Positions 1 through 64,000 of a stretch of DNA of 64,000 bases are shown here, one piece after another. This DNA comes from a virus (Duplodnaviria; Caudoviricetes), in IMG/VR virus record IMGVR_UViG_3300033416_000003, positions 3,668 to 67,667 of that record. One strand, 5' to 3'. The notes under the pieces are model-generated. The model was not told where the DNA came from. It saw nothing but the letters and a program-made list of their open reading frames with translations, and did no database searches. Position numbers and translations under genes: made by a program. Within the stretch, counting starts at the first letter, position 1, and every line of letters begins with the position of its first letter.

Positions 1-849
1 CGCCACCTTACCCTCGGCGTTGCGTGGCCGGTACTCACCGGGGGCCTTGCACACCACCTGATCTGCCCACCGGCAGGCGGCGGCGTGGACGGCACGGGGG
101 AGCCGGTGGCTCTCAGGCAGCATGGTGCGCTTCTCGCTCCAAGCGAGGAAGTCCTCAACCGAGCCACCACGCCACGAGAAGATCGCTTGGAGGTCGTCGC
201 CACAGATGACAGCGTGGTCAGCGTGACGAGCCCACTGCTGCAGCAGGTCAAGCTCGAGCTTGCTGCCGTCCTGTGCCTCGTCGTAGAATATGGCGCTAGC
301 CGGACCCTGGGGTCCCTCGGGCAGCTTCTCGAGGGCCAGCTCGATCATGTCGCTGAAGTCGATTGAGCCCGTGAAGTCTTTCCAGGCGTTCCACTGTATA
401 GAGAAGTTTTCTACTGCTGGTCTCCACAATCTTCGGGGTACCCTACGCGCGCGGTTTTTCTCAAGCTCTTCCAGAAGTTCATCTCCACCAGTGGTTTCCT
501 CGTAGTGATCCCCGAGGTCGTCAGTGCCATGTGAGCCACTACTCACGTCTCTGTGGTATGTCTCGTTGAAGCCGTCGATGTGCTCGTACACCAGGGGCGG
601 GCGCCCAAGGGCTCGGTAGCAGATGGCGTGGAGGGTACCCACGCGATCCTCGAGCGTCTCCCAGATGGGGCGATCTTGCCCGTCGGTCATGACCGGGCGG
701 GAAGCTATCTCATGAGCCGCGGTCTTGGTCAGGCTGGCCACCACCACACGCTGGGGTCCGAAGCGATTCACAGCCCTCTGGACCAGCTCCGCGAGGCGGG
801 TAGTTTTGCCAGTTCCGGGTCTCCCGATTATAGTCGTTGTGGTGCTCAT
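1..849 (-). CDS. UvrD/Rep-like superfamily 1 helicase, 3' end beyond window start (missing from ORF track)
   Basis: Manual translation from ATG at 849: MSTTTTIIGRPGTGKTT (Walker A), TLHAICY, FSDMI, YDEAQD (Walker B), GDDLQAIFSWRG, SHRLP. Frame stays open to position 1. Confidence 0.9.
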   Translation of the reverse strand, partial: MSTTTTIIGRPGTGKTTRLAELVQRAVNRFGPQRVVVASLTKTAAHEIASRPVMTDGQDRPIWETLEDRVGTLHAICYRALGRPPLVYEHIDGFNETYHRDVSSGSHGTDDLGDHYEETTGGDELLEELEKNRARRVPRRLWRPAVENFSIQWNAWKDFTGSIDFSDMIELALEKLPEGPQGPASAIFYDEAQDGSKLELDLLQQWARHADHAVICGDDLQAIFSWRGGSVEDFLAWSEKRTMLPESHRLPRAVHAAACRWADQVVCKAPGEYRPRNAEGKVA

Positions 850-1123
850 TGGATTGTCACAGAACTGTCACAACGACTTGACATTCTTGACATTGCTCAT
901 GGCTTTTCACAGGGTGGGTGCCAAAATGGCACATGCTTTCATTATTTTGGTTTCGAATAATCTTTTTTAAGTTCATTAAAAGCCCCAAAACTCTCTCGTA
1001 AGTTGTACCATCTTTATGTAGTAAGCCCCAAAGCCTCTTGTGGCAAACCCTTTTCATAGGCGAAGGGGACAAGGGCATGAAAAAGTTCCCTTATAGGAGA
1101 TTTGAGGTTTTTCCCCCTAGAGG
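850..1123. other. AT-rich intergenic region with short repeats, candidate replication origin
   Basis: Tandem cttgacatt x2 (877-894), tgtcaca x2, aagccccaaa x2; lies between primase and helicase genes. Confidence 0.4.
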
Positions 1124-2749
1124 TCATGGGACGCTCCAAAAAACCAGGCTTGTCATGCCCTGTCCATGCCTCACGTTTTTGATCTCGATCCTCCTGCATC
1201 CTGCCAGCTGGAGGTCTCGGCTGGCGTTCCGGGGTCCGAGGTGGATACCCTTCTTCATCCTAAGCCAGTCACACAGGCGGGTGATGCTTACCCAGCGGTT
1301 CCCGTCGCGCGAGAGCACCTGGTTCGAGTCCCTGGCCTGCAGCGGGTCCTCTGTGACGGTCTTCTTGTCCGCGTACTCCCGGACGCTCTGCCTCAGGTCT
1401 TCGTACTCGGAGTACTCCTTGGATGCGTCTTCCGTGGTCCATGACTGAGCTATGACCTGCTTCACGTCGGGCCACAGCTTGGTTGGAATCTCCACGCTAC
1501 GGCCGAGCTGCTCGAAACAAATCTCGTTCATGAACCTCTTGCGTTCAGCTAGTTGCCCCCCCTCAGCCTTGACTATCCCCAGCCCCGTGTCTATGACAAA
1601 CCAGGGCCGCCCCGTGATTCCCGACTCCTCATCGACGGCACGCCAACGCGTGATGGAGTTTACCTTGAATCCCAGGTACTCACTGAGGGCAGCTAACCTT
1701 TCTTCTGGTTCAGTAGCAGATGATGCTCGCACCAGCTGCTTTGCTCTGTCCCCCTGCTCTTTGATTACTGGCATTCTTCTGGCCTTGTTGATGGTAATTC
1801 TATACCAGCCAGCAGTTTTCTCCTTGTACGGAGTGCAATGACTCTTTCGCCACCAGACGAGGAAATCTGTAATATCCTGATCGCTCCATCCGAGGCAAAC
1901 CAGCTGACACGTTAGGCTCATGCAGTACGAAGATGTGGTTTGATCCTTCAGGTCTTTACGTTTCATGTCTACTGTTTGCTTGAACCTGGTGTCTTCCATC
2001 AGCGCAGAAACCATATCGTAGTTTGGGGGCTTATCTCTAACATCCACAGGATCTGTCTTGGTATCCTCACTATCAAGATCGATCCACTCGTCAAATTCAC
2101 TCGGCGAGTATACTGGTCCATCCGTGCTCATGACCTTGACTGGCCTGACACTCCCATTCTTCCGGTTGTACGTTCCTGGCATCCTGAGGACGCGTGCGAG
2201 GTCGTGGGTCGAGTCTATGGCATGAGACGTCCGTGACCTGATAAACGACTGCCAGCCCCTCAGAAGGGCAGCGGCGTGCTCTCTGTCGTCGGGTCCATCG
2301 AACACCCACGGCTCCCGGAAGAGCCAGTGAGCCTGGAGCCCGCCCCCGCTGTCTATGACCACGCTGGGAGCGTGCGGGAGCATTTGAGTTACGAACTCAT
2401 ACGCCGTTTCCTTGGTCGGGAAGTACTCACGGGGGCTGTCCTCGTGCGTCCCGCCGGCCACGTCGAGGTCGAGCCACAGCCCCGGGATGCAGCTAACGTC
2501 CCCGGCACACCCGCGCTGCGTGTCGGACAGGCGCTGCTCGCGGAGCCCCAGCCCGTGGTATACGTTCGAGGCCCCGCCAGCTGTGGTAGCGGCCGTCGCC
2601 GCGTTGGCCAGGTCTGAGACCTGAAACCACAAGCACCGGAAGGGATCATCCTGCGTCCGGTTTCCCGCATCGCGCTTGGTGTTGAGGACGAGCCACAGCC
2701 CGGGTGGAGCATCAGCATAGAGAAGTGTGAGCCACTCCAGGGGAGTCAC
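1124..2749 (-). CDS. RepB-like DNA primase (archaeo-eukaryotic primase fold) with C-terminal extension
   Basis: LWLDLD, PSVVIDSGGGLQAHW and DLARVLRMPGTYNRK motifs typical of RepB DNA-primase domains; replication-module context. Confidence 0.8.
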   Translation of the reverse strand: MTPLEWLTLLYADAPPGLWLVLNTKRDAGNRTQDDPFRCLWFQVSDLANAATAATTAGGASNVYHGLGLREQRLSDTQRGCAGDVSCIPGLWLDLDVAGGTHEDSPREYFPTKETAYEFVTQMLPHAPSVVIDSGGGLQAHWLFREPWVFDGPDDREHAAALLRGWQSFIRSRTSHAIDSTHDLARVLRMPGTYNRKNGSVRPVKVMSTDGPVYSPSEFDEWIDLDSEDTKTDPVDVRDKPPNYDMVSALMEDTRFKQTVDMKRKDLKDQTTSSYCMSLTCQLVCLGWSDQDITDFLVWWRKSHCTPYKEKTAGWYRITINKARRMPVIKEQGDRAKQLVRASSATEPEERLAALSEYLGFKVNSITRWRAVDEESGITGRPWFVIDTGLGIVKAEGGQLAERKRFMNEICFEQLGRSVEIPTKLWPDVKQVIAQSWTTEDASKEYSEYEDLRQSVREYADKKTVTEDPLQARDSNQVLSRDGNRWVSITRLCDWLRMKKGIHLGPRNASRDLQLAGCRRIEIKNVRHGQGMTSLVFWSVP

Positions 2750-2943
2750 TAGTCACACTCTTTGAATTCAAGATCAGCCAGTTCGTTTATCACAGGGAGA
2801 ATGTTGTTCGTCCATCGTTCCATTTCTCCCCTTGCGGTTACTTTGTCATGGAAAGTTCTTGTGCTCATTGCTGCTACAATTAGTTGACGTCTGAACTTAG
2901 CTTTTGGGTTAGTGTACTCAGTTACTGTATAACATGTGTCCAT
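2749..2943 (-). CDS. hypothetical protein
   Basis: 64-aa ORF abutting the primase start. Confidence 0.55.
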   Translation of the reverse strand: MDTCYTVTEYTNPKAKFRRQLIVAAMSTRTFHDKVTARGEMERWTNNILPVINELADLEFKECD

Positions 2944-3005
2944 AGTAGGCTCCGAAAATCTGGGGCGGGAAGACCCGCCCCGTGTTGGTTCAAAGTAGTA
3001 TTACT

Positions 3006-3725
3006 CTACACCCCGCTAGCCTGCACCAGCTCATCCTTGATGCCGCCGATGGCTTGGCGGTACATCCCGATCATGGCCAACTCCTCCTCGGATAGCTCGC
3101 GCTCGAACCTAGCCCGCACCACTGGATGCTCAACACCGCCAGCGGCTGACGTTTCGAGGTAGAACGTCCACAGGCTCTTGCTGGGCTTGTGACCCTTACC
3201 GGCGGCGCGCATGAAGTCCTTGCGTACCGTGTTGAGGCTACTCGGGGGAGCGCTCAGGGTTAGCGGGAGCGTGCTGTCCGGAGTGAACAGCACGAAGAGC
3301 CGGCGCTCAGAGCACGCCTTGCCACGGGTGGGCTCACCATGCTCATTCTTGCGCGTCCCCCACTGATTCCACTCACAAGTCTCGCACAACCCCCCGGGCT
3401 GCCCGATTCCGTTCTTACCATCAGTGCTGTAGCACTGGGGAGGCTCCTTGGGTCCGCTCCCAAAGGGCTTGGCAAACATCAACCGGATGTCGTTATCAAG
3501 CAAAACGGCTGCATGAATCTCTTGCTTCTGGTCATTGCCGTCGTCGAGCAGGAACGCTCGGCTCCTCCCGGCCGGCATCCCGATGCGCTCGAGGTCGCGC
3601 GGGGTCATTTGGTGACCGCCCATGGCCTCGGCTACTGCCTCCGCTGTTTCTTGGATGTCCGCTTCAGAGAACGCTGCCATAAGTCCGTCGCGTACCACGT
3701 CAAGTGCTGTCTGCTTACTCATCAT
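3006..3725 (-). CDS. putative phage ssDNA-binding/annealing protein
   Basis: PQCYSTDG, CETCEWNQWG and GKACSERR motifs, a pattern seen in phage replication-module proteins; start reassigned to MMSKQ after gaaagga RBS. Confidence 0.5.
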   Translation of the reverse strand: MMSKQTALDVVRDGLMAAFSEADIQETAEAVAEAMGGHQMTPRDLERIGMPAGRSRAFLLDDGNDQKQEIHAAVLLDNDIRLMFAKPFGSGPKEPPQCYSTDGKNGIGQPGGLCETCEWNQWGTRKNEHGEPTRGKACSERRLFVLFTPDSTLPLTLSAPPSSLNTVRKDFMRAAGKGHKPSKSLWTFYLETSAAGGVEHPVVRARFERELSEEELAMIGMYRQAIGGIKDELVQASGV

Positions 3726-3939
3726 ACTTCCTTTCTCGAATTGCAGAAATATCGTACTCCCCATCTTTGTACCAGCAATGGTTAACAAAGAACTGTCCGT
3801 ATGGAGTTCCAAACTTCTCCTCGAGTGCAGAGTTTATTGACTCCTCTGTTACAGTTGAGCAATCAGGAATAAATAGCCTAACTAACCACGGTCTGTTTTC
3901 TGCTATCAGAAATTCGATCAGTCCTTCCCTTTCCCACAT
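3715..3939 (-). CDS. hypothetical protein
   Basis: ORF packed into the operon. Confidence 0.5.
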   Translation of the reverse strand: MWEREGLIEFLIAENRPWLVRLFIPDCSTVTEESINSALEEKFGTPYGQFFVNHCWYKDGEYDISAIRERKYDE

Positions 3940-3943
3940 AGCG

Positions 3944-4375
3944 TTATCCCTTCGTAACGTTTAGCTCATATTTTTCAGTGACTTTGATCGCTCCTCGGAT
4001 GATCTCCGGCAACAGGGCCACAACCTCCTCTGGAGCCCTGTCGTTCTCGGGGTCGTACTCTCTCGCCCATGCCGAGAGGCGTTGACCGTTGACTGTTTCG
4101 CTCACCATGGGCTCAAGGCTGGGGTCCTCCTCAGCCGCAGCCTTGAACGCAGCGACTAGCGCCGGCATGTTACCCCCCGCGCTGGCGTACAGCGTGCGCT
4201 TCACGTAGATCGTTGATCCGTCCAGGGTGCATCGTTTCATCCCGGCGTTGGTCATGTTCTTGAGAAGCTTTAGGGCAAGCTCCGCGATCTGAGCTTTCAG
4301 CTCGTTGATCTCTCCTTCCTTGTTTTCAAGTCTTCGGTGGAGGCTAATGTACCGCTTAGCGTCAGCGTTACGCAT
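3944..4375 (-). CDS. coiled-coil phage replication-module protein
   Basis: N-terminal coiled coil followed by GSTIYVKRTLYAS; a type commonly found next to SSB genes. Confidence 0.6.
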   Translation of the reverse strand: MRNADAKRYISLHRRLENKEGEINELKAQIAELALKLLKNMTNAGMKRCTLDGSTIYVKRTLYASAGGNMPALVAAFKAAAEEDPSLEPMVSETVNGQRLSAWAREYDPENDRAPEEVVALLPEIIRGAIKVTEKYELNVTKG

Positions 4376-4607
4376 CGAAGTGCTCCGGTCCACTCGGGAT
4401 TCGTGCAACCATTCTCAGCACGTCGTTGACATCATTGGCCGACATCATCACGCAGGCATTATTGGTCAGGACTAGCTGCTCCGCGATGCGGGGATCAACC
4501 TCAACTACTCTAAACTTGGGGTGTGATTCGAGTCTAAGCTCAATTTTCTCTTCTTCAAACGCTTTGTTTATTGCCTCAATTCTTTCTAGGGTCATCAGGA
4601 CTAGCAT
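4368..4607 (-). CDS. hypothetical protein
   Basis: Operon packing. Confidence 0.55.
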   Translation of the reverse strand: MLVLMTLERIEAINKAFEEEKIELRLESHPKFRVVEVDPRIAEQLVLTNNACVMMSANDVNDVLRMVARIPSGPEHFDA

Positions 4608-4609
4608 GG

Positions 4610-4900
4610 TTATTTCCTGGTACGCTTCTTAGTTAGATGCTTTAGCAGTTGTTCTACAGTAAGATCGACTCCAAGCTTTTCCGATTCCTCAGATTTTTCA
4701 TCACCAAACCACGGTAGGTAATTACTAAAGTCAACCACTATTTGTGGCTCAGTAATCTCTTGTGTGTAGTATACCCCATCGTGAGCTTCAATTGCCCATT
4801 CTACCGCATCAAAGATTGGAGTATCCTTGTGCCTAACGTATGGGAGTACGAAGAATTCCAGTACGAAATCACTCTTCTTGTCCCTCTTCTTGTCTTTCAT
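4610..4900 (-). CDS. hypothetical protein (AT-rich)
   Basis: ATGA overlap with the helicase stop. Confidence 0.6.
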   Translation of the reverse strand: MKDKKRDKKSDFVLEFFVLPYVRHKDTPIFDAVEWAIEAHDGVYYTQEITEPQIVVDFSNYLPWFGDEKSEESEKLGVDLTVEQLLKHLTKKRTRK

Positions 4901-6534
4901 TCCATCCTCCTCATTCTCTTGAGTACCGCATCCACCGCATCAGCCTTCGACGATAGCGCCGCGTACACATCTTCATCCACCGTCCCTCTGGCTACCAGGT
5001 ACAGGTAGTATACACTTGGAGCTGACTGACCGGGGCGACAGCTGCGGGCGCGTAGCTGCAGGAAGTCGCTGAGGGACCAATCGGGAGTGAAACTGATCAC
5101 ATAGTGAGCCCTGGTCATGTCAACACCGACACCTCCAGTTTTTATCTGAGCCCCAAGAACATCTATTTCGGGGCTCATTAGGTCTCCAATCATGCCATCT
5201 TTTCTTCTTCCACTTAGCTCTCCGTATTTTCTACCTTGCTTCTCGCACACCTCTCTAACGGAATCCAGATCAGCCAGGAATCTACTGAACACAACTACGG
5301 GCTCATTTAGTGGCAGGTCTTCCAGCACGTCGTATAGAAGATCACGCTTCGCGGTGCTGACTATTTCCGTCCCGCCATTGTCAATCCTAAGATGTCCAGA
5401 CGCCACCTGCGCGAGTCGGATAAGTTTCACCAGAGCGTTAGAAGCAGTGACCTCACCCGAAGCCACAAGCGCTATCATCTCTTTCTCAAGACTACGGTAG
5501 ATTTTGGCGGCGCTCGGCTCTAGCTCGCATGTGCGCTGCTCGTGGATCTCCTCGGGGAGCTGGAGCACCTGACGCGCCTCGCACCTGTACATGAACGTCC
5601 CCAGCTTCGCCGCGAACTCGGCGCGCACCGAGTCGAGGCTCAGGGGGCGGCACAGACCGATGGCCTGCAGCGACTCTGGATAGTCACCGCAGCGGCAGAC
5701 AGCCTCCAGCTCAGGGCTAAGCACGAGGGGCTGCCTGATGAGTGCCATGAGCGCCGAGGCGATGACATGGTCTGTCGTTGCAGTCATTACCCACTCGCGG
5801 CTGGGGCGGTCGAACCACTTGCGGCTAGGCAGCATCTGCACCGTGGGTGTGACCTGGTAGGGGCATGCGATGCGCAGGCAGCCGGCGTCGTCCAGGCGCA
5901 GCGCCACGTGGTCTTCGATGGGATACCGCGCCCGGAAGAGGACCGCGCTCGTCCCGAAGACCTCGGGGGCGATGAACCTCCCCTGGCAGTACGCGCTTGT
6001 GATCCCACTTGCTAGGGGCGTGCCGGTGAGCCCCAAGCGCCAGCGACAGACCTTCCCGAGGCGAGCTAGGTATCGCGTGAGCTTCCCGCCGGCAGATCCT
6101 GCTCCTCTGTGCCCCTCATCAACCACCAGGGCATCCCACTTCTGACCCGCCGCCCACGATCCGAACGGCTCTCGCCACAGGCTCTCGTGCCCAATGACCA
6201 GCACCAGGGGATCGCTCCAGCGCACACCAAGGGCTTCTGCGGCTTCTTTCTGCTTCGCCGCCACCGACTTCTTGCGGTCGAGCACGATGACCTTACAGGG
6301 GCGTCCCGAGTGCGTTGTGATCTGCCGCGGCCACACGTCCAGCACGCTGACGGGGCACGTGACAAGCACGCGGTTGAGCCTGAGGTCCGGGTTGGCCAGG
6401 AGCCAAGCGACTACGGCTGACTTCCCGGTTCCCATGTCCATGGCGAGAAGACTGCCCCGCTCTCCGCGCTCGAGCGCGAAGTCGTAGGCCACCTGCTGGT
6501 GCTTCCATGGAGGGAGGAGCGCGTTGGGGGTCAT
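4897..6534 (-). CDS. SNF2-family (SF2) helicase with internal insertion
   Basis: MDMGTGKS (motif I), VVDEGH (II), LTGTP (III), GGVGVDMT (V), QLRARSCRPGQ (VI). Confidence 0.92.
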   Translation of the reverse strand: MTPNALLPPWKHQQVAYDFALERGERGSLLAMDMGTGKSAVVAWLLANPDLRLNRVLVTCPVSVLDVWPRQITTHSGRPCKVIVLDRKKSVAAKQKEAAEALGVRWSDPLVLVIGHESLWREPFGSWAAGQKWDALVVDEGHRGAGSAGGKLTRYLARLGKVCRWRLGLTGTPLASGITSAYCQGRFIAPEVFGTSAVLFRARYPIEDHVALRLDDAGCLRIACPYQVTPTVQMLPSRKWFDRPSREWVMTATTDHVIASALMALIRQPLVLSPELEAVCRCGDYPESLQAIGLCRPLSLDSVRAEFAAKLGTFMYRCEARQVLQLPEEIHEQRTCELEPSAAKIYRSLEKEMIALVASGEVTASNALVKLIRLAQVASGHLRIDNGGTEIVSTAKRDLLYDVLEDLPLNEPVVVFSRFLADLDSVREVCEKQGRKYGELSGRRKDGMIGDLMSPEIDVLGAQIKTGGVGVDMTRAHYVISFTPDWSLSDFLQLRARSCRPGQSAPSVYYLYLVARGTVDEDVYAALSSKADAVDAVLKRMRRME

Positions 6535-6704
6535 TCCTCAGGGTCCTCTATCTCTGCCCATCGTTCCACTAACACACCATCCCACTTGTATTCTTTACCA
6601 ACCCAGCATGTTACGTTCTTCATCCATTCGGAGTCTATCTTGAATGCAGTCAGATAGTCACCGTACTTTTCTGGAGTCTCATCCGGATACTTGTGCCAGT
6701 TCAT
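6531..6704 (-). CDS. DUF551-like small protein, array copy 4
   Basis: MNWHKYPDETP...ERWAEIEDP; ATGA overlaps. Confidence 0.75.
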   Translation of the reverse strand: MNWHKYPDETPEKYGDYLTAFKIDSEWMKNVTCWVGKEYKWDGVLVERWAEIEDPEE

Positions 6705-6886
6705 TTTGGCTCCTTTATCTTTGCCCATTTTTCTACTTTATCATCCTTATCATTATACCATATCATTGAAATTATATCTTTTCCCCAATGAAGAATTTTA
6801 TATTCCCATTTATTTCCTATGTATCTAGCTGTTATATAGCTTCCTTCTGATTTTGGAGTTTTCTTCGGATACTTATGCCACTTCAT
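6701..6886 (-). CDS. DUF551-like small protein, array copy 3
   Basis: MKWHKYPKKTP...EKWAKIKEP. Confidence 0.75.
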   Translation of the reverse strand: MKWHKYPKKTPKSEGSYITARYIGNKWEYKILHWGKDIISMIWYNDKDDKVEKWAKIKEPK

Positions 6887-7083
6887 TCCGGTGCCTTTAT
6901 CTTTGCCCATCGCTCTACTACTGCGTGTTCTGAATTCCACCACCATCTCATGGGTCTATCTCCATCCACACCCTCACCCCAATAACAAGTGGTGTAGATC
7001 CACTTAGTTCCTCCTACACAGAATGCAGTTAGGTATACACCGTCTGAACTCGGTTCTTCTTTCGGATACTTATGCCACTTCAT
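6883..7083 (-). CDS. DUF551-like small protein, array copy 2
   Basis: MKWHKYPKEEP...ERWAKIKAP. Confidence 0.75.
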   Translation of the reverse strand: MKWHKYPKEEPSSDGVYLTAFCVGGTKWIYTTCYWGEGVDGDRPMRWWWNSEHAVVERWAKIKAPE

Positions 7084-7301
7084 TTGGGTGCCTTTATCTT
7101 AGCCCATCGTTCTACTTCTACGTCGTTTAAGGATGTAACATTCCACCATTTATAACGATGCTCGTATTCTGTATGACTACATGTGTAATGACATTTATCC
7201 CAGGGAAACACATCAAAGAAACGGCCAAAAGTTGTTCTACACTCAACCAAGTATTCGCCTTTATTCTTCGGTTCTTCTTCCGGATACTTGTGCCACTTCA
7301 C
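7080..7301 (-). CDS. DUF551-like small protein, array copy 1
   Basis: MKWHKYPEEEP...ERWAKIKAP. Confidence 0.75.
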   Translation of the reverse strand: MKWHKYPEEEPKNKGEYLVECRTTFGRFFDVFPWDKCHYTCSHTEYEHRYKWWNVTSLNDVEVERWAKIKAPK

Positions 7302-7504
7302 AGTCTTACCCTCCGAATCCTTCCCGCCTCATCCATGACGTAGACTCGTTGTAGCAGGGCCTTCCCATGAGCCTCCTCGAGCCCGACTCCCAGTACGTCC
7401 CTAGCGTACTCCAGGGCATACTCCACGCTGCTCGACTCGAAGCTGAGGGTTCCTCGGCCCTGCTGCAGCTCATGCTTGCTCAGGCTCGCTAGGTAGGGTC
7501 GCAT
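7298..7504 (-). CDS. hypothetical protein
   Basis: Operon packing. Confidence 0.55.
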   Translation of the reverse strand: MRPYLASLSKHELQQGRGTLSFESSSVEYALEYARDVLGVGLEEAHGKALLQRVYVMDEAGRIRRVRL

Positions 7505-7935
7505 CTACGCATCCATTCCTTAGCCGTTCTATCATAGAGCACGACGTTTACGCACATCGCCAGGTTCAGGCACCCTCCAGGTATGTAGACGACGTCACGG
7601 CACCAGCTCAAGATGCGGCTTCCCAGGGTCGCGTCCTCTGCTCCAAAGATGTAGAACGCTCGCTTTGGATGCGTGTACTCCGGAAGAGGGATCGCGCTCT
7701 TGATTAGCTCCACAGCTACGGGTACACAATCAAACGGGACTATACTGTGGAGGTTTTCTACATGCAGCAACGGAGCTTTCCTGTACTGACACCCCGTATC
7801 TGTGGGTGACTTCTTGTACCTGGTTCCTGAAACAGCGACCATGGCCGCGCCGAATACCCCCGCTCCTCTAAGAACGCTCCCAATGTTGGCTGGGGTCTTA
7901 GGATTGTCGAGCCCGACACAGAAGAAGCCGCTCAT
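7489..7935 (-). CDS. SpoU/TrmH-family (SPOUT) RNA methyltransferase
   Basis: LDNPKTPANIGSVLRGAGVFG (motif 1), IFGAEDATL (motif 2), IPGGCLNLAMCVNVVLY (motif 3). Confidence 0.88.
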   Translation of the reverse strand: MSGFFCVGLDNPKTPANIGSVLRGAGVFGAAMVAVSGTRYKKSPTDTGCQYRKAPLLHVENLHSIVPFDCVPVAVELIKSAIPLPEYTHPKRAFYIFGAEDATLGSRILSWCRDVVYIPGGCLNLAMCVNVVLYDRTAKEWMRRCDPT

Positions 7936-8117
7936 GGCTCATCCCCGGGTTCCACGTATATCTTCCACCTGCTATCCCAGAGCGCTTCGGCTCCAGACGA
8001 TGTTACAGCAACCGGCCCCATGGCACCACAGGACTCGCAACGTACAGCTATGGCCCATTTGACCGTGTCCCACTTGTACTTGAGGTCATCCTTGCCGCAA
8101 TACGGGCACGGCTTCAT
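7932..8117 (-). CDS. Lar-like restriction-alleviation zinc-finger protein
   Basis: MKPCPYCG...VRCESCGAMGP...A..LW pattern. Confidence 0.7.
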   Translation of the reverse strand: MKPCPYCGKDDLKYKWDTVKWAIAVRCESCGAMGPVAVTSSGAEALWDSRWKIYVEPGDEP

Positions 8118-8392
8118 CAATCCTCCGCGTTCAACCACTGGATAAGTCTGCCCTTAATCTTGTCCGAGGTCACAAGCGCTCGGTTCGCGGCCAGTAGACT
8201 CCTCTTTCTGGCCCTGTACATCATCGCTACCAGCGCCATGTCGGCTACGTCTTCGATGATGTCTCCACCCCCACCGAACCCAGCTTTGCGTACGATGTCC
8301 CTGATCCTGGATACCTGAGTCATCGGATCGATGCCGTTGATGCGAAGCTCTGACTGCATGTCCCAACCGTCGGGTGCGATGTTACCGTTCAT
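8117..8392 (-). CDS. hypothetical protein
   Basis: Coupled overlaps at both ends. Confidence 0.6.
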   Translation of the reverse strand: MNGNIAPDGWDMQSELRINGIDPMTQVSRIRDIVRKAGFGGGGDIIEDVADMALVAMMYRARKRSLLAANRALVTSDKIKGRLIQWLNAED

Positions 8393-8700
8393 AGTTTCCT
8401 CTCCCTGAAGAATGGTTCCTTGTGCTCGTCTTCCATAGGAGTTGAACTCATCGGAAGCAACATCCCTTCCTGGCTGTTGATCTCGTCGGCTAGCCTGCGG
8501 CCCATGTACTCGATGAGCCCCTGAAGACGGCTCCTGGCATCGTCGCGGGGGAAAATCTGAATGAACGACATCCGATTGCCCTCTTCAGGAATAACACTAA
8601 TCTCAATTGTGAACGTGTCCGCGCTCGTGAATATGCGCTTTTCGACCCTGTCGAAGTAGTTCCCGGCGGTCATCTTCAGCTCAATGCTGTGGATTATCAC
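8389..8700 (-). CDS. hypothetical protein
   Basis: Operon packing. Confidence 0.6.
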   Translation of the reverse strand: MIIHSIELKMTAGNYFDRVEKRIFTSADTFTIEISVIPEEGNRMSFIQIFPRDDARSRLQGLIEYMGRRLADEINSQEGMLLPMSSTPMEDEHKEPFFRERKL

Positions 8701-8936
8701 TCGGATTCTCCTCTCTGATATGAAAGAAGGTAGGTGAGTTGGCGGTTCAATTCAACAACCTTGAGCTGTAGTCTGGTACATTCCTGATTTAGTAGCCTGA
8801 TTTCTTCCTGCTGGTCTCGGAACCAGAGCGGTTTCCCGACTATGACCCAGGGGCCTTCCGGATCGGGGACCATCAAGTGGCTCTCGTGGTCTAGCCGGTA
8901 GCGCGTTCCCTCTTGGACAACGACCTCATCTACCAA
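8697..8936 (-). CDS. hypothetical protein with C-terminal coiled coil
   Basis: Operon packing. Confidence 0.55.
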   Translation of the reverse strand: MVDEVVVQEGTRYRLDHESHLMVPDPEGPWVIVGKPLWFRDQQEEIRLLNQECTRLQLKVVELNRQLTYLLSYQRGESE

Positions 8937-9112
8937 TCTACCCTCCCCTGAGTTCCATACTGGTCGCGCTCCCAGGCTTCCAGCTCAAACCTGTTCTCAC
9001 GCCTACACCCTGCGCAGATCCCATCCCGCAGGTGCCCGGCGTAACGGTCGCACTGCTCGCAGCGTTGATCGTCGGGGTCCAGGTACTTGACAATGTCCAG
9101 CTCGTCGTTCAT
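8930..9112 (-). CDS. small CxxC/CxxC zinc-binding hypothetical protein
   Basis: CEQC...CAGC; ATGA overlap. Confidence 0.6.
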   Translation of the reverse strand: MNDELDIVKYLDPDDQRCEQCDRYAGHLRDGICAGCRRENRFELEAWERDQYGTQGRVDW

Positions 9113-9513
9113 GACCCTCCCTCACTTTCACAGCCATTCTCTGAAATAGCACTCATGCTGATCTTGTCACGTTCTTCGACGTGGCTCTCACCCAGGGCAC
9201 TGGCCATCTCAAGAAGTCGCTCGTCGCACTTTGGTACCTTCACTATCCCAATCATTATGCCTTGAGGAATAGGTGCGTCATCTTCCCCCTCTTGATGCTG
9301 CGGCAGAATGTCCAGCTCGTCGTTCATGGTCTTGCACCTCTCCGGGCACTCGTCGGCCCGGTCGTCGAGGTTGTGGGTGTGGAGTGCCCAGCCGTGGGAG
9401 TGGTAGCGCATGAACCTCATACACTTCTTGCATCTCTCCTCGCCATTTGGCCATCTGGTCATCCGATGCCCGCACGTGTGGCACCGACCGCAGAAGCGTC
9501 GTCGCTCGGTCAT
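9109..9513 (-). CDS. Cys-rich hypothetical protein, apparently chimeric
   Basis: CGRCHTCG...CKKC; contains an internal copy of the next gene's start (MNDELDI). Confidence 0.55.
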   Translation of the reverse strand: MTERRRFCGRCHTCGHRMTRWPNGEERCKKCMRFMRYHSHGWALHTHNLDDRADECPERCKTMNDELDILPQHQEGEDDAPIPQGIMIGIVKVPKCDERLLEMASALGESHVEERDKISMSAISENGCESEGGS

Positions 9514-9549
9514 GGCTGCCCCCCTCTGGTGCGTCCCAACTCGACGCGG

Positions 9550-9933
9550 TCATCCTCGCTCAACAGGCTCAGCTTGCTCATCTTGCTCCTCCACGACAAC
9601 CGCTTTCCTCGCCTCAACGATCGCCTCGGCAGCTCGTCTCCATGCCGCCTGCTCCTTCTCCGCCCTGTCCATAGCGACTCGCGCATCATGGAATTTGACA
9701 CCCTCCGCGTGCTTCCTCGCGTAGGCGTAGTCAAGGGCGTCGGTGATGGGCCGGAATTCGGACTCGGGCCAGGATAACGACGAACCGCTATCGTCTCCCC
9801 TCTGGACGTACTGGATACCGAACCGCTTCTTCTTTCGGTCACTCTCCGAGATGATTCTCACCAACGTGCCGGGTTCCCGACCGTCCATGCAGTGCATCGC
9901 GTAGTCGCCCACCTTCCAGCTCAGCTTGCTCAT
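9550..9933 (-). CDS. hypothetical protein
   Basis: SH3-like N-terminus plus coiled coil; GTGA/ATGA coupling. Confidence 0.6.
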   Translation of the reverse strand: MSKLSWKVGDYAMHCMDGREPGTLVRIISESDRKKKRFGIQYVQRGDDSGSSLSWPESEFRPITDALDYAYARKHAEGVKFHDARVAMDRAEKEQAAWRRAAEAIVEARKAVVVEEQDEQAEPVERG

Positions 9934-10412
9934 CCCAACCCCCTCTCACAGGTCACCGTCGCCCGGTTCTTGGACGGCGTCGTGTACAGCCTTACCGTCA
10001 CGCCTCCTGTCGACGCTACTCCGAGACGGCGGCACGCCGACACCAGAACGCTCATCTCGGCGTGCCAGTCGCGTCCTAGGCGCTCAAGCGCCTCGCGCGT
10101 CTTACGCACCCGCCCGTTTGGTTTGACCTCCAACAGTCCCCACTCGGTCGGTATCTCTGACGCGTCAATCATCCCTGCCGGCGCCATGTAGTACCGCTTC
10201 CACCCCATGCCGAGCGCTCGGTGCTTCCTGACCTCGGCGAGGAAGTCCGAGCGGCTAGCCTTGCACTCGATGAGCATGGTGAAGTACCCGTGGTGCCAGC
10301 CGATGGCGTCGGCCTCCTCTCCCTGACCGTGAGCCATCTCGGTCACGACCACAGGGCACCCGCGCGCGGAAAGCCACTTGCGAGCGACCTCCACGAGGTC
10401 CGCGTGCGTCAC
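9930..10412 (-). CDS. MmcB-like / PD-(D/E)xK nuclease-fold protein
   Basis: ADAIGW, LIECKASRSDFLAE, RYYMAP, EWGLLEV motifs; GTG start overlaps the upstream TGA. Confidence 0.7.
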   Translation of the reverse strand: MTHADLVEVARKWLSARGCPVVVTEMAHGQGEEADAIGWHHGYFTMLIECKASRSDFLAEVRKHRALGMGWKRYYMAPAGMIDASEIPTEWGLLEVKPNGRVRKTREALERLGRDWHAEMSVLVSACRRLGVASTGGVTVRLYTTPSKNRATVTCERGLG

Positions 10413-10963
10413 GACCCACCCCCGATCGGAATCCAGCCATCGCCTTTGATGGACCTGAAGACCTCGTGGCCCTGGCTGTCGTAGCACGCGAACCAGGGCC
10501 GCGTCTTGTGCCCGTCGTAGGTGTAGCGCGATTCGGCCTCGACGCACCAGACGATGTCGCTGTAGGTGGTACTGACCCCGTCGCGCTCAGGATCGGATAA
10601 GCGGTCGAGGTAGTACAGGCTTGGGCACCCCCCGCAGTGCGCCTCTACTACCTTGCGGATGTCGGTCTTGCACCAAGTTCCGTCACTATCCGGCCACGCT
10701 GCTTCGGCCATCCAGTAGAGATATTTGCTGTCGGAAAAGGTGATAGCCACCTTGGACGCCCAGTCGTCGCAGCGGGTCAGCTCTTCGGTTGGCGCTGGGG
10801 TCGGGGTCGGGGTCGGTTCGGGGACCACCCAAATTCTCCGGTAGCCCCAGGTTGGCGTCGGAGTCGGAGTTGGGCACCAATTGACGCCTTCGTACACGAC
10901 CCCGGCCGTGGGGGTCGGCGTCGGCTCGACGCACAGCAGAGCAGCGAGAAAAATCAGAACCAT
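10409..10963 (-). CDS. secreted or membrane protein with Pro-Thr repeats
   Basis: Hydrophobic N-terminus VLIFLAALLC, three PTPTPT tracts, Cys pairs. Confidence 0.65.
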   Translation of the reverse strand: MVLIFLAALLCVEPTPTPTAGVVYEGVNWCPTPTPTPTWGYRRIWVVPEPTPTPTPAPTEELTRCDDWASKVAITFSDSKYLYWMAEAAWPDSDGTWCKTDIRKVVEAHCGGCPSLYYLDRLSDPERDGVSTTYSDIVWCVEAESRYTYDGHKTRPWFACYDSQGHEVFRSIKGDGWIPIGGGS

Positions 10964-10966
10964 GTT

Positions 10967-11104
10967 TCACCTCAACCACGTCCAGTGTCGTCTAAGCGCG
11001 CGTCTGATACTCCAGTCCTCGATCCATCGCCAGATACAGGCTCCGGCGAGTCCGAGTAGACAGAGTGTAGCTCCCCACGCCAGGGCAGTCAAGAAGAAAC
11101 TCAT
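10967..11104 (-). CDS. small membrane protein (45 aa, missing from ORF track)
   Basis: MSFFLTALAWGATLCLLGLAGACIWRW...; fills the gap between neighbouring genes. Confidence 0.55.
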   Translation of the reverse strand: MSFFLTALAWGATLCLLGLAGACIWRWIEDWSIRRALRRHWTWLR

Positions 11105-11106
11105 AG

Positions 11107-11745
11107 TTACCTCTCAGTCAGTACGCTTAGCTTGGGGGTTGCTCGGTACATCCCCAGTGAATTCCTGCGCATCCATCGCTGCTGCTTCTCGCTCAGGGGC
11201 GTGAAGTCCGCGCATCCAACGAGCGCGATGAGTCGCTTGAAATCAGCATCGTACTTGGTGGACACGTAGGGTGAAGAGAAGCAGATGAACAGTGAGGATG
11301 GTAGTTCTTTTTTTGCTTCGGGTAGTCGTCTCTCGGCATCGGGAAGGTCACCCAGGTTATAGGCGTCAACTCCGTTGTCCTCGGCCCATGAAACCCAGTT
11401 TCCGCATTCAATCCCCCCATTTTTACTAACATCAGAGTAATTATCATAATGGCTATCTACGTTGTAGACGGTATCACCAGGTTTAAGGAATGCCGTAATC
11501 TCTGCATGGCAGTCTCTGACGATGGTCTCATCCCATGAGAGGGCCGTTAGAATTCTAGTGGCCGAACGAATAGCGCTCGCAAACTCCTTCTTCTTTCTGG
11601 TAGTACCAACTGGCCTAGTTGAGCATTCATCATCGCAGTCTCTACATCTCCATGCGCATCCACGCGTTTTGTCGTCCTCGTAATCGTATCCGCAATACCT
11701 ACAATCTCCGGTTACCGCGTCCCAGTCCAGAGATAGCCAGATCAT
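11107..11745 (-). CDS. UPF0489/arginase-deacetylase-like putative metallohydrolase
   Basis: LSLDWD, CHAEI, NVDSHYD, ECGNWV and FICFSSPYV motifs. Confidence 0.55.
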   Translation of the reverse strand: MIWLSLDWDAVTGDCRYCGYDYEDDKTRGCAWRCRDCDDECSTRPVGTTRKKKEFASAIRSATRILTALSWDETIVRDCHAEITAFLKPGDTVYNVDSHYDNYSDVSKNGGIECGNWVSWAEDNGVDAYNLGDLPDAERRLPEAKKELPSSLFICFSSPYVSTKYDADFKRLIALVGCADFTPLSEKQQRWMRRNSLGMYRATPKLSVLTER

Positions 11746-11933
11746 TGCTCCTCCAAGTCATAGACTGTTGGGGCTCGTTTGATTCTCAGCTCGTTCACTC
11801 CCGGCCTCGCCCTGTATCCAAGCTCAGCCAATGAGTTCACTCTCCCGGACTTCACGAAGCTTATCAGACGCTGCAGAGTATCATCTCTACCTTCGTACTC
11901 AGTGATGCGCCGGATAATTTCGTCGGGGCTCAT
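11742..11933 (-). CDS. hypothetical protein
   Basis: Coupled overlaps. Confidence 0.55.
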   Translation of the reverse strand: MSPDEIIRRITEYEGRDDTLQRLISFVKSGRVNSLAELGYRARPGVNELRIKRAPTVYDLEEQ

Positions 11934-12142
11934 CAGCGTCTTCCGTCAGCCTCGGCGAGCCGTTCGCGCTCAGCCTGTGCGAGAGCATCGCGGCAAGAGC
12001 GCCAGCATAGATCATACTCTGCTCCTGGCGGTCCCAAGTTCGGCCACGGGCAATCACCGCGACCCCTGCGGAGGCACGATGAGCATTCGTGAAATCCGTC
12101 CATCTCGCGTTCGTAGCGCTCGCGTAGTGCGGTTAGGTCCAT
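11933..12142 (-). CDS. Cys-containing hypothetical protein
   Basis: acaggag RBS upstream. Confidence 0.55.
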   Translation of the reverse strand: MDLTALRERYEREMDGFHECSSCLRRGRGDCPWPNLGPPGAEYDLCWRSCRDALAQAERERLAEADGRR

Positions 12143-12718
12143 GGGTTAATCTCCTGTCACTTAACGGCAGGGCTCCGCGTCCATGACGGCACATGGACGG
12201 GAGCTGCGGTTGGTGGGCGAATATGTGGGTGTGGAAAGGTGCTCTTTTGGAGGTTGGTAGGAGTTCCCTGGCACCGAGGCTCTCTGAGCCGTGGCCCTCG
12301 GGTCGGGAAGTGTCTGGAGATGCGGAAACGCAACAAGGCGTTCCCTGGGGCGGTGAACACAAGGCATCTCCCCTCTCCAGTCGCGTCATAACCCCAGTCC
12401 GAGTTCCCTGTGCATGGAACGTGTCGGACGGGGAGTGAGTAAGGTGGGGGCTGGCCGGTATTGTACTGCCGGATTGCTCAACAGAGCCGCAGCCCCCAGG
12501 ACAAAAATGCCGGTAGCTCCCGGCTGTCACACCACTCATCGCCCTCGAGATGCGATACAGGCAGGTGTCGCCATGTTTGGATGTCATAACGCGGGGGGCG
12601 TGGACCCCCGCTACCGCACAACCAGTTTTTGAGAGGGTCGAGATCGGACAGGAGGGACCAATTTCTCCCGGCCGATGTTGTTTGTAATCGCAGCCACGCT
12701 CTGCGGGGGTTAGCATGA

Positions 12719-12958
12719 TTACTCCAGAAGTGTAGCAAGATCAACGATGTAGTCAAGCACCGCATAAAGTCCGTAAGGATGACCCTCTTCCCACGCGATT
12801 TCCCAGAGCTTATCGGCCTTGGGATGATTGGTTAGTCCAAGGATCTCAAATGCTTCTTCCCTAAACTTTTTACCGTACCTATCGTAGTTTTGATTACTGA
12901 AGGCTCCATAGTGGACCATTCCACGGACTTCATCGATTTTAGCTTCAGATAGCTCCAT
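12719..12958 (-). CDS. hypothetical phage protein
   Basis: KADKLWEIAWEEGHPYG motif, recurrent in small phage proteins. Confidence 0.65.
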   Translation of the reverse strand: MELSEAKIDEVRGMVHYGAFSNQNYDRYGKKFREEAFEILGLTNHPKADKLWEIAWEEGHPYGLYAVLDYIVDLATLLE

Positions 12959-13397
12959 GTTCCCTCCTCAGTCTCTCAACAAGCGTAACGCACATCTCAC
13001 GCGCCCGCGCCAGCTCACTGGGATCGTTAGCAATCACTCCGATGTCAATGAAGTCAAGTACTTCGTTTGCGTGGTAGTCTAGCGGAGCCTCGTCAATTGA
13101 CACCCATCCGTTTTCGTTCTGGTGGGATGCCCTCGCTGTATTGAGGAGCTTGGCCTGAGAGCAGAGAGCAATCCACTCTTCTCGGGTCGTGCGGTTCTTT
13201 TGCCGCAGCAGGTCTATGTACTCCTCAAGCTCTTTGATACGAGCGAGATCGGAGCACCAGGAGCAATGAAACACTCCCTCTTTGTACGAGGTACAGATTA
13301 GTGGGTGATTGCAGTCTTTGGCGGGATTGCACTTAGAACACGAATCTTCCCCCAGGTTTACTTGACCACATTTCCGACAAATCCAAGGGTCGTTCAT
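12945..13397 (-). CDS. hypothetical protein with zinc ribbons and coiled coil
   Basis: WICRKCG...CSKC, CSWC. Confidence 0.6.
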   Translation of the reverse strand: MNDPWICRKCGQVNLGEDSCSKCNPAKDCNHPLICTSYKEGVFHCSWCSDLARIKELEEYIDLLRQKNRTTREEWIALCSQAKLLNTARASHQNENGWVSIDEAPLDYHANEVLDFIDIGVIANDPSELARAREMCVTLVERLRREHGAI

Positions 13398-13411
13398 GTA
13401 TTTACCCTCTG

Positions 13412-13645
13412 CTATCCAGCGTTGAATGACGCGAGGATTATTCCAGGTTCTGTACCTGCGGTGGCCTTCCCGATAAGATTAACTGTCACCTTACTTGGAC
13501 TAGAGCACCAAGTTGAATATCTAGTATTCCAATCACCATCAGGAGTTATGTTCCGTGCTTCATCCTCATCTTTAGCTGCTACTACAGCTGTGTCATAGGT
13601 GTCGTATCCATTGTTCTCGGTCTGAGAGATCAGGTACAGGTTCAT
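13412..13645 (-). CDS. conserved small phage protein
   Basis: YDTYDTAVVAAKDEDEAR...IILASFNAG, a recurrent phage family. Confidence 0.75.
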   Translation of the reverse strand: MNLYLISQTENNGYDTYDTAVVAAKDEDEARNITPDGDWNTRYSTWCSSPSKVTVNLIGKATAGTEPGIILASFNAG

Positions 13646-13836
13646 CGCTTCCTCCTCGGCCACAGCTCATCCGTTCCGCATCTGAGTGCCTCGGCCACGT
13701 CCCTAGCTACGTCAATGGTGGGGCGACTGCTCCCAGCCTCCAGGACGCTGACGTACCGAGATGAGATCCCAGCGGCTTCCGCAAGATCCTCTTGGGTCAT
13801 CCCGAGTGATTTGCGCCTGACTGCGATGGGGCTCAT
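13642..13836 (-). CDS. XRE/Cro-family helix-turn-helix regulator
   Basis: RRKSLGMTQEDLAEAAGISSRYVSVLEAGSSRPTIDVARDVAEAL. Confidence 0.9.
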   Translation of the reverse strand: MSPIAVRRKSLGMTQEDLAEAAGISSRYVSVLEAGSSRPTIDVARDVAEALRCGTDELWPRRKR

Positions 13837-13842
13837 ACGAGC

Positions 13843-13871
13843 ATTGTCGGTCATGTCTGCCATGTTGTCAA
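13843..13871 (-). promoter_or_regulatory. sigma70-like promoter for the HTH gene
   Basis: TTGACA (13871-13866), 17 bp spacer, GACAAT (13848-13843). Confidence 0.55.
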
Positions 13872-13911
13872 CCCCTGTGGAACTGGCTTGACACTGGATT
13901 CAGATTGGATC

Positions 13912-14490
13912 TCACAGGTGAGACCCGTGGTCCCAACTCGGGTCTGCACTCGGGTCGGCTCCTGATTTGACAGGCTCGCGGAAGCAGCCGTTGGCGGCTG
14001 CTAGGGTTTCGCAGATACCGGCTATGACATACATGATATTGGATCGGCTTACCTGGCGACTATTGTCAGCCCCGGTGAATGGTGCGTACTTCACTGCGAA
14101 TTGGACTGGAGCCACCTTACATAGCGCCATCGCCAAGCACTTGAGTTCCTCGCCCCAGGTCAGCTCACCGTGGTTTGGCTCTGCCAAGAACTCACCGGCT
14201 ACGCGCTCTAGTTCCAATACGATGTCGTCGCACACATCCTTCGGTATCTTGGACTCCACCTCTTCCCAAACCGTCTTGAATAGACCGGCTTCGATCCACT
14301 TCCCTACGGTGGGTTCTCCCACCTGCCACCCGCGCGCCTCGCACGCGGCACGCAGTGCCTCGTCCGTTGCGGCGTTCAGAACGCCCTGCGCTAGGTCGTT
14401 CAGGTCTTCGTAGTCTTTCACGATATCATTTAGCGTTCTTGCCAACTTTCCCTCCAGTAACTCTGTAACGATTCCCTTCAGTACACTCAT
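13912..14490 (-). CDS. hypothetical protein
   Basis: gaaggga RBS before MSVLKG. Confidence 0.6.
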   Translation of the reverse strand: MSVLKGIVTELLEGKLARTLNDIVKDYEDLNDLAQGVLNAATDEALRAACEARGWQVGEPTVGKWIEAGLFKTVWEEVESKIPKDVCDDIVLELERVAGEFLAEPNHGELTWGEELKCLAMALCKVAPVQFAVKYAPFTGADNSRQVSRSNIMYVIAGICETLAAANGCFREPVKSGADPSADPSWDHGSHL

Positions 14491-14758
14491 TGTTGTTCCC
14501 TTCTGCGGCATGAGCCGCGGTTCTGTTTTGTCTCTTCTGCCATCTTCTGCGTTGTCTCTTGCGCTCGCCCTTGATGCGAGGCAGAAACATGCAGTCCCAA
14601 CCGTACTCGACGCCGCGCATCAGCTCTGACATCGTGCGATAGCGGTCACCGTTCACGTCACCTCCACGCCAGCTCCTTGCGCGCCCATAGATCATCTGGG
14701 ATTCGACCCTGTTGCCCAGTCTTCGGGCTCCACAGCTTGTCGAGGTACGGGATCGCGG

Positions 14759-15172
14759 TCATGGCTTGGGCTCCGTTTCCTCCAGCAATCTACGAGCGCG
14801 CCTCCTGGTGTCGCTGAATGCTTCTGGATGTTCCTTACACAGTGGGTCACTCTCTACTATGGCCCGAAGGTCGATGATTAGCGCCTCCAGCTCCGCGATC
14901 CGCGCGTCCTTCTCGGCGAGCTGCTCCTTGAGGCGGTCGCATTCGGCGGCGAGCGCGCGCACACCATCGGTAGTGCAACTGTCGCCAACCGTCAGGAGAT
15001 AGCTGTAGCGTCCACCGTATTGGAATAACTCAGACGCTACATCAACAGCTTCGGAGTAGAGCCGCTCCCACTTAGACCACGGGCGGCCACACTTCGGGCA
15101 TGAATGTAGGCCAACAACTCCATCGAAATCTCGTGTTTGCATCAGAACCCTCCTTCGTACCGCCTCGGCCAC
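14759..15172 (-). CDS. hypothetical protein with coiled coil
   Basis: CPKCG motif and a heptad repeat. Confidence 0.55.
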   Translation of the reverse strand: MAEAVRRRVLMQTRDFDGVVGLHSCPKCGRPWSKWERLYSEAVDVASELFQYGGRYSYLLTVGDSCTTDGVRALAAECDRLKEQLAEKDARIAELEALIIDLRAIVESDPLCKEHPEAFSDTRRRARRLLEETEPKP

Positions 15173-15393
15173 ACCTTACGGAACAGCCGCACCGGCAGCA
15201 GGAGCCAGTACCGCGGGGGCGAGACACGCGCCCCGCAGATGCAGACCCCGCCCTCCATCTCGTGCGTCCCTGGACCGAGGAGAAGATCATCGAACTCGGG
15301 GCACCAGTGCCAGCCCTGAGAGACCTCCCCAGCGGTGAGCTTGCCGGTCTCCATCGCTTCGTCGTAGCGGGCTGAGGTCATCGTGTCCCCCAA
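15142..15393 (-). CDS. hypothetical protein
   Basis: GWHWCPEFDDLL...CIC. Confidence 0.5.
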   Translation of the reverse strand: MGDTMTSARYDEAMETGKLTAGEVSQGWHWCPEFDDLLLGPGTHEMEGGVCICGARVSPPRYWLLLPVRLFRKVWPRRYEGGF

Positions 15394-15448
15394 GCACGGA
15401 AGAACTCAGAAACGACGATGCCGCAGAGCAGCAGCCACTTCACCCACT

Positions 15449-15640
15449 TCATTGCCCCTCCTTGCAAGCTCTCAGCGCCGCCTCCAAGTCGCTGATTGAG
15501 ACCTTGTATACTGTGTCGCCAACCCGTAGGTTGACCATCCGGGACGAAGTCCATTCGGAGCAGACCTCAATGGATGACCCGAGCTTTGCCTCATGGTCAT
15601 CCACCGCGTACAGTGTGATCCGACAAACAACCTCATTCAT
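15449..15640 (-). CDS. hypothetical protein (cassette in junction-repeat array)
   Basis: Starts at the ATG of the junction repeat. Confidence 0.6.
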   Translation of the reverse strand: MNEVVCRITLYAVDDHEAKLGSSIEVCSEWTSSRMVNLRVGDTVYKVSISDLEAALRACKEGQ

Positions 15641-15978
15641 CGCGTCACCCCCGACCACGAAGCGTCTCCGGACTCGACTTTCTCGTTGTAGCGTTCGTTG
15701 ATTGCCGCGAATACCGCTTCCCAGGCGGGACCATGCTGGGCCTTCAGCCCCGCCACAACGTGCGCCAGCTCGTGGCCCAGTACCTCAACGGCGCCACACA
15801 ACGGAGTTGCAACGTCAATCTGAATCACGGGCACCGATCCAGTCTCCAGGTCAGTAGCTCCCCAGCATTCTTCCTCAGAGTGAAGACCGTAGACGAACAC
15901 CACCTCAACGGAAGTCGTTGGGTAAAGCTCTTCAAACACACGAACTACGAGTGCCAGGGGGTCTTCAAACGAGATCAT
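15637..15978 (-). CDS. SprT-like HExxH zinc metallopeptidase domain protein
   Basis: VLGHELAHVVAG...HGPAWEAVF. Confidence 0.75.
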   Translation of the reverse strand: MISFEDPLALVVRVFEELYPTTSVEVVFVYGLHSEEECWGATDLETGSVPVIQIDVATPLCGAVEVLGHELAHVVAGLKAQHGPAWEAVFAAINERYNEKVESGDASWSGVTR

Positions 15979-16247
15979 GGCTCATCCCATCCCACGACCC
16001 TGATCCGGGTCTGGTAGGTGACGTCGTTCTCGCCAGTGGCGCGCGCAGCCTTGTCTGTCGGCACCGGCTCCAGTTCGTCGGGATCGATCTCCTCGATCAT
16101 GATCCGGCTTTCCCAGCCTGGGTCCTCCACGGCTCGTTGTAAAGCCACTTGAGCGGCGCGTTCAAGGTCGTAGTCCGGCTCTCCGTCCAGGGAGTAGATC
16201 ATCGCTGAGATCGAAACGCGATGCAGCCTGAGTGTTGGTGTGGTCAT
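15975..16247 (-). CDS. hypothetical protein (cassette)
   Basis: Starts at the junction-repeat ATG (MTTPTLR). Confidence 0.6.
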   Translation of the reverse strand: MTTPTLRLHRVSISAMIYSLDGEPDYDLERAAQVALQRAVEDPGWESRIMIEEIDPDELEPVPTDKAARATGENDVTYQTRIRVVGWDEP

Positions 16248-16251
16248 CGCG

Positions 16252-16665
16252 TCACCTCCGACCACGCTCAGGATCTTCGGTCTCCGGGACGATGCCAAAC
16301 GATAGCAACTCCTGCCGGCATCTTTCCGCCGTACGAAGAGACCTGGCGTATAGCTTCTCAAGTTCTTGCTTATATGCCTCCAATCGTAGAGCCTTGCGCT
16401 TTTCTTCACGCTCCCTTTCTCGATCCAGTTCTTCACGCGCCGACACCCACCCGGCTGGATGAGACCAGCTGCCGCCAACACAAGATTCGCAGGAGCCGGT
16501 CCACCAAAACCTATCTATCGTGTGCAAGCAGGCCGCGCAGTTTCGTACTCCGGACTCTTCTTTTGATACAGTTCTCTCCAGCCTTTCTAGGCGGGTAAGT
16601 ACACGCTCTGGAGGGTATTCCATAGCCCAAGTGTCACCACAATCCCCGCAATGCAAATTGACCAT
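16252..16665 (-). CDS. zinc-binding hypothetical protein (cassette)
   Basis: CGDC, CAAC, CESC; stop codon lies within the repeat. Confidence 0.6.
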   Translation of the reverse strand: MVNLHCGDCGDTWAMEYPPERVLTRLERLERTVSKEESGVRNCAACLHTIDRFWWTGSCESCVGGSWSHPAGWVSAREELDREREREEKRKALRLEAYKQELEKLYARSLRTAERCRQELLSFGIVPETEDPERGRR

Positions 16666-16666
16666 G

Positions 16667-16864
16667 TCACTGCACCCCCGACCACGCCGAAGCGTCTCCG
16701 GACGCGGCTCGTCGGGCCTCCCGGAATCGCCTCAGACGGTCGATGCTGTCGCGCGCCTCCTTGGCTACTCGTGCTCGGTACTCAGCGAGCTTCCTGCTGG
16801 CGCCGGAGCAGTCGATCAGCACTTGGCTCAACCATTCTCCGCGCTGACTCACGGTTGCACCCAC
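16667..16864 (-). CDS. hypothetical protein (cassette)
   Basis: Ends SGDASAWSGVQ, encoded by the repeat. Confidence 0.5.
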   Translation of the reverse strand: MGATVSQRGEWLSQVLIDCSGASRKLAEYRARVAKEARDSIDRLRRFREARRAASGDASAWSGVQ

Positions 16865-16865
16865 G

Positions 16866-17048
16866 TCACCCCCATCGATCCGAGAACCACGCATACTTGA
16901 CGTTGATCCATAGCCCGGATAGCCCCTCTGCGACTCCGAGCCAGGCTCCGACAATGATGGCCGCTGGCAGCTCGATCAGTAACGCTGCCAGAACGATCAA
17001 GGGGCGCCTCACCCATGGGCTGGGATGGTAGAGTACTGTGAATCTCAT
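16866..17048 (-). CDS. small membrane protein (cassette)
   Basis: Hydrophobic LIVLAALLIELPAAIIVGAWLG segment. Confidence 0.6.
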   Translation of the reverse strand: MRFTVLYHPSPWVRRPLIVLAALLIELPAAIIVGAWLGVAEGLSGLWINVKYAWFSDRWG

Positions 17049-17884
17049 CGCGTCACCCCCGACCAGGCTCCCGGACTGACGGAGAACATCGCCCCAACTA
17101 GTTGTGGGCGTGCCCAGAAGCGCTGAAATTTCTTCCACTTCCAGCTACCATTCCCGATCTCATCTCGCCAGAGCATCGCCATTGGAAAGAACCCGGCAGC
17201 GAGTGCTTGTCGGAGCCGGGCCTCTGCGGCGGCGAACGTGTCACGCGGGTAACCAACGAGCACGTAGCAGCGTAGCGTATGACTGGCGACCGTGAACCCG
17301 GAGGCAACCAGCTTCTTCCCGACCGCGATCAGAGGTTCTATGTCGTCCGGCGTGTCGTAGGCAAAGAACATCTGTTTCGGCCTCAGGCCGGCGAGCAATT
17401 CGATGTGCCAATCCTGTAACCGAGCCGCCTCCAACCCGCCCGTAAACTCGGCCCGCTGAGGCTGGCGGCCAAGCATCTCGAACACCGCTCGGATGTGGTT
17501 CTCAGAACAGGCGAGGAGGTTGTCATCGAGGACGTTCCACCCTTCGGTTATGGGCAGCTCTCGAACATCTCCCTCTCGCCTCCACGCCGAGCAGAACCAG
17601 CACCTATTGGGGCAACCGCGAGACGTGATGACGTAGCCGGGCTTGAGGTAGCGCCCCGGCGTGAAGTCGCCGCCGCGTTCTCCTGTCGCTGGCCCGCCAA
17701 TCCTCACAGGGGCGATTTGCTCCCACTCGCGAGCAAGAGACTGAGCCCGCTGAAGGTCGTAGGTGAACGACACGCTCACGTGGACTTCGTCCACCTCCGG
17801 CGGGAATAGACCCGGGGCGGAGGTGAAGGCGAGTTCATCGGTCGGCGTCGCCCTCGTTCGACGTGGGAAGACCCGGGCTATCAC
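17045..17884 (-). CDS. radical SAM protein
   Basis: TSRGCPNRCWFC (CxxxCxxC), LDDNLLA, FTGGLEA, CYVLVGYP; GTG start overlaps the upstream TGA. Confidence 0.88.
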   Translation of the reverse strand: MIARVFPRRTRATPTDELAFTSAPGLFPPEVDEVHVSVSFTYDLQRAQSLAREWEQIAPVRIGGPATGERGGDFTPGRYLKPGYVITSRGCPNRCWFCSAWRREGDVRELPITEGWNVLDDNLLACSENHIRAVFEMLGRQPQRAEFTGGLEAARLQDWHIELLAGLRPKQMFFAYDTPDDIEPLIAVGKKLVASGFTVASHTLRCYVLVGYPRDTFAAAEARLRQALAAGFFPMAMLWRDEIGNGSWKWKKFQRFWARPQLVGAMFSVSPGAWSGVTR

Positions 17885-19458
17885 CTGCCCGCCCACGCCT
17901 CGGTTGACCCCGTCTCGAACCCGTCGGCGAAGATCCCGACCGGGTGCGGACGGCACTGGGCATCATCCACCGCTACCCTGAGCACCACCGAGTAGCGGGA
18001 CATGAACAACCAGGCCGCGTCGGCGGTGAAGACGGATTCGTAGTTCGTCGAGTACGGGATGGCGATCCACGGGTTGGTCTCGTCCCAGAACGGGAAGGCC
18101 ACCTCCACCGGGGCACTCGGGTCCGTGATGTCGTAGGTGTGCTGCGTCCCCGTCGAGCTTGCGGGCTTGGTGGCGACCCAGAGGTACGGGTACTGGAGCG
18201 CGCAGCTGTTCATGTCGTAGGCCGGCCACGGGTCCCACTGCGCGAGCTTCGTGGGCGCCGCTGGGTTGCTGAGTGACCACAGCGAGGTTCCGCTGCTGTT
18301 AGCCACCGCAGCGAGCGGCCCGAGCGGGGTGCTCAGGTCAATGTCCACTCCGCGCCCCCTGATCCAGGTGGCGCTGAACGGGCTGCCACGGGGCGTCAGG
18401 GTGAGCCCCGCTCCGCTCCCGCTGACCTCGTACACCTCGACTTTGCCAGCGCCCGCAGTGGTTACGAGGTACAGGTACGCTGGCGAGCCGGGGAGGTAGT
18501 GCCCGTTGAGCACCTGCACCGGAACCCCGGCCGAGTCGACCACGCACCTCAAGAGTGCGAGGTCCTCGGGGTGCGTGCCGTCGATGGTGTACAACGCGTC
18601 TTTGCCGATGCAGCCCTCCAACCAGCGCCGGCCTATCAGGTACTGCTGGTCGCCGTGCTTGAACGTGAAGCCTCCCATGCCTCCGGCGTCGGGATACTTC
18701 TTGCTGGAGAAGGTTGGGGAGGATAGCTCGCCGAGGTCGAACAGGACTGAGCCGTCCATGTCAAACCAGGCCCCACCGAAGCGGCAGTTGTCGCATACCG
18801 AGAAGTTGAAAAGCTGGTAGTCACGATCAGAGCTGAACGGAACTCGGAAGTTGCTGCTCGACGTCGGCCCAGGGTTGAGCGGGTCGTCCAGCCGGATCGC
18901 AGCGAGGTTGTTCCCGGTGTTGTGGACGAGGTAGCGGTGCCCCGCGAAGGTCATCCAAGTGATGCCTTGGCTGCGCTTGTTGCTTGGGTCGGCTTCTGGA
19001 TTTGACGAGGTATTGAAAAGTGGAGGAGGTGAGTACGTCAGGCATTCTGCTCCGATAATATTTCCGGTTACCAGAAACAGGATAGCCAGAAGTGGAACCC
19101 ACACTCGGAACGTTGCAACGATGCGGGCCTTGATTACCGGAACCCAAGAAAGCAGACTGTCACGAATCTGACGGAGCCACCACGTGTAGTTATCGGTGCG
19201 GTACGCCTTGAATTGCGTGGATTCCCAATCCCTTCCAACAAAGACAATCGGCCAGGGTAGCTTCCGGACTTCTTCCAGCATTTCGTCAGCTATCCACAAT
19301 GGCCACGTGTGCTTACCTGACCACTGGTAAATAGTTACGTAATTTCCTGGTGTGATCTTTGTGTGATGAGCAATAACACCAGCTATATGTTTGTCTTGAC
19401 TAACCTTCATGATTGGAAGCTCATTCATCGGAATTTCTGTCTCTTTTACCATGTTCAC
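17881..19458 (-). CDS. membrane-anchored beta-propeller-like protein ending in IFADGFE motif, apparent fusion
   Basis: AT-rich N-terminal domain, TM segment (WVPLLAILFLVTG), LVIVD-like YDITDPSAP repeats, C-terminal GIFADGFETGS. Confidence 0.65.
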   Translation of the reverse strand: MNMVKETEIPMNELPIMKVSQDKHIAGVIAHHTKITPGNYVTIYQWSGKHTWPLWIADEMLEEVRKLPWPIVFVGRDWESTQFKAYRTDNYTWWLRQIRDSLLSWVPVIKARIVATFRVWVPLLAILFLVTGNIIGAECLTYSPPPLFNTSSNPEADPSNKRSQGITWMTFAGHRYLVHNTGNNLAAIRLDDPLNPGPTSSSNFRVPFSSDRDYQLFNFSVCDNCRFGGAWFDMDGSVLFDLGELSSPTFSSKKYPDAGGMGGFTFKHGDQQYLIGRRWLEGCIGKDALYTIDGTHPEDLALLRCVVDSAGVPVQVLNGHYLPGSPAYLYLVTTAGAGKVEVYEVSGSGAGLTLTPRGSPFSATWIRGRGVDIDLSTPLGPLAAVANSSGTSLWSLSNPAAPTKLAQWDPWPAYDMNSCALQYPYLWVATKPASSTGTQHTYDITDPSAPVEVAFPFWDETNPWIAIPYSTNYESVFTADAAWLFMSRYSVVLRVAVDDAQCRPHPVGIFADGFETGSTEAWAGR

Positions 19459-19510
19459 ACTCCTCCCATCTCTCCCCAGGCGCCGAGAATCAGGACTGCT
19501 GCTAGACGCT

Positions 19511-19822
19511 TCATGGTTGCTCCTTTTCTTCAGCGATCATTTCGGAGAACACATCGAGCACGAACTCATCGAGCTGATTCCATTCCAGCATGTGCTTGTG
19601 TGCATTGGACGCTGCTTCAGTAGCTGTGGCGAGCATGGAGCTATGGAACCCCAGACCATTGTCTTCGCTGTGTTCTTTCTCCCATTCGAGAAGGACATTG
19701 GCCTTTGCGACTAAGGCATCAGCCCTTCCACAGTCGGAGGTGATTCGGCTCCCATGGTCCTTGACGATCCGCAGCAACCACCGCGTTAGCTGAGCGCGCG
19801 TCAGTTTTTCGTTGTCGCTCAT
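19511..19822 (-). CDS. hypothetical protein
   Basis: ggaggag RBS before MSDNEK. Confidence 0.6.
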   Translation of the reverse strand: MSDNEKLTRAQLTRWLLRIVKDHGSRITSDCGRADALVAKANVLLEWEKEHSEDNGLGFHSSMLATATEAASNAHKHMLEWNQLDEFVLDVFSEMIAEEKEQP

Positions 19823-20043
19823 GGTTGCTCCTCCCCATCCAGGCTCATCACCTTGGCGATTGCTTTCGGGGAATGACCTCGACTCAGCATACGCGTCACG
19901 AACTCCTCGTGGGTAAGCTGCCCGGCCATGGTGCTCGGCAACGCGCTGGGATTCGTGATCCTGTAGTAGAAGCGCCCCCACACGATTATCAGCTCCGTCT
20001 TCTCGTCACCCACCATGGTTGTGTCAACTACGCAGTTGTTCAT
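19819..20043 (-). CDS. hypothetical protein
   Basis: aaggag RBS; coupled overlaps. Confidence 0.6.
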   Translation of the reverse strand: MNNCVVDTTMVGDEKTELIIVWGRFYYRITNPSALPSTMAGQLTHEEFVTRMLSRGHSPKAIAKVMSLDGEEQP

Positions 20044-20336
20044 GATCGCTCCTTTGCATCCCGTTCGCATCTCCTAGCAAACTCTGCCACGTTCTCTAGT
20101 TCCTTCGCAAGCCGGCGATCATGCCTTGCCTGTTTCCAGGTATATGCGTCGGGGGTGATGGCGAGATGCCTGTCGATCGTAGCGTAGATCTCGTTCAAGT
20201 AGCGCAGGCACTTGTTGATCTCTACCATTGCTAATTCGTATGCCGTCTGTGTTTGGATGGGGCACCCCTCCGGAACATCGCCATCATCGGAAAGATTCAG
20301 CACTGGAAGCACGAAGTGGCGTTCAGGTGGCTTCAT
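20040..20336 (-). CDS. hypothetical protein
   Basis: Start reassigned to MKPPERH after ggag. Confidence 0.55.
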   Translation of the reverse strand: MKPPERHFVLPVLNLSDDGDVPEGCPIQTQTAYELAMVEINKCLRYLNEIYATIDRHLAITPDAYTWKQARHDRRLAKELENVAEFARRCERDAKERS

Positions 20337-20355
20337 GCTCCACTCCCTCGCTCGG

Positions 20356-20649
20356 TCATGCCGCCTCCAGCATCTCGCGCAGGATGGCGGACTTGGCCTC
20401 TCTGGCAGCGAACCGGGCGGCGTAACAGAAGGCGTTCCAAGCGGCACCCGCGGCTTCGACTTGCTCCACTGGAACAGCCCGCAGTGCCCACAGCGCATCA
20501 TCAAGGCCGTTGTGGTCGAGGATAGCCAGCAGAGGGATATGGGTCTGCCTGCCGTAAGCCTTGATTCCCCCAAGAGCGTGCGCTAGGTGCTTGTAACGGG
20601 GAGCGCACGCCTCGGCCTTGTGCAGCAGCTCGAACGTCGTCGTCAGCAT
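20356..20649 (-). CDS. conserved phage hypothetical protein
   Basis: TTFELLHKAEAC...IPLLAILDHNGLDDALWALR, a recurrent phage family; gggaggag RBS. Confidence 0.7.
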   Translation of the reverse strand: MLTTTFELLHKAEACAPRYKHLAHALGGIKAYGRQTHIPLLAILDHNGLDDALWALRAVPVEQVEAAGAAWNAFCYAARFAAREAKSAILREMLEAA

Positions 20650-20720
20650 CACACTCCTCCCATCGCGCACAATAGACCGATCATCGCCAGCGCCCACGCG
20701 AGCCAGTCGCGGCGGGTCAT
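20649..20720 (-). CDS. 23-aa hydrophobic micro-peptide
   Basis: MTRRDWLAWALAMIGLLCAMGGV; TAATG overlap upstream, TGATG overlap downstream. Confidence 0.45.
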   Translation of the reverse strand: MTRRDWLAWALAMIGLLCAMGGV

Positions 20721-21589
20721 TACCCCTGCCATAGCTCATCTCCCCACCAGAACTTATAGTTGATAATATGGATGGGGTCCACGTGGAAGAAGTTCCCGTC
20801 ATTCTCGAGCTGGATCACATGGAACGCGTGCGCCCACTTCTTCGGCTTGCAGTACAGCGGCCTGAGATCGCAGAGGCAGCCACCCTCCCAGCCCATGATC
20901 TCGCCGCCGTCGAGGGTGCGGTTACTGGACCCGATGCTGTGGACGTGTGCCTGGATGAGGGAGCAGCCGTAGTCGTCAAGCAAGAGCTTAGCCGTGTACG
21001 CCGAGTGCTTGCACACCTTGTCGAAGTGCCCCACCAGGAGAGTCCCCACCTTGGTGTAGTTGTCGGTGAAGCGGTCGCCGCTGGTAGCAATGGGTGTGAT
21101 GCCAAACTTGCTCAGCTCGAGCTGCTCGGCAAGAGAGATTCCAATGAGACCAGCGAGAGACCTGGCGTTGCGGATGATGTACTTATGAAACCGGTGCTCG
21201 TGGTTACCATAGACGTATCTAATCTCTGCGGTTGGAGCGCACTCTCGGAGCTTCTCGAAGAACTCCTTAGCCTCTCGAAGCTCTTGGACGAGCGAAGCTT
21301 CGCGTTGCGGGTCCTTGTCGAAAGATGAGATGTCGTAGCAGTCAACAATATCCCCGTTCAAGATCACAACGTTTGGGTTGTACTCCTTAATGAACATGAG
21401 TACCAGGCTGACCACTCTCTGATCCTGAAACGGAATGTGGACATCTCCTAGCACAACGACCCTGGTCCACGACTTCCGAATCTTAGTCTTCGCAGCAATG
21501 GCGCGGTTCGCGCATGCGACAGAGCAGTACGTGCGGTCGCGCCAACGCTCGAGAAGGTTACCGCAGTGGGCGCAGGTCTTGGCGCTCAC
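20720..21589 (-). CDS. calcineurin-like metallophosphoesterase with N-terminal zinc finger
   Basis: LGDVH, NGDIVD, GNHE, AHVH motifs; CAHC...YCSVAC at the N-terminus. Confidence 0.9.
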   Translation of the reverse strand: MSAKTCAHCGNLLERWRDRTYCSVACANRAIAAKTKIRKSWTRVVVLGDVHIPFQDQRVVSLVLMFIKEYNPNVVILNGDIVDCYDISSFDKDPQREASLVQELREAKEFFEKLRECAPTAEIRYVYGNHEHRFHKYIIRNARSLAGLIGISLAEQLELSKFGITPIATSGDRFTDNYTKVGTLLVGHFDKVCKHSAYTAKLLLDDYGCSLIQAHVHSIGSSNRTLDGGEIMGWEGGCLCDLRPLYCKPKKWAHAFHVIQLENDGNFFHVDPIHIINYKFWWGDELWQG

Positions 21590-21918
21590 TCTTTCACCCA
21601 TCCGACCCTGACCTCGCAGGCCGAGAGCACGATATTGCACCGCTCGACTTCCTCGCGCTCGATCCTCAGCGCTTCCTTTAGAGCCTTCCAGTCGTTGTCG
21701 CACGTGGCTGCCAGGCGCTCGTTCCGAGCCTCTGCGTCGAGCAGCTTGGTGCTGCACTCTCCCAGCTCGCCCCTGAGCTTTGACATGACTTCGGAGGATT
21801 GGTTATTCTTAACACTAGCAAGCTCTTTTTGGGTTCTTATTAGGGCGCTAGTAAGATAACCTGTTAAGATGCTAATTATTAGTAAGATGGAAATTGGTAT
21901 CCAATAATCATTCTTCAT
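21586..21918 (-). CDS. membrane-anchored coiled-coil protein
   Basis: N-terminal TM (WIPISILLIISILTGYL) plus coiled coil. Confidence 0.6.
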   Translation of the reverse strand: MKNDYWIPISILLIISILTGYLTSALIRTQKELASVKNNQSSEVMSKLRGELGECSTKLLDAEARNERLAATCDNDWKALKEALRIEREEVERCNIVLSACEVRVGWVKE

Positions 21919-22217
21919 CGGACGGCTCCAAGAGCAGTCTTGAACTCTTCCACTGATCCCAGGCATCGGGCGAGAGCCTCTCGCAGAGTGGTTTGAGTCT
22001 GTACTGAATCGGCTCCAGGTGCAAGCTCAGGTAGCTTTGGATCGTCAGGCGTTGCCGGAGCCACACATGGTACGGGTACGGGTACGAAGACTTCTTTCGG
22101 GACATACACCACCTCCGGCTTGCAGCTGCAGCCCTGCAGGCACATGATACCCGCTACGATCCCAAGGAAGCACAGGATGACCAGACAGAAGTCGATCGGA
22201 GAGAGCTTACTGCGCAT
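21915..22217 (-). CDS. o-spanin (Rz1)-like lipoprotein
   Basis: Lipobox-like LQGC after a hydrophobic stretch; Pro-rich VPVPVPCVAPATP. Confidence 0.6.
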   Translation of the reverse strand: MRSKLSPIDFCLVILCFLGIVAGIMCLQGCSCKPEVVYVPKEVFVPVPVPCVAPATPDDPKLPELAPGADSVQTQTTLREALARCLGSVEEFKTALGAVR

Positions 22218-22392
22218 GGTGTTTCCTCTCATAATCATTGTAGATACAAGCTCCTATTATATTGCTTCCTATGAAATTAAATACGATGCCAAAAAATATT
22301 AAATTATTGCAAATTAATCCGGTTCCTAAAACAAGCGCCATCGAGGCGAGAAACAACTGGTGCGTTACGGCAAACCAGAGTCTACTTCGCAT
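22207..22392 (-). CDS. small membrane protein
   Basis: Two hydrophobic segments. Confidence 0.5.
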   Translation of the reverse strand: MRSRLWFAVTHQLFLASMALVLGTGLICNNLIFFGIVFNFIGSNIIGACIYNDYERKHHAQ

Positions 22393-22810
22393 GGATCACC
22401 TCTTTCCTATACCAGTCTCTGAGCCACGCAGCCGCGACCTCACACTGATCATCCTGAGGCACGGCCTCAAGCTCAGCCATCAGCTTAGCTACATCCGCGG
22501 CCCGCGCCCGCTGCTCTGCGATGAGCCTGTCATGGATGCGCTTCACCTCGGCATCGGCCTTGGCGCTTGCGACTTTCTGTGCCTCGGCCGCGGCCTTCCA
22601 CGTCTTGATAGCTTCGTTCTGACTGGAGATTGAAGCAGCCATGTCCTTGTTGACCTCTTTTACCTGTTGGAACAGCTGCTCAAGCACCACACTTCTTTCA
22701 ATCGCCTTGTCCTTTTGCTTGTTCACGCAGCCAATCCACTGCCAGGAAACCAGAACGAGGCTAACAATGAGAAGCTCTCGCCAGAACTTAGCGGCCAGCG
22801 CGGCGATCAT
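22382..22810 (-). CDS. i-spanin (Rz)-like protein
   Basis: N-terminal TM, long coiled coil, C-terminal Cys (DQC); adjacent to the lipoprotein gene. Confidence 0.65.
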   Translation of the reverse strand: MIAALAAKFWRELLIVSLVLVSWQWIGCVNKQKDKAIERSVVLEQLFQQVKEVNKDMAASISSQNEAIKTWKAAAEAQKVASAKADAEVKRIHDRLIAEQRARAADVAKLMAELEAVPQDDQCEVAAAWLRDWYRKEVIHAK

Positions 22811-23145
22811 GGATCTACCTCCTCTATGTCGGGTTCTATAAATCCCAGAAGATCAACCAATTGAGGATTGTCTCTAATGATTGTCCAAAGAGACCTAGAT
22901 AGTCTATCTACCTGAGCCTCGGTTAGATTATCCTGAGAGTCACAGCTCTCCAGGTCTGCAACATGGATAAGCTCATGGAATCTTACCTGCTGCCGACGCT
23001 CTGGAGGTAAGCTCTCGTCGATTGAAATGCGACACGATCCCCTATTTGAGCAGCCCCAATTTTCACGACGGAGATCAATGTCGTGGCTAGGAACTTGCTC
23101 CATTGTCCATGACATCCCTAGAATACGTAGATTGAGAGATTTCAT
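22807..23145 (-). CDS. HExxH zincin-like metallopeptidase
   Basis: ISIDESLPPERRQQVRFHELIH. Confidence 0.7.
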   Translation of the reverse strand: MKSLNLRILGMSWTMEQVPSHDIDLRRENWGCSNRGSCRISIDESLPPERRQQVRFHELIHVADLESCDSQDNLTEAQVDRLSRSLWTIIRDNPQLVDLLGFIEPDIEEVDP

Positions 23146-23387
23146 CGAATAACTTCCCACATCCGCGCTGGCCTCCCCACGGTTCGCACCCACTCGTCCG
23201 GGTGCTCATCGGGGTAGTATCGTCCAAGCTTCCCCTCCGACTCTAGCCGCTTGACAATCTTCGTGAAGGTTACCCTCGACACCCCTCCGACGGCTAGATG
23301 AGCGTCGGACACGGTGAAAGGGAAGGACATCTCCAGGATGCCCCGTTCAATACTCTGGACCTGTTGTTCCTCAAGCTTTGCTGCCAT
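23142..23387 (-). CDS. winged-helix DNA-binding-like protein
   Basis: VSRVTFTKIVKRLESEGKL...GRPARMW. Confidence 0.5.
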   Translation of the reverse strand: MAAKLEEQQVQSIERGILEMSFPFTVSDAHLAVGGVSRVTFTKIVKRLESEGKLGRYYPDEHPDEWVRTVGRPARMWEVIR

Positions 23388-23399
23388 GTGGTCTCCTCC

Positions 23400-24212
23400 C
23401 TAAACCATTACATAACCGAGAGTACCAGGCTCGGTGGGAACGGCGACTAACAGTCCGTACGTATATGCGTCACGGATGCCGACGGTGTATTTGTAGTGTC
23501 CACCAAAGTATTTTACTTCTCCGAGTAGAGATTTAAAGTGATATATCACAGAATCCCATGCCGGTCTTGACATTAACTCACCAATAGGACGATATACACA
23601 CTCGTAAATGTTAATGTAATCTTGTACTCTATAGTAAATCCAAGATTTCCAGTAGGAACGAGCGGATCTGTACTCCCAATCAGTATAAGCATTCATGATG
23701 CTATCGGCAGATTCATACTTCTTCAGCGTCCAGTTTAGACCTCGTGCCATAATGGCATCCATGAGTCCATCCCTGACCGCAGATTCATCCCATTGTGGTC
23801 GCGCTAATGCGGATCTCCATTTTAGGTGTTCGGCGGTCATCTCTTTTGCATATGATTCAAATAAGCCTACAGACATATTCGCAATCGCGGTCTCAATCTC
23901 CTGCTCTGAGCACTCTTTGATCACGGTCCATGTTGAAGCCCTGAGCTTTAGCCCGCGTTCGACCACAGAAGCTTTGGTCTCTACCCGCCATGCCCTGCAG
24001 GGCCACCCACCGGGCCATACTCCCGCAATTTTCAAAGCAGTTGCGAGATCCCAGCACGCGTTCCAGCCCGCGGCGCACTCCTCCTCTCCTCGGTCCACCC
24101 TACGACGCGGGAGCCGGAACGGAACGGTCCCATCCCAGATGGGGTCACCACCCTGTATTGGCGGCCTCAAGTCATGGGTTGTTACCTTGAATGCGCGAGT
24201 TACTGCTGCCAT
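23400..24212 (-). CDS. hypothetical protein
   Basis: gggaggagaccac RBS identical to that of the downstream gene; AT-rich C-terminal part. Confidence 0.65.
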   Translation of the reverse strand: MAAVTRAFKVTTHDLRPPIQGGDPIWDGTVPFRLPRRRVDRGEEECAAGWNACWDLATALKIAGVWPGGWPCRAWRVETKASVVERGLKLRASTWTVIKECSEQEIETAIANMSVGLFESYAKEMTAEHLKWRSALARPQWDESAVRDGLMDAIMARGLNWTLKKYESADSIMNAYTDWEYRSARSYWKSWIYYRVQDYINIYECVYRPIGELMSRPAWDSVIYHFKSLLGEVKYFGGHYKYTVGIRDAYTYGLLVAVPTEPGTLGYVMV

Positions 24213-24231
24213 GTGGTCTCCTCCCACATCC

Positions 24232-24260
24232 AATATGATGCACCAGCTTCCAAATGTCAA
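24232..24260 (-). promoter_or_regulatory. sigma70-like promoter inside the lysis module
   Basis: TTGACA (24260-24255), 17 bp spacer, CATATT (24237-24232). Confidence 0.65.
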
Positions 24261-24268
24261 GACGGCAA

Positions 24269-24292
24269 GAGGCTCGGGTTTCCCCGAGCCTC
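24269..24292 (-). terminator. GC-rich hairpin, putative terminator after holin-like gene
   Basis: 10-bp perfect stem gaggctcggg/cccgagcctc with GAAA loop on the minus strand; U-tract is weak. Confidence 0.5.
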
Positions 24293-24316
24293 GTCATCTA
24301 TCTATGTTGATTGTGC

Positions 24317-24631
24317 TTAGCCGCCGGACCTCGTTTTCAACACGTCCGTGTAGCTGCTAACTGCCTTCTCACCGACGTTGATGACTCCGTACCCGGCCCC
24401 GATGCCGCCCCACATGCCGAAGAGCCACATCCCAAGTAGCTCGAGGGTGCCCTTCCAGGTCGCGGGATCAATCGTCCCCCGGTTCAGGAGCCAGGTGGAG
24501 ACAGCAAACGCCACCATGCTGAAGCCGGTCGCCGCTAGCCACGTCCACCAGGTGATGCGCCACTTGCGTGACGCCAGCTTGTTACCATTGCCGTTAGTTT
24601 CGTCTGCCACGGCTAGTCCTCCCCCAGCCAC
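24317..24631 (-). CDS. holin-like two-TM protein
   Basis: LASRKWRITWW then two TM helices; downstream of the endolysin. Confidence 0.6.
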   Translation of the reverse strand: MAGGGLAVADETNGNGNKLASRKWRITWWTWLAATGFSMVAFAVSTWLLNRGTIDPATWKGTLELLGMWLFGMWGGIGAGYGVINVGEKAVSSYTDVLKTRSGG

Positions 24632-24747
24632 TCACGACAGACCCACTCGCCGGCCTTGACGCTCATGCGATGAGCCCACTCAGGAGCGGCGATCGAAGTG
24701 CTCGCGGTCACGAGCATACCAATCAAGACGCCGAGACACAGAATCAT
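24613..24747 (-). CDS. small hydrophobic protein (44 aa, missing from ORF track)
   Basis: aaaggagga RBS; MILCLGVLIGMLVTAS... Confidence 0.5.
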   Translation of the reverse strand: MILCLGVLIGMLVTASTSIAAPEWAHRMSVKAGEWVCREWLGED

Positions 24748-24759
24748 ATCTCCTCCTTT

Positions 24760-25146
24760 TTAGTCCTTTGTTTCTCTTGCGCCCGCAGGGTTGATCCACA
24801 TCCACGGGCTAGGCTTCGTGTCGTCCACATCCACATGCAGGTACTGAATGCCCTGCTCGATCCTCGGGAACCCCGCCCCGATCGCGGCGGCTACCAGCTC
24901 GTACATGCGCCTACCGTCGGGTACAGCCATGTCAATCGCTAGGCCAGAGAGGTGGGAGCTGGTGGCCGCGCCTCCCACCTCCGCGTTGTGAGGCACGCAG
25001 CGGTACGCTGAGTTGATCCTAATGGGCCTCCCCCCCGCCAGGCTACGCATCATCTCCAGGCGGTCGAGTGTCTCCTGCTGCATCTCGCACGCGCCGCAGC
25101 AGCGGCACGCCAGCTCTTCGCGCGTGAAGTGCTCGCTATGATCCAT
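24760..25146 (-). CDS. endolysin, peptidase M15A (D-Ala-D-Ala carboxypeptidase-like)
   Basis: HFTREELACRCC, INSAYRC, SSHLSGLAIDM, YLHVDV zinc-ligand motifs. Confidence 0.9.
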   Translation of the reverse strand: MDHSEHFTREELACRCCGACEMQQETLDRLEMMRSLAGGRPIRINSAYRCVPHNAEVGGAATSSHLSGLAIDMAVPDGRRMYELVAAAIGAGFPRIEQGIQYLHVDVDDTKPSPWMWINPAGARETKD

Positions 25147-25200
25147 GGTCTCCTCCTAAATGTAGACACTTAGAGCCAAGTGTCTACACTTTGACACCTG

Positions 25201-25707
25201 TCACTTGGTTGGTTGCGACACAGCCGGTGGGATGGCGTCAATCCCCCTACTGATGGCCCGCTTCGTTTCGTCCTTGCCAACGAGAGCACCGAACGAGAAA
25301 ATCCCCACAATGACCACCGCGGCGAGGAGTAGGAGCAGAATACTTGTCAGCTTGGTATTCATGTGCTGCCTGATCCCAAGCTGAGACGCGGTTGCAATGG
25401 GACCGCTCACCATCTTGGAGTCAATGCGTTCGACGCGCTCCGAAATGAGCTGCACGTCCCGCTGAATCCCCTCGGTATGCCTGGCGAGGGTCTCGACATG
25501 CTTCGACAGCGCGACTACGGTTGATTTCATGCCGTCAACGGCCTCGGTGACTCCCTTCAGAGAGCCTCCGTACTCGGCCACGACGGCATCGTGAAACTCG
25601 CAAAACTGAAGCCGTTCCATGCCTATCCCTGGCGCAGGTTCACATGGTGACGCCTGCTTGTCCCAAAACTGCGTCTGATCATTAGTGGTGCCCTCCATGT
25701 CAATCAT
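25201..25707 (-). CDS. coiled-coil protein with C-terminal TM helix
   Basis: ATGA overlap with the SGNH stop; ILLLLLAAVVIVGIFSFG segment. Confidence 0.65.
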   Translation of the reverse strand: MIDMEGTTNDQTQFWDKQASPCEPAPGIGMERLQFCEFHDAVVAEYGGSLKGVTEAVDGMKSTVVALSKHVETLARHTEGIQRDVQLISERVERIDSKMVSGPIATASQLGIRQHMNTKLTSILLLLLAAVVIVGIFSFGALVGKDETKRAISRGIDAIPPAVSQPTK

Positions 25708-26270
25708 AGTCCTAATACCCACTTCCAAAGTAACGCCCATCTGGCCTGACCTACGGTGCTGTCGTAGTGAATGAGGTCATCGGCGTAGTAGGTTACACCG
25801 TTGTCCGTCCACTCCATACCCTGGTCGAACCCACTGTCCCGCTCATCAGCTCCGGCGTGGCAAGACGCACCACAAGCTGCCACCACGTCATCGATCCAAC
25901 CCGCCAACGTGTCCCATCGCGCATCATCTCCGTAGGCTCCGCTCCAGGGTTTGGCGATGTAGATCGCGGCAGCCGGCCAGCGGTCCGTGTACTCCGCGAG
26001 CAGCAGTGCCCAATTGGCCTTCCACGTTGCCTCGTTTGGTAGGGCGGCGGAGGCATCATTAACCCCCCATCCCAATAGAATGGTATCCGGAGTGACGGTG
26101 ACGGATCCAAGTCTGGTATCAGCGGCGGCAAGCGCGGTAGCGACTGTCGATCCCCCTACTCCAACTGATTGAACTCCCCAGCACTGGGGGCGTAGGGCAG
26201 CAATCCAACCACCCTGGCCGGCGGTCTTCGAGTCACCATCGGCCAAGATCCACCTGGCCTCGGATGTTAC
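25704..26270 (-). CDS. SGNH/GDSL esterase domain, in frame with the upstream fibre gene
   Basis: WILADGDS (block I), GVGGST (II), WGVND (III), DDLIHY (V). Track start is TTG at 26246; the reading frame is open back to the TGA at 26271. Confidence 0.8.
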   Translation of the reverse strand, partial: VTSEARWILADGDSKTAGQGGWIAALRPQCWGVQSVGVGGSTVATALAAADTRLGSVTVTPDTILLGWGVNDASAALPNEATWKANWALLLAEYTDRWPAAAIYIAKPWSGAYGDDARWDTLAGWIDDVVAACGASCHAGADERDSGFDQGMEWTDNGVTYYADDLIHYDSTVGQARWALLWKWVLGL

Positions 26271-28229
26271 TCACGGCAGGACCATCCAAGTCAGGACCAC
26301 ATCGAACTCACCAGCGGTCGCGTGCCCGTCGTCGAGGTGAGTTGCATTACCGTCAATCAAGCAGGTAATCGCCTGCGTTGCGGTGTATGAGTAGAGCTTA
26401 AATCCAACCATGTCGGCGTCTGGCAGGTCGGTTCCGCGTTCCGCATCGGCGTCGCCGTAGACAGTGTTCGCGGCGGCCTTCAGAGTCTGCGCCGTGGTGA
26501 TCTGATTGTAAGCTGCTGCGGCCGATCCACACGCGATCGTTAGAGTGTCATCAAACACTGCCTGCTCAGTGATAACGACGTCGGCAGCCATGAGCACCGC
26601 CTTAGCGGGAAGCGTCACGATTCCCTGCGCGTGAGTGGCCCCGGTGGCTGTAGCCCAATCGTCATGGGTGAAGTGCCACTTACCGCTAGTCGGAGCGTGG
26701 CCGATCGTGGTCCCCACTTGAGCCTCAGCGTCAGCGGTGGGGAGGACATAGGTTGCGAACTGGCCGGAGACGTCGCCGTCGTCAAGCGCTGTAGCGGTCG
26801 CAGCGTCGGAGTACTGCGGTCGTGCGCACAGACCCTCGTCTGTATCTGCACTTCCTGTCGCACCCTCGTCCTGAAGGCCGTTGTAGTTGAACGTCAACGA
26901 GTTGGCGTCCGTTCCGGCGGCTACGGACGTGGACTCAAAACCGTAGGTTCCCATCAGGGCTACGCCAGTCAGGTTCTGGAACGCGGTACCAAGAATCGTC
27001 GTGCTGGAGTAGATCGAACCCACGACCTTGAAGCCATAGGTACCATCCCAGAAGGTCGCCCGCAACGTCTCGGTGCCGTTAACCGTCGTGTACACATTGA
27101 GTCCGGAATCGTGATCGGTCTCGTCGCTGGCGTGGAACCAGTCGGAGATTTTGAACGCCTCCAGGCGCGCAGCCTCGTGCGCAGCCTCGACTGTATTGAC
27201 GCTACCGACGAGCCGGAAGCGGGCGACCGCGGTATCCCCCGTCTGGCCCGTCGTCGGGACGTTGCTGTTGGTGAGTACCAAAGGAGCGGCCTCGGCGTTG
27301 TTGCCGTCGAGGCTGATCCCCAATGCTGCTAGCCATGTGTTTCCAGAACTCAAGTTGATTCCGAGCGTGTAAGGGCTGACCGCGGTGCCGCTGCCGCCAC
27401 GAGTCAGGGTCCCGTCAGTGGCGTTGGTGACCTCGTTGCCCGTAACGCTGTCGCCGTCGGCCGGGATCGCGGCCCAAGAGAGTGTTCCGTTGCCAGCGGC
27501 ATCGGTAAGCACGCTTGAAGCCGCGCCACGGGCGGTCGGCCACACGTACGCCGAGGTCTCAGACTGCACTCCGGCGGTGATCGTCGTGTAGAAGTCCACC
27601 GCACCCGCAGACCACAGCTTGATTGATCCCGCCGTGTTGGTTGCGGCATCAACGCCCAGCACGAGCTGACCGTCGAACTGCGGCGCTCCGTTGCACTGAA
27701 GCACTCCGGCAGTACTGCACGTACATCCCGCCGCCCCGTATCCACCCCCCACCTCGAGCGCGAGGGCGGTCACGGTGTCGGTAGAGACTCCAAACGCGCT
27801 ACTCGTACCGCTGCCATCTTTAACAGTGTACTCGGTAGCGCTTAGCCCCAGGTTTGCCTTATATGCTGCCTGCGCGGTGCATGCCGCGTCGGCTCCGGGA
27901 CGGAGATTCCCGGTGGCCTGAACCCGGTGCGGCTTGATCTTGATCGAAGACTGCGAGGGCGGCTCGCCGTCCACGGCATACCGGTAGCCGCACAGCTCCA
28001 CAACATCGGCGTCATCAAGCTCGGTTTGCGCTGCCTCGGTCGCGCCGCCGGCAACTCCGGTGCAGGTGAGGCTGCTGGTGGTACACGTCCACGTGCCAGT
28101 CAGAGCAGTCCGACTGTCCAAAACGAGAAGATCACCAAAGTACTCCCTCTCAGCGGACTTCGCAAGATCCTGAGCAGCCGCACCAGTCGCCAGTAGAGCA
28201 AACATGACACAAAAGGTAAGTCTTCGCAT
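26271..28229 (-). CDS. tail fibre/spike-like protein with N-terminal signal peptide
   Basis: Gly/Thr/Ala-rich beta-strand composition; tail-module position; MRRLTFCVMFALLATGAAA|QD. Confidence 0.6.
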   Translation of the reverse strand: MRRLTFCVMFALLATGAAAQDLAKSAEREYFGDLLVLDSRTALTGTWTCTTSSLTCTGVAGGATEAAQTELDDADVVELCGYRYAVDGEPPSQSSIKIKPHRVQATGNLRPGADAACTAQAAYKANLGLSATEYTVKDGSGTSSAFGVSTDTVTALALEVGGGYGAAGCTCSTAGVLQCNGAPQFDGQLVLGVDAATNTAGSIKLWSAGAVDFYTTITAGVQSETSAYVWPTARGAASSVLTDAAGNGTLSWAAIPADGDSVTGNEVTNATDGTLTRGGSGTAVSPYTLGINLSSGNTWLAALGISLDGNNAEAAPLVLTNSNVPTTGQTGDTAVARFRLVGSVNTVEAAHEAARLEAFKISDWFHASDETDHDSGLNVYTTVNGTETLRATFWDGTYGFKVVGSIYSSTTILGTAFQNLTGVALMGTYGFESTSVAAGTDANSLTFNYNGLQDEGATGSADTDEGLCARPQYSDAATATALDDGDVSGQFATYVLPTADAEAQVGTTIGHAPTSGKWHFTHDDWATATGATHAQGIVTLPAKAVLMAADVVITEQAVFDDTLTIACGSAAAAYNQITTAQTLKAAANTVYGDADAERGTDLPDADMVGFKLYSYTATQAITCLIDGNATHLDDGHATAGEFDVVLTWMVLP

Positions 28230-28232
28230 GTG

Positions 28233-31200
28233 TTATCTCCTGTAATACGCCTGGTTGTCGGCGTCCTGCGCAATCCAGAAATCTCGGTTCCATTGCTTCT
28301 GAAGTCTGATCCGCCCCGCTTCGTTCTTGCTCTGCTTCATCTGCCGCATCCGATCCTTCATCCCACCACTTTTCTCATAGTCAGCCACAAGCTGAAGAAG
28401 CCTGCGGTACTTTTTCAGGTACTCATCAGCTTCGTTGGTTCCCGCAGTTTTGTCTCTGTCCTTCAATTCCTTCCAGCGCTCGGCTCGCGCTTGAGCCATC
28501 TCCAAGTTTCCGTAGAACCTGTCGCTAACCAGCCAGTCCGGAAGGTCGTACATCATGCGCCGCATCACCGGGATATCCCTCGCGGCCAGCGGCTCTCCCT
28601 GGATCGCCTTGATGATCGACGGAATTCCGGTGGATGCCATCTGGAGCAGTCCTGGAGTAGCAAAGTCGAAGCAATACTTGATCGACTCCGGCGACCAATC
28701 GAGACGGCCCGCGGGAAGGTTCCGGTCATTCGTCAGCTCAGAGACCCACTCTGCTATATTCTTGTAAGCCGATGGGGTCTTTGCCCAGTACATCTCATGG
28801 TCCGGGACCGTTTCCTTCGTAAACGGCTCGGGCTTGATCTTGGTTCCGAACGTGTTGCGGTTGAACGCAATGTCAAGCGGAAGTCGAGCCGGCCATGGAG
28901 TGAGAAGTTGAATGATCCCCTTCACGGTGTCTCCGCTCATGTCAACCTGACCCAGCGGATTGAACGCCGCCGCGAACGCAGACGCGAAGTCGAGAGCTGC
29001 TTCTTCCGCACCCTTGTTACCATTCACATACTGCTCAGCCAAGTGGCCCAGGTAGAACGGCAGGTTGTATCCCCACGCGAGCCGGAGCCTGAACAGCTTG
29101 TCCTCGCTGATGTTGAACGGGATGGATCGCTCCCACACGCTGGTCGGGATGTTGTCTACCTTGTCGTTACCCTCATCGTCGTCCCTTCCCATGCGATGCC
29201 TCAGGTAATTAGAGTACATGTAGCCGAACACCGCGATGCCGGAGACCAGCCCCTTCAGCTTGTGCGACTTAGCAATGTTCCGCAGCATGATTGCGTTTCC
29301 CTGGATACCGGCATTAGCGAACAGATATAGGGGTGCGAAGTACCTTGCCCACTCTCCACGCTGCGAGAAGTCCACCGTGATGCGCCTGGATGCCTCAGCG
29401 GCGTGTACCTCGTCCACTCCCGCTTGTCGTAGAATTACGTACAGACCCAAACGTGGACCGGCCTCGGTCATGGCTGTCACGTCCTCGAACCATGTGAATG
29501 GTATCATGGACTTGGCCCAAATCTTAGAGCCCACACTCTGCTCCCTCATGGCCTTAGCGAGCTTTTCAACCTGATCCTCAATGCTCTCAAGCCCCAGGAA
29601 TGAGATCATTCCTCCATGCTTACGGGCCTCAAGGTAGTAGCGCTCAGTATCGTTCTGAGCAGTTACTTCTTCTCCTCGTCCTTCTGCGCGTCTGATCCGG
29701 TAAACCGCTTTGTAAATCTGAGGTAACATTTTTAGTATCTTGATTCTGGGCCACTTTAGATCTTGAGCTGTTACGTTGAGACCGGCAGTCTGAAGATCAG
29801 CAAGCAGATTGGGGAAGATAAACTCTGGGTTCCTGGCAGTCAGGAACGAGGAATAGACACGAGTCAATACACCAACGGCGCGAAGGAACGCCGGAGTGTA
29901 GCTTGGCCCCAGGTTCTTCAGCACCGACATGGCGGCGGGATGATTGAACCTTACCAAGTACTTGGTGCCCTTATCCCAGACCGCTATCACATCAGGAGCG
30001 CGCTCAATCTGGGGATCGGTCCTGTACTTGATCATGCCGCTTTCCTCATCGTAATAGGGACGGCGCGGCGGCTTGATGATCTCCCAGAGAACCTTTCCGT
30101 CTGACGTCTTGGCGTCAGGAAATGACGTCACAAGCTCGAGCAGGGGCTTCAGTGCGTTGAGCTTCTCGACCTTGCTGGCGATGCCACAGGTGTCGTTGAC
30201 CATATGGGCCAGTACGTTACTCGGCGGCGTGAAACGTCCGGTGCCAGCACGAGTGAGCCGACCTCTGACCTCGACGCCAATCCCGCTCCCACCCTTGACA
30301 GCTCCCTCCTCCTGCATCCATCCGATGATCTTCTGGCGCGCCGTCTTGGGAACGATCTCCTCCTCGCCCTGGAAGGTGACGTAGTGCGTGTACGCCTTCC
30401 GCAAGCGGTCCACATCGGTGGACTCCATCATCCCCGACTCGGACATCATACCCAGGCGATACTCGCCGATGTTCCACGCAATCTTAGCCATCGGACCCAG
30501 CTTGCCACCGTAGGTCCAGGTACGCATGTCGGACGAAGGGCGCGTCACGGTGATCCAGCCGGCGCGCTCAAGCTCCGCGATCTTAGCAACGGCCCAGGAG
30601 TTCGTGCGTCCCTTACCAGTTCCCGGAGTCTCGCCCTCCGGGTCCCAACTGGAGCGATCCGCTACATGCTCCGCAATGTCCTGATCCAGCTTCTGAGACT
30701 CGACACCGAGGAAGTACAGCTTCCGCTCATAGTCCTCAATATGCTCATCCTCAGTAGCCGCGTTACGCAGGCTCTCTTGCTTCTTGATCTTGGCATCCAA
30801 CCGCTTGCGCTTTGAAGCCAAGAGATCCATGCGCCGCTGCCACCCAGCCTGGAAGATGTGGTCGTTGTACTCCTGGGCATGAGCAGCAACGAGCAGCTCC
30901 TCGAGCGCGTCATGGACTTCTTTCTGCGGCTTGCGTTCGGAACGCGCCAGTCTCTCCTCTTCTTTGAGAATGCGTCGCTCCTGGAGGTCAATGTGCCGGA
31001 TGCGATCGGCCAGGCGCTGGGTCATGTTCCCGAGCGCCAGGGCGAGGTCCAGCTGCGTCGGGACGTCAAGCCCTGCAATGTCCCTCTGCAGCGGCTTGAA
31101 GTTGCCGTACTGATTCCAGCCCTTGCGCTGCATCCAGTCACGAATGATCCGCCACGTACCGGCTTGGATCTGACCATACTGACCGTACACCTGGCCGGTG

Positions 31201-34200
31201 GAATCACGGAGCGCAGGGCGCGGCTCGGTGCCGGGGATGGTGGGGATTTCAGCCGCGGTGTCAGGCTCTACCCTTGGTACAGACGGAAGGCTCTCAATTA
31301 CTATCTGCTCGGGCTCGAAAGCCACTACTACGTGGTCTAGAATTTCTTCTTGGCTCGCTGAATCGAACGTGTTGAGAAACACAACACCGTCGTGACCAAG
31401 CTTCTTGGCTCTCTTGATTATGTCGTAGTAACTCTCTTCTCTGTACGTCTCTCCAGAAAAATCGTACACCAGCGGGTTGGAAAGTCTAATCAGACATCTC
31501 AAAACAGTACCCTTTACTTGCTCAACTCCGGAAGCGAAATCAGAGTACGTTTTTGCAGTTTCTATCCTAGCTGAGAAGAAAAACCCATTCTCAGCAGACG
31601 GCGCTCCGGTTGTGCTACCTAGCAGAGATGGGTTAAAGTCTACACCCTCAAAGTTTCCAGTCCCGTGAAATCCCTCTACAACAACTGGGGTTCCGGTTTT
31701 TACACCGACTTTCTTTGATGGTTTTATTAATGATTGAATCTCTGATTTATGCCTAGAATAAATAGGAGTAAGCTCAGCTTTTTGTCTCTCAATAATAGGA
31801 TTTAGTATTGAGTCATGAATTTTACCTATGTCTATAAGTTCTTGTTCGTGTCTTATCCAAATCGGTTCTAGCGCAGAAAATCTTTGATATCCAGTAGTTC
31901 CAGACGCATCTAACTCATCCTGTAGCTTTTTTACCTCATTAGATTGTCTAGTTCTAATTTTAGTTAATTCATCTCTTATCTTATTATAGATTGGATCTAA
32001 CTCTGATTTATAACGCCCAAGAACCTCATTAACCTCAGCTATGTGTCTTTCATTAACCGTACCAAGATTAACAAACTCCGGTCCCCACTCTCTCAGCACC
32101 GGAGCCCTGCGAGACCACTTCCTGAAATATGGAGACCTCACCCCGAGACGCTCCCACGCGCTCTTAGCTTTAGCCTCCTCACCGGTAGGAGCCCCCACCG
32201 AAGACGCTAGAGCAAACATAGTCTTCGGCTTCGCAGTAGTAGCCATCGTCTGCCCGAGCTTCTTCCACAGAGCATCTACCCGCTTGACATCCCCCGACTT
32301 CTGCGCCGCGCGGATCGCACGCACGAAGGTCATTCCGCGACGACCCGTGACCGACGTATCATTGCGGAAGCGAGCCTCGGCGTCGGAGAGAGCAAACCGA
32401 GCCTCGCCCCTCTTCCCAGCTTCGACGAGCCCCTCTCGCGTCTCCCACGGAGCGGTGGCTGCTCTCTCCTCTGGAGTCATGCGCAGCCGGTGCTCAACAG
32501 CGCGCGCCTCGACCTCGCCTGGCTGGAGCAGGTAGGCGCGGAACGCGGCCTTGGAGTCGGCGTCGAAGATGTCTCCGGTTTCCTGCGCGATATTCTCCAG
32601 CTCGGTCATGTACACAGCCCGGTTGCTCGTACGTGCGTGAGCGGGCATCGTGCCACGCTCGAAGCCCTCAGCGCGCTGAATCGCGTGCTGAATCTCATGC
32701 GATATTGACCTCGGAAGCTGCTCGCTCCCGAAAGACCACGGGCTGAGATTGATGCGTCCGTTAGAGAATGTCGATGCCTTGGTTTCCAGAGAAGCGAGCT
32801 TCACCGGAACCTGAGCTAAGCGCGGATACGCAGCGAAGAGCTGGGGATGATCCAGGATATCCCCCAGCTGCGTAACGTTCTCATTGAAGTACTTCCTGAG
32901 ATCCGCGTAGTTACGAAGCGGAGGGAGTGTGATGCGCATCTTGGAGTCGTCAACCTCGAACTTCCACCCGTCAGGCTCGTGCCACCAGCCAGTTGCGGAT
33001 CGAATCTCCTCGCGCGTCCTCCCCTCCTGCTCCATCCGGATGGCAGCTGAGGCATCGGCTCCCAGAGCGCGCTGACCGGCAAACGCGGGACGCGACCCTC
33101 TATCCTTCGCTTCCTGGGAAGTAGACGCCACCTTGGCTGTCACCTCTCCGGGAGTTGTCACACCCCTCTTGGCTCGTCTGGTAATGGCAGACAAGAGCCT
33201 CTCAGGATATGCGAGGTAGTTGGCTAGACGATCGACTCCGAACCGCTGAATGTCCGGAGAGTGAGGACCAGTGTTGCCGTTGTCGATTTCGATCATGTCA
33301 AGCTCGGACTGTTGCTGAGCCAGCGCCACCAGCTCGTCAAAGGTCTGAGGAGCATTAGGCCAATTCATGGTCTTAATCTTGGCCATCGTTTTGGCCCTCT
33401 CAGCAGGCTGAGTTCTTCGTATTGTCTCCTCGCTAATCGCGGGTCTTGCTTCGTTCTCAGCACCAGTCGCGGTTTCCGCCGGAAACTCTGCCAAGCGTTC
33501 AATGCCACGAGAGAGGATCTCGCGCGCTTGACGGACATCAGAGTAGCGGTCGCCTCCTGGGCGGCGCAATCCTAGGCCGTTTACGAGGTCACCAAACTTA
33601 TCGTGTATCCACTCATAGATGCGCCTGATGATGGGTCGCTTCTGAGCCTCGACGTCGCCGAGGTGCTCACCCACGGCCTGCAGAAGATCCTCCCCATGAA
33701 TCTGAGCGATGCGAGAGAACGTCTCATCCTCTAGCGTCGCCGGATCTAGCGGTGTATCAGGGTACTCGCTAGCGTACGTGTCTCGATTCCACTGCTCCTG
33801 TTTTGCCCATTGTTGAGGTAGTAGTCGTTGAATTTCCTGGATAAGTGGCGTCTTCAGCTCCAGGGGCATGTCGTGCATAAGCTCGTGAGCGAAGATTTGC
33901 TTGACGTTCTCCCTGAGCGGCAAGCCGCGCTGGAGAACCACAACCCCGGACATCCTGGACGCGGAACCCAGAGCACTCAGGGGAGAATCCACGAACACGA
34001 CCTTGCGACCAATACTGGGAGCCCACGCCGCCACCGCGCGATCAACCGGATTTATCGGCTGCACATGATGGACGCGCGAGCGTTGCTCCTGCAGCTTTGA
34101 TATCTCAGCAGCTTTCTGCTCCGGAGTGAGCCTAGTGCTCCTCCCAACCTCAGCGATCTTGTCATCAACCGCCTTCAGGTAGCCCCGGAGCGCCGTCCCC

Positions 34201-35975
34201 TCATTGGTCTCGTCCGTCTCCAGAGCGGGAATAAACTCCTCCAGCCCCTCGACCGGACGACGCAACCCCTGGTTGTATGCCAGACGAGCCTTACGAGCGG
34301 CCTCCGCGAGCTTGGCTTGCGCCTCCTCAGTAGTAAGCCCAGCCTCGTCCGGAAGGTTGTCCAGAATATCCTGCTCAATGCTCTGACGCTCCTCCGGCTT
34401 GGCAGCGGCCCATGCCTGACGCTGCTCATCTGAGAGCCACGGAGCTGCATCCTCTGCAGCTGCTACATGACTCTCATGCAACGTTGGACCGGCGCCTTCG
34501 GGGGCGATCATGCCACCGCGAGCATACCTCCAAGGACCAGCTCCAGCCGGCTGCTCCTTGGCAGCCACGGATTCTTGCACTAGCTTCTTGATCCCTTGCT
34601 CAACTTGGTACTGCTGAGCGCGCATGGGTACTTCGGCCACACCAGCAGCGGAACCACCGACCCATCCGAGCAGTCTAGCCATTAGCTGAACCTGTTTCTC
34701 ATTTGGAGTTTTCGCTCCCAACGCAAACAGATTCTTCATGGTCTGCATTCTCAAGTCAGGATCTTTTGCCCACTCTGGGATGCGCTCCTGAATAACTTCC
34801 TGCTGACCCTCAATTGCACTTTCCACGAATGACTTCACGGCTCCTGCGGTCAGGGCCTTAACCCATGGAAGCCTGGACATTGATTGCGACACCTGACGAA
34901 ACCCAGGTATTCTACCCAGTGGACTAAAAAGGAGCCCAACCTCGAGCGCGTTAGAAGGACCAAGAATTGCAACGTTCGCCCCCAGAACGTTTAGCATCTG
35001 CTTCCTGGCTTCAGCCTCGTCAGTTCCTTCCTCCCTGGCCCTGGTCAAGGCCGCTCCGGCTTCACCCAATGACTCAACGGCCGTCGCAACTGCACTACCG
35101 GCTTGCTTAGAACCAGTTGCAAGACCAGTCAAAAGACCAGGAACAATCATCGCCGCAGTAGGTCCGAACTGCTCTACAAAGGTAAGACCGGCATGAACCG
35201 GGTCTGATACAACGTCCTTCATGGAGCCCACGGGATGAGCGGGCTCCCACTCTCCCTTCTCGTTCTGTACAACCTCGGTAGACTTCCGACGCTCCGCAGA
35301 AGCTTGGAGGTCACGCCCTAGATCACGGAGCGCCCTGACGGGCTCGGGCTCTTGTTGGTATGCACCCCGTTCTTGCAACCCAGCGGCAACATCTCTAACA
35401 ACCTCTGGAACCACTGACTCGGGAAGCATTCCCAAACCAGATTCTAGAGCCTTGCCCATGAGTTGTTTCGGAAAAACTACGGCCTCTTCAGCCGCCGTTC
35501 TTGCGGCCTCTATAGTGTCTGCGACATTCTCTGCACCACCACCAACCATGTAAGTGAGCGCACGGTTGATAGGATTGGGGGCTCCAGGAATCCATGGGAT
35601 GGGGCTCTCGAAGCTGCGTCCGGAGGTCCATCCCTCCTCGGCTACAGTAATCGGCTTGGGGGGCTCAGGCTCCGGCCTGATGGGCTCCAGCGGCTGCGGA
35701 GCCTCTTCCCGGGTCTGCTCCTTGGCAGCTTCCACGTAGTCAGTGACCCACGGGACATACTCCGCGAAGGCGTTCTTAGTCTCGTCTACCTGCTGCTGGG
35801 CCTGATATGACGGGCCGATGAAGTGATCAGCGTAGTAAGCCCTCTGATCATCGTCCATACCGTATTCCACGGCAGCCTGCTCAAAGTATTGCTGCCGCAG
35901 ATAAGCCCACTCCGAAGGAGTGAGACTGGGGTTCTCAGCCCTGATGCGGGCTTCGACTACAGACCAGGGTTCCAT
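28233..35975 (-). CDS. large polyvalent internal virion (ejection) protein, 2580 aa
   Basis: Two HExxH sites (AHELMH, SHEIQH), LPD23-like ATGWWHEPDGWKFEVDDS, ART-like GFHGT...GFFFS...LSNPL, LPD38-like C-terminus (GYN..FNPLG..NRNTFGTKI). Confidence 0.8.
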   Translation of the reverse strand: MEPWSVVEARIRAENPSLTPSEWAYLRQQYFEQAAVEYGMDDDQRAYYADHFIGPSYQAQQQVDETKNAFAEYVPWVTDYVEAAKEQTREEAPQPLEPIRPEPEPPKPITVAEEGWTSGRSFESPIPWIPGAPNPINRALTYMVGGGAENVADTIEAARTAAEEAVVFPKQLMGKALESGLGMLPESVVPEVVRDVAAGLQERGAYQQEPEPVRALRDLGRDLQASAERRKSTEVVQNEKGEWEPAHPVGSMKDVVSDPVHAGLTFVEQFGPTAAMIVPGLLTGLATGSKQAGSAVATAVESLGEAGAALTRAREEGTDEAEARKQMLNVLGANVAILGPSNALEVGLLFSPLGRIPGFRQVSQSMSRLPWVKALTAGAVKSFVESAIEGQQEVIQERIPEWAKDPDLRMQTMKNLFALGAKTPNEKQVQLMARLLGWVGGSAAGVAEVPMRAQQYQVEQGIKKLVQESVAAKEQPAGAGPWRYARGGMIAPEGAGPTLHESHVAAAEDAAPWLSDEQRQAWAAAKPEERQSIEQDILDNLPDEAGLTTEEAQAKLAEAARKARLAYNQGLRRPVEGLEEFIPALETDETNEGTALRGYLKAVDDKIAEVGRSTRLTPEQKAAEISKLQEQRSRVHHVQPINPVDRAVAAWAPSIGRKVVFVDSPLSALGSASRMSGVVVLQRGLPLRENVKQIFAHELMHDMPLELKTPLIQEIQRLLPQQWAKQEQWNRDTYASEYPDTPLDPATLEDETFSRIAQIHGEDLLQAVGEHLGDVEAQKRPIIRRIYEWIHDKFGDLVNGLGLRRPGGDRYSDVRQAREILSRGIERLAEFPAETATGAENEARPAISEETIRRTQPAERAKTMAKIKTMNWPNAPQTFDELVALAQQQSELDMIEIDNGNTGPHSPDIQRFGVDRLANYLAYPERLLSAITRRAKRGVTTPGEVTAKVASTSQEAKDRGSRPAFAGQRALGADASAAIRMEQEGRTREEIRSATGWWHEPDGWKFEVDDSKMRITLPPLRNYADLRKYFNENVTQLGDILDHPQLFAAYPRLAQVPVKLASLETKASTFSNGRINLSPWSFGSEQLPRSISHEIQHAIQRAEGFERGTMPAHARTSNRAVYMTELENIAQETGDIFDADSKAAFRAYLLQPGEVEARAVEHRLRMTPEERAATAPWETREGLVEAGKRGEARFALSDAEARFRNDTSVTGRRGMTFVRAIRAAQKSGDVKRVDALWKKLGQTMATTAKPKTMFALASSVGAPTGEEAKAKSAWERLGVRSPYFRKWSRRAPVLREWGPEFVNLGTVNERHIAEVNEVLGRYKSELDPIYNKIRDELTKIRTRQSNEVKKLQDELDASGTTGYQRFSALEPIWIRHEQELIDIGKIHDSILNPIIERQKAELTPIYSRHKSEIQSLIKPSKKVGVKTGTPVVVEGFHGTGNFEGVDFNPSLLGSTTGAPSAENGFFFSARIETAKTYSDFASGVEQVKGTVLRCLIRLSNPLVYDFSGETYREESYYDIIKRAKKLGHDGVVFLNTFDSASQEEILDHVVVAFEPEQIVIESLPSVPRVEPDTAAEIPTIPGTEPRPALRDSTGQVYGQYGQIQAGTWRIIRDWMQRKGWNQYGNFKPLQRDIAGLDVPTQLDLALALGNMTQRLADRIRHIDLQERRILKEEERLARSERKPQKEVHDALEELLVAAHAQEYNDHIFQAGWQRRMDLLASKRKRLDAKIKKQESLRNAATEDEHIEDYERKLYFLGVESQKLDQDIAEHVADRSSWDPEGETPGTGKGRTNSWAVAKIAELERAGWITVTRPSSDMRTWTYGGKLGPMAKIAWNIGEYRLGMMSESGMMESTDVDRLRKAYTHYVTFQGEEEIVPKTARQKIIGWMQEEGAVKGGSGIGVEVRGRLTRAGTGRFTPPSNVLAHMVNDTCGIASKVEKLNALKPLLELVTSFPDAKTSDGKVLWEIIKPPRRPYYDEESGMIKYRTDPQIERAPDVIAVWDKGTKYLVRFNHPAAMSVLKNLGPSYTPAFLRAVGVLTRVYSSFLTARNPEFIFPNLLADLQTAGLNVTAQDLKWPRIKILKMLPQIYKAVYRIRRAEGRGEEVTAQNDTERYYLEARKHGGMISFLGLESIEDQVEKLAKAMREQSVGSKIWAKSMIPFTWFEDVTAMTEAGPRLGLYVILRQAGVDEVHAAEASRRITVDFSQRGEWARYFAPLYLFANAGIQGNAIMLRNIAKSHKLKGLVSGIAVFGYMYSNYLRHRMGRDDDEGNDKVDNIPTSVWERSIPFNISEDKLFRLRLAWGYNLPFYLGHLAEQYVNGNKGAEEAALDFASAFAAAFNPLGQVDMSGDTVKGIIQLLTPWPARLPLDIAFNRNTFGTKIKPEPFTKETVPDHEMYWAKTPSAYKNIAEWVSELTNDRNLPAGRLDWSPESIKYCFDFATPGLLQMASTGIPSIIKAIQGEPLAARDIPVMRRMMYDLPDWLVSDRFYGNLEMAQARAERWKELKDRDKTAGTNEADEYLKKYRRLLQLVADYEKSGGMKDRMRQMKQSKNEAGRIRLQKQWNRDFWIAQDADNQAYYRR

Positions 35976-37034
35976 TTACTCTTTTTCCAAAATACGTTTT
36001 GCGTATTTTTCTAGAGAATCAGTGTCCATCATCATCAAAAATGCGTAATCCTTAAACTCTGGATTTGGATCAAGATTCTTTGATTTCCTATATTCATTAA
36101 TCTTGTTTTGTAGATCTACAATCTCCCTAACTTTCTTTTCTTTACTAAGTCCCTCCCCAATTCTCTTAAGTCTCTCTATACCAGCATTTACATCTTCTTC
36201 TGTAGTAAATCGCGCCCTTCCGGTATAAGCATCATATGCGCTCTCGGTAGAATCTTGTGGCTGACCAGTCGCCTGATTAGCTGGACCAGTTGCGGTTACA
36301 GTTGAAGTCGGTATGTTCGGTGGGGCCTGACTAACCCCCATGGCGCTAGCGAACAGCGCGTTGAGCGTGGGATTTGCTCCCCGCTTCGGGGTTTGACCAG
36401 ACTGCAGATACTGGTACTTCATCGGACTGACCAAGTCATTTGCGGGAAGATTCCCCTGCCCAAAACGAGTATCGCTCTCAACCCCGGTGGTTCCAGGAGG
36501 AACCTCGGCGGTAATGACCTGATTCTGTCCTGGGCGCCCAGGACCCGACGGGGCAACCGGACCCGCCGCCGCCCCTCCCTGCATGGCCTGCATCATGCTC
36601 AAGAGCTGAGCCATGTCGGGCTGAGCCGCCTGCTGTGCGTTCATGGCCGCCTCGACGTCGTACGCAGGAGCCCGCTGCCCGCCAAGCTGCTCAACATCCG
36701 CCGGAGACAGCTCTCGAGACCCCTGCTCCACGAACGGATTCACGCCCTGAGGACCGCGGATCATTTCATACGTCGGGGAGGCTCCCTTATCCATGAGCTG
36801 CTTGGCTTCGTCAAGCGCCTTGCGCTCCTCGTACGTGCCCTCAGTGTCCATCCACGCAAATGGGTTTCCACCACCCTGCTGCTCAAGCACTGGCTGCCTC
36901 ACGGCCCTGGGCTGCTGTCCCTGGAGCATCTGCTGGAGAAGCCACAGGAGCATCATCTGTTGGTCCGATGACGCCCCCTGCCCCCCAGCGAGACTTCGCT
37001 GGAGGGTTCTATCCCGGTTTGACCTGCTAGGCAT
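35976..37034 (-). CDS. putative internal virion protein
   Basis: Q/G/P/M-rich low-complexity sequence; located between tail and giant protein genes. Confidence 0.55.
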   Translation of the reverse strand: MPSRSNRDRTLQRSLAGGQGASSDQQMMLLWLLQQMLQGQQPRAVRQPVLEQQGGGNPFAWMDTEGTYEERKALDEAKQLMDKGASPTYEMIRGPQGVNPFVEQGSRELSPADVEQLGGQRAPAYDVEAAMNAQQAAQPDMAQLLSMMQAMQGGAAAGPVAPSGPGRPGQNQVITAEVPPGTTGVESDTRFGQGNLPANDLVSPMKYQYLQSGQTPKRGANPTLNALFASAMGVSQAPPNIPTSTVTATGPANQATGQPQDSTESAYDAYTGRARFTTEEDVNAGIERLKRIGEGLSKEKKVREIVDLQNKINEYRKSKNLDPNPEFKDYAFLMMMDTDSLEKYAKRILEKE

Positions 37035-37035
37035 G

Positions 37036-38013
37036 TTACGCCCCCTGTCCATTCATCATGTAGTTACCGAAGAGCTGCATGAGCTGAGGGAGGACCTGAC
37101 TCCACTGCGACTGGTAATCTCTCCCAGACTCGAACTCCCAGTTGCCCCGAGTTCCCCACCCCGAGAGGCTACGATCAAGAGCCGACTGCTGAGCCTCCTG
37201 CTCGCGCTGAGCCTGATTTTCAGCTGCCGTACTCAGGGTATTCATAGTCAACTCGCCAAGATCGCTAGCTCCCTTACGAGCCGACTGCCCGAGCTTCTCT
37301 GCGTACCCACCACTAGTGAGTGGAACACCCATCTGACCGAGCCGCTGAGCCACACCAGACATGTTCCGGTTCAGCTCCTCCTGCAGCCTGGGCTTCGCAG
37401 CATTGATCACAGCCATGGGATTCACGCTAGACTTTGGGACTGATACTGATCCCGGGTCCCATGCGGCCGGAACGTTCCCTCCGCTTATAGAGGACTTCCC
37501 GCTTCCTGGTCCGTACTTACCAATGAGCTTGTCAAAGAATGACATCATGTCATTCAGGTCCATCTTCTTGCCGGATGATCCAGTAGCCCCCGCTCCCCCA
37601 GTAGCATCTCCAGTAAGTGATCCGTACTTAGCGGCAGAGGAAGCCGCGGCCTGATCCCTGAGGTCAGCAATTTGAGCCCTTACCTGAGAGATCTGACTCT
37701 GAAGCTCCTGCTTCTCCTGCTGCGCCCGCTGAGCCTCTCCCTGCCGTTCCTGAACCGTCATCCACGGCGTGTACTGCGGAGTTACCGTCTTCAGCCGACC
37801 CTCAAGCACCTGAAGCTCATCAACCAGGGCTTTGATGCGGGCCGTGTACCCCATGTAATCAACGGTCTTCCCCGACCTAGAGTACGGGTTGTCTGGGGAG
37901 ACGCCACTAGTAGAAATGTCCCATGACCTCGAAGGATATCCGTCCATAGAACCTCCCCAGTTAGGGTTCTGGTAACCCCCTCCAAATTGACCGTTGGTAC
38001 CGTAGAGTGGCAT
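37036..38013 (-). CDS. putative internal virion (DNA pilot-like) protein
   Basis: Gly/Ser/Gln-rich with coiled coils. Confidence 0.55.
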   Translation of the reverse strand: MPLYGTNGQFGGGYQNPNWGGSMDGYPSRSWDISTSGVSPDNPYSRSGKTVDYMGYTARIKALVDELQVLEGRLKTVTPQYTPWMTVQERQGEAQRAQQEKQELQSQISQVRAQIADLRDQAAASSAAKYGSLTGDATGGAGATGSSGKKMDLNDMMSFFDKLIGKYGPGSGKSSISGGNVPAAWDPGSVSVPKSSVNPMAVINAAKPRLQEELNRNMSGVAQRLGQMGVPLTSGGYAEKLGQSARKGASDLGELTMNTLSTAAENQAQREQEAQQSALDRSLSGWGTRGNWEFESGRDYQSQWSQVLPQLMQLFGNYMMNGQGA

Positions 38014-38616
38014 CTATCCACCCTGCTTGTATGTACGATTGAAGAGTGGATCTGGAGTGTTAGCGTATCTCAGTGGAGGATTAAGCTCAGTTGTCCATCC
38101 TGAATTATACCTTCCCTGAGTGCCACTGGTACCCATCTGCGGAGCCCCTGGCTTCTGAGACTTCTTGTACTCCTCTTCGCTCTTCTTGGACTGAAGCTCT
38201 TGGATCTTATAATCAAGATCGGCGATCTTCTGATTGATCACCTGGATCTGAGCCGTGTCGCGCGGGTCGTTCGACACCGCAGCTCGCTCCATGACAGAGT
38301 ACAGAGTGTTCTGAAGCTGCTCGATCTGACTCTGAATCTGAGCAATCTGGTAGTCAGCATTCTGACCGATCCCAACCAGATTCGACATCCCAGACGGACG
38401 CAGCGGAGCTTCAATCACAGGCGTGGGATTCGGAGCGCGTTGTCCACCACCGCCACCGGCTCCGGATGACTTCCCGTACGGCATGTTGCCAAACCCGAGA
38501 CCTCCGCCCATGAGGCCGCCACCGCCGCCACCACCTTCGTCCCGCTGATTCATCCTCTTGTTACCGCCCATCATTCCGAGCATCTGAGTAAGCATGTCCA
38601 GGTTGTTCATTGCCAT
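38014..38616 (-). CDS. putative internal virion protein
   Basis: Gly-rich N-terminus and a coiled coil. Confidence 0.55.
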   Translation of the reverse strand: MAMNNLDMLTQMLGMMGGNKRMNQRDEGGGGGGGLMGGGLGFGNMPYGKSSGAGGGGGQRAPNPTPVIEAPLRPSGMSNLVGIGQNADYQIAQIQSQIEQLQNTLYSVMERAAVSNDPRDTAQIQVINQKIADLDYKIQELQSKKSEEEYKKSQKPGAPQMGTSGTQGRYNSGWTTELNPPLRYANTPDPLFNRTYKQGG

Positions 38617-38619
38617 ATG

Positions 38620-41600
38620 CTAATCCTTTCTTTGCTCGGTTGATTCGAGCGGAGTGTACTCAATCATCATACCAGTTATCCTCACAGACGACGGAGAGTA
38701 GGTCTGATTCTGAGGAAGAATGCTCATACGGAACTTAACGATGTCGCCGCGATGACCCATGCCGTGAACCGTGCTTCCGTCTCCATCATCCATGCGCTCC
38801 GCAGGAACGTGAGTTCCGGTGGCTGTACCACTGGCGAGATACTGGTCTAGTGTCATCGTAGTAGCGGTTGGTATCGTCACCGCGCGATGTGCCATCGAAG
38901 ACGTTAGAATCAGGTCACCAACCTCCGTCTTCACAAGCGGCTCGGCATCCCAGTACACGTAGAGGTTGATGCCAGACACCAGGGCTGCCCCCAGGGTGAT
39001 TTCCTTCGTATCGGTGACCGTGTAATCCGTATCCTTGACCTGCAGCGTGTAGACTCCGGCATCCTCAAGAAAGACCCTTGCGTTAGCGGCTAGACCAGGG
39101 ATCGTAAAAACAGTGCTGGCATCATCCCCAGCCGCAACAAGGTTCGAGAACGCGGTCCCACTTCCGGTACAGGCCGCGTCGGTCACGGTAATGGTTCCGG
39201 CGGTAGAGCCAGGGCAGTACCAGTTGGTCTCGTCCTGAGTCTTCATCTGGATACCGATATGGGGACCGTACGTGAGCTGCTTGTTGCCGAGGGTTCTCTG
39301 AGTGTACTCACAGTACCCATACAGCTCGAGGGAATGAATCATCACCAGGCTGCCCTCATCGGTCAGGCGATCGTATCCGGTTTCCAGGATTGAACTCCAG
39401 CTGCTTGTTATCACTGAGGTTATGTGGTCAACGCCATGGATATGATCACCCTTTTGGAAGTAGGCGCTAACCAGGTGGTTGGTGTCAACATTCTTGTTGG
39501 CATCATACCCGATGTAAAGACGAGGATCGTTCCCGACCCTAGAAACGAACATCGAAAGAGGATACCGATTAGCTGCCGAGTCAACCCAACTCGGAGCGGC
39601 TATGTAGCATATACGCTGGTCGCTGGAAATAAGCCACAGCTTGTTATCTGTGCCGCTATTAGTGATCTTCATTACACACAAGCAGTTAAGTGCTGGGTAC
39701 CACGCCATCCATGTCGAGTATCCCTCGTTGATCTGCCAGTCGTCGAACTCGCCGAGGTCGAAGCTTCCAGACGGATCAACCTGCACCCCGTTAGTAGCCC
39801 ACAGGCGACCGTCGTGAGCGATCCAGAAGACCTGACTTCCGACCTGTACAGAGTTACTAATCGCCTGGACCCCATCACGAAGTCGGCGATATCCCCACGG
39901 GGCGTCGAGGTCACCGGTCTGCTCCAAAACGAAGATTCCTGAGGTATCCCAGCCCACGACGTTCGTACCGATGGTACGAAGCATGAGAACCTCGCCCACT
40001 CCTGGGAGGTCGAGCCATGATCCACCCTCACCGTCGAAGTCGTTCACGGTACCAGGGGAGGGCCAGCGGATGCGGCGTGGATAGTACACCCATGTACTGG
40101 TTGAGGTATTCCACTCGGTCATGCCACCCAGCATCAGGTAAGATCCTGCAACCGTAAACGCCTTCGATCTGAAGCTGGTAGAGAGTGGAGAGAAGGTTCC
40201 GAACTCGGTTCCGGATGGAGTTACCACGGTTCCGTAGTAAGCATACGCCCCACCAACAAGTACGGTTATTGTACTTAGATCAGAGGCTCCGGGAATTACA
40301 ATTTCAGATCCGTATAGAGATACGTCAGGACAACCTGAAATATCTATCGCCTCCCAAGTTGTTCCGTCGGACGACTTTATGACCACCTTATCACTACCGC
40401 TGTTATCTCCTGATACAACCCAGTAACTCCCAGAATACACGACATTCAAGAAATCGCACGACTCATATCCAGATGGAACAGACTTCTGAGTCCACGTAAC
40501 GCCAGAATCCCCAGAAAGTAGGATCATCCCTCCAGATCCTACGGCAACAGCATTTCCACTTCCGTCACCGCATACAGACTTCAGCTGAGCAGTAGTACCA
40601 GAAGTCCTTGTGGTCCAAGTTGCATCTTCTCCTGCTGGAGATGTGGCTATACCACCGTTCATACCAACTGCGATAAAGTTACTGGTTTCAAACACCATTG
40701 ATCTTGGTGAGAAGTATGGAAATCCAGTGACCTGAGTCCAATCACCGGTGATGTCATCACTGTAGTAGGAAACGTCATACCCACCAGCTACTACGAATCT
40801 TCCTGCCCCGTCCTCAGCAATAACACATCCTGTTGCATCATCAATTTCAGTTGCAGCGGTTACACTCCAAGTGGCTCCGGTTCCATCTGTATCCTTGTAT
40901 GTCAACCCAAGTGACATTGCAACGAATACACCAAGGCTAGATGAGTAACACATTGAAGATGGTCTAGATAACCCAGTAGACACAGTCCATACACTGCCAG
41001 TATCGCTAGCATACCAAACTGCTGACGACTCGGTACCACCTGCTACGATGAAACCATTTCCCCAACAGAACAAGTTATGACTTCCAAGATTTCCTTTCTG
41101 AACCCACGTCCCATAACTAGATCCCTGACTTACAGAGTTGGTGAACGGTCCTGACACATTAGCTTCTACTACCGGAGGCTCCGGTTTTTCGACATTGTAT
41201 ACTAGCTTGTCACCCCATTGCTGTACATTATGAGGCCACTTTGCATCGTTTCCGTACGGAACCTGGTAGATAGTGTATGCCACTCCAGCCAAGTCAGAGT
41301 AAGATTCTATCTCAAGCTCTAAGTTAGTGTCGTCCGTAACCGACTTCACCATGTAAACGCCAGCGTCACCAGTCATTACCAAGAGGCATCCTGGCCATAC
41401 GTTTCTTAGGAACGCGGTACCGGAGCCTACGATTGTGGCATCATCAAGAACCGCCGTAACAGTACCAGTGGTGTACGTTGAGTTCTTTACGGTCGCGGTT
41501 CCACCCGTGGTCTGAAACGCAAAGTGGCGAGAGAACCAGCACGTCTGTCCGTTCCTGGCCTCTACAATAGCGGACATGTACTCGTTAGAGTCGGTAGCGT

Positions 41601-41802
41601 ACAGCCCATCGGCACCAACGTTTACGCATGTCATCAGCCTATTCGTGTCGTATGTAAGATCGTCCCTTAGAGAAGGACATCCGTCAAGCCCCGGAACCAG
41701 GTTCTTCAGTGTCTCCACGTTGGGTAGACGAGTATCCTTGTCATGAGTAGACCTAGCCTGAGAGGCTCCAGCCAGGGACAGATACTTGCGGTTCTTAGGC
41801 AT
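38620..41802 (-). CDS. tail nozzle/stabilisation protein (P22 gp10 / T7 gp12-like) with extra beta-propeller
   Basis: PRRIRWPSPG..DF, repeated S.D.G.TW (BNR-like) motifs, C-terminal FRMSI...RITGMMIEY; position after the adaptor gene. Confidence 0.7.
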   Translation of the reverse strand: MPKNRKYLSLAGASQARSTHDKDTRLPNVETLKNLVPGLDGCPSLRDDLTYDTNRLMTCVNVGADGLYATDSNEYMSAIVEARNGQTCWFSRHFAFQTTGGTATVKNSTYTTGTVTAVLDDATIVGSGTAFLRNVWPGCLLVMTGDAGVYMVKSVTDDTNLELEIESYSDLAGVAYTIYQVPYGNDAKWPHNVQQWGDKLVYNVEKPEPPVVEANVSGPFTNSVSQGSSYGTWVQKGNLGSHNLFCWGNGFIVAGGTESSAVWYASDTGSVWTVSTGLSRPSSMCYSSSLGVFVAMSLGLTYKDTDGTGATWSVTAATEIDDATGCVIAEDGAGRFVVAGGYDVSYYSDDITGDWTQVTGFPYFSPRSMVFETSNFIAVGMNGGIATSPAGEDATWTTRTSGTTAQLKSVCGDGSGNAVAVGSGGMILLSGDSGVTWTQKSVPSGYESCDFLNVVYSGSYWVVSGDNSGSDKVVIKSSDGTTWEAIDISGCPDVSLYGSEIVIPGASDLSTITVLVGGAYAYYGTVVTPSGTEFGTFSPLSTSFRSKAFTVAGSYLMLGGMTEWNTSTSTWVYYPRRIRWPSPGTVNDFDGEGGSWLDLPGVGEVLMLRTIGTNVVGWDTSGIFVLEQTGDLDAPWGYRRLRDGVQAISNSVQVGSQVFWIAHDGRLWATNGVQVDPSGSFDLGEFDDWQINEGYSTWMAWYPALNCLCVMKITNSGTDNKLWLISSDQRICYIAAPSWVDSAANRYPLSMFVSRVGNDPRLYIGYDANKNVDTNHLVSAYFQKGDHIHGVDHITSVITSSWSSILETGYDRLTDEGSLVMIHSLELYGYCEYTQRTLGNKQLTYGPHIGIQMKTQDETNWYCPGSTAGTITVTDAACTGSGTAFSNLVAAGDDASTVFTIPGLAANARVFLEDAGVYTLQVKDTDYTVTDTKEITLGAALVSGINLYVYWDAEPLVKTEVGDLILTSSMAHRAVTIPTATTMTLDQYLASGTATGTHVPAERMDDGDGSTVHGMGHRGDIVKFRMSILPQNQTYSPSSVRITGMMIEYTPLESTEQRKD

Positions 41803-42043
41803 CTTTAGATAGCTGGATTACAACCAGTGATCCCTTACAATGCGCGAATGTACCACCAACAGACTGTGCCTTAGCAGTAACAAGATCACCCGACGAAAGA
41901 TGAAACACCCCAACAGGATTTACAGACGATGCGTGCTTATCTCCAGATGGAATTACAGTCATAGAATCGTCTTCGGCGGCCCTGTCCTGTTTGAGGTCTG
42001 ACCCATTTACGCATATCTGCCCAACTAGTTGTAGAAATGCCAT
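41795..42043 (-). CDS. C-terminal half of a C1q/TNF-like domain
   Basis: QICVNG...VFHLSSGDLVTAKAQ; TAATG overlap with the upstream ORF. Confidence 0.55.
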   Translation of the reverse strand: MAFLQLVGQICVNGSDLKQDRAAEDDSMTVIPSGDKHASSVNPVGVFHLSSGDLVTAKAQSVGGTFAHCKGSLVVIQLSKDA

Positions 42044-42606
42044 TAGCTAAAAGGCTCCCATTCAGTAACATGTAGATACAAAACTATAAGGTATACACCA
42101 TCATCAGGAACCTCTATGCGATTATTAACTAGGTCAATCCATGATCCAGAATCAAAATCGGAGGTATCAAAGTCAACCGTAGCTAACGTACTTATATGCA
42201 CGTCAGCAGTAGTCATCTTTGCTCCGGGAAGTCCTGCGGTAGAAAACTCAAGACCATCCTCGGTAGTTCTTACGGTAACAGCAAGCCCGGCCTGACCATC
42301 GTAACTCTTGGGGGTGTCCGTAAGCTGAAGGAAGCTCAGGTTTATCCCATCAAGGTCTAGGTCCTCCGGATTAGTGAGTGTAAGCTCCTCGTCATTGTTG
42401 AGGGCGACCAGAGACCCGGGATTCTTCCCAGCAAAAGTGGACTCTACAACATCGGTTAGTCTCAGATACCGAACATCTCCCTTGAACGCAACCGAATTGA
42501 TGAACCTGCGCAGCATGTCCTGTACGGTTGGATCTTTAGAGAGCTGCTCCGGAAGCTGCTGAAACGCGTCCTTGTTCTGGACGTCGGCGGCCCACTTCCA
42601 ACTCAC
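42043..42606 (-). CDS. tail-associated protein ending in N-terminal half of a C1q-like domain
   Basis: FLQLTDTPKSYDGQAG fibre motif; VDFDTSDFD...NNRIEVPDDGVYLI. Confidence 0.65.
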   Translation of the reverse strand: MSWKWAADVQNKDAFQQLPEQLSKDPTVQDMLRRFINSVAFKGDVRYLRLTDVVESTFAGKNPGSLVALNNDEELTLTNPEDLDLDGINLSFLQLTDTPKSYDGQAGLAVTVRTTEDGLEFSTAGLPGAKMTTADVHISTLATVDFDTSDFDSGSWIDLVNNRIEVPDDGVYLIVLYLHVTEWEPFS

Positions 42607-43283
42607 CTACCGGTCCTCCGCTGCGTCTCTCCTGCCACTCTGGTAGTATTCGACCACTTGCGTTCCGTACCCTTGTGCAGGCCCTTGGCGCGCTTCTCAA
42701 CCTCGTCGCTCATCTGCCTGGCGTATGCAGCCGCCTGACGTTGCTGATCAAGCTCAAGCCCGATTTCGACCGCCGCCTTCAAGATGTACTCATCCCACTG
42801 CTCCCTAAGAATGCTCGACGTGGCAGCGGGACTTGTTACAAGTTCTGTCGGCTTCTTGATGTAGTAGACGGTAATAGTTTTGGTTCCATCCGGGCACTGC
42901 CAAAGCCTGAGATTAGGTCTTGAATTTGCCCCAATTCCAAACTCAATGTACCGTTGTACAGTTCCAGTAGAAATACTGGAGTTTTGTTCATCCCTCAACC
43001 AATCATCCAGACATCCCTTCTTCATACGCAGACCATCTGTTGAGTTTCTAACATCAGTTATCTCGATTACGTCTGTTGCAGTTAGCTCATAGTCATATGT
43101 GCCACTTGTAGTTGTGATTGTGGTTGATGAAATGACCTCCGGTGGCTTATGAGTCTCAGCGATCCTCACTTGAGCCAGGTTGATGAAACGAAGAATCTCT
43201 GTGTCTGTCCACTCATCAGTGGTCGGGTTACCCATCCCCTTGCGAACGAACGTTACGAGGTCAGAAGCTGTCATCCTCGCCAT
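42603..43283 (-). CDS. head-tail adaptor (P22 gp4 / T7 gp11-like)
   Basis: ILRFINLAQVRI, GTYDYEL, LRLWQCPD...VYYIKKP motifs. Confidence 0.75.
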   Translation of the reverse strand: MARMTASDLVTFVRKGMGNPTTDEWTDTEILRFINLAQVRIAETHKPPEVISSTTITTTSGTYDYELTATDVIEITDVRNSTDGLRMKKGCLDDWLRDEQNSSISTGTVQRYIEFGIGANSRPNLRLWQCPDGTKTITVYYIKKPTELVTSPAATSSILREQWDEYILKAAVEIGLELDQQRQAAAYARQMSDEVEKRAKGLHKGTERKWSNTTRVAGETQRRTGR

Positions 43284-44044
43284 TACAGGCTCTCAATCTG
43301 GTCGCGGATCTCGACCCACTCAGCCATCCTGGGCTCACCCTGATCTTCCGATGGCTTCAGGAGCCTCTCATCAGCGCACCGTGGACACAGAACAGGAGTC
43401 AAGTACTTGAACCCCTTCCCGGTATTTGACACCGCAGAGGACTGATTTTTGGGTCTCCACATAGGCGGAGACGCAGCATCGCAGATCAGGGGACCATCTG
43501 CCCACCACTTGGACGTCGCCCCTGAGATCGTAACGGACAGGTAAAAGTACGCAGAGGCGGCAGACACTCCGGCTGCCACGAGCGTCGCCAGCGGCTTACT
43601 CCACCAGATGAACCGCTCTCCTAGAACCGAGCGACTCACGGTGGTTCCGGAAATTGCCGTGTTAGATCCGTTGCAACATCCGATGACAGCAGTCAATGCC
43701 TGGGTCGTCTGAGCATGGTAAGCTCCAACGTCTATTCCCCAGAACACGTTGGTGTAAGACGAGACATCTACTGACGAGTAGGTACGGATCATTCCTGACC
43801 CTGCCCAGGTATGACTTCCGTTTGACTCGGTAACGGTGGTGTCTGAAATCTTCGCCCGGTAAACATCACCGTATCGGCCCATGCTCACACGACCCGAGTA
43901 GGTTCCGCTTATGGTCGCATACGACGTGAAATTGTTGACTCCTCCGCCACCGGTACAGTCGTAACCGTATGCGCGCAGCTTGCGCACAAGGTCTTTACGC
44001 GGAAACTCGCCACCGCATTCGTCACAAAGCTCTATTTGAGGCAA
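43283..44044 (-). CDS. hypothetical virion-module protein with split zinc finger
   Basis: CDEC at the N-terminus and CPRC at the C-terminus flank a Ser/Thr-rich beta domain; TTG start with gaaggag RBS. Confidence 0.6.
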   Translation of the reverse strand: MPQIELCDECGGEFPRKDLVRKLRAYGYDCTGGGGVNNFTSYATISGTYSGRVSMGRYGDVYRAKISDTTVTESNGSHTWAGSGMIRTYSSVDVSSYTNVFWGIDVGAYHAQTTQALTAVIGCCNGSNTAISGTTVSRSVLGERFIWWSKPLATLVAAGVSAASAYFYLSVTISGATSKWWADGPLICDAASPPMWRPKNQSSAVSNTGKGFKYLTPVLCPRCADERLLKPSEDQGEPRMAEWVEIRDQIESL

Positions 44045-44055
44045 GCTGCTCCTTC

Positions 44056-44114
44056 AAAGAAGATGCCGGATGGGGCCGGCGGGAGGAGGACTACCGTACC
44101 ACCACCCGGCATCT
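44056..44114 (-). terminator. putative intrinsic terminator after the head genes
   Basis: agatgccgg/ccggcatct stem followed by tcttt on the minus strand; large loop. Confidence 0.4.
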
Positions 44115-44158
44115 AAGCCCATGTCATTATGCCCATTCCTCCTCTGGGCGATCGTTAG

Positions 44159-44557
44159 TTACTGAGGTGATTCACTGAACTTCTCAGGCATGAAAAGCTC
44201 GAACAAGGCAATGTTCTCGTCATTCACGAGACCCTGCTCCTCATGCCAGTTCAGAAGGTCAACCACCAGCTTACGTCCACGCGTTCCTTCTCCGAGCTTG
44301 AATTCCTTCTTGGCTCCTGGAATTAGTTCCTTCTCAATGTTCCAAGTCAGCCTGTCGCCCTTCTCGCTGAACTCAAAGAACTTCTGGTCTTCCTCAGTGA
44401 ATGAAAGTGACATCCTGAGATCACGAATGATCCTGTAATCCTGAAGACGAGTCGGAGGCTCAGGAACCTGACCCTGACGAACCATAAACTTCTGACGTTC
44501 AAAAAGACCGTTCAGAACAAGACGCTCAAAGACTCCAAGCTCGATCATCTCAGACAT
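44159..44557 (-). CDS. hypothetical protein
   Basis: gggaggag RBS. Confidence 0.7.
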   Translation of the reverse strand: MSEMIELGVFERLVLNGLFERQKFMVRQGQVPEPPTRLQDYRIIRDLRMSLSFTEEDQKFFEFSEKGDRLTWNIEKELIPGAKKEFKLGEGTRGRKLVVDLLNWHEEQGLVNDENIALFELFMPEKFSESPQ

Positions 44558-44708
44558 GACTTCTCCTCCCGTTGATTAGCACTTCTTCCCACCACTCTTC
44601 TTCTTACGCATCATTCCTTCTCTGGTCCAGCGCTGGGAGCGGCGATATCATCACCGGTCTCAACTCGACCATCCTTCGGCTCATCCTTCTTCTTAGCCAT
44701 TACGCCTC

Positions 44709-44903
44709 CTATTCAGCATCGAACTCCTTGACAAAGATTGCAATGTTTACCATCCAGACTTTACCTTCAGGTACCACTTCGTCAAGAATCTCCTCACCCG
44801 CGGGGGAAGTCTCAATCACAAAATGTTTCCCAGCTGTTACCTCTATGAGTTGAGACCCCGCCTTCTGAACGAATGGAACCTCCCACTGATCGGAAAGTTC
44901 CAT
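44709..44903 (-). CDS. hypothetical protein
   Basis: aaggaggtga RBS. Confidence 0.65.
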   Translation of the reverse strand: MELSDQWEVPFVQKAGSQLIEVTAGKHFVIETSPAGEEILDEVVPEGKVWMVNIAIFVKEFDAE

Positions 44904-44914
44904 GACTCACCTCC

Positions 44915-46783
44915 TTACGATCCGGTAAGAATCGGGATATAACCGATGTTGACACCGGCTCGCTGCACGGTAAGACCGCCAACCCAGTTAGCATTTGAAC
45001 CACCAGCAACGTACATTGTTCCAGTAGTCTGAGTAAAGTCGATGAAGGCAGTTGCCCCGCCATTGCCAGGGTTGATCAACATGATCGACTTGAGCCCAGC
45101 CGTATTCACATCATTACGAAGACCGAGCAGGGCGTAGTGAGCTGCTCCGCTCATATCGGTGGTGTTGAGATTCTCTCCAAAGAGTGCGAAAATCTCAGTG
45201 GCAGCAGCCCCGGTCTGGGTATGTGCTCCGGTAATTACACCGCGAACACCAGCAATAATGCAAGATCCACTATTGTTGAGTTCTGCAGTGCTGGGCAGGT
45301 CAACCTGACCCTGAACACCGTAGATATACGATGCGTTACTACCAGGCCAGGTTACTCCGGCCTTCACACCGGCAACACCACTAAGACCCATCGTGGTGCT
45401 AGCGTTGGTAGTCCCGTTGTAGTAGTTCCGGAAGAATCCAGCCCTAGTTACGGTTCCGGCAGTAGCAATGGTGTGCTCGGCATCAACGTAGATCCAGTTG
45501 GTACCAGAGGTGGCCGTAGTAACAGGAGCGCCGGAAATGCCAATGGTGATACCGGACTTCACGGAGTTGGTATCCATGTAGATACCGTACTGCCACTTGG
45601 CGGCACCACCAGTAGAAGCCCTAATCCACAGGGCAGGATTAATCGCCGTGCCGGAAAGGGTGGGCGCATTGGTCACCTGGTAAGCCTGGAGACCGCAGAG
45701 CACGTTACCGGTATCAACAGTAGTGGTTGCCTCGTTCTCGAGGTAGGCGGAAACTGCGCCAACGTTGACGTTTGCACCCGTAAGTGAGGTGTTACCCCAG
45801 AGATCCACGTGGCCACGAAGGGCGTACTTGTCACCAGACCCGAAAGCTGCGGTGTTGTTGTTCAGAGTACCAAGGATGGTGATCTCAGAGGAGTTGGAAT
45901 CAGCCGTGCCATGAACCAGGTTGGCACGAATCACAGACACGTAGTAAGCACCATTAAGGTTGGTGCCCCCGGTGTCGCCAGTCACGTCAATGACGTTACT
46001 CCTGACACCAGTAAGCGGCATGCCACTGCCGTCAGCCTGACCACCAGCGGTCTCGGTCCAAGACCCCGCCTTCAGGATGGTGGAAGCAAGACCAGTGGCC
46101 CCGCCCGGCATGTAGATGCCGGTGCCAACAGCTGCCGGATCAATCACGATACCATACGGGAAATCCGCGTTACCTGCCCACTTACCAATGAAAAGACCGG
46201 TGTAGGTTCCGTTGTTGGCAGCGAAAGAAGCCGTCGCAGACATAGCGGCAAGGGCCGCAAGAACACCGTAGGTGTCGATGGTAGTGATGGCCGTACCGGC
46301 TCCAACGCGACCCATGACTCCGGCTTGAATCCAGGGATCAGTGGTCCACAACTGACCACCAACCGTAAGACCGGTATTGACCTCATAGGACCCGAGAACT
46401 GCGCACATATTGTGCCGGTTGGTTCCGCTCTTGCTCACAAGCTGACCGCGGACGGCGCTAACCTCCTGCTCCCGGTTTCCGCCCGTGTAGGTCATCAAGT
46501 AACGGAAGCGTCCGGCTGCCACATGGACACCGGACCCGATCGCAGCGCCACCATCCTCGGCACCGAAAAATGCGGTCTGAGTATAAGAGCTGGTCGTAAT
46601 GAAGTTGGACCCGGTGGTGCTGGCTACCGCACCGTACTGAATATACATGTTGGTTGCAGCATATGCGGAAGTCGTGGAAGACGACTTGAAAAGCTGAACC
46701 TCACTACCCTTCTTTCCGAATGCGATACCGTATGCCGCATCAGTTACAGAAACCCCATTGAAATGCGTGTACTTATTTGCCAT
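44915..46783 (-). CDS. putative head fibre/decoration protein
   Basis: MANKYTHFNGV start; Gly/Thr/Ala-rich beta repeats; directly after the major capsid gene. Confidence 0.6.
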   Translation of the reverse strand: MANKYTHFNGVSVTDAAYGIAFGKKGSEVQLFKSSSTTSAYAATNMYIQYGAVASTTGSNFITTSSYTQTAFFGAEDGGAAIGSGVHVAAGRFRYLMTYTGGNREQEVSAVRGQLVSKSGTNRHNMCAVLGSYEVNTGLTVGGQLWTTDPWIQAGVMGRVGAGTAITTIDTYGVLAALAAMSATASFAANNGTYTGLFIGKWAGNADFPYGIVIDPAAVGTGIYMPGGATGLASTILKAGSWTETAGGQADGSGMPLTGVRSNVIDVTGDTGGTNLNGAYYVSVIRANLVHGTADSNSSEITILGTLNNNTAAFGSGDKYALRGHVDLWGNTSLTGANVNVGAVSAYLENEATTTVDTGNVLCGLQAYQVTNAPTLSGTAINPALWIRASTGGAAKWQYGIYMDTNSVKSGITIGISGAPVTTATSGTNWIYVDAEHTIATAGTVTRAGFFRNYYNGTTNASTTMGLSGVAGVKAGVTWPGSNASYIYGVQGQVDLPSTAELNNSGSCIIAGVRGVITGAHTQTGAAATEIFALFGENLNTTDMSGAAHYALLGLRNDVNTAGLKSIMLINPGNGGATAFIDFTQTTGTMYVAGGSNANWVGGLTVQRAGVNIGYIPILTGS

Positions 46784-46842
46784 GCCATTCTCCTTTCAGG
46801 AGAACAGGAGGGGGCTCCTCCACACGCCCCCGCCCAGTAGGG

Positions 46843-47748
46843 CTACGCGCCGGCCGAGCCGATCACGAAGCGGTAGTCAGTAAATCCGTACGCAAAACGC
46901 TGGTAGGTACGGCACTTCTTGCCAATGTTCTCAAACGCATCACTCCACTTGGTCTCAACGTCCTTCTTCTGACGGAACTGCAAGTACTCCTTCATCTTGC
47001 TACCAAGCATGAAGTAGTACGTAGAGGTACCAAGCAGACGGCAGTAGATGGGAGTCACAAAGTTACGCAGAGTATTCGCATGGAGATCAGCCTCGTCGTA
47101 CTTCCCGGGAGAAGTAAGAATGGCCTCGACAGTGTCCATCACACTCGGATGGCACACGAGATACTTGGGCTCGTCACTAAGCTCCGTGCCGTCCTCAGTG
47201 TAGAGGCTCGACATGAAGTACTTACGCATGTCCCACAGCGAGTCCCAAGCCACCGAGGTAGCGGTGTACTCATTGTCAATGGTTTCCCCATGGACAGTAG
47301 TATGATCGTCCTCGCACAGCGGCTTGCTGTCCCACCCGGTATAGCTGGTAGAGAACGCATTGGTGAAGATGCTGGCGGAGCAGTAGTCACGAGCATGAGC
47401 ATGACTGATACCGAGAGAGCTGGCCAGAGACCCAAGGAAGTCGGAAATCTGCTGGTTGTCATCGATCAGCTCATCGGAAACAATGAACCCCTTGGCGAAC
47501 TTAACCGCGGTGAGGGTAATTGGATCAAGCTCGTGAGCATTCTCGAACGGAACTGCCTGCAACTCATTGATGAGCTGAGCAGAACCGAGACCAGTGTACT
47601 GGTAGAACTTAATCTGACCAGCACTCATGCGGCCGGTGGTGAAAACCTTCTCCCAGTCCCACACCTTCCGATCCGCTTCGATCTTCATCGGCTTCTCGAA
47701 CTTGGTGAGCCCGACAGTGTTTGCAAAGGTGATAGTGTTCATAGGCAT
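46843..47748 (-). CDS. major capsid protein (Mu gpT-like HK97 fold)
   Basis: YTGLGSAQLINE, KFAKGFIVSDELIDD, GWDSKPLC, PKYLVCHP, RFAYGFTDYR; size and position fit. Confidence 0.85.
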   Translation of the reverse strand: MPMNTITFANTVGLTKFEKPMKIEADRKVWDWEKVFTTGRMSAGQIKFYQYTGLGSAQLINELQAVPFENAHELDPITLTAVKFAKGFIVSDELIDDNQQISDFLGSLASSLGISHAHARDYCSASIFTNAFSTSYTGWDSKPLCEDDHTTVHGETIDNEYTATSVAWDSLWDMRKYFMSSLYTEDGTELSDEPKYLVCHPSVMDTVEAILTSPGKYDEADLHANTLRNFVTPIYCRLLGTSTYYFMLGSKMKEYLQFRQKKDVETKWSDAFENIGKKCRTYQRFAYGFTDYRFVIGSAGA

Positions 47749-47764
47749 ATGTCACCCCCTACCC

Positions 47765-48244
47765 TTACGATCCAACCGCGTACTGAGACGCGGCATTGAG
47801 AAGATGGAAGATCCCCCAGTAGGTGGCGCTCCCGTCAGGGTTGAGGATGGGCTCATCGTAGACCACGGCTTCTGCTGTGGCAGTCGCCAGGTCAACGTAG
47901 CAAATGTTCGACGCAACATAGATGTCGTAGTGAAGACCCGGTGTCGCTGAGCTATTCAGGGTATCGGTACCGGCATTGGTGAACCGAGCCTTGAACCTAT
48001 AGTCCGGCTTCAGGATCGCAATCGGAATCTCAATGTTCCCAGAGCTTACATTGGTTGCGTCAACTTGGGCAATACCAAAAATCGACTGCCCATTGGTTGC
48101 GCATGCGGTAACAGCACCAGCGTTCAAGTAAACAAACTGCCCCTTCTTGAACGACTGGCTATTGGCTTCCTTCATATCAAACTTCAGCTCACCGGCATCA
48201 TCCCCGCCGGTGTTCACAACCTCAGGATTCTTAGCCCATGCCAT
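47765..48244 (-). CDS. capsid cement/decoration protein
   Basis: SFKKGQFVYLNAG...IFGIAQ pattern; directly upstream of the major capsid gene. Confidence 0.65.
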   Translation of the reverse strand: MAWAKNPEVVNTGGDDAGELKFDMKEANSQSFKKGQFVYLNAGAVTACATNGQSIFGIAQVDATNVSSGNIEIPIAILKPDYRFKARFTNAGTDTLNSSATPGLHYDIYVASNICYVDLATATAEAVVYDEPILNPDGSATYWGIFHLLNAASQYAVGS

Positions 48245-48279
48245 TTTGTCCCATACTTTCTCCTCCTCCCAACAACAAG

Positions 48280-48861
48280 TTACTCGCTTTTCTTTACAGA
48301 GCTACGAGAACGGGTCATTACACTCTCCTTTGTGATCTCCGTTGTGGTCTCTTCCACACCGTTTGTGGACGACTTTGGGAGAGCCCTCCTGAACATCTCG
48401 TTTGCTTCCTCGTCTCTCCTCGCCTGCATACGAATCCATGCGTCCTTGCGAATGTAGCAAACGATAAGCTCCCCTCGACTACCCCACCTAACGAGACCGT
48501 CAACTGAGTTCTGCACACCAAAGCTAAGAGCAGCATTATCTGACCAAACCCCAAACTTTTCGAGGTCCGGCCACGTTAGCTTGACCCACCCGTCCTGCTC
48601 TCGTCCGGGGAGGTCTCTGCCCGTAAATGCCCCAACAACATACTCGTATTCATTTCCGCCTAGTACCTTTGCAAGATGCGCACCGAGTAGGCGGGAGGTC
48701 TGCTTCAGCTCTGGTGCGTTATGGTTGATAGTCTGCTCTCTAACTGAATCCCACCTGGCGTTCAGAGCATTACGGTACTTCTCGAGATCCTGGATCTCGG
48801 AATCCTTAGCCTTTGCTGGAATTGGTTGAGCCGTAGGTTCAAACTTCCTCTTGTATGCCAT
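48280..48861 (-). CDS. hypothetical head-module protein
   Basis: REQDGWVKL...VRWG..GELIVCYI; between scaffold and cement genes. Confidence 0.65.
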   Translation of the reverse strand: MAYKRKFEPTAQPIPAKAKDSEIQDLEKYRNALNARWDSVREQTINHNAPELKQTSRLLGAHLAKVLGGNEYEYVVGAFTGRDLPGREQDGWVKLTWPDLEKFGVWSDNAALSFGVQNSVDGLVRWGSRGELIVCYIRKDAWIRMQARRDEEANEMFRRALPKSSTNGVEETTTEITKESVMTRSRSSVKKSE

Positions 48862-48876
48862 CTCTTTCTCTCCTCC

Positions 48877-49827
48877 CTAATCACTATCCTTAGTGTCATA
48901 CGCAACATCAGACCGATACTTCTGACTCTCCCTAAGCTCCTGCTCAGTGATCCCGTAACGCTGCATAGCCTCTCGCTCATCAGCGGTAATGTTGAAAGAG
49001 AACCTGCCAGCCTCATCCCTGGGCTGAGTCGAGGTTCCCGTGCTCCTGCCCTCAACCTCAGCTCCCTTGGGAATCACGGGACCGGAGCTTCCGAGCGTTC
49101 CATTCTTCAGCTTGCTGAGCATCAGCGCGGCTTGAGCGAAGAACGGAGTACGAGCGAACTCTAGATTCTCCGTATTTCCAGTCTGTTGAGCGATTTGCGC
49201 TGCGGCCTTAACCCAGTTGTGAACCAGGTTATCAGCATCCTTAGCCACACGCTGATCCGAACGGAAAACCGGATCGTTCTTGAAGATGTTTCCATACGCT
49301 ACGTTAGTAACGGAATCGATGGTCTTGTTCACCTCTCGACTAATGTCACGGCCCACCCAGTTAGCAACCGCAGACCTAACCGGAGCAACCTCGTTGAGGA
49401 TTTCCTCCCTCATCTGCTGCTCACGGATGGCAAGCTGCCGCTGCATCTGCTGCTCCCTGTAACCGAGGTACGCCTCAAGCTTCTGCATGGTCGTCGGGTC
49501 GTCGAGCAGCGTACCCTCGAAAGCGGGCGGCTGCGGCTGACCAGGAACCTGAGGCTGACCTGGAACCTGCAAGGGCACCGGCTGTTGCGCGTACTGCGGA
49601 GCAGGAGCCTGCGGCTGCGAAGTCGCCGGCTGCTGATCGAGTGCACGCTGGAGGCTCTCCAGGAGGTCTGTGGTCCATCCGGGCGGCTCTGGCTCGGGCT
49701 CTGGAGCCGGAGCCTGCACAGCAGCAGCCGCGGCCGGCTGGGGTTGATCCGGAGCTGGTCCGGTAGGTTCCGGAACCGGGATCGGATCTACGGGTTTCTT
49801 CTCTGGATCACTCATCGTCTCTGGCAT
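48877..49827 (-). CDS. capsid scaffolding protein
   Basis: Pro/Gln/Glu-rich N-terminus, helical core, ITADEREAMQRYGITEQE tail. Confidence 0.75.
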   Translation of the reverse strand: MPETMSDPEKKPVDPIPVPEPTGPAPDQPQPAAAAAVQAPAPEPEPEPPGWTTDLLESLQRALDQQPATSQPQAPAPQYAQQPVPLQVPGQPQVPGQPQPPAFEGTLLDDPTTMQKLEAYLGYREQQMQRQLAIREQQMREEILNEVAPVRSAVANWVGRDISREVNKTIDSVTNVAYGNIFKNDPVFRSDQRVAKDADNLVHNWVKAAAQIAQQTGNTENLEFARTPFFAQAALMLSKLKNGTLGSSGPVIPKGAEVEGRSTGTSTQPRDEAGRFSFNITADEREAMQRYGITEQELRESQKYRSDVAYDTKDSD

Positions 49828-50040
49828 TTTCCACCCCCTCCTCAGGCGGTCTCGCCGCCCAGGTGTGAATCATTTGGACCGCTCTAACCTCATGCGCCAT
49901 AGCCTTCATTTCCTCCCCATCAGACAACTGGAGCAACATCTGAACCTTCTTCTGGTATAGACTCTCCAGGAACGATAGAACCTCCGCCCATTCCGGCCGG
50001 CGACGGAGCCGATCGACCCTGTCCTCTCGGAGGGGGTGGG
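49808..50040 (-). CDS. small helical protein overlapping the portal 3' end (start uncertain)
   Basis: LRRRPEWAEVLSFLESLYQKKVQMLL...HEVRAVQMI resembles small post-portal proteins; in the +1 frame. Confidence 0.4.
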
Positions 50041-52037
50041 GGGAGCTTTCCCGTCTTAACAGTGTAGGCTCTAGTGACGTGCTCGAGCATTCCAGTGAGT
50101 CTTTCGATTGTTTGCTGATCAACCGTTGACTGCTGCTGGAGCTGCTGAATCTGTCCCTGAAGCTCCTGAACCATTTGAGTAAACATCTGACCAACTTGCA
50201 TCTCCTCCCCGATGTCCAAAAACTCTCGACCCGCAACCTCGAACTCGGCTAGCCACGGCTGAACCGCATACGCCATCTGCCACTGCAGCATCTTAGCTGC
50301 CACCGCAGCCATCGGACCCGGAGTCATGGCAGCCTCAGCAAGCTGCATGATCTGACCAATCACCTGCGGCATCTTGTCCACAAGAGCGAGCCACTCCTGC
50401 TTCCTAAGGTCTCTGCTCATGGACTGACTGCTGACTGCCGTCTCCAGAATGACTTGATCGCGCCAGTACTCCTCGGGCCACTGAAGAACCTCTCTGATCT
50501 CAGAAGCCTCTTCTTCGGTCCTGCTCTGCAGGTAGAACTCAATGTCAATCGGGTTGAACTGACGATACCGAGCCACCATCTGCAGCGCCACCACCTTGAG
50601 GAACTCTCTCAAGGACTCCATTCTGGAGTACATGGGCTGCTTGCCCTCCTCAAGGAGAGCAATCTGACCACTCGCCGTAGGACGCTGAATCTGCTCGATA
50701 CCAGCGTTGTAGTCGGTAAGCCCGGCAAGCTTCTGAGCATTCACCTCGAGTTTTTCTACAATACCAGTAAGTGGACTAAATGGTTGACTTAGGTCAAACT
50801 TAGTTACCTGTTTACTGATATCATCAAGTGCATTCATTGGAAATGCACCAGAGCGAATCTTCCCATCCTTGAATACACTCGCAAGACCGCTTAGTTCATT
50901 AAACAGAACCAAGCACTCCATGGCCTTGCTGGAAGAGTCTAGACTCTGATTGAAACACGCTGATATAGCTCTGTGCATGGGCTCTAACAGAAAACATAGA
51001 CTAATACCATCTATGTCACCTGGAACGCGCTCATAACACCAAGTTGCAAATGGACGCTGATAGTCGAAGTAGAAGTTGTAGACCCACCGCAGAACTACAC
51101 CCGTCCTACGCTCCACGGTCAGGATGGTCTCTTGCTCGTGAATCGTGGTGTAGATTTCGAGGATCTCAAGCTGGTCGGTACGCGACGGCCCGCCATCTGA
51201 GTCTGGGTCGGCCGCATTGATCCCCAGTGAGAACTTTGTCTCAGGACCGCTGTCCCCGGACCCAACCTTCTCAATCACGGACTCGCCGCTGGGAGTCTTC
51301 TCGCGGTAGAGCATGCGCTCAATGCACCGCGCAAGCTGCTCGCGAGTCTTCCATACCCTGTGTACAACCCACGGCGCATCAGCAATCGAAGCGCACGGGC
51401 TAGGATGGATGAAGTCAGGAGTCGGAATGAACTCGGGTACCGCCCGCTGCTCCTCGACAATCAGGCGTTGCTGAGGATAGAAGTGGGAGTCCTTGGCCGC
51501 ACCCCAGTGATGCTCAAGGCTTCCGTCCTCGTTGTAGACCTCTCGTTCGTAGTCAATAATCTTCTTAGTTCTGCACACATACGGGATCTTAGCCACTGCC
51601 TTGGTGTAAACCAGCCCCGTCCTGATGATGTCCTCAACGAAGAACCTGAACTCGGTACGGTCAATACACCAATCCATGAACTTCTCTAGCTGACTCGCAA
51701 ACTCCATGGCGTCCGGACGACGCGGCTTGCACAGAAAAATCTCTGGCCTGGCGAACACGGTGTTGATGAGCCTAGCCGCCGCCATGTCTGCGAACTCACG
51801 GGTGCTGGGCATGTCCAGCTTCGACTCTCCGGGCTCAGCATCCTCTCGCTTCAGACACGCATGGTACTGAGCTACAGCCGTCTTCCACTTCTCCTCAAGC
51901 TCTGCCCTGGCATTAAGGGTCGATTCGATCTCAGCCAGCAGGGACTTTACCCACTTAGCCTCCTTCTCCGGCTCCATCTCAACCGGAACCACCTCGAAGG
52001 TTCCAGGGACCGGTCCCTCAGTAAGAACTGTGCTCAT
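49920..52037 (-). CDS. portal protein (P22-like)
   Basis: FIHPSPC..IADAPWVVHRVW, RPFATWCYERVPGDIDGISL, TASGQIALLEEG; 705 aa; follows terminase. Confidence 0.88.
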   Translation of the reverse strand: MSTVLTEGPVPGTFEVVPVEMEPEKEAKWVKSLLAEIESTLNARAELEEKWKTAVAQYHACLKREDAEPGESKLDMPSTREFADMAAARLINTVFARPEIFLCKPRRPDAMEFASQLEKFMDWCIDRTEFRFFVEDIIRTGLVYTKAVAKIPYVCRTKKIIDYEREVYNEDGSLEHHWGAAKDSHFYPQQRLIVEEQRAVPEFIPTPDFIHPSPCASIADAPWVVHRVWKTREQLARCIERMLYREKTPSGESVIEKVGSGDSGPETKFSLGINAADPDSDGGPSRTDQLEILEIYTTIHEQETILTVERRTGVVLRWVYNFYFDYQRPFATWCYERVPGDIDGISLCFLLEPMHRAISACFNQSLDSSSKAMECLVLFNELSGLASVFKDGKIRSGAFPMNALDDISKQVTKFDLSQPFSPLTGIVEKLEVNAQKLAGLTDYNAGIEQIQRPTASGQIALLEEGKQPMYSRMESLREFLKVVALQMVARYRQFNPIDIEFYLQSRTEEEASEIREVLQWPEEYWRDQVILETAVSSQSMSRDLRKQEWLALVDKMPQVIGQIMQLAEAAMTPGPMAAVAAKMLQWQMAYAVQPWLAEFEVAGREFLDIGEEMQVGQMFTQMVQELQGQIQQLQQQSTVDQQTIERLTGMLEHVTRAYTVKTGKLPPPPPRGQGRSAPSPAGMGGGSIVPGESIPEEGSDVAPVV

Positions 52038-52045
52038 TTACACAC

Positions 52046-53647
52046 CTACCTGTATGCCCGCGTCGGACACTCGAGTCCGTAACGGGTCGGAATGTGAAGA
52101 ACCTTTTCACTGTATTCATCATCTTCGTACCGAATGTCGTCATCCTCCTCAACTCCCATGTGTACCGGAGTGCGGCGCCAGAACTCAACGTGGTATGCCA
52201 GGGCATCGGCGCGGTTCGGAGACCGACCGCACACCTTCCCATGCTCATCAACTACCAGAGAGCACAGCTCCTCGACTACCTCGGGCTGGTCCTGACGGAA
52301 GTAGAGCTGAGAGTTCGCAACCCAGGGCTGCAGAACCCTGATGCGAACCCCCTTGGCCTTGTTCCCAGTCTTCGCCGGTACGATGGGGAACTTGCCGTTC
52401 AACCCCTTGGCAGTCAAAGCATCAGTCAAGAACCCACCACGAAGACCAATCGCAGACTGCATTGCAGCCGTCTCGCACCTTATGACATTGACGTTCCACT
52501 TCTGAGCCATCTCTATCGTCTTCTCTATCCACTTACTTGGAACCACCCTTCCGGCCCAGGTATCCAGAACGAAAGCTACAGATGAGCCCCTGGCATAACC
52601 AGTTACAACAATAGCGCTCTCATCGCTCTTCTTTGATGCGGTACCAGCTGGATCGAGCGTGAGCTGCCTAAACAGAGTCTGTACTGGATACCAAATCTCG
52701 TCGATTCCACACGCCTTATCATCATGATCAAGCTTGAAGTACTTGATGTCTTCTCGCTTGAAATCGACTAATGTGGAATCGCTCGGCATGTTCAGCATCT
52801 GGTTTGCAAACTTCTGAGCCTGAAAGTGCTCTAATGCCAGTGCTAGGCTCTTGTGAGTTTCGTTCTCGTAAACTGGCTCACCATCATCGGATAGCACATC
52901 GTATCCCATGCTCGACATGAACTCTCTGTAACGGGAGTCAACGTAACACCCAAGAACCACCTTAGAGTAGCTATTGCTGGCAAGTATACGCTCATAGAAT
53001 CCACCAGGAGTATACGTCCCGATGATGAGCTTGAGCGCGTTGCTCCTGCGAACCCAGAGCCCTTCTGACATCTGGAGGTAGTTGAGGGCATTACCCATCA
53101 ACACCTCAGAGCTTTCGGCGTCATCAGCAATCAGGTCATCGAGAATCTGAACGTCGTAGTGACCTCCCATCATCTTGGTCTCAGCCCCAAGCCCGGTAAC
53201 ACTGGGCTCCTCGTATGTCACAGGGCGAGCAATCTCGAACTCTGTCTTGTTCCACCTGGCGCTCTTAGCATCAGGGATCAAGTGACCGTAGAAGTGCTTG
53301 AACTCCGGCGACTCCAGAATGGCCTCCATACGCCCGATCTTTTCCTTGGCAAGACGGGCCGAGGACATGACAACGAGAATCCTGGTACTGGGGCTGCGGA
53401 CCAGGTTCCAGAGCGAGAACCCGATCGTAAACATAGTGGTCTTCAGATGACCGCGTGGTATCATGACTAGGAAGTACTGCGAACCGTTCGCTCGTTCCTT
53501 CTGATACCACTCAAACAGCGGAAGGTGAAGATTGGTTCCAACCCAATCACTCACAAAGTACTTGCAGAACTCGTAGAGAGACTCTGTAGTAGCCCGTACA
53601 ATCGCGTCGTGGTCTATACCACGGGCAGCACAGGCGGCGCACTTCAC
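52046..53647 (-). CDS. terL: terminase large subunit
   Basis: IPRGHLKTT (Walker A), ILDDL (Walker B), LDPAG..SDESAI and DALAY nuclease motifs. Confidence 0.92.
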   Translation of the reverse strand: MKCAACAARGIDHDAIVRATTESLYEFCKYFVSDWVGTNLHLPLFEWYQKERANGSQYFLVMIPRGHLKTTMFTIGFSLWNLVRSPSTRILVVMSSARLAKEKIGRMEAILESPEFKHFYGHLIPDAKSARWNKTEFEIARPVTYEEPSVTGLGAETKMMGGHYDVQILDDLIADDAESSEVLMGNALNYLQMSEGLWVRRSNALKLIIGTYTPGGFYERILASNSYSKVVLGCYVDSRYREFMSSMGYDVLSDDGEPVYENETHKSLALALEHFQAQKFANQMLNMPSDSTLVDFKREDIKYFKLDHDDKACGIDEIWYPVQTLFRQLTLDPAGTASKKSDESAIVVTGYARGSSVAFVLDTWAGRVVPSKWIEKTIEMAQKWNVNVIRCETAAMQSAIGLRGGFLTDALTAKGLNGKFPIVPAKTGNKAKGVRIRVLQPWVANSQLYFRQDQPEVVEELCSLVVDEHGKVCGRSPNRADALAYHVEFWRRTPVHMGVEEDDDIRYEDDEYSEKVLHIPTRYGLECPTRAYR

Positions 53648-53814
53648 TTACGCTTTGTCTTCTTGCTTACGGATGCGTTTCCAGCCCGGATGGCGCGACC
53701 TTCGTCTCCGGTCTTCTTCAATGTGGAATTTACGACGGAGGCCCATTTCCTCTTCTTCTTTGGAGTCGTAGCCTTCTTCGTAAATCTCGTAGCATCTCGT
53801 GACGTCCATGGCAC
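53644..53814 (-). CDS. 56-aa basic phage protein (missing from ORF track)
   Basis: MPWTSRDATRFTKKATTPKKKRKWASVVNSTLKKTGDEGRAIRAGNA, a recurrent small phage family; gggggag RBS; TGA overlaps terL GTG. Confidence 0.75.
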   Translation of the reverse strand: MPWTSRDATRFTKKATTPKKKRKWASVVNSTLKKTGDEGRAIRAGNASVSKKTKRK

Positions 53815-53818
53815 GAAC

Positions 53819-54538
53819 CTACTCCCCCTTCTTCACAAGCCGAAGCCCACTAACTCTATCTGCTACGCCATCAACCCTCTCAACGAAGCTCTCCGGAAGC
53901 GGGTCCATGTTGACCGGATCTACCGCGTTTCGCTTTGCTTCAGAGTAGATGAACTGCACAAACTTCATGATGGTATCACTTGCCTTTAGTCTAGCGGCCA
54001 TGGTAGCCTCTTCCTCAGTAACCTCTTTTATCAGTGGCGTTTTGAACTTCTTCGTGATATTCTTACCTCCACCCTGAACTACCTGAGTGTTGAACAACAC
54101 AGTCGTTTCCACGCTATTGCCGAGAATTTCGTACAGCCTGATCTGAGCCTGCTTGTACTTCCTGCTCGCAGACTCCATGTGCATGTCCTCGGCCTCTCGA
54201 GTCTCAACCGGGTGCGATCCCCGAAGCCTAGCGGATTTCCCTTCTGGCCAGCTAAGCTTAGCGTCGATGTCGTTCGGAAACAGACCGATGAACTCGAGAG
54301 CCACCATCAACTTACAGTCTTCTAGGATCTTCGGATCTACGACGTTGTCTTCTTTCATCGCCCTGAACACCTCGAGTGCGTCTGTCTTTCCGAAGTGCCC
54401 GCCAACTGTACCAAGAATGCGCCTACCGTACTTATTCGTGTGATTCCCGGGAGGTCTGTAGTAGATACGAGTGAACCATATGACGAGCCTGTCAACGTCA
54501 TTGTCAGCATTCTTGGCTCGCTCCAGGTCCTTGTTCAT
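53819..54538 (-). CDS. hypothetical protein, possible terminase small subunit
   Basis: Position upstream of terL and helical ARLKAS motif only. Confidence 0.4.
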   Translation of the reverse strand: MNKDLERAKNADNDVDRLVIWFTRIYYRPPGNHTNKYGRRILGTVGGHFGKTDALEVFRAMKEDNVVDPKILEDCKLMVALEFIGLFPNDIDAKLSWPEGKSARLRGSHPVETREAEDMHMESASRKYKQAQIRLYEILGNSVETTVLFNTQVVQGGGKNITKKFKTPLIKEVTEEEATMAARLKASDTIMKFVQFIYSEAKRNAVDPVNMDPLPESFVERVDGVADRVSGLRLVKKGE

Positions 54539-54541
54539 TCA

Positions 54542-54709
54542 TCATTCGCCACTCGCAAGCGTGTCAACCTCTCCGGCAAGAATGTCCCCCTCACCGGCAA
54601 GCACATCCGCATATCCACCCAAGTCCGGTCCCGGTCCGTCCCATGCGGACGACTCCCAACCTTCTCCGATCCACGACTCGTCGATCCAGGAGTTTCTGAG
54701 CCAACCCAT
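54542..54709 (-). CDS. 55-aa acidic Trp/Gly-rich protein (missing from ORF track)
   Basis: MGWLRNSWIDESWIGEGWESSAWDG...; fills the gap and abuts both neighbours. Confidence 0.5.
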   Translation of the reverse strand: MGWLRNSWIDESWIGEGWESSAWDGPGPDLGGYADVLAGEGDILAGEVDTLASGE

Positions 54710-54712
54710 GTG

Positions 54713-55123
54713 TTACCCCACTACGTTGGTGCAAAATAGACCAGAGAACGTGGTGATGGCTCCGACATTGGCCTCAGTGACTACCAGTCGGGCAGCCACA
54801 AATGGGTATAACATCTCGGCTGGGGTATCAATGTGTTGAAGCGCGTCCTGCGTAGTTAGTCCGCTACCCAGGGTAATACGCCTGTAGTTAGTATACGTAG
54901 TACTATTTGGATCGTGTACCGTGTTAACGTACGTATCAGGATCGAATGGAGTTACATCACAGTCGATGGTAATGCTCGGTGACGCATCCGATGTCATCTT
55001 CCACAGGATGTTGAACGATTCCCCAACCTTCATCTTGACCCACGCACCGGTCTTTGTTTCGTCCTGCTCAATTGCCTCTTCATTGATTAGAAACACTGGA
55101 GAAGCATGAAATCGCATCGTCAC
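54713..55123 (-). CDS. hypothetical beta-rich protein, first gene of the late region
   Basis: gggggtga RBS; YPFVAARLVVT. Confidence 0.65.
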   Translation of the reverse strand: MTMRFHASPVFLINEEAIEQDETKTGAWVKMKVGESFNILWKMTSDASPSITIDCDVTPFDPDTYVNTVHDPNSTTYTNYRRITLGSGLTTQDALQHIDTPAEMLYPFVAARLVVTEANVGAITTFSGLFCTNVVG

Positions 55124-55194
55124 CCCCTAAAATGCTAAAGCCCCCAACGAGGGGGCGGGTCGCAGCGAAGACAGCTCCGCTAACGCTCTACTAC

Positions 55195-55224
55195 AATATA
55201 ACTCTATGGTTATGTGTTTGTCAA
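55195..55224 (-). promoter_or_regulatory. sigma70-like promoter upstream of packaging/structural operon
   Basis: TTGACA (55224-55219), 18 bp spacer, TATATT (55200-55195). Confidence 0.55.
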
Positions 55225-55467
55225 GCCCTCATCGGTAGATTTCTGACACTCGTGTTGCAAAAATACCGGACCACGCTTCCACTTCGACCTCTCTACCAAT
55301 CCCTCCACGGTATGATCTATTGGGTTGGACACGGCCGGGTACGCAGCCACACCTGGGTACGGACCGTCAGAATCTACTAGCACAGTCATTGGAGGAGTGT
55401 CATCTGTTTGTACTGCAACTATCTTTGATTTACACCTAGGGCAGCTTAGTGTACCGATTAGCTTCAT
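55210..55467 (-). CDS. zinc-ribbon hypothetical protein
   Basis: CPRC...HEC. Confidence 0.6.
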   Translation of the reverse strand: MKLIGTLSCPRCKSKIVAVQTDDTPPMTVLVDSDGPYPGVAAYPAVSNPIDHTVEGLVERSKWKRGPVFLQHECQKSTDEGLTNT

Positions 55468-55667
55468 TCTGTTTCCTTCTTACCTTTCCGTTCCTCAGAG
55501 ATTTTAGTGGCAAAGATACAAACCGCAGAGATCCAAATCGGAGCAAGTACCCACCACCACGACCAAGTAATCTCTCCGGTTAGCTTTAGTGCTATGAACA
55601 AAAGAGTAAGAAGATCAACAAAGTCTAGATCCGTCTTGTATTTAGTTCTACCAGTTGACTCACTCAT
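55464..55667 (-). CDS. small phage membrane protein (FIxLKLxGxIxWSWWWV family)
   Basis: LFIALKLTGEITWSWWWVLAPIW motif. Confidence 0.8.
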   Translation of the reverse strand: MSESTGRTKYKTDLDFVDLLTLLFIALKLTGEITWSWWWVLAPIWISAVCIFATKISEERKGKKETE

Positions 55668-55939
55668 CCTTCCACCCCAAATTGGTTCTTTTCCTGTTCC
55701 TCTACAAACTTACCAATAGTATCATCGTTAAACCTTACAACGAATAGAGATCCACACTTTCTACACACCTCAATCTGGGAGTGAGCTACTTCATTTTTCA
55801 TTGAGTAATGATTAACGCACAAAAACATTGTATCTTCTGTTGTTACTACGCTCTCATGAGAATCGCAACACACCGGAGGAGCGTACCACCTCCCAAGCTT
55901 TGGCCACCCACTACTTACTGTAAGCTCTACATCACTCAT
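55664..55939 (-). CDS. Cys-containing hypothetical protein
   Basis: VCRKCG; coupled overlaps. Confidence 0.6.
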   Translation of the reverse strand: MSDVELTVSSGWPKLGRWYAPPVCCDSHESVVTTEDTMFLCVNHYSMKNEVAHSQIEVCRKCGSLFVVRFNDDTIGKFVEEQEKNQFGVEG

Positions 55940-56159
55940 CCTTCCACCCCATATCTTTCTGCATCCCGGCTATCTTAGAATCATACTCACATACCCAGCT
56001 GGAGTTCCCCGGAACCACCACCGCGAGTCCAGACCCCAGCAGGAAGCTACCGTACCCGTACTCCACGTCGATTAGCCACCCGCCAAGGCTCTCTGAGTAC
56101 GCTCCGCGCGGCTCGATTTTACCGTCTATGACCACCTCCGTTGGTATGAGTAGCTTCAT
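55932..56159 (-). CDS. hypothetical protein
   Basis: Coupled overlaps. Confidence 0.6.
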   Translation of the reverse strand: MKLLIPTEVVIDGKIEPRGAYSESLGGWLIDVEYGYGSFLLGSGLAVVVPGNSSWVCEYDSKIAGMQKDMGWKDE

Positions 56160-56689
56160 TTTCCTCCCCAGAACCGAGCATGCACCATCCGCGACTTCTC
56201 TACGAACTTCTTAGCCTCTTCGTGCGTGTACCCGTTCTCCATCAGGATCGTCATGGTGCAGAACGACGCGACCCTAGCGGTGTCATCCTCACCGTCAAGA
56301 GCCTCGACCAGAGATTTTTCGTCCGATGTGCGCTCGATCGCGGCACCGACGTCAGCCAGAAAATCCCTGATCGCAGCCTCACTCCTGATCGACCCTGACT
56401 CCCTCGCCTCCTGGTACATCTCGATCAGGTACCGCACACGCCGGGTCAGCTCGGACATGTCCAGGTCTCGCCCCGAGAATCGCTTGATCCTGCGCTGCGT
56501 CATGCCCTTGGGACGAACTGTGGTCCACGGCTCCTGGGAGTACCCAGCGTAGCGCACGTCACACGGAGCGGAGCCTGACGGGCACAGCTGAGCGGCCTTC
56601 TTACGAGCCTCTGAGAGGCACGACGAGACGACGTAGCAGTGGCCTCGCGGGCACCCTGGGCAGCGGCAGAGCCAGATGGGACCGGTCAC
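56156..56689 (-). CDS. hypothetical protein
   Basis: GTG start overlaps the upstream TGA. Confidence 0.55.
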   Translation of the reverse strand: MTGPIWLCRCPGCPRGHCYVVSSCLSEARKKAAQLCPSGSAPCDVRYAGYSQEPWTTVRPKGMTQRRIKRFSGRDLDMSELTRRVRYLIEMYQEARESGSIRSEAAIRDFLADVGAAIERTSDEKSLVEALDGEDDTARVASFCTMTILMENGYTHEEAKKFVEKSRMVHARFWGGK

Positions 56690-57147
56690 TCTGGGTTCTC
56701 CAGTGTTCCGTAGCGGCCGGTACAAACGAACTCGGTGGAGATACTCTCAAAGACATCTCGGTATATCAGCTCAAACGGTTTTCGTAGAAAAACCGGAGGC
56801 TTCAGAGAATCGATGAGCTTGTTGGCTGCAGCAGATAGTCCAGTTGCTGTTCTTTCCGCCAGGATGTCGCTCCCATCCCAAACTGCGCTACATTTGAATG
56901 TAAGAAGCCTATGAAGTTCGTAATGAATAAACCATTTCCATTCATTATCCATTTCTTCTGATAAGTAATACTCAGGCCAAGCGAATCTAGGACTTATACC
57001 GTAAGTTACAACGTCTATTTTTGGATGATCCGTTGATAGAAACTCTGAATGTCTTTCCCCTGTAATGTCAATGTATGGACGAAACTTCAGGCTCAACGAG
57101 AGCCTGGTGTTGACGTAGTCGCAGAACTCCTGAGGGCCAGTAATCAT
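56686..57147 (-). CDS. hypothetical protein (AT-rich)
   Basis: Operon packing. Confidence 0.6.
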   Translation of the reverse strand: MITGPQEFCDYVNTRLSLSLKFRPYIDITGERHSEFLSTDHPKIDVVTYGISPRFAWPEYYLSEEMDNEWKWFIHYELHRLLTFKCSAVWDGSDILAERTATGLSAAANKLIDSLKPPVFLRKPFELIYRDVFESISTEFVCTGRYGTLENPE

Positions 57148-57148
57148 G

Positions 57149-57565
57149 CTACTTCTCCTTCATCCCCTCTATCAGCCTAGACATGTACCTAACTGTCTCC
57201 AGGAGCCAAGGAACATCAGACCTGGCATGAGCGATGAACTCGGCATCGTTCTCTCGAGGAGGGTAGTATCCACCGTCTGTTTCAACTATTACTCCCTGGT
57301 CTTTTTCATAACAATGGTCTTCATTAAGTCCTTCTTCAGTAGATATTTTGTATACTCTTCGTTTACCGTACTCTTCCCGATAACTAACAATCCACGGACC
57401 GGAAGTTGTCTTGTCTAATCTTTCCTGAATCTCCGCAACCCTGATGTCTTCAATTTCCTTCTTCAGCAGCTCTATCTGCTCCCTGAGCCTAGCTCGACTC
57501 TCGCACCCGCACCTCTCACTGTACTTCTCGCACTCCTCATCGTGGTCAATCCCATCATACATCAT
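57149..57565 (-). CDS. Ead/Ea22-like protein
   Basis: LDKTTSGPW...NDAEFIAHARSDVPWLL. Confidence 0.7.
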   Translation of the reverse strand: MMYDGIDHDEECEKYSERCGCESRARLREQIELLKKEIEDIRVAEIQERLDKTTSGPWIVSYREEYGKRRVYKISTEEGLNEDHCYEKDQGVIVETDGGYYPPRENDAEFIAHARSDVPWLLETVRYMSRLIEGMKEK

Positions 57566-57942
57566 TGCACTCTCCCCGTTATGTCATGCACGAACGAGTC
57601 GACCCACCAGGCAAGCGGGAGCCACAGCAAGAGCCGATGCTCGAACCCGCGGCGGTAGCTCCAGCCCCTGGCAAGCTGGAATCTCTCATAGAACTTACCA
57701 GACACCACGGCTGTCTCCTCCTCCGTCAGCGGCCCGAGGAGCACCGGACCGTGGCCGCGACGCAGCAGCTCCACCGCGCAGAGCACAACCACGGACCAGC
57801 CGGGTCGTGACGGCATGTCCAGGATGCCTGGTCCGGTGTCATCGGACGTGCCGGTGAGCACGTACTGCCTGCGTCCAAGGCGCATGGAAGCCAACACCTC
57901 GTCGCTGGCGTCTGCCCAGATGATGCTGTCGTCAGGGATCAT
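57562..57942 (-). CDS. hypothetical protein
   Basis: ATGA overlaps. Confidence 0.55.
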   Translation of the reverse strand: MIPDDSIIWADASDEVLASMRLGRRQYVLTGTSDDTGPGILDMPSRPGWSVVVLCAVELLRRGHGPVLLGPLTEEETAVVSGKFYERFQLARGWSYRRGFEHRLLLWLPLAWWVDSFVHDITGRVQ

Positions 57943-58286
57943 CCGCTTCCTACCGGAATCGTAGCAAACGCAGCATTAGCACACACACACTCTAAATCTC
58001 CACCTGGGGGATCTACCAAGTACCGAACCCCCATGGCCCATTGATCCCTGGTTGTTGGTGTGCAGTGGTCAGGATCGTACGTGTCATCCCAATCCCTATC
58101 CCACCAATCATACTCACCAATGTTTTGATCGGCCCGATAAACGATGACGTTTGGTCCTGGTTCTGGCAGATGATTCCAGCAAAATACCTCAATCTCATCG
58201 CGCTCCATGCAGAAGTCTGCGATGTGTACCGGCATCAAGATGGAACAACCGGGGTAAGAACACTCGGCATCGTAGCAGTCACACAC
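57939..58286 (-). CDS. Cys-rich hypothetical protein
   Basis: MCDCY..C...C...PVHIADFC. Confidence 0.6.
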   Translation of the reverse strand: MCDCYDAECSYPGCSILMPVHIADFCMERDEIEVFCWNHLPEPGPNVIVYRADQNIGEYDWWDRDWDDTYDPDHCTPTTRDQWAMGVRYLVDPPGGDLECVCANAAFATIPVGSG

Positions 58287-58297
58287 GCGTTAACTCC

Positions 58298-58600
58298 TTA
58301 CTCGTGTGGTACATTATTCATCATCCAGTACATTCCTGAAACGTAAGCAGGATTGTTTTTAACCATTATGTAGTTATTATACGTGGATTGACATTGAGTA
58401 TCATCATGTCTCCACTTAATATAACTAGTAACTAACTCATCGTACGTATCCCGATCCATCCAGCTGATCGAGACCTCGCCAGGCCACAAGAGTCGCAGCA
58501 CCCTAAACCACAGGATGATGAGCCAGTACCTAATCCTGCCTGGAGTGATGGCCTTGAGATGAACCACATCAGAGGGGACCAGCTGGCAGTAGAAGCTCAT
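58298..58600 (-). CDS. hypothetical protein
   Basis: Operon packing. Confidence 0.55.
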   Translation of the reverse strand: MSFYCQLVPSDVVHLKAITPGRIRYWLIILWFRVLRLLWPGEVSISWMDRDTYDELVTSYIKWRHDDTQCQSTYNNYIMVKNNPAYVSGMYWMMNNVPHE

Positions 58601-58887
58601 AATTCCAACTCCCCAAACCAGTACTCTTCCATTTTCGCCAAGAACTCCGGGGATAGCGACACCCCGGAATCATCTCCTATCACAGCGTCTATGCCGCACC
58701 TGGGGCATACCGCGGTCTGACCTGCGTCCACCCACTCCTTGATCTTCGCCGGCTTGAACAGCGAGCCACAGTAAAAACATCCGCACAACTCGCTGGCAAG
58801 AACCTCGGTCAGGTTCAGGCGGGAATGGACGTGGGCCTCCTGGAGGGTATGTGCTTCTTGAGGGGTCATGTTACTCATCCTCCTCAC
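58597..58887 (-). CDS. conserved zinc-binding small protein
   Basis: CGCFYC...EWVD..QTAVCPRCGIDAVIG...LAKMEEYWF. Confidence 0.75.
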   Translation of the reverse strand: MRRMSNMTPQEAHTLQEAHVHSRLNLTEVLASELCGCFYCGSLFKPAKIKEWVDAGQTAVCPRCGIDAVIGDDSGVSLSPEFLAKMEEYWFGELEL

Positions 58888-59089
58888 ATCGCATCATCCT
58901 GCGTATCTCAGATGTTCGACGCGAACAATCCTCTCTAAAGATACAACCAATAGATGACTTAGCCATCATCCGAATGAGACTCAAGCACCAGTCTTCATCA
59001 CTTGGGCACCCCCAACTCTCTACGACTCTCTTAGCGCGCTGAAACGCCCTCCTGCGCTGCTGCCTACGGTACGCTCTGGTACGGGTCAA
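58871..59089 (-). CDS. basic hypothetical protein
   Basis: MTRTRAYRRQQRRRA. Confidence 0.55.
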   Translation of the reverse strand: MTRTRAYRRQQRRRAFQRAKRVVESWGCPSDEDWCLSLIRMMAKSSIGCIFREDCSRRTSEIRRMMRCEEDE

Positions 59090-59589
59090 GACCGGTCCTT
59101 CAGCGCTTTCCAGATCACACCAGCCGCTTCAGTGTAAAACGGAATCTTCGCTAGCTGGATCTCGGCATCGGCTCTAAGCAGGATGGGGGCAAGTAATGGA
59201 TTGTACTTCGCGTCTACTGATCCGAACTCTCGATCACACTCGCTATCTGGGATGGAACAAACATCGCCATTTTTTCTAGTGTAAAATCTTTCCCACACTA
59301 CATTGTACTCCTCTTGTCGCTGGTTGTAGATTGGACCTAAATCCACTTCATACCGTTCCCAAATCGAATTAATTGCCGCAGCAAGTCTGCCATTTATCTC
59401 TGACACCTCAGGCCATAAATCATTGTAAGACGCAAACCAAAGCAGGTCAAGACCCGCCTCCGCAGCCCTGAGAAGCGATGACTTGGTTACCCGTACGCTC
59501 TTCCCAAACGTTGCCCGGAACAGCTCAATCTGCGGCTCACACGCGTCGTTGGCGGTCAACCACTTAACACTTACGGTGCGCTTAGTCAT
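59086..59589 (-). CDS. hypothetical phage protein
   Basis: WLTANDACEPQIELFRATFG..., ggagg RBS. Confidence 0.65.
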   Translation of the reverse strand: MTKRTVSVKWLTANDACEPQIELFRATFGKSVRVTKSSLLRAAEAGLDLLWFASYNDLWPEVSEINGRLAAAINSIWERYEVDLGPIYNQRQEEYNVVWERFYTRKNGDVCSIPDSECDREFGSVDAKYNPLLAPILLRADAEIQLAKIPFYTEAAGVIWKALKDRS

Positions 59590-59617
59590 GGGTCCTCCAT
59601 GGGGGATGAATCAAGGT

Positions 59618-59704
59618 AGGCTGGGTGGGGACTCGAACCCCATCGGCACGGATCTTCCGTAGCGTGAGTTGCGACCCCACTACACCGAGCCCCATGCCCC
59701 AGCC
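59618..59704 (-). tRNA. atypical 87-nt tRNA-like RNA (long variable arm, CGC in the anticodon loop, no encoded CCA)
   Basis: Perfect acceptor stem GGCTGGG/CCCAGCC; T arm TGGGG-TTCGAGT-CCCCA; anticodon arm GTGGG-GTCGCAA-CTCAC; variable arm ACGGA-AGA-TCCGT. D arm weak and no U8. Own promoter just upstream. Confidence 0.6.
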
Positions 59705-59729
59705 GCTTGAGATCATGCCCACACCTACT

Positions 59730-59758
59730 AGGATAGGGCTTGGAGATGAGGGTGTCAA
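59730..59758 (-). promoter_or_regulatory. sigma70-like early promoter (copy 3)
   Basis: TTGACA, 17 bp spacer, TATCCT; 30 bp identical to copy 2 (59712-59741 = 60619-60648). Confidence 0.8.
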
Positions 59759-59796
59759 GGGGGAGGAGGCGGAAGTTGGTGCTCAACATATGGTAA

Positions 59797-60597
59797 CTAA
59801 CTTAATGCCAAGCGCAACTTTCTATAAAACTCCTCGGGATCGATTGAAGACAATCCTGACATCGATCCGTCATTAAGCTCAATAACAATCCACTTACCTT
59901 TCTCAGTCTTTGCAATGTCAACAACAAAGAATGGCGTCTTACCTAACCCATTCAACCGCTGTGCAACTTTCTTGGCAAGTCTATTGGCGCGATCCGGAGG
60001 ATCACTGTAAGCTGGTTTGTGCTCTGGATGATCCGACCAATAATAACCACCACAAAGAACCTGTCCTCTATAACAGAAAAAACGCCACTCGTTCGTGATG
60101 GGCAATCCGTTAATCCCAACTCCGAATTGCTCAAGAGGTACATATTCCCGTACAACAATCCCTTGATCCTTAATCAAACAGTCATCCAGTAAACTGCTGG
60201 CCACACCTGGTATATCCCCGACGGTAGGACAAAACATCCGCCGATTCCATTCATGTTTACGAGAATTAGTCACTCCCTTTACTACATAAGACCCATCCGT
60301 AAGATTTGCCCAATTATTCCAAGTGCGGGGAGTTAAGTCTTTAATTACTGGGTACCACTGCCAAATATCAGCTACAAAACGGTGCTGCGCACATGAATTA
60401 ATCAGGCAACCCCCCAGATACCGAGTAACGTCTCTTTCTAGTTCTTCTGGAAAAGGCAACATAGAATAACGAGGAATGACAAGATGTTGTACCGGTATTG
60501 CCATTCTATCGGATTCAACTACAAAATAATGCCGTGCTGCATTAAGCTCTTCTTGCTGAGTCCAATCACCGTAACGGAAATAAACCGCAACATTCAT
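59797..60597 (-). CDS. ATP-grasp domain protein (R2K / DUF4343-like)
   Basis: YVVKGVTNSRK, VVREYVPL, EWRFFCYRGQVL, FVVDIAKTEKGKWIVIELNDGSMSGL. Confidence 0.82.
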   Translation of the reverse strand: MNVAVYFRYGDWTQQEELNAARHYFVVESDRMAIPVQHLVIPRYSMLPFPEELERDVTRYLGGCLINSCAQHRFVADIWQWYPVIKDLTPRTWNNWANLTDGSYVVKGVTNSRKHEWNRRMFCPTVGDIPGVASSLLDDCLIKDQGIVVREYVPLEQFGVGINGLPITNEWRFFCYRGQVLCGGYYWSDHPEHKPAYSDPPDRANRLAKKVAQRLNGLGKTPFFVVDIAKTEKGKWIVIELNDGSMSGLSSIDPEEFYRKLRLALS

Positions 60598-60636
60598 ACT
60601 ATGCTCCTGGTCGTTGGAATCATGCCCACACCTACT

Positions 60637-60665
60637 AGGATAGGGCTTGAAGATGGGTGTGTCAA
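60637..60665 (-). promoter_or_regulatory. sigma70-like early promoter (copy 2)
   Basis: TTGACA (60665-60660), 17 bp spacer, TATCCT (60642-60637). Confidence 0.8.
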
Positions 60666-60696
60666 GGGGGGTGGAGAGTGTAATTTGAGGCGTAAG

Positions 60697-60748
60697 AAAA
60701 AAGTAAGGCCCGCTCCCTATTGGTTAGTGGCCTGATGGGAGCGGGCCT
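60697..60748 (-). terminator. intrinsic terminator
   Basis: 12-bp stem aggcccgctccc/gggagcgggcct followed by ACTTTTTT on the minus strand. Confidence 0.75.
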
Positions 60749-60802
60749 GTCCGGCCCCTTGATCTACCACGTGGAGCAGGACCCCCGGGTCGCTCTTGCA
60801 CA
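60697..60802 (-). ncRNA. candidate ~105-nt small RNA
   Basis: Bounded by a consensus promoter and an intrinsic terminator; no RBS-led ORF inside. Confidence 0.45.
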
Positions 60803-60808
60803 CACAAT

Positions 60809-60837
60809 AGGATAATGCTTGAAGGTGGAGGTGTCAA
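60809..60837 (-). promoter_or_regulatory. sigma70-like early promoter (copy 1)
   Basis: TTGACA (60837-60832), 17 bp spacer, TATCCT (60814-60809); shares cttcaagc with copy 2. Confidence 0.8.
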
Positions 60838-61247
60838 GAGGATGGGACACTGGCTAGAGGACGATTTTGAAAAATGTGGGGAACTTGGAGAGGGGGATTC
60901 CGTCTCTGAAGAGCGAATCGAAGGGGGCAACGGTGGGCCTAAGGGGCTGGGTCCTGTACGTTTCTCCCCTGCCTTGACGCATCTTGTCAGGCCCCATGCC
61001 GCAGCGCAGCGTCCGATAACTCTCATTCTGTCAACCTAGACATGGCGTCACTAGCTAGCTGGTCTCAGGATGGCGTGATTATTTCTCATGATGACGTTGA
61101 GACTGGGCACATGAGACACTGCGGAAGGGGGAAGGGGCGGGGTTGGGGGACATATAACGTACGCTATACAACCAATGTCAACCAACCGGTTAGTTAGGTG
61201 GAGACTGGACGGAGGAATGAATTTTCCCAGTGGTGCAATTTGCATCA

Positions 61248-61294
61248 AAGTGTCTCATTAGTAGTGAGACACTTTTGAGACAGTGTGAGACACT
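61248..61294. repeat. TGAGACA(C/G)T 9-mer cluster and inverted repeat
   Basis: aagtgtctca-ttagtag-tgagacactt palindrome; direct copies start at 61265, 61276 and 61286; another at 61112. Confidence 0.75.
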
Positions 61295-61464
61295 ACCCTC
61301 TCTCTTACACTGTTACCACATACTAACTGCACAAACTTCCTCTTACTCTGGTCGCACAACCCCTGCGCTTAGCTCTTTTCAGCTTTCGTATCTCTGTGAT
61401 CTTACCCTCTCTATTACACTGTTACTACACCCTAACTGTACAGACTTCCTCTTACTCTGGCCGC
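61294..61464. repeat. imperfect ~62-bp direct repeat, two copies
   Basis: taccctctct(c/a)ttacactgtta...acttcctcttactctgg(t/c)cgc at 61294-61355 and 61403-61464. Confidence 0.8.
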
Positions 61465-61692
61465 TCGGCCCCGGCGACCCAGCGCCTCACAGCTAGAGTA
61501 CTCCCGCCCGACCCAACACCCACCCCCACCACAGCCCAGGTACACCCGCTCCGCCCATAAACCCCTATAGGGGAACTTTTTCACTCTCACGCCCCATTAC
61601 CCTCACTTTTCTTACCGCGCGCGAGACAAACACGGCATCACGCAAGATACTGCACTTGTGACAGTACTATTACAATCCGTGCCATTCTGGCA

Positions 61693-61721
61693 TTGACAAA
61701 CCGTGACCCAGAGCCGATTAT
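61693..61721 (+). promoter_or_regulatory. sigma70-like rightward early promoter
   Basis: TTGACA, 17 bp spacer, GATTAT; upstream of the first plus-strand gene. Confidence 0.55.
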
Positions 61722-61775
61722 GGAAGCATGTGGAGTGGCCGACTGATAACCCATATCCCTGATCGGAGGACGCTC

Positions 61776-62018
61776 ATGAGCGACTTTGAGTACACCCTGC
61801 TCGACGACGGGACCCTTGACACTGTGATTGAGGTGACGTGCACCCGCTGCGGAGACAGCTGGGAGGAGCGCTACAACCTCGACCCGGAGGATATTCCCGA
61901 GGGTGAGGAATGGGATCGCGTGGGAGAGGTGATGGCCCTGTGCGAGTACGACACGGAGTCTATGGGCTGCCCCCACTGTGATGGTGACGAGGACGAGGAC
62001 GCAAACACGGCTGAGTAA
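61776..62018 (+). CDS. acidic zinc-binding early protein
   Basis: ggagga RBS; CTRC...CPHC; D/E-rich. Confidence 0.7.
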   Translation: MSDFEYTLLDDGTLDTVIEVTCTRCGDSWEERYNLDPEDIPEGEEWDRVGEVMALCEYDTESMGCPHCDGDEDEDANTAE

Positions 62019-62040
62019 TGGATCAGGGGCGAGATTGAAT

Positions 62041-62112
62041 AGTCTTGAGGGGCGCCCGCCCCTCCCGCAGCTCCCTGAGGGGCGTTGCGGGGTCCGCGAG
62101 GAGGAGGACACG
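62041..62112 (+). promoter_or_regulatory. structured leader motif, copy 1
   Basis: gaggggc-gccc-gcccctc hairpin, then a second hairpin, then the RBS. Confidence 0.55.
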
Positions 62113-62364
62113 ATGCAACAAGCGATTCGCACGTACCGTCTACCAGCGACAAACACCAAGGGTCAGAGAGTAAAGGCGGTCTGTTACGGCGGTTCGGTGG
62201 TGGTACCGTGGGACTATAGGCTTGATGTTGAGCCAAACCATTGCAGAGCCGCGTGGAAACTGGCGCGCAAGCTGGGGGAAGAGGTTTCACCGTACGAGCT
62301 ACTCGGGGGTTCCCTTCCCGACGGATCGTACTGTTGGATTAGGGATACATGGGAGGCACCATGA
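62113..62364 (+). CDS. conserved small phage early protein
   Basis: AIRTYRLPATNTKGQRVKA...WDYRL...NHCRAA, a recurrent phage family. Confidence 0.75.
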   Translation: MQQAIRTYRLPATNTKGQRVKAVCYGGSVVVPWDYRLDVEPNHCRAAWKLARKLGEEVSPYELLGGSLPDGSYCWIRDTWEAP

Positions 62365-62576
62365 TCATCAAGTCCATCCTAGACAGCGTTTGGGGTCACA
62401 CATTCAACGTTCTCTCAGCTGCGGGACATCTCGACCCGGGCAGGGCGGCGACAGCCGCGGAGCAAGCGGTGCGGGCCGTGCTCGAGGAGGATTGGGCAGA
62501 GCCGCTCGAAACCGTGCTTGTGATGGAGCCGACCCGATCTGAGTTCGACGACTACTTGGCGGAATGGATCGCGTAG
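62361..62576 (+). CDS. hypothetical protein
   Basis: ATGA overlap. Confidence 0.6.
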   Translation: MIIKSILDSVWGHTFNVLSAAGHLDPGRAATAAEQAVRAVLEEDWAEPLETVLVMEPTRSEFDDYLAEWIA

Positions 62577-62588
62577 GGAGGTTGAGTC

Positions 62589-62825
62589 ATGGCACAGTAC
62601 AGAGGAACGGTGAATGGTCAGCGTGGAATGGCGTCGAGACTGGGGAGCAAGCGCTCCGGATTGGAGGTTCGAGCAGACGGTTGGCACGTGGGGTGCCGGG
62701 TGAGTATCACATGGGATGAGGCTTCCGAGGAGGACATCGTGCGGGTATATCGCACACAGGGGTCGGCACACGAGGGTGAGAGACTGATATCTGAGTACAG
62801 ACATGCGGATATCAACGGGGAATGA
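62589..62825 (+). CDS. conserved small phage early protein
   Basis: MAQYRGTVNGQRGMASRLGSKRSG...GW.VG, a recurrent phage family. Confidence 0.75.
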   Translation: MAQYRGTVNGQRGMASRLGSKRSGLEVRADGWHVGCRVSITWDEASEEDIVRVYRTQGSAHEGERLISEYRHADINGE

Positions 62826-62884
62826 GGCATTGTATCCGCATCGGGCGGTTCCCGGTGGCATGAACCCGATATGAGGAGGACATT

Positions 62885-63079
62885 ATGGACATCGAAGAGT
62901 ATCGTGATTCGATCGAGGCACAGGTCCGGGCAGAGTTCGAGCCTAAGATCGTAGCGGCAGTGGCGAAGCGCATGGAGAAGGTCCAGCATGGAATCGACAG
63001 CTTGCTGGCGGGTCGATCTGCGCGCAAGGAGCGCAGCGACAAGGGTCAGAAGCGCGGACCACGCAAGTCGAAGGAGTGA
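62885..63079 (+). CDS. hypothetical protein with basic tail
   Basis: gaggagg RBS; RKERSDKGQKRGPRK. Confidence 0.7.
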   Translation: MDIEEYRDSIEAQVRAEFEPKIVAAVAKRMEKVQHGIDSLLAGRSARKERSDKGQKRGPRKSKE

Positions 63080-63082
63080 GTC

Positions 63083-63271
63083 ATGACGCGGGAATCGGTT
63101 GAAGCGATCTGCCGTGCGGTCGTGAATGAGAGGGACTTCCTGATGGAGGAGAATCGCATCGAAAAAGCCAAAAACGTGGAATGCGCAACGAAGGAGTTGC
63201 TCGAGATCCTGCCGGAAAAAGAAGTGGAGCGCTTTCGAGGGGTGCTGAAGTGGTACGGCATGAGTTTGTAG
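63083..63271 (+). CDS. hypothetical protein
   Basis: aaggag RBS. Confidence 0.65.
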   Translation: MTRESVEAICRAVVNERDFLMEENRIEKAKNVECATKELLEILPEKEVERFRGVLKWYGMSL

Positions 63272-63273
63272 TG

Positions 63274-63353
63274 AGTCTGAGGGGCGCCTGCCCCTCCCGG
63301 TGTTCCCCTGGAATGGGGCGCAGCGGGAGCGGCGGGGAGCCGCGAGGGAGGAT
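63274..63353 (+). promoter_or_regulatory. structured leader motif, copy 2
   Basis: agtctgaggggcgcctgcccctcccg...ccgcgagggagg, matching copy 1. Confidence 0.55.
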
Positions 63354-63611
63354 ATGATGAGTCGTATAACTCTGGCAGAGCTTGAGGAGATGGTAGCAGC
63401 CGATCCACAGCACCGGAGAGCCGGACAGCTCGCGACCTACCGGGCCGTGCTTGCGGAGCATCCCGAGGCCGTACTCCTGGAGTGTTCAGACGAGAAGACA
63501 GGGTGTCGCTTCGGGAATGCCACCAAGCGGTACGGCATGTGCCGCAAGGTTGGGTCGCGCACGTTTCACTACCAGCTCTGGGCGAGCTGGGCGCCTGTGG
63601 ACGTGTCGTGA
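63354..63611 (+). CDS. hypothetical protein
   Basis: gggagg RBS. Confidence 0.65.
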   Translation: MMSRITLAELEEMVAADPQHRRAGQLATYRAVLAEHPEAVLLECSDEKTGCRFGNATKRYGMCRKVGSRTFHYQLWASWAPVDVS

Positions 63612-63647
63612 CACAAGATGGCATGAAACCGATCTAAGGAGGAAAGT

Positions 63648-64000
63648 ATGGACAGCAAGGATCTAGCAGAAGTACTCAGGTTACACCGATTGTGGTTAGA
63701 AGACGCCTCAACTGGAGAACGCGCGGACCTCAGTGGCGCGTACCTCAGGGGTGCGGACCTCAGGGAAGAGGACCTCAGGGGAGCGAACCTTGTGGACGCG
63801 GACCTCAGGGACGCGTACCTCAGGGACGCGTACCTCAGGGACGCGTATCTCAGGGACGCGAACCTCAGGGGCGCGGACCTCAGGGGCGCGAACCTCAGGG
63901 GCGCGGACCTCAGGGGCGCGGATCTCGTGGGAGCGGATCTCGTGAGGGCGGACCTCAGGGGCGCGGACCTCAGGGGCGCGGATCTCGTGGGAGCGGATCT
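63648..64000 (+). CDS. pentapeptide-repeat protein, truncated by window end (missing from ORF track)
   Basis: aaggagga RBS; MDSKDLAEVLRLHRLWLEDASTGERADLSGAYLRGADLR..., with A(D/N/Y)LxX repeats as 15-bp tandem DNA repeats. Confidence 0.9.
   Translation, partial: MDSKDLAEVLRLHRLWLEDASTGERADLSGAYLRGADLREEDLRGANLVDADLRDAYLRDAYLRDAYLRDANLRGADLRGANLRGADLRGADLVGADLVRADLRGADLRGADLVGAD

Follow-up and report, generated by a model that had tools for sequence, protein, structure and literature searches.

Repeated sigma-70-like promoter sequences flank a compositionally foreign ATP-grasp gene beside a tRNA-like element in an orphan phage

The DNA considered here, referred to as the window, is a stretch of 64,000 nucleotides that makes up the final 64 kb of an IMG/VR virus contig of 67.7 kb; CheckV describes the contig as linear, with a completeness of 76%. 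The phage, uncultured and podovirus-like, is an orphan and may come from a wetland metagenome. Its terminase shares only ~25% identity with those of T7/SIO1-type podoviruses. No relatives of the phage were found by blastn against phage records, nor by IMG/VR searches with the terminase or with a 167-aa protein encoded in the region described below. Base composition is mosaic across the phage in general. The minus strand holds almost all genes, including those for the terminase, the portal and a 2580-aa protein, and small genes occupy the plus strand from 61728 onward; the region with three predicted promoters is therefore the head of a leftward gene block. An 890-bp non-coding divergent region lies directly to its right.

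The three predicted promoters, P1, P2 and P3, lie in tandem, and each would head a transcription unit of its own (Table 1). Behind P1 lies a short stretch that ends in a hairpin, behind P2 a gene for an ATP-grasp enzyme, and behind P3 a tRNA-like element followed by ORFan genes.

Table 1. Coordinates, in window numbering, of the features at the head of the leftward gene block.
Feature	Position	Strand	Remarks
Predicted promoter P1, TTGACA-N17-TATCCT	60809..60837	-	apparently the oldest copy of the family; 77% identical to P3 core
Candidate small RNA or attenuator, ~106-nt ORF-free unit	60697..60802	-	ends in hairpin and U-tract
Repeat copy A: P2 (60665-60637), 5' UTR and Shine-Dalgarno AGGAG (60608-60604) of the ATP-grasp gene	60601..60670	-	
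R2K-clade (PF14243/DUF4343) ATP-grasp enzyme, predicted amide ligase, 266 aa	59797..60597	-	intact; compositionally foreign
Repeat copy B: P3 (59758-59730) and leader	59694..59763	-	84% identity over 70 nt; 31-nt exact repeat
tRNA-like element	59618..59704	-	acceptor stem of 7 perfect pairs; canonical T arm; body ambiguous
167-aa ORFan, first protein gene of the P3 unit	59086..59589	-	own GGAGGA ribosome-binding site

An earlier note on this DNA had reported three promoters of the form TTGACA-N17-TATCCT. Exactly three matches occur in the 64 kb, all on the minus strand; shuffles give a chance expectation of 0.23, and 0 of 100 shuffles reached three. Even the looser combination of a perfect TTGACA with TANNNT occurs at only five sites in the whole window. 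Judged from their sequence, P1, P2 and P3 are predicted to be strong host-type (sigma-70-like) promoters, which would presumably act early. All three copies also retain a spacer motif, CT-N-CAAGC, which is not needed for sigma-70 recognition; the promoters are therefore either paralogues of different ages or carriers of a common regulator site. A search for the promoter pattern with 22 specified bases returned no match in IMG/VR or the metagenomes.

The likeness is closest between P2 and P3, which bracket the ATP-grasp gene. The identity of about 30 bp described earlier corresponds to an exact 31-mer, CAAGCCCTATCCTAGTAGGTGTGGGCATGAT, set in a 43-nt core that is 93% identical and in a 70-nt repeat whose two copies lie 907 bp apart. 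At its 3' end, repeat copy B reaches into the 5' acceptor strand of the tRNA-like element: the repeat continues at lower identity into the strand GGCUGGG, which aligns with the Shine-Dalgarno region of the other copy. Contigs of three runs yielded only scraps and the collapsed 31-mer repeat, and no joints, a result that weighs in neither direction. Of 93 R2K loci, that of this phage is the only one with the exact 31-nt flanking repeat, and at the 92 other R2K homologue loci no flanking direct repeat reaches 14 nt.

The gene between the two repeats differs in composition from its surroundings. Its GC content is 0.438 and its GC3 of 0.378 is the lowest of the 21 genes sampled; the other 20 range from 0.46 to 0.80, with the terminase, portal and other large genes at 0.54-0.76. 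The window as a whole has a GC content of 0.554, and the intergenic regions that carry the repeats lie at 0.55-0.59. Since composition is mosaic in this phage, a low GC content does not by itself argue strongly for recent transfer. Nevertheless, a foreign open reading frame (ORF) between two native promoter-plus-leader copies fits the product that would be expected of recombination at repeated promoters. Promoter-mediated insertion of an unrelated gene, which the earlier note had offered as a fallback, is thus the reading favoured by an outlier (GC 0.44, GC3 0.38) lying between repeats of native composition.

The promoters could instead have been kept alike by selection or gene conversion for the same polymerase or regulator, with the ATP-grasp gene a long-standing early gene and no horizontal insertion at all. 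Such constraint would explain why CT-N-CAAGC is conserved in all three copies though sigma-70 has no need of it. A tandem of strong early promoters is moreover classic in T7-type phages, to which the terminase is distantly similar (T7/SIO1-like), and the GC content is mosaic throughout the region. However, the identity between P2 and P3 carries on beyond the -10 element for 18-36 nt, within the transcribed leader. Promoter constraint by itself would not account for this, and duplication or recombination is indicated; the GC3 of the ATP-grasp gene, moreover, is the lowest of the 21 genes. A history free of insertion is judged unlikely.

The unit behind P1 agrees with the earlier description of a terminator-bounded unit of ~105 nt. 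It spans ~106 nt without a credible ORF and closes with a 12-bp G+C-rich hairpin (60748-60706) followed by the tract UUACUUUUUU (U-tract 60706-60697). Hairpin and U-tract are kept in both the minimum free energy (MFE) and the centroid folds; a terminator scanner missed the hairpin because its loop is 19 nt long. Rfam gave no match for the RNA of this unit or for the control region. The longest complementary runs to possible antisense targets, for this RNA and for the tRNA-like leader, were 11-14 nt and within the shuffled range. Folding energy is not distinctive for either of these two RNAs (z = -1.05 and -1.45).

The third unit begins, as had been described, about 19 nt ahead of the tRNA-like element: the predicted start of P3 is at ~59723 and the element runs from 59704. 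The 167-aa ORF starts 28 nt after the element. Its product has no Pfam or PHROG match and found only itself in a set of 5.8 billion proteins. A terminator scan found none from the ATP-grasp gene through P3 and the tRNA-like element to the gene that follows, and the element would therefore be co-transcribed as a leader. A 37-codon frame through the element (ATG at 59695) was judged unlikely to be a gene, because just 1-2 nt lie between the G-run and the start codon and because the T arm conforms perfectly to the tRNA consensus.

The element is most like a tRNA in its acceptor stem and T arm. The acceptor stem (GGCUGGG/CCCAGCC) and the T arm (UGGGG-UUCGAGU-CCCCA) are both perfect, and the combination of a 7-bp acceptor stem with a 5-bp T stem and a UUCGAGU loop has a single occurrence in the window and none in 300 Markov-shuffled windows. 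Seven perfect pairs where the repeat runs into the acceptor strand are unlikely by chance and hint at selection for RNA structure, that is, at some function. The body is less regular. ARAGORN called no tRNA here at default settings, and RF00005 gave no match at E<=10. The best Rfam match was tRNA-Sec at 21.9 bits, below its threshold of 47; RF01684 also matched below threshold, the family scores being 20-22 bits against thresholds of 42-47. With relaxed settings ARAGORN proposed three incompatible cloverleaves: Glu-CUC of 87 nt, Ser-AGA of 74 nt, and Arg-ACG with 5 extra nt. A fourth is a class II form with a GUCGCAA loop, the anticodon CGC, canonical U33 and A37, and a 3-bp D stem of A-U and G-U pairs; its energy exceeds that of the MFE fold by 13.7 kcal/mol. 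Another 5' strand, GGCUCGG, 13 nt downstream, allows an alternative 74-nt form that starts at 59691 and has ends resembling those of a real phage tRNA.

Searches for relatives of the RNA were negative or reached no further than the T arm. Blastn against phages gave matches at the level of the T arm only, for example to the tRNA-Leu of Arthrobacter phage Mimi (E 0.9), and exact 21-26-mers of the 3' half are absent from IMG/VR, GTDB genomes and JGI metagenomes. Since these searches yielded no relatives of the RNA, covariation cannot decide among the cloverleaf models. A PF00589 integrase, looked for as a test of the idea of an attP remnant, was not found in the contig, which is 76% complete.

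The element is best read as a tRNA-derived leader element, either a processing signal or mimic, or else a tRNA gene in decay; that it decodes is a less likely possibility. It might, independently of the ATP-grasp gene, be a working non-canonical tRNA or a decoy for anticodon nucleases, whose early expression would alter decoding or absorb a host tRNase, in forms such as the class II (CGC) or the Arg(ACG)-like one. The perfect acceptor stem and canonical T loop, a possible 5-bp anticodon stem with U33 and A37, and the strong predicted promoter of its own would all suit such a tRNA, as would the class II tRNA-Ser that is the best foreign match (26 bits) to a covariance model of the element. Non-canonical tRNAs with odd anticodons do exist in bacteria and phages (PMC5389517). 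Yet the element scores under the ARAGORN and Rfam thresholds, and its four mutually exclusive cloverleaves are each defective, with a weak D arm, no U8/A14 or a 12-nt loop. The 13.7 kcal/mol penalty relative to the MFE fold, the lack of an encoded CCA, and the lack of relatives and covariation argue in the same direction, and a working tRNA or decoy appears quite improbable.

The second unit encodes an R2K-clade ATP-grasp enzyme. Its 266 residues match the Pfam family R2K_3 (PF14243, the former DUF4343) with an E-value of 1.4e-24 and 87.6 bits against a cut-off of 26.3, and also match PF18299 at 58.8 bits. It has at least 808 ATP-grasp homologues, the best of them 58% identical. K107, K114, E170, R172, D227, E240 and N242, residues of catalytic type, are invariant in 37 aligned sequences, and the ATP-grasp fold is present with its conserved Lys and Mg-binding E-x-N. 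A search of the PDB by sequence gave no match for the enzyme. Its AF2 model has a pLDDT of 95, and Foldseek places it with probability 1.0 beside LysX/ArgX, RimK, Ddl (D-Ala-D-Ala ligase) and DcsG, with PsnB as a further neighbour; these are amino-acid/peptide carboxylate-amine ligases. No RNA-repair ligase fold (Rnl1/Rnl2/RtcB) is among the listed Foldseek matches, and there is no such Pfam match. The Pnkp or phosphoesterase gene linkage typical of RNA-repair ligases has no counterpart among the neighbours in the window. ATP-grasp enzymes activate a carboxylate with ATP and are not known to use aminoacyl-tRNA.

On the strength of this model, the R2K enzyme is predicted to be an amide (peptide/protein) ligase by activity. 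The R2K clade has been predicted to ligate peptides onto proteins in phage-host conflict (PMC4431377), a prediction repeated in a survey of jumbo phages that treats Rnl1, Rnl2 and RtcB separately (PMC7824862). CDC123, a eukaryotic relative of R2K, acts on a translation factor (PMC4431377). The earlier note had described R2K proteins as ligases proposed to act in RNA repair or peptide tagging; given these two published predictions and the amide ligases that are the nearest folds, the RNA-repair premise is not borne out. The enzyme most likely puts an amino acid or peptide on a host or phage protein, or on a small molecule, and such ligation would most likely serve host takeover or conflict.

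If the ligase acted on the tRNA-like RNA or drew amino acids from it, as the earlier note had suggested, the two might be expected to travel together. A covariance model was built from the single 87-nt element (self-score 124 bits) and run over the loci of ATP-grasp homologues, 12 metagenomic and 80 from IMG/VR, which amount to 430 kb. It found no copy of the RNA at any of these 92 loci, a set that lacks true relatives of this phage, and otherwise recovered genuine tRNAs only; as far as these loci go, this is the outcome that the earlier note had named as counting against its idea. ARAGORN found a tRNA within 1.5 kb at 14 of the 80 viral homologue loci, mostly in jumbo phages rich in tRNAs. 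In the first 40 records, 453 tRNAs occur in 6.4 Mb, which gives an expectation of 10.6 in the 151 kb of their loci, and 9 were seen; the count in the second 37 records, made at an E-value of 1e-12 that is too strict, is a lower bound and stands outside this enrichment estimate. The operons around R2K homologues vary and are tightly packed, and no neighbour family is conserved upstream or downstream. A few homologues (loci L080 and L081) lie inside phage tRNA arrays, and one homologue is near genes for Pth2 and an ADP-ribosylglycohydrolase. A functional link between enzyme and RNA is not supported, and several points speak against it.

It is very improbable that small RNA, ligase and tRNA-like RNA are parts of a single early anti-defence system, with the tRNA-like RNA repaired, tagged or used by the ligase as substrate, amino-acid donor or decoy partner. 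In favour of such a system, the units are adjacent and have a promoter type in common, the acceptor/T-arm minihelix is far beyond chance, a few homologues lie in tRNA arrays (L080, L081) and one near Pth2 and the ADP-ribosylglycohydrolase, and CDC123 acts on a translation factor. Against it, the RNA is at none of the 92 loci, tRNA proximity is at background, no partner gene is conserved, amide ligases rather than Rnl-type RNA ligases are nearest in fold, aminoacyl-tRNA use would be foreign to ATP-grasp chemistry, and the composition of the ATP-grasp gene is foreign to that of its neighbours. Equally little credence attaches to a joint action against translation-targeting immunity by the R2K ligase and a tRNA mimic, the latter serving as a decoy for a tRNA-cleaving defence or as a class II tRNA.

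The arrangement is probably the outcome of modular shuffling at a repeated early-type promoter, and not a single RNA-enzyme machine. The three units would be adjacent because recombination or duplication at the repeated promoter shuffles modules, as has been shown for the PeSL (promoter-early stem-loop) cassettes of T4-type phages. Three paralogous, strong sigma-70-like promoters would stand in tandem, each at the head of its own unit. The first unit would yield a short non-coding transcript that runs to an intrinsic terminator, and this may be a small RNA or an attenuator insulating the next promoter. The second would be a 907-bp promoter-to-promoter cassette with a horizontally acquired R2K/DUF4343 enzyme. 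In the third, a leader holding the tRNA-derived structure would precede ORFan genes. That structure would most likely be excised by RNase P and RNase Z/E through the intact acceptor/T-arm minihelix, and cleavage would part the upstream from the downstream mRNA and free a non-decoding, tRNA-shaped RNA; alternatively, it may be a decaying tRNA gene.

If there were an RNA-enzyme module, the R2K ligases, so far uncharacterised, would gain an RNA partner, but the evidence points the other way. The preferred reading, modular shuffling, offers a clean example from beyond the T4-like phages of a foreign gene that lies between two native promoter copies, which supports the view that repeated promoters are recombination handles for gene gain by phages. 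The region also contributes a further tRNA-shaped, probably non-decoding RNA from a phage leader. Cassette and RNA are both useful as catalogue entries, and by themselves neither raises a new question.

The region may be compared with several known systems. T7 has tandem early promoters, A1-A2-A3, and early host-modifying enzymes such as the gp0.7 kinase. Here too, three strong predicted promoters for host RNA polymerase are clustered at the start of a gene block and are followed by a small enzyme that likely modifies host proteins, in a phage whose terminase is distantly T7/SIO1-like. Unlike those of T7, the promoters are separated by whole transcription units, and an ATP-grasp ligase takes the place of the kinase.

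tRNAs co-transcribed with mRNAs and tRNA-like processing elements are familiar from E. coli metY-nusA-infB, tufB, the T4 species 1/2 RNAs and mascRNA. As in these, the acceptor/T-arm minihelix lies inside a longer transcript, where cleavage by RNase P/Z would separate the RNAs; as in tRNA mimics, the body is probably non-decoding. The present element differs in that its matches to RNA families stay below threshold and no relatives of it were found, and its processing is a prediction. It also differs from allo-tRNA, which needs an acceptor/T-stem arrangement of 8/4 or 9/3 (Mukai et al. 2017, PMC5389517): the arrangement here is 7/5, and an eighth acceptor pair would be G-A.

The enzyme shows no notable difference from the R2K/DUF4343 family (Burroughs, Zhang and Aravind 2015, PMC4431377). 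Pfam match, fold and the conserved Lys, Arg, Asp and ExN are the same, and the sporadic phage distribution and stand-alone gene of that family recur here. The nomenclature clashes in that DUF4343 is R2K.2 in PMC4431377, but PF14243 is named 'R2K_3' in Pfam; the present enzyme has the standard ExN (E240-L-N242) and not the ExGD of R2K.3 in PMC4431377.

The closest parallel to the arrangement as a whole is the PeSL cassette of T4-type phages, in which an upstream stop codon is followed by a sigma-70 promoter and a downstream Shine-Dalgarno sequence (Arbiol et al. 2010, PMC2839356). Recombination between such repeated cassettes moves ORFs in these phages (PMC2839356). The PeSL requires a stem-loop in each unit, whereas here a hairpin precedes P2 only and P3 is without one; there are just three copies, in a phage that is not T4-like; and exchange at PeSLs is documented by indels between sister phages or by mini-circles, whereas the present case is known from one genome alone. 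What the two have in common is repeated, strong sigma-70-like promoter units that extend from the stop of one gene to the Shine-Dalgarno sequence of the next and lie around a non-essential, variable gene (PMC2839356; Comeau et al. 2014, PMC4122927), a terminator hairpin, here just upstream of P2, and direct repeats that permit insertion and deletion by recombination.

Among viral contigs that carry a gene for a member of the R2K clade of ATP-grasp ligases, the majority belong to tRNA-rich jumbo phages. In two IMG/VR phages, the R2K homologue lies directly within a tRNA array (locus L080, positions 1-3726; locus L081, positions 1-2283), and in L080 tRNAs are found 15-190 nt from either end of the gene. 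Naming of these families is inconsistent: DUF4343 corresponds to R2K.2 (PMC4431377), which clashes with the Pfam label for PF14243 (DUF4343), 'R2K_3'. Judged by its ExN motif, the ATP-grasp protein of the window is assigned to the R2K.2 type in the sense of PMC4431377.

No sequence relative was found for the 167-aa ORFan (window 59086-59589) that is the first protein gene behind promoter P3. The ESM Atlas returned only weak leads (score 0.85, TM ≤0.47), namely phage hypothetical clusters and YdhT_N/Imm5-like proteins.

Further features of the window are listed in the table. Within the divergent control region, TGAGACAC recurs in several copies, and this region may act as an operator/iteron region or as a replication origin. 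Across the whole window, TTGACA-N18-TATATT is the sole perfect minus-strand -35 site besides those of P1-P3, the three TTGACA-N17-TATCCT promoters.

Control and repeat features of the window
Feature	Position	Strand	Remarks
Divergent control region, 890 bp	60840-61727		non-coding; between leftward and rightward gene blocks
Palindrome, near-perfect	61247-61275		inside divergent region
Direct repeats, 74 nt, 85% identical	61294-61367, 61403-61476		inside divergent region
Predicted promoter TTGACA-N17-GATTAT	61693-61721	plus	inside divergent region
TTGACA-N18-TATATT	55195-55224	minus	upstream of genes preceding terminase
Junction repeat, 43 nt, two copies, 81% identical	62856-62898, 63619-63661		supplies two rightward genes with their ribosome-binding sites and ATG codons
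Pentapeptide-repeat protein gene	63648-64000		incomplete, continues past contig end

The pentapeptide-repeat protein gene displays a 15-nt tandem periodicity. The junction repeat of the rightward genes resembles the junction-repeat cassettes at 15638-17076 of the same phage.

What the first reader, a model, noticed from the sequence alone, without database searches (positions are those of the whole stretch)
59618..59704. Non-canonical tRNA-like RNA: class II body, CGC (Ala) loop, U73, weak D arm
Seen: perfect acceptor and T arms and a 5-bp variable stem. The anticodon loop G-U-CGC-AA would read GCG (Ala), yet there is no G3:U70 pair (C3:G70), no U8, and the D stem is only G-U rich. An alternative fold is possible: TCGGT pairs with GCCGA and the anticodon stem extends. 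Known: bacterial tRNA-Ala is class I with G3:U70, and long variable arms are recognised by SerRS/LeuRS. Inference: it may be a mis-decoding tRNA (Ser or Leu at Ala codons), a nuclease decoy, or a tRNA mimic rather than an ordinary tRNA.
Basis: partly seen in the sequence, partly recalled or inferred. Interest (0 to 1): 0.72.

Follow-up and report, generated by a model that had tools for sequence, protein, structure and literature searches.

The report
Phage tRNA-shaped RNA, not a decoder
An uncultured wetland phage carries, just behind an early promoter, an 87-base RNA that keeps only the amino-acid-end half of a tRNA, so it is more likely a tRNA mimic cut out by the host's tRNA-trimming enzymes than a working tRNA.

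Summary
On the minus strand (59704 to 59618) lies an 87-nt element with a perfect 7-bp acceptor helix stacked on a perfect 5-bp T stem with a canonical T loop. Markov shuffles give about 0.003 such all-Watson-Crick top halves per genome, and 955 kb of related phage DNA held none.

It is not a normal tRNA. ARAGORN finds no tRNA in the 67.7-kb contig. The best Rfam match is tRNA-Sec at 21.9 bits (cut-off 47). With the top half enforced, the body folds into one long arm ending in a CGCA tetraloop.

The element starts about 19 nt after a TTGACA-N17-TATCCT promoter, 92 nt after an R2K_3 ATP-grasp gene and 29 nt before an orphan ORF. In 74 distinct phage R2K_3 loci, 12 carry a tmRNA or tRNA gene within 400 nt, all co-oriented, so the element occupies a recurrent tRNA/tmRNA slot. 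A related SU10-like phage has two mini tRNA-shaped units behind a similar promoter.

My best reading, at about 0.45, is a non-decoding tRNA top-half mimic, excised by host tRNA-end enzymes. I found no homologues, covariation or expression data. The same scan had already noted this window's promoter/ATP-grasp/tRNA-like module, and tRNA-shaped RNAs in a tmRNA/tRNA slot of another phage.

The parts
59730..59758 (-). Promoter P3: TTGACA (59758-59753), 17-nt spacer, TATCCT (59735-59730). Predicted start near 59724-59722.
   Evidence: scores it 10 of 12 consensus positions. One search shows a 37-nt block that recurs with 3 mismatches at 60631-60667 (P2), with 0 expected by chance. A third copy of the two hexamers lies at 60837-60809.
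59705..59723 (-). 19-nt leader. Its first 13 nt match the leader of P2. It pairs with the trailer through UCAAG/CUUGA, AUGA/UCAU and GGG/CCC.
   Evidence: Duplex energy is -14.1 kcal/mol, reached by 2% of shuffled trailers and 4.6% of genome windows. Pair probabilities are 0.9-1.0 for the inner 9 pairs.
59698..59704 (-). Acceptor 5' strand GGCUGGG (RNA nt 1-7).
   Evidence: pair probability 0.73-1.0.
59646..59697 (-). Body (nt 8-59). Best fold is a single long arm: GCAUGG (nt 8-13) pairs with CCGUGC (nt 54-59), followed by internal loops and a hairpin.
   Evidence: constrained fold -43.8 kcal/mol against an unconstrained MFE of -44.6.
59659..59683 (-). Hairpin H1 (nt 22-46): 10 bp, one bulged A, tetraloop CGCA.
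   Evidence: probability 0.88-0.92. The alternative 7-nt loop register has 0.07-0.09.
59626..59642 (-). T arm UGGGG-UUCGAGU-CCCCA (nt 63-79), carrying G53, U54, U55, C56, R57, A58 and C61.
   Evidence: It competes with the nt 12-20 / 69-77 helix.
59618..59625 (-). Acceptor 3' strand CCCAGCC (nt 80-86) plus discriminator U (nt 87). No CCA is encoded; the next bases are ACC.
59590..59617 (-). Trailer. It holds the bases that pair with the leader, then the Shine-Dalgarno GGAGG (59598-59594). There is no U-tract terminator.
59086..59589 (-). Downstream 167-aa orphan ORF, first gene of the operon led by the element.
   Evidence: One search lists the ORF. Pfam and PHROGs give no family. It has no homologue among 5.8 billion proteins. 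The Atlas returns only phage hypothetical proteins.
59797..60597 (-). Upstream R2K_3 ATP-grasp gene, ending 92 nt before the element and driven by P2.
   Evidence: PF14243, 87.6 bits, E = 1.4e-24; it carries all 34 columns that are invariant across the 30 aligned sequences.

Best explanation
The element is a tRNA-derived RNA that does not decode. It is a 'top-half' mimic: an intact acceptor/T-arm minihelix joined to one long irregular hairpin that replaces the D, anticodon and variable arms.

**Proposed mechanism**
1. Host RNA polymerase transcribes it early from P3, and by read-through from P2, as the 5' leader of the orphan-gene operon.
2. Host tRNA-end enzymes recognise the 12-bp coaxial minihelix. 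RNase P would cut 5' of G1 (59704). A 3' nuclease and the CCA-adding enzyme would finish the other end.
3. This releases a stable RNA of about 87-90 nt and gives the downstream mRNA a new 5' end.
4. The released RNA would act on host factors that read the tRNA acceptor end or elbow, as a decoy or sponge, or it would act together with the neighbouring R2K_3 ligase.

**Status of each part**
- Shown: the anatomy, the failure of tRNA tests, the promoter context, and the recurrent tmRNA/tRNA slot next to R2K_3 genes.
- Inferred: transcription, processing and any trans-acting role.
For: - **Top half is not chance.** The top half is perfect (12 of 12 Watson-Crick pairs, canonical T loop). About 0.003 such patterns are expected per genome, and none occurred in 955 kb of related phage DNA.
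- **Body is not a tRNA.** The body is not recognisable as tRNA, and the interior is unrelated to 70 real tRNAs that share the acceptor. Even decay would not spare all 31 top-half positions.
- **Fold.** With the top half enforced, a three-way junction with one long arm lies only 0.8 kcal/mol above the MFE.
- **Promoter.** A consensus-like sigma-70 promoter sits 19 nt upstream. It is a near copy of the promoter of the adjacent gene, and there is no terminator.
- **A second case in the clade.** A relative with 42% terminase identity (L078) carries two mini tRNA-shaped units behind a TTGACA-17-TATAGT promoter. One has an 8-bp acceptor and a perfect T arm (z = -4.5), and its flanks also pair.
- **Recurrent slot.** Of 74 distinct R2K_3 loci in IMG/VR, 8 have a tmRNA (6) or tRNA (2) starting 14-390 nt downstream and 4 have a tRNA within 400 nt upstream. 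All 49 RNA genes lie on the R2K_3 strand. Our element starts 92 nt downstream.
Against: - No homologue of the element exists in IMG/VR, GTDB genomes or JGI metagenomes, so no covariation test is possible.
- The element is absent from most relatives.
- Nearest-neighbour energies favour a 9-bp helix (nt 12-20 with 69-77) that destroys the T arm, whose probability is 0.36.
- Leader-trailer pairing extends the acceptor helix. From general knowledge, this tends to hinder bacterial RNase P.
- P3 may exist only to drive the downstream ORFs.
- The R2K_3 synteny could reflect shared ancestry of large phages rather than a functional link. The three nearest R2K_3 relatives with DNA in hand lack an adjacent RNA gene.
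Confidence: 0.45

Rival explanations
1. It is a decaying remnant of a tRNA or tmRNA gene that once sat in the slot downstream of the R2K_3 gene. The remnant would have lost its body through an internal deletion or rearrangement. It would have no present function beyond being part of a 5' UTR.
For: - The element sits where other phages keep a tmRNA or tRNA.
- It is a singleton with no homologues.
- All tRNA scores are below threshold.
- nt 10-20 repeat nt 62-72 (AUGGGGCUCGG against AUGGGGUUCGA), which suggests rearrangement (and direct reading of the sequence).
- The T arm is thermodynamically contested.
Against: - All 31 top-half positions are intact while the body cannot be aligned to any tRNA. 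That points to selection, or to a very recent event.
- A second phage of the clade (L078) shows the same kind of top-half-only unit.
- The tmRNA hallmarks (G3:U70, the UUCGAC...GGAC signature, a tag ORF) are absent.
Confidence: 0.25
2. It is a cis-acting structured 5' UTR that serves as an mRNA stabiliser, an RNase III-type processing site or a translational operator. In this reading the rod-like fold matters: leader-trailer helix, acceptor helix and the nt 12-20 / 69-77 helix. The tRNA likeness would be ancestral or incidental.
For: - The MFE of the whole leader is a near-continuous helix of about 28 bp with small internal loops. It begins 1-3 nt from the predicted 5' end and stops just before the Shine-Dalgarno sequence.
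- The start codon lies in a small hairpin.
- There is no terminator, so the element stays on the mRNA unless it is cut.
Against: - Nothing in a UTR role requires a canonical T loop abutting a 7-bp helix, and chance expectation for that is 0.003.
- Leader-trailer pairing is only modestly above background (p about 0.02-0.05).
- The other two promoters of the same type carry no comparable leader structure.
Confidence: 0.15
3. It is a working but structurally odd decoding tRNA. The candidates are the reader's CGC (Ala codon GCG) charged by another synthetase, CUC (Glu) as relaxed ARAGORN calls it, or a Cys-like tRNA with U73 and GCA in the loop.
For: - ARAGORN at 90% of its threshold calls tRNA-Glu(CUC), and GAG is the phage's commonest Glu codon at 76%.
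- One loop register has U33 and A37.
- One metagenomic tRNA-Cys shares the same acceptor and U73 (L028).
- Phages are known to carry non-standard tRNAs (PMC10264068).
Against: - The cloverleaf is 12-26 kcal/mol above the MFE, outside the 0-5.7 range of real tRNAs.
- U8 and A14 are missing, and the D stem has at most 3 weak pairs.
- Each candidate anticodon needs a different register, and all are disfavoured (probability 0.09 or less).
- Rfam gives less than 22 bits, against 55-74 bits for typical phage tRNAs.
- There is no G3:U70 for Ala.
- Mis-decoding would hit 414 GCG codons in the phage's own genes.
Confidence: 0.05

Closest known systems
YrlA / bacterial Y RNAs (Rfam RF02553; Chen et al. 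2014, PMC4201824)
   Same: - Both are non-coding RNAs with a tRNA-like module, including a T arm and an acceptor-like stem.
- In both, the 5' and 3' flanks pair into a stem.
- The M. smegmatis YrlA, which has a 7-bp acceptor, is cut by RNase P and receives CCA.
- YrlA-type RNAs are also found in phages.
   Different: - The contig has no Ro60/Rsr (TROVE) gene.
- Rfam gives no YrlA match at E up to 10.
- The order of the arms is not permuted, and there is no D arm.
tmRNA tRNA-like domain (Rfam RF00023)
   Same: - Both have an acceptor and a T arm without an anticodon arm.
- In both, a long helix leaves the junction where the anticodon arm would be.
- Genuine phage tmRNAs occupy the same genomic slot, directly 3' of R2K_3 genes.
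   Different: - The 3:70 pair is C:G, not G:U, and the discriminator is U, not A.
- The element is 87 nt against about 350 nt, with no tag reading frame and no pseudoknots.
- It lacks the conserved GGUUUCGAC...GGAC signature seen in most of the six phage tmRNAs compared.
- The phage encodes no SmpB.
Phage T4 species 1 and 2 RNAs (rnaC, rnaD) and other tRNA-shaped phage RNAs (recalled; also named in earlier scan note e1-5350245)
   Same: They are stable phage RNAs that keep a tRNA frame but are not known to decode.
   Different: - The T4 RNAs lie inside a tRNA gene cluster and are longer.
- I made no sequence or structure comparison here.
mascRNA / MEN-beta tRNA-like elements (Rfam RF01684)
   Same: - A tRNA-like element embedded in a longer transcript and excised by RNase P.
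- The top half is conserved and the anticodon region is degenerate.
- It gave a weak Rfam match of 20.2 bits through the acceptor and T arm.
   Different: - These are vertebrate nuclear RNAs.
- The score is far below the cut-off of 42.5, so this is an analogy only.
tRNA-Sec and allo-tRNAs (Rfam RF01852; allo-tRNAs recalled from Mukai et al. 2017)
   Same: - Both have a long extra arm.
- tRNA-Sec is the best Rfam match, at 21.9 bits.
   Different: - The geometry is 7/5, not 8/5, 9/4, 8/4 or 9/3.
- There is no 6-bp D stem with standard spacing and no stable 7-nt anticodon loop.
- The score is below the cut-off of 47.

Membership tests
Canonical tRNA (RF00005 / ARAGORN) | 7-bp acceptor stem and a 5-bp T stem with loop U54-U55-C56-R57-A58 | tested here: met
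   12 of 12 Watson-Crick pairs, loop UUCGAGU.
Canonical tRNA (RF00005 / ARAGORN) | D arm with U8, A14 and G18-G19, and a 3-4 bp stem | tested here: not met
   Position 8 is G and position 14 is G. Only A-U, U-G and G-U pairs are possible, and their probability is 0 in the constrained ensemble.
Canonical tRNA (RF00005 / ARAGORN) | 5-bp anticodon stem with a 7-nt loop (U33, purine 37) | tested here: not met
   That register has probability 0.07-0.09. A 10-bp hairpin with a tetraloop has 0.88-0.92.
Canonical tRNA (RF00005 / ARAGORN) | Detection score above threshold | tested here: not met
   ARAGORN finds 0 genes at its default threshold and at -ps. Nothing reaches an Rfam gathering score. The best clan member scores 21.9 bits.
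Canonical tRNA (RF00005 / ARAGORN) | Cloverleaf close to the thermodynamic optimum | tested here: not met
   The gap to the MFE is 11.8-13.9 kcal/mol, against 0-5.7 for 70 real tRNAs.
tRNA-Ala | G3:U70 wobble pair | tested here: not met
   The pair is C3:G70.
Class II tRNA (Ser/Leu/Tyr) | Long variable stem-loop placed directly after the anticodon stem | tested here: not met
   A 5-bp stem can be drawn, but with 3 and 5 unpaired flanking bases. Its probability is 0.12-0.40 unconstrained and 0 with the top half enforced.
tRNA-Sec / allo-tRNA | 8/5, 9/4, 8/4 or 9/3 acceptor/T geometry; Rfam score of 47 bits or more | tested here: not met
   The perfect helices give 7/5 geometry. An 8/4 variant needs a C-C mismatch and leaves no anticodon arm. 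The score is 21.9 bits.
tmRNA | G3:U70, a tag ORF with resume codon, pseudoknots, and the TLD signature | tested here: not met
   The 3:70 pair is C:G. Only about 36 nt lie inside the closing helix. Neither ARAGORN nor Rfam calls a tmRNA.
YrlA / Y RNA | An adjacent Ro60/Rsr gene and a match to the YrlA model | tested here: not met
   No TROVE domain in the contig. No YrlA match at E up to 10.
RNase P substrate (functional class) | Cleavage 5' of nt 1 by RNase P; CCA addition | not testable with these tools
   Only the structural prerequisite was shown: a 7-bp acceptor stacked on a T arm.
attP / tRNA-derived integration site | An integrase gene, and identity to the 3' part of a host tRNA | tested here: not met
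   No PF00589 match in the contig. No exact match of the T arm plus acceptor in 185,579 species genomes.

The most novel reading that the evidence does not exclude
The tRNA-shaped RNA, like the tmRNAs and tRNAs that sit beside R2K_3 genes in other phages, is the working partner of the R2K_3 ATP-grasp ligase. Two versions are possible. The ligase could act on the RNA's acceptor end, for example by loading an amino acid or peptide onto it. Alternatively, the RNA could guide the ligase to tRNA-binding translation factors such as EF-Tu, much as the R2K relative Cdc123 acts on eIF2-gamma. Either would be an undescribed RNA-linked ATP-grasp system that phages use to rewire host translation.
Probability: 0.1. 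Interest if true: 0.85.

Novelty: new variant of a known kind. Interest (0 to 1): 0.5.

Why it matters
Phage tRNAs are currently being re-read as counter-defence tools (PMC10264068). An early, promoter-driven RNA that keeps only the acceptor/T-arm half of a tRNA would extend that idea. It points to mimicry of the end of the tRNA that is read by RNase P, the CCA-adding enzyme, EF-Tu and acceptor-end-modifying toxins. It would not involve the anticodon.

The side result may matter more. Co-oriented tmRNA or tRNA genes lie within 400 nt of the gene in 12 of 74 distinct phage R2K_3 ATP-grasp loci. The two comparative papers I read (PMC4431377, PMC7824862) do not mention this link. It gives a testable clue to the unknown substrate of that enzyme family, namely that it is related to the translation apparatus.

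Tried and rejected
**Searches for homologues of the element**
- Exact 25-mer of the hairpin and exact 23-mer of T arm plus acceptor in IMG/VR: 0 hits.
- The same 23-mer in 185,579 species genomes: 0 hits.
- A 24-mer spanning the promoter's -10 hexamer and the leader in IMG/VR: 0 hits.
- blastn of 59086-60700 against GenBank phages: no match.
- Gapped acceptor + T-loop pattern in JGI metagenomes: 70 hits, all ordinary tRNAs (50 Met-type CAU, 15 Phe, 3 Asn, 1 Cys, 1 Leu), with interiors unrelated to the element.

**Searches through neighbouring proteins**
- The 167-aa ORF has no relatives.
- A single-sequence terminase search found nothing in IMG/VR.
- A terminase profile gave 80 distant loci with no tRNA-like top half.

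**Expression**
- No RNA holder was listed. Only the probable source wetland run holds the DNA.
- Laying Logan contigs gave almost no cover, so nothing can be said either way.

**Ideas considered and dropped**
- attP or integration site: no integrase.
- Y RNA: no Rsr gene.
- Phage-encoded CCA enzyme, RtcB or SmpB: none found.
- Pairing between the P1 small RNA and the element: no better than 35% of genome windows.
- A 67-aa ORF (59586-59789, minus strand) overlapping the element: I rejected it as a gene because it has no Shine-Dalgarno sequence and contains promoter P3.
- An 8/4 'allo-tRNA-like' 74-nt fold starting at nt 14: it has a mismatch in the acceptor and no anticodon arm.
- The downstream 167-aa protein gave no functional clue.

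Full report
**What is there.** The window is the last 64 kb of a 67.7-kb IMG/VR virus contig, which CheckV estimates as 76% complete.
- Terminase and portal genes identify a tailed phage.
- Its nearest relatives carry SU10-type portal and adaptor genes, so it is an SU10-like podovirus.
- The only sequencing run holding it is a wetland metagenome.
- Almost all genes lie on the minus strand.

The finding lies on that strand, from 59704 down to 59618. It reads as follows:
- GGCUGGG (nt 1-7);
- a 55-nt body (nt 8-62);
- UGGGG-UUCGAGU-CCCCA (nt 63-79);
- CCCAGCC (nt 80-86);
- U (nt 87).

The acceptor helix (7 bp) and T stem (5 bp) are all Watson-Crick and abut each other as in a tRNA. The T loop carries every conserved tRNA base.

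**Is it more than chance?** Yes.
- I wrote a scanner for a 7-bp acceptor, a 5-bp T stem directly stacked on it and a T[TG]C[AG]ANN loop, all Watson-Crick.
- It gave 0.003 hits per 67.7 kb in 300 Markov shuffles.
- It gave one hit in the contig, which is this element.
- It gave none in 955 kb of 80 related phage loci.
- The top half is therefore tRNA-derived or selected to look like tRNA.

**Is it a tRNA?** No test supports that.
- ARAGORN finds no tRNA or tmRNA in the whole contig. Only at 90% of its threshold does it offer 'tRNA-Glu(CUC)', with a mismatched stem and no U33.
- No Rfam family reaches its gathering score. In a local search the best matches are tRNA-Sec at 21.9 bits (cut-off 47) and mascRNA at 20.2 bits (cut-off 42.5). 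Both rest on the acceptor and T arm. Typical phage tRNAs scored 55-74 bits in the same kind of search.
- Position 8 is G, position 14 is G, and the pair 3:70 is C:G.
- I calibrated energies on 70 real metagenomic tRNAs with the identical acceptor stem. Their cloverleaves lie 0-5.7 kcal/mol above their MFE, median 1.8.
- The proposed 7-nt loop GUCGCAA has ensemble probability 0.09. A 10-bp hairpin capped by CGCA has 0.88.
- GCG is 27% of the phage's Ala codons, 414 codons in 54 long ORFs. Reading GCG as Ser or Leu would damage the phage's own proteins.

**What it most likely folds into.**
- With acceptor and T arm enforced, the best structure (-43.8 kcal/mol) is only 0.8 above the free MFE (-44.6).
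- It is a three-way junction. Nt 8-13 (GCAUGG) pair with nt 54-59 (CCGUGC). After two small internal loops the 10-bp hairpin follows.
- The D, anticodon and variable arms are thus replaced by one long arm, and three bases (CGA) link it to the T arm.
- The free MFE instead pairs nt 12-20 (GGGGCUCGG) with nt 69-77, the T loop plus the 3' T stem. This is possible because nt 10-20 nearly repeat nt 62-72. The T arm then has probability 0.36.
- Which fold wins in the cell cannot be decided by calculation.

**Transcription context.**
- Three promoters of one type (TTGACA, 17 nt, TATCCT) point leftward at 60837, 60665 and 59758.
- The last two share a 37-nt block with 3 mismatches, with 0 expected by chance.
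- P1 drives a terminator-bounded unit of about 105 nt. P2 drives an R2K_3 ATP-grasp gene (PF14243, 87.6 bits). P3 starts about 19 nt before the element.
- There is no terminator after the ATP-grasp gene or after the element. The element is therefore both the 5' leader of P3 transcripts and an intercistronic spacer in P2 read-through transcripts.
- It ends 29 nt before the start codon of a 167-aa orphan ORF.
- The 19-nt leader pairs with the trailer through UCAAG/CUUGA, AUGA/UCAU and GGG/CCC. This extends the acceptor helix almost to the predicted 5' end.
- The leader-trailer duplex energy is reached by 2-5% of controls, so it is suggestive rather than proven.

**Relatives.**
- The element itself has no homologue in any collection I could search.
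- The metagenomic tRNAs that share its acceptor are ordinary Met-type, Phe, Asn, Cys and Leu tRNAs with unrelated interiors. The element is therefore not a recently decayed copy of any of them.
- Among terminase relatives, one (L078, 42% identity) holds a unit of about 190 nt behind a TTGACA-17-TATAGT promoter (11 of 12 consensus positions).
- That unit contains two miniature tRNA-shaped modules. The second is 60 nt, with an 8-bp acceptor, a perfect CACGG-UUCGAUC-CCGUG T arm and two small hairpins (z = -4.5). Its flanks also pair.
- Neither ARAGORN nor Rfam calls it.
- The other relatives lack such elements.
- The trait is therefore sporadic, but it has appeared at least twice in this phage group in the same top-half-only form.

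**The R2K_3 slot.**
- I collected 80 IMG/VR loci encoding homologues of the upstream ATP-grasp gene, 74 of them distinct at 95% DNA identity.
- 16 carry tRNA or tmRNA genes within 2 kb.
- In 8 the nearest RNA gene starts 14-390 nt downstream: six tmRNAs and two tRNAs. Six tmRNAs next to R2K_3 genes (including L101, whose R2K_3 gene is 95% identical to that of L100, and L105, whose tmRNA lies 701 nt downstream) were confirmed by Rfam at 88-127 bits; those of L104 and L137 rest on ARAGORN alone.
- In 4 a tRNA ends within 400 nt upstream.
- All 49 RNA genes lie on the ATP-grasp strand.
- Our element starts 92 nt downstream of the gene, so it sits in that slot.
- In another locus (L004) the R2K_3 gene overlaps the start of a Thg1-family tRNA 5'-end enzyme gene. 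A NUDIX gene lies upstream and a GNAT gene downstream.
- The three closest R2K_3 homologues with DNA in hand have no adjacent RNA gene, so the link is frequent but not obligatory.
- The two comparative papers on this family predict protein or translation-factor modification and do not mention tmRNA. A text search for the combination found nothing relevant.

**Interpretation.**
- The pattern is an intact minihelix on a non-tRNA body, with an early promoter, in a slot that elsewhere holds tmRNA or tRNA, plus a second top-half-only case in the clade.
- It fits best a non-decoding tRNA mimic recognised by enzymes that read the acceptor/T-arm half of tRNA.
- Excision would also cut the early transcript between the ATP-grasp gene and the orphan operon.
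- What the free RNA would do is inference only. It could be a decoy for acceptor-end-directed host factors or toxins, or a partner of the R2K_3 ligase.
- I put this reading at about 0.45. The rivals are a dead remnant of a tRNA or tmRNA gene (0.25), a purely cis-acting structured leader (0.15) and an odd but working decoder (0.05).

**Limits.**
- There are no homologues, hence no covariation test.
- There are no expression data.
- The host is unknown.
- The folds rest on nearest-neighbour energies, which ignore tertiary contacts.
- The synteny count is not corrected for shared ancestry.

Noticed in passing
IMG/VR loci L082-L161 (for example L100:2852-3205, L101:1990-2343, L118:2950-3300, L138:2901-3255, L147:3051-3426): Phage R2K_3 ATP-grasp genes are often followed at once by a tmRNA gene, or sit inside tRNA arrays. 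Of 74 distinct loci, 12 have such a gene within 400 nt. All 49 RNA genes lie on the same strand as the ATP-grasp gene. The two R2K papers I read do not mention this.
   Followed up: partly
L004:1855-4541: An operon-like run of NUDIX, R2K_3 ATP-grasp, Thg1-family (tRNA-His guanylyltransferase-like) and GNAT genes. The R2K_3 stop codon overlaps the Thg1 start codon. This links R2K_3 to enzymes that work on RNA 5' ends.
   Followed up: partly
L078:7050-7266 (minus strand): A related SU10-like phage has a strong sigma-70-type promoter followed by two miniature tRNA-shaped modules. One is about 45 nt with T-like loop UGCAAGU. The other is 60 nt with an 8-bp acceptor and a perfect T arm. Both lie antisense to the flanking genes, and neither ARAGORN nor Rfam calls them.
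   Followed up: partly
L105:3841-3944 and L091:793-933: L105 has an over-long (104-nt) tRNA-shaped gene next to a tmRNA/tRNA cluster. It scores 40 bits as a tRNA, has G3:U70 and carries a long internal insertion. L091 has a 141-nt pair of acceptor and T-arm helices with a large insert, which ARAGORN does not call.
   Followed up: no
window 60697-60837 (minus strand): Promoter P1 drives a unit of about 105 nt that ends in a 12-bp hairpin plus a U tract and has no ORF. It is a candidate small RNA. It shows no special complementarity to the tRNA-like element.
   Followed up: partly
window 59685-59695 and 59633-59643 (minus strand; RNA nt 10-20 and 62-72): An internal near-repeat: AUGGGGCUCGG against AUGGGGUUCGA. 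It creates the helix that competes with the T arm. It could be a trace of rearrangement, or a built-in conformational switch.
   Followed up: partly
L117:591-664 and L120:591-664: ARAGORN calls a 74-nt 'tRNA-SeC(tca)' upstream of R2K_3 genes in two near-identical large-phage contigs. Its size suggests an ordinary-length UGA-reading suppressor tRNA rather than a selenocysteine tRNA.
   Followed up: no
L079:17462-17526: An Rfam int-alpA RNA match above its cut-off (40.7 bits against 35.8) lies in the structural-gene region of an SU10-like relative.
   Followed up: no
Logan contig from SRR10143164 (no DNA served): An independent assembly of the same phage breaks about 152 nt upstream of the 167-aa ORF, at the duplicated promoter block. 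This fits the P2/P3 repeat confusing assemblers.
   Followed up: no
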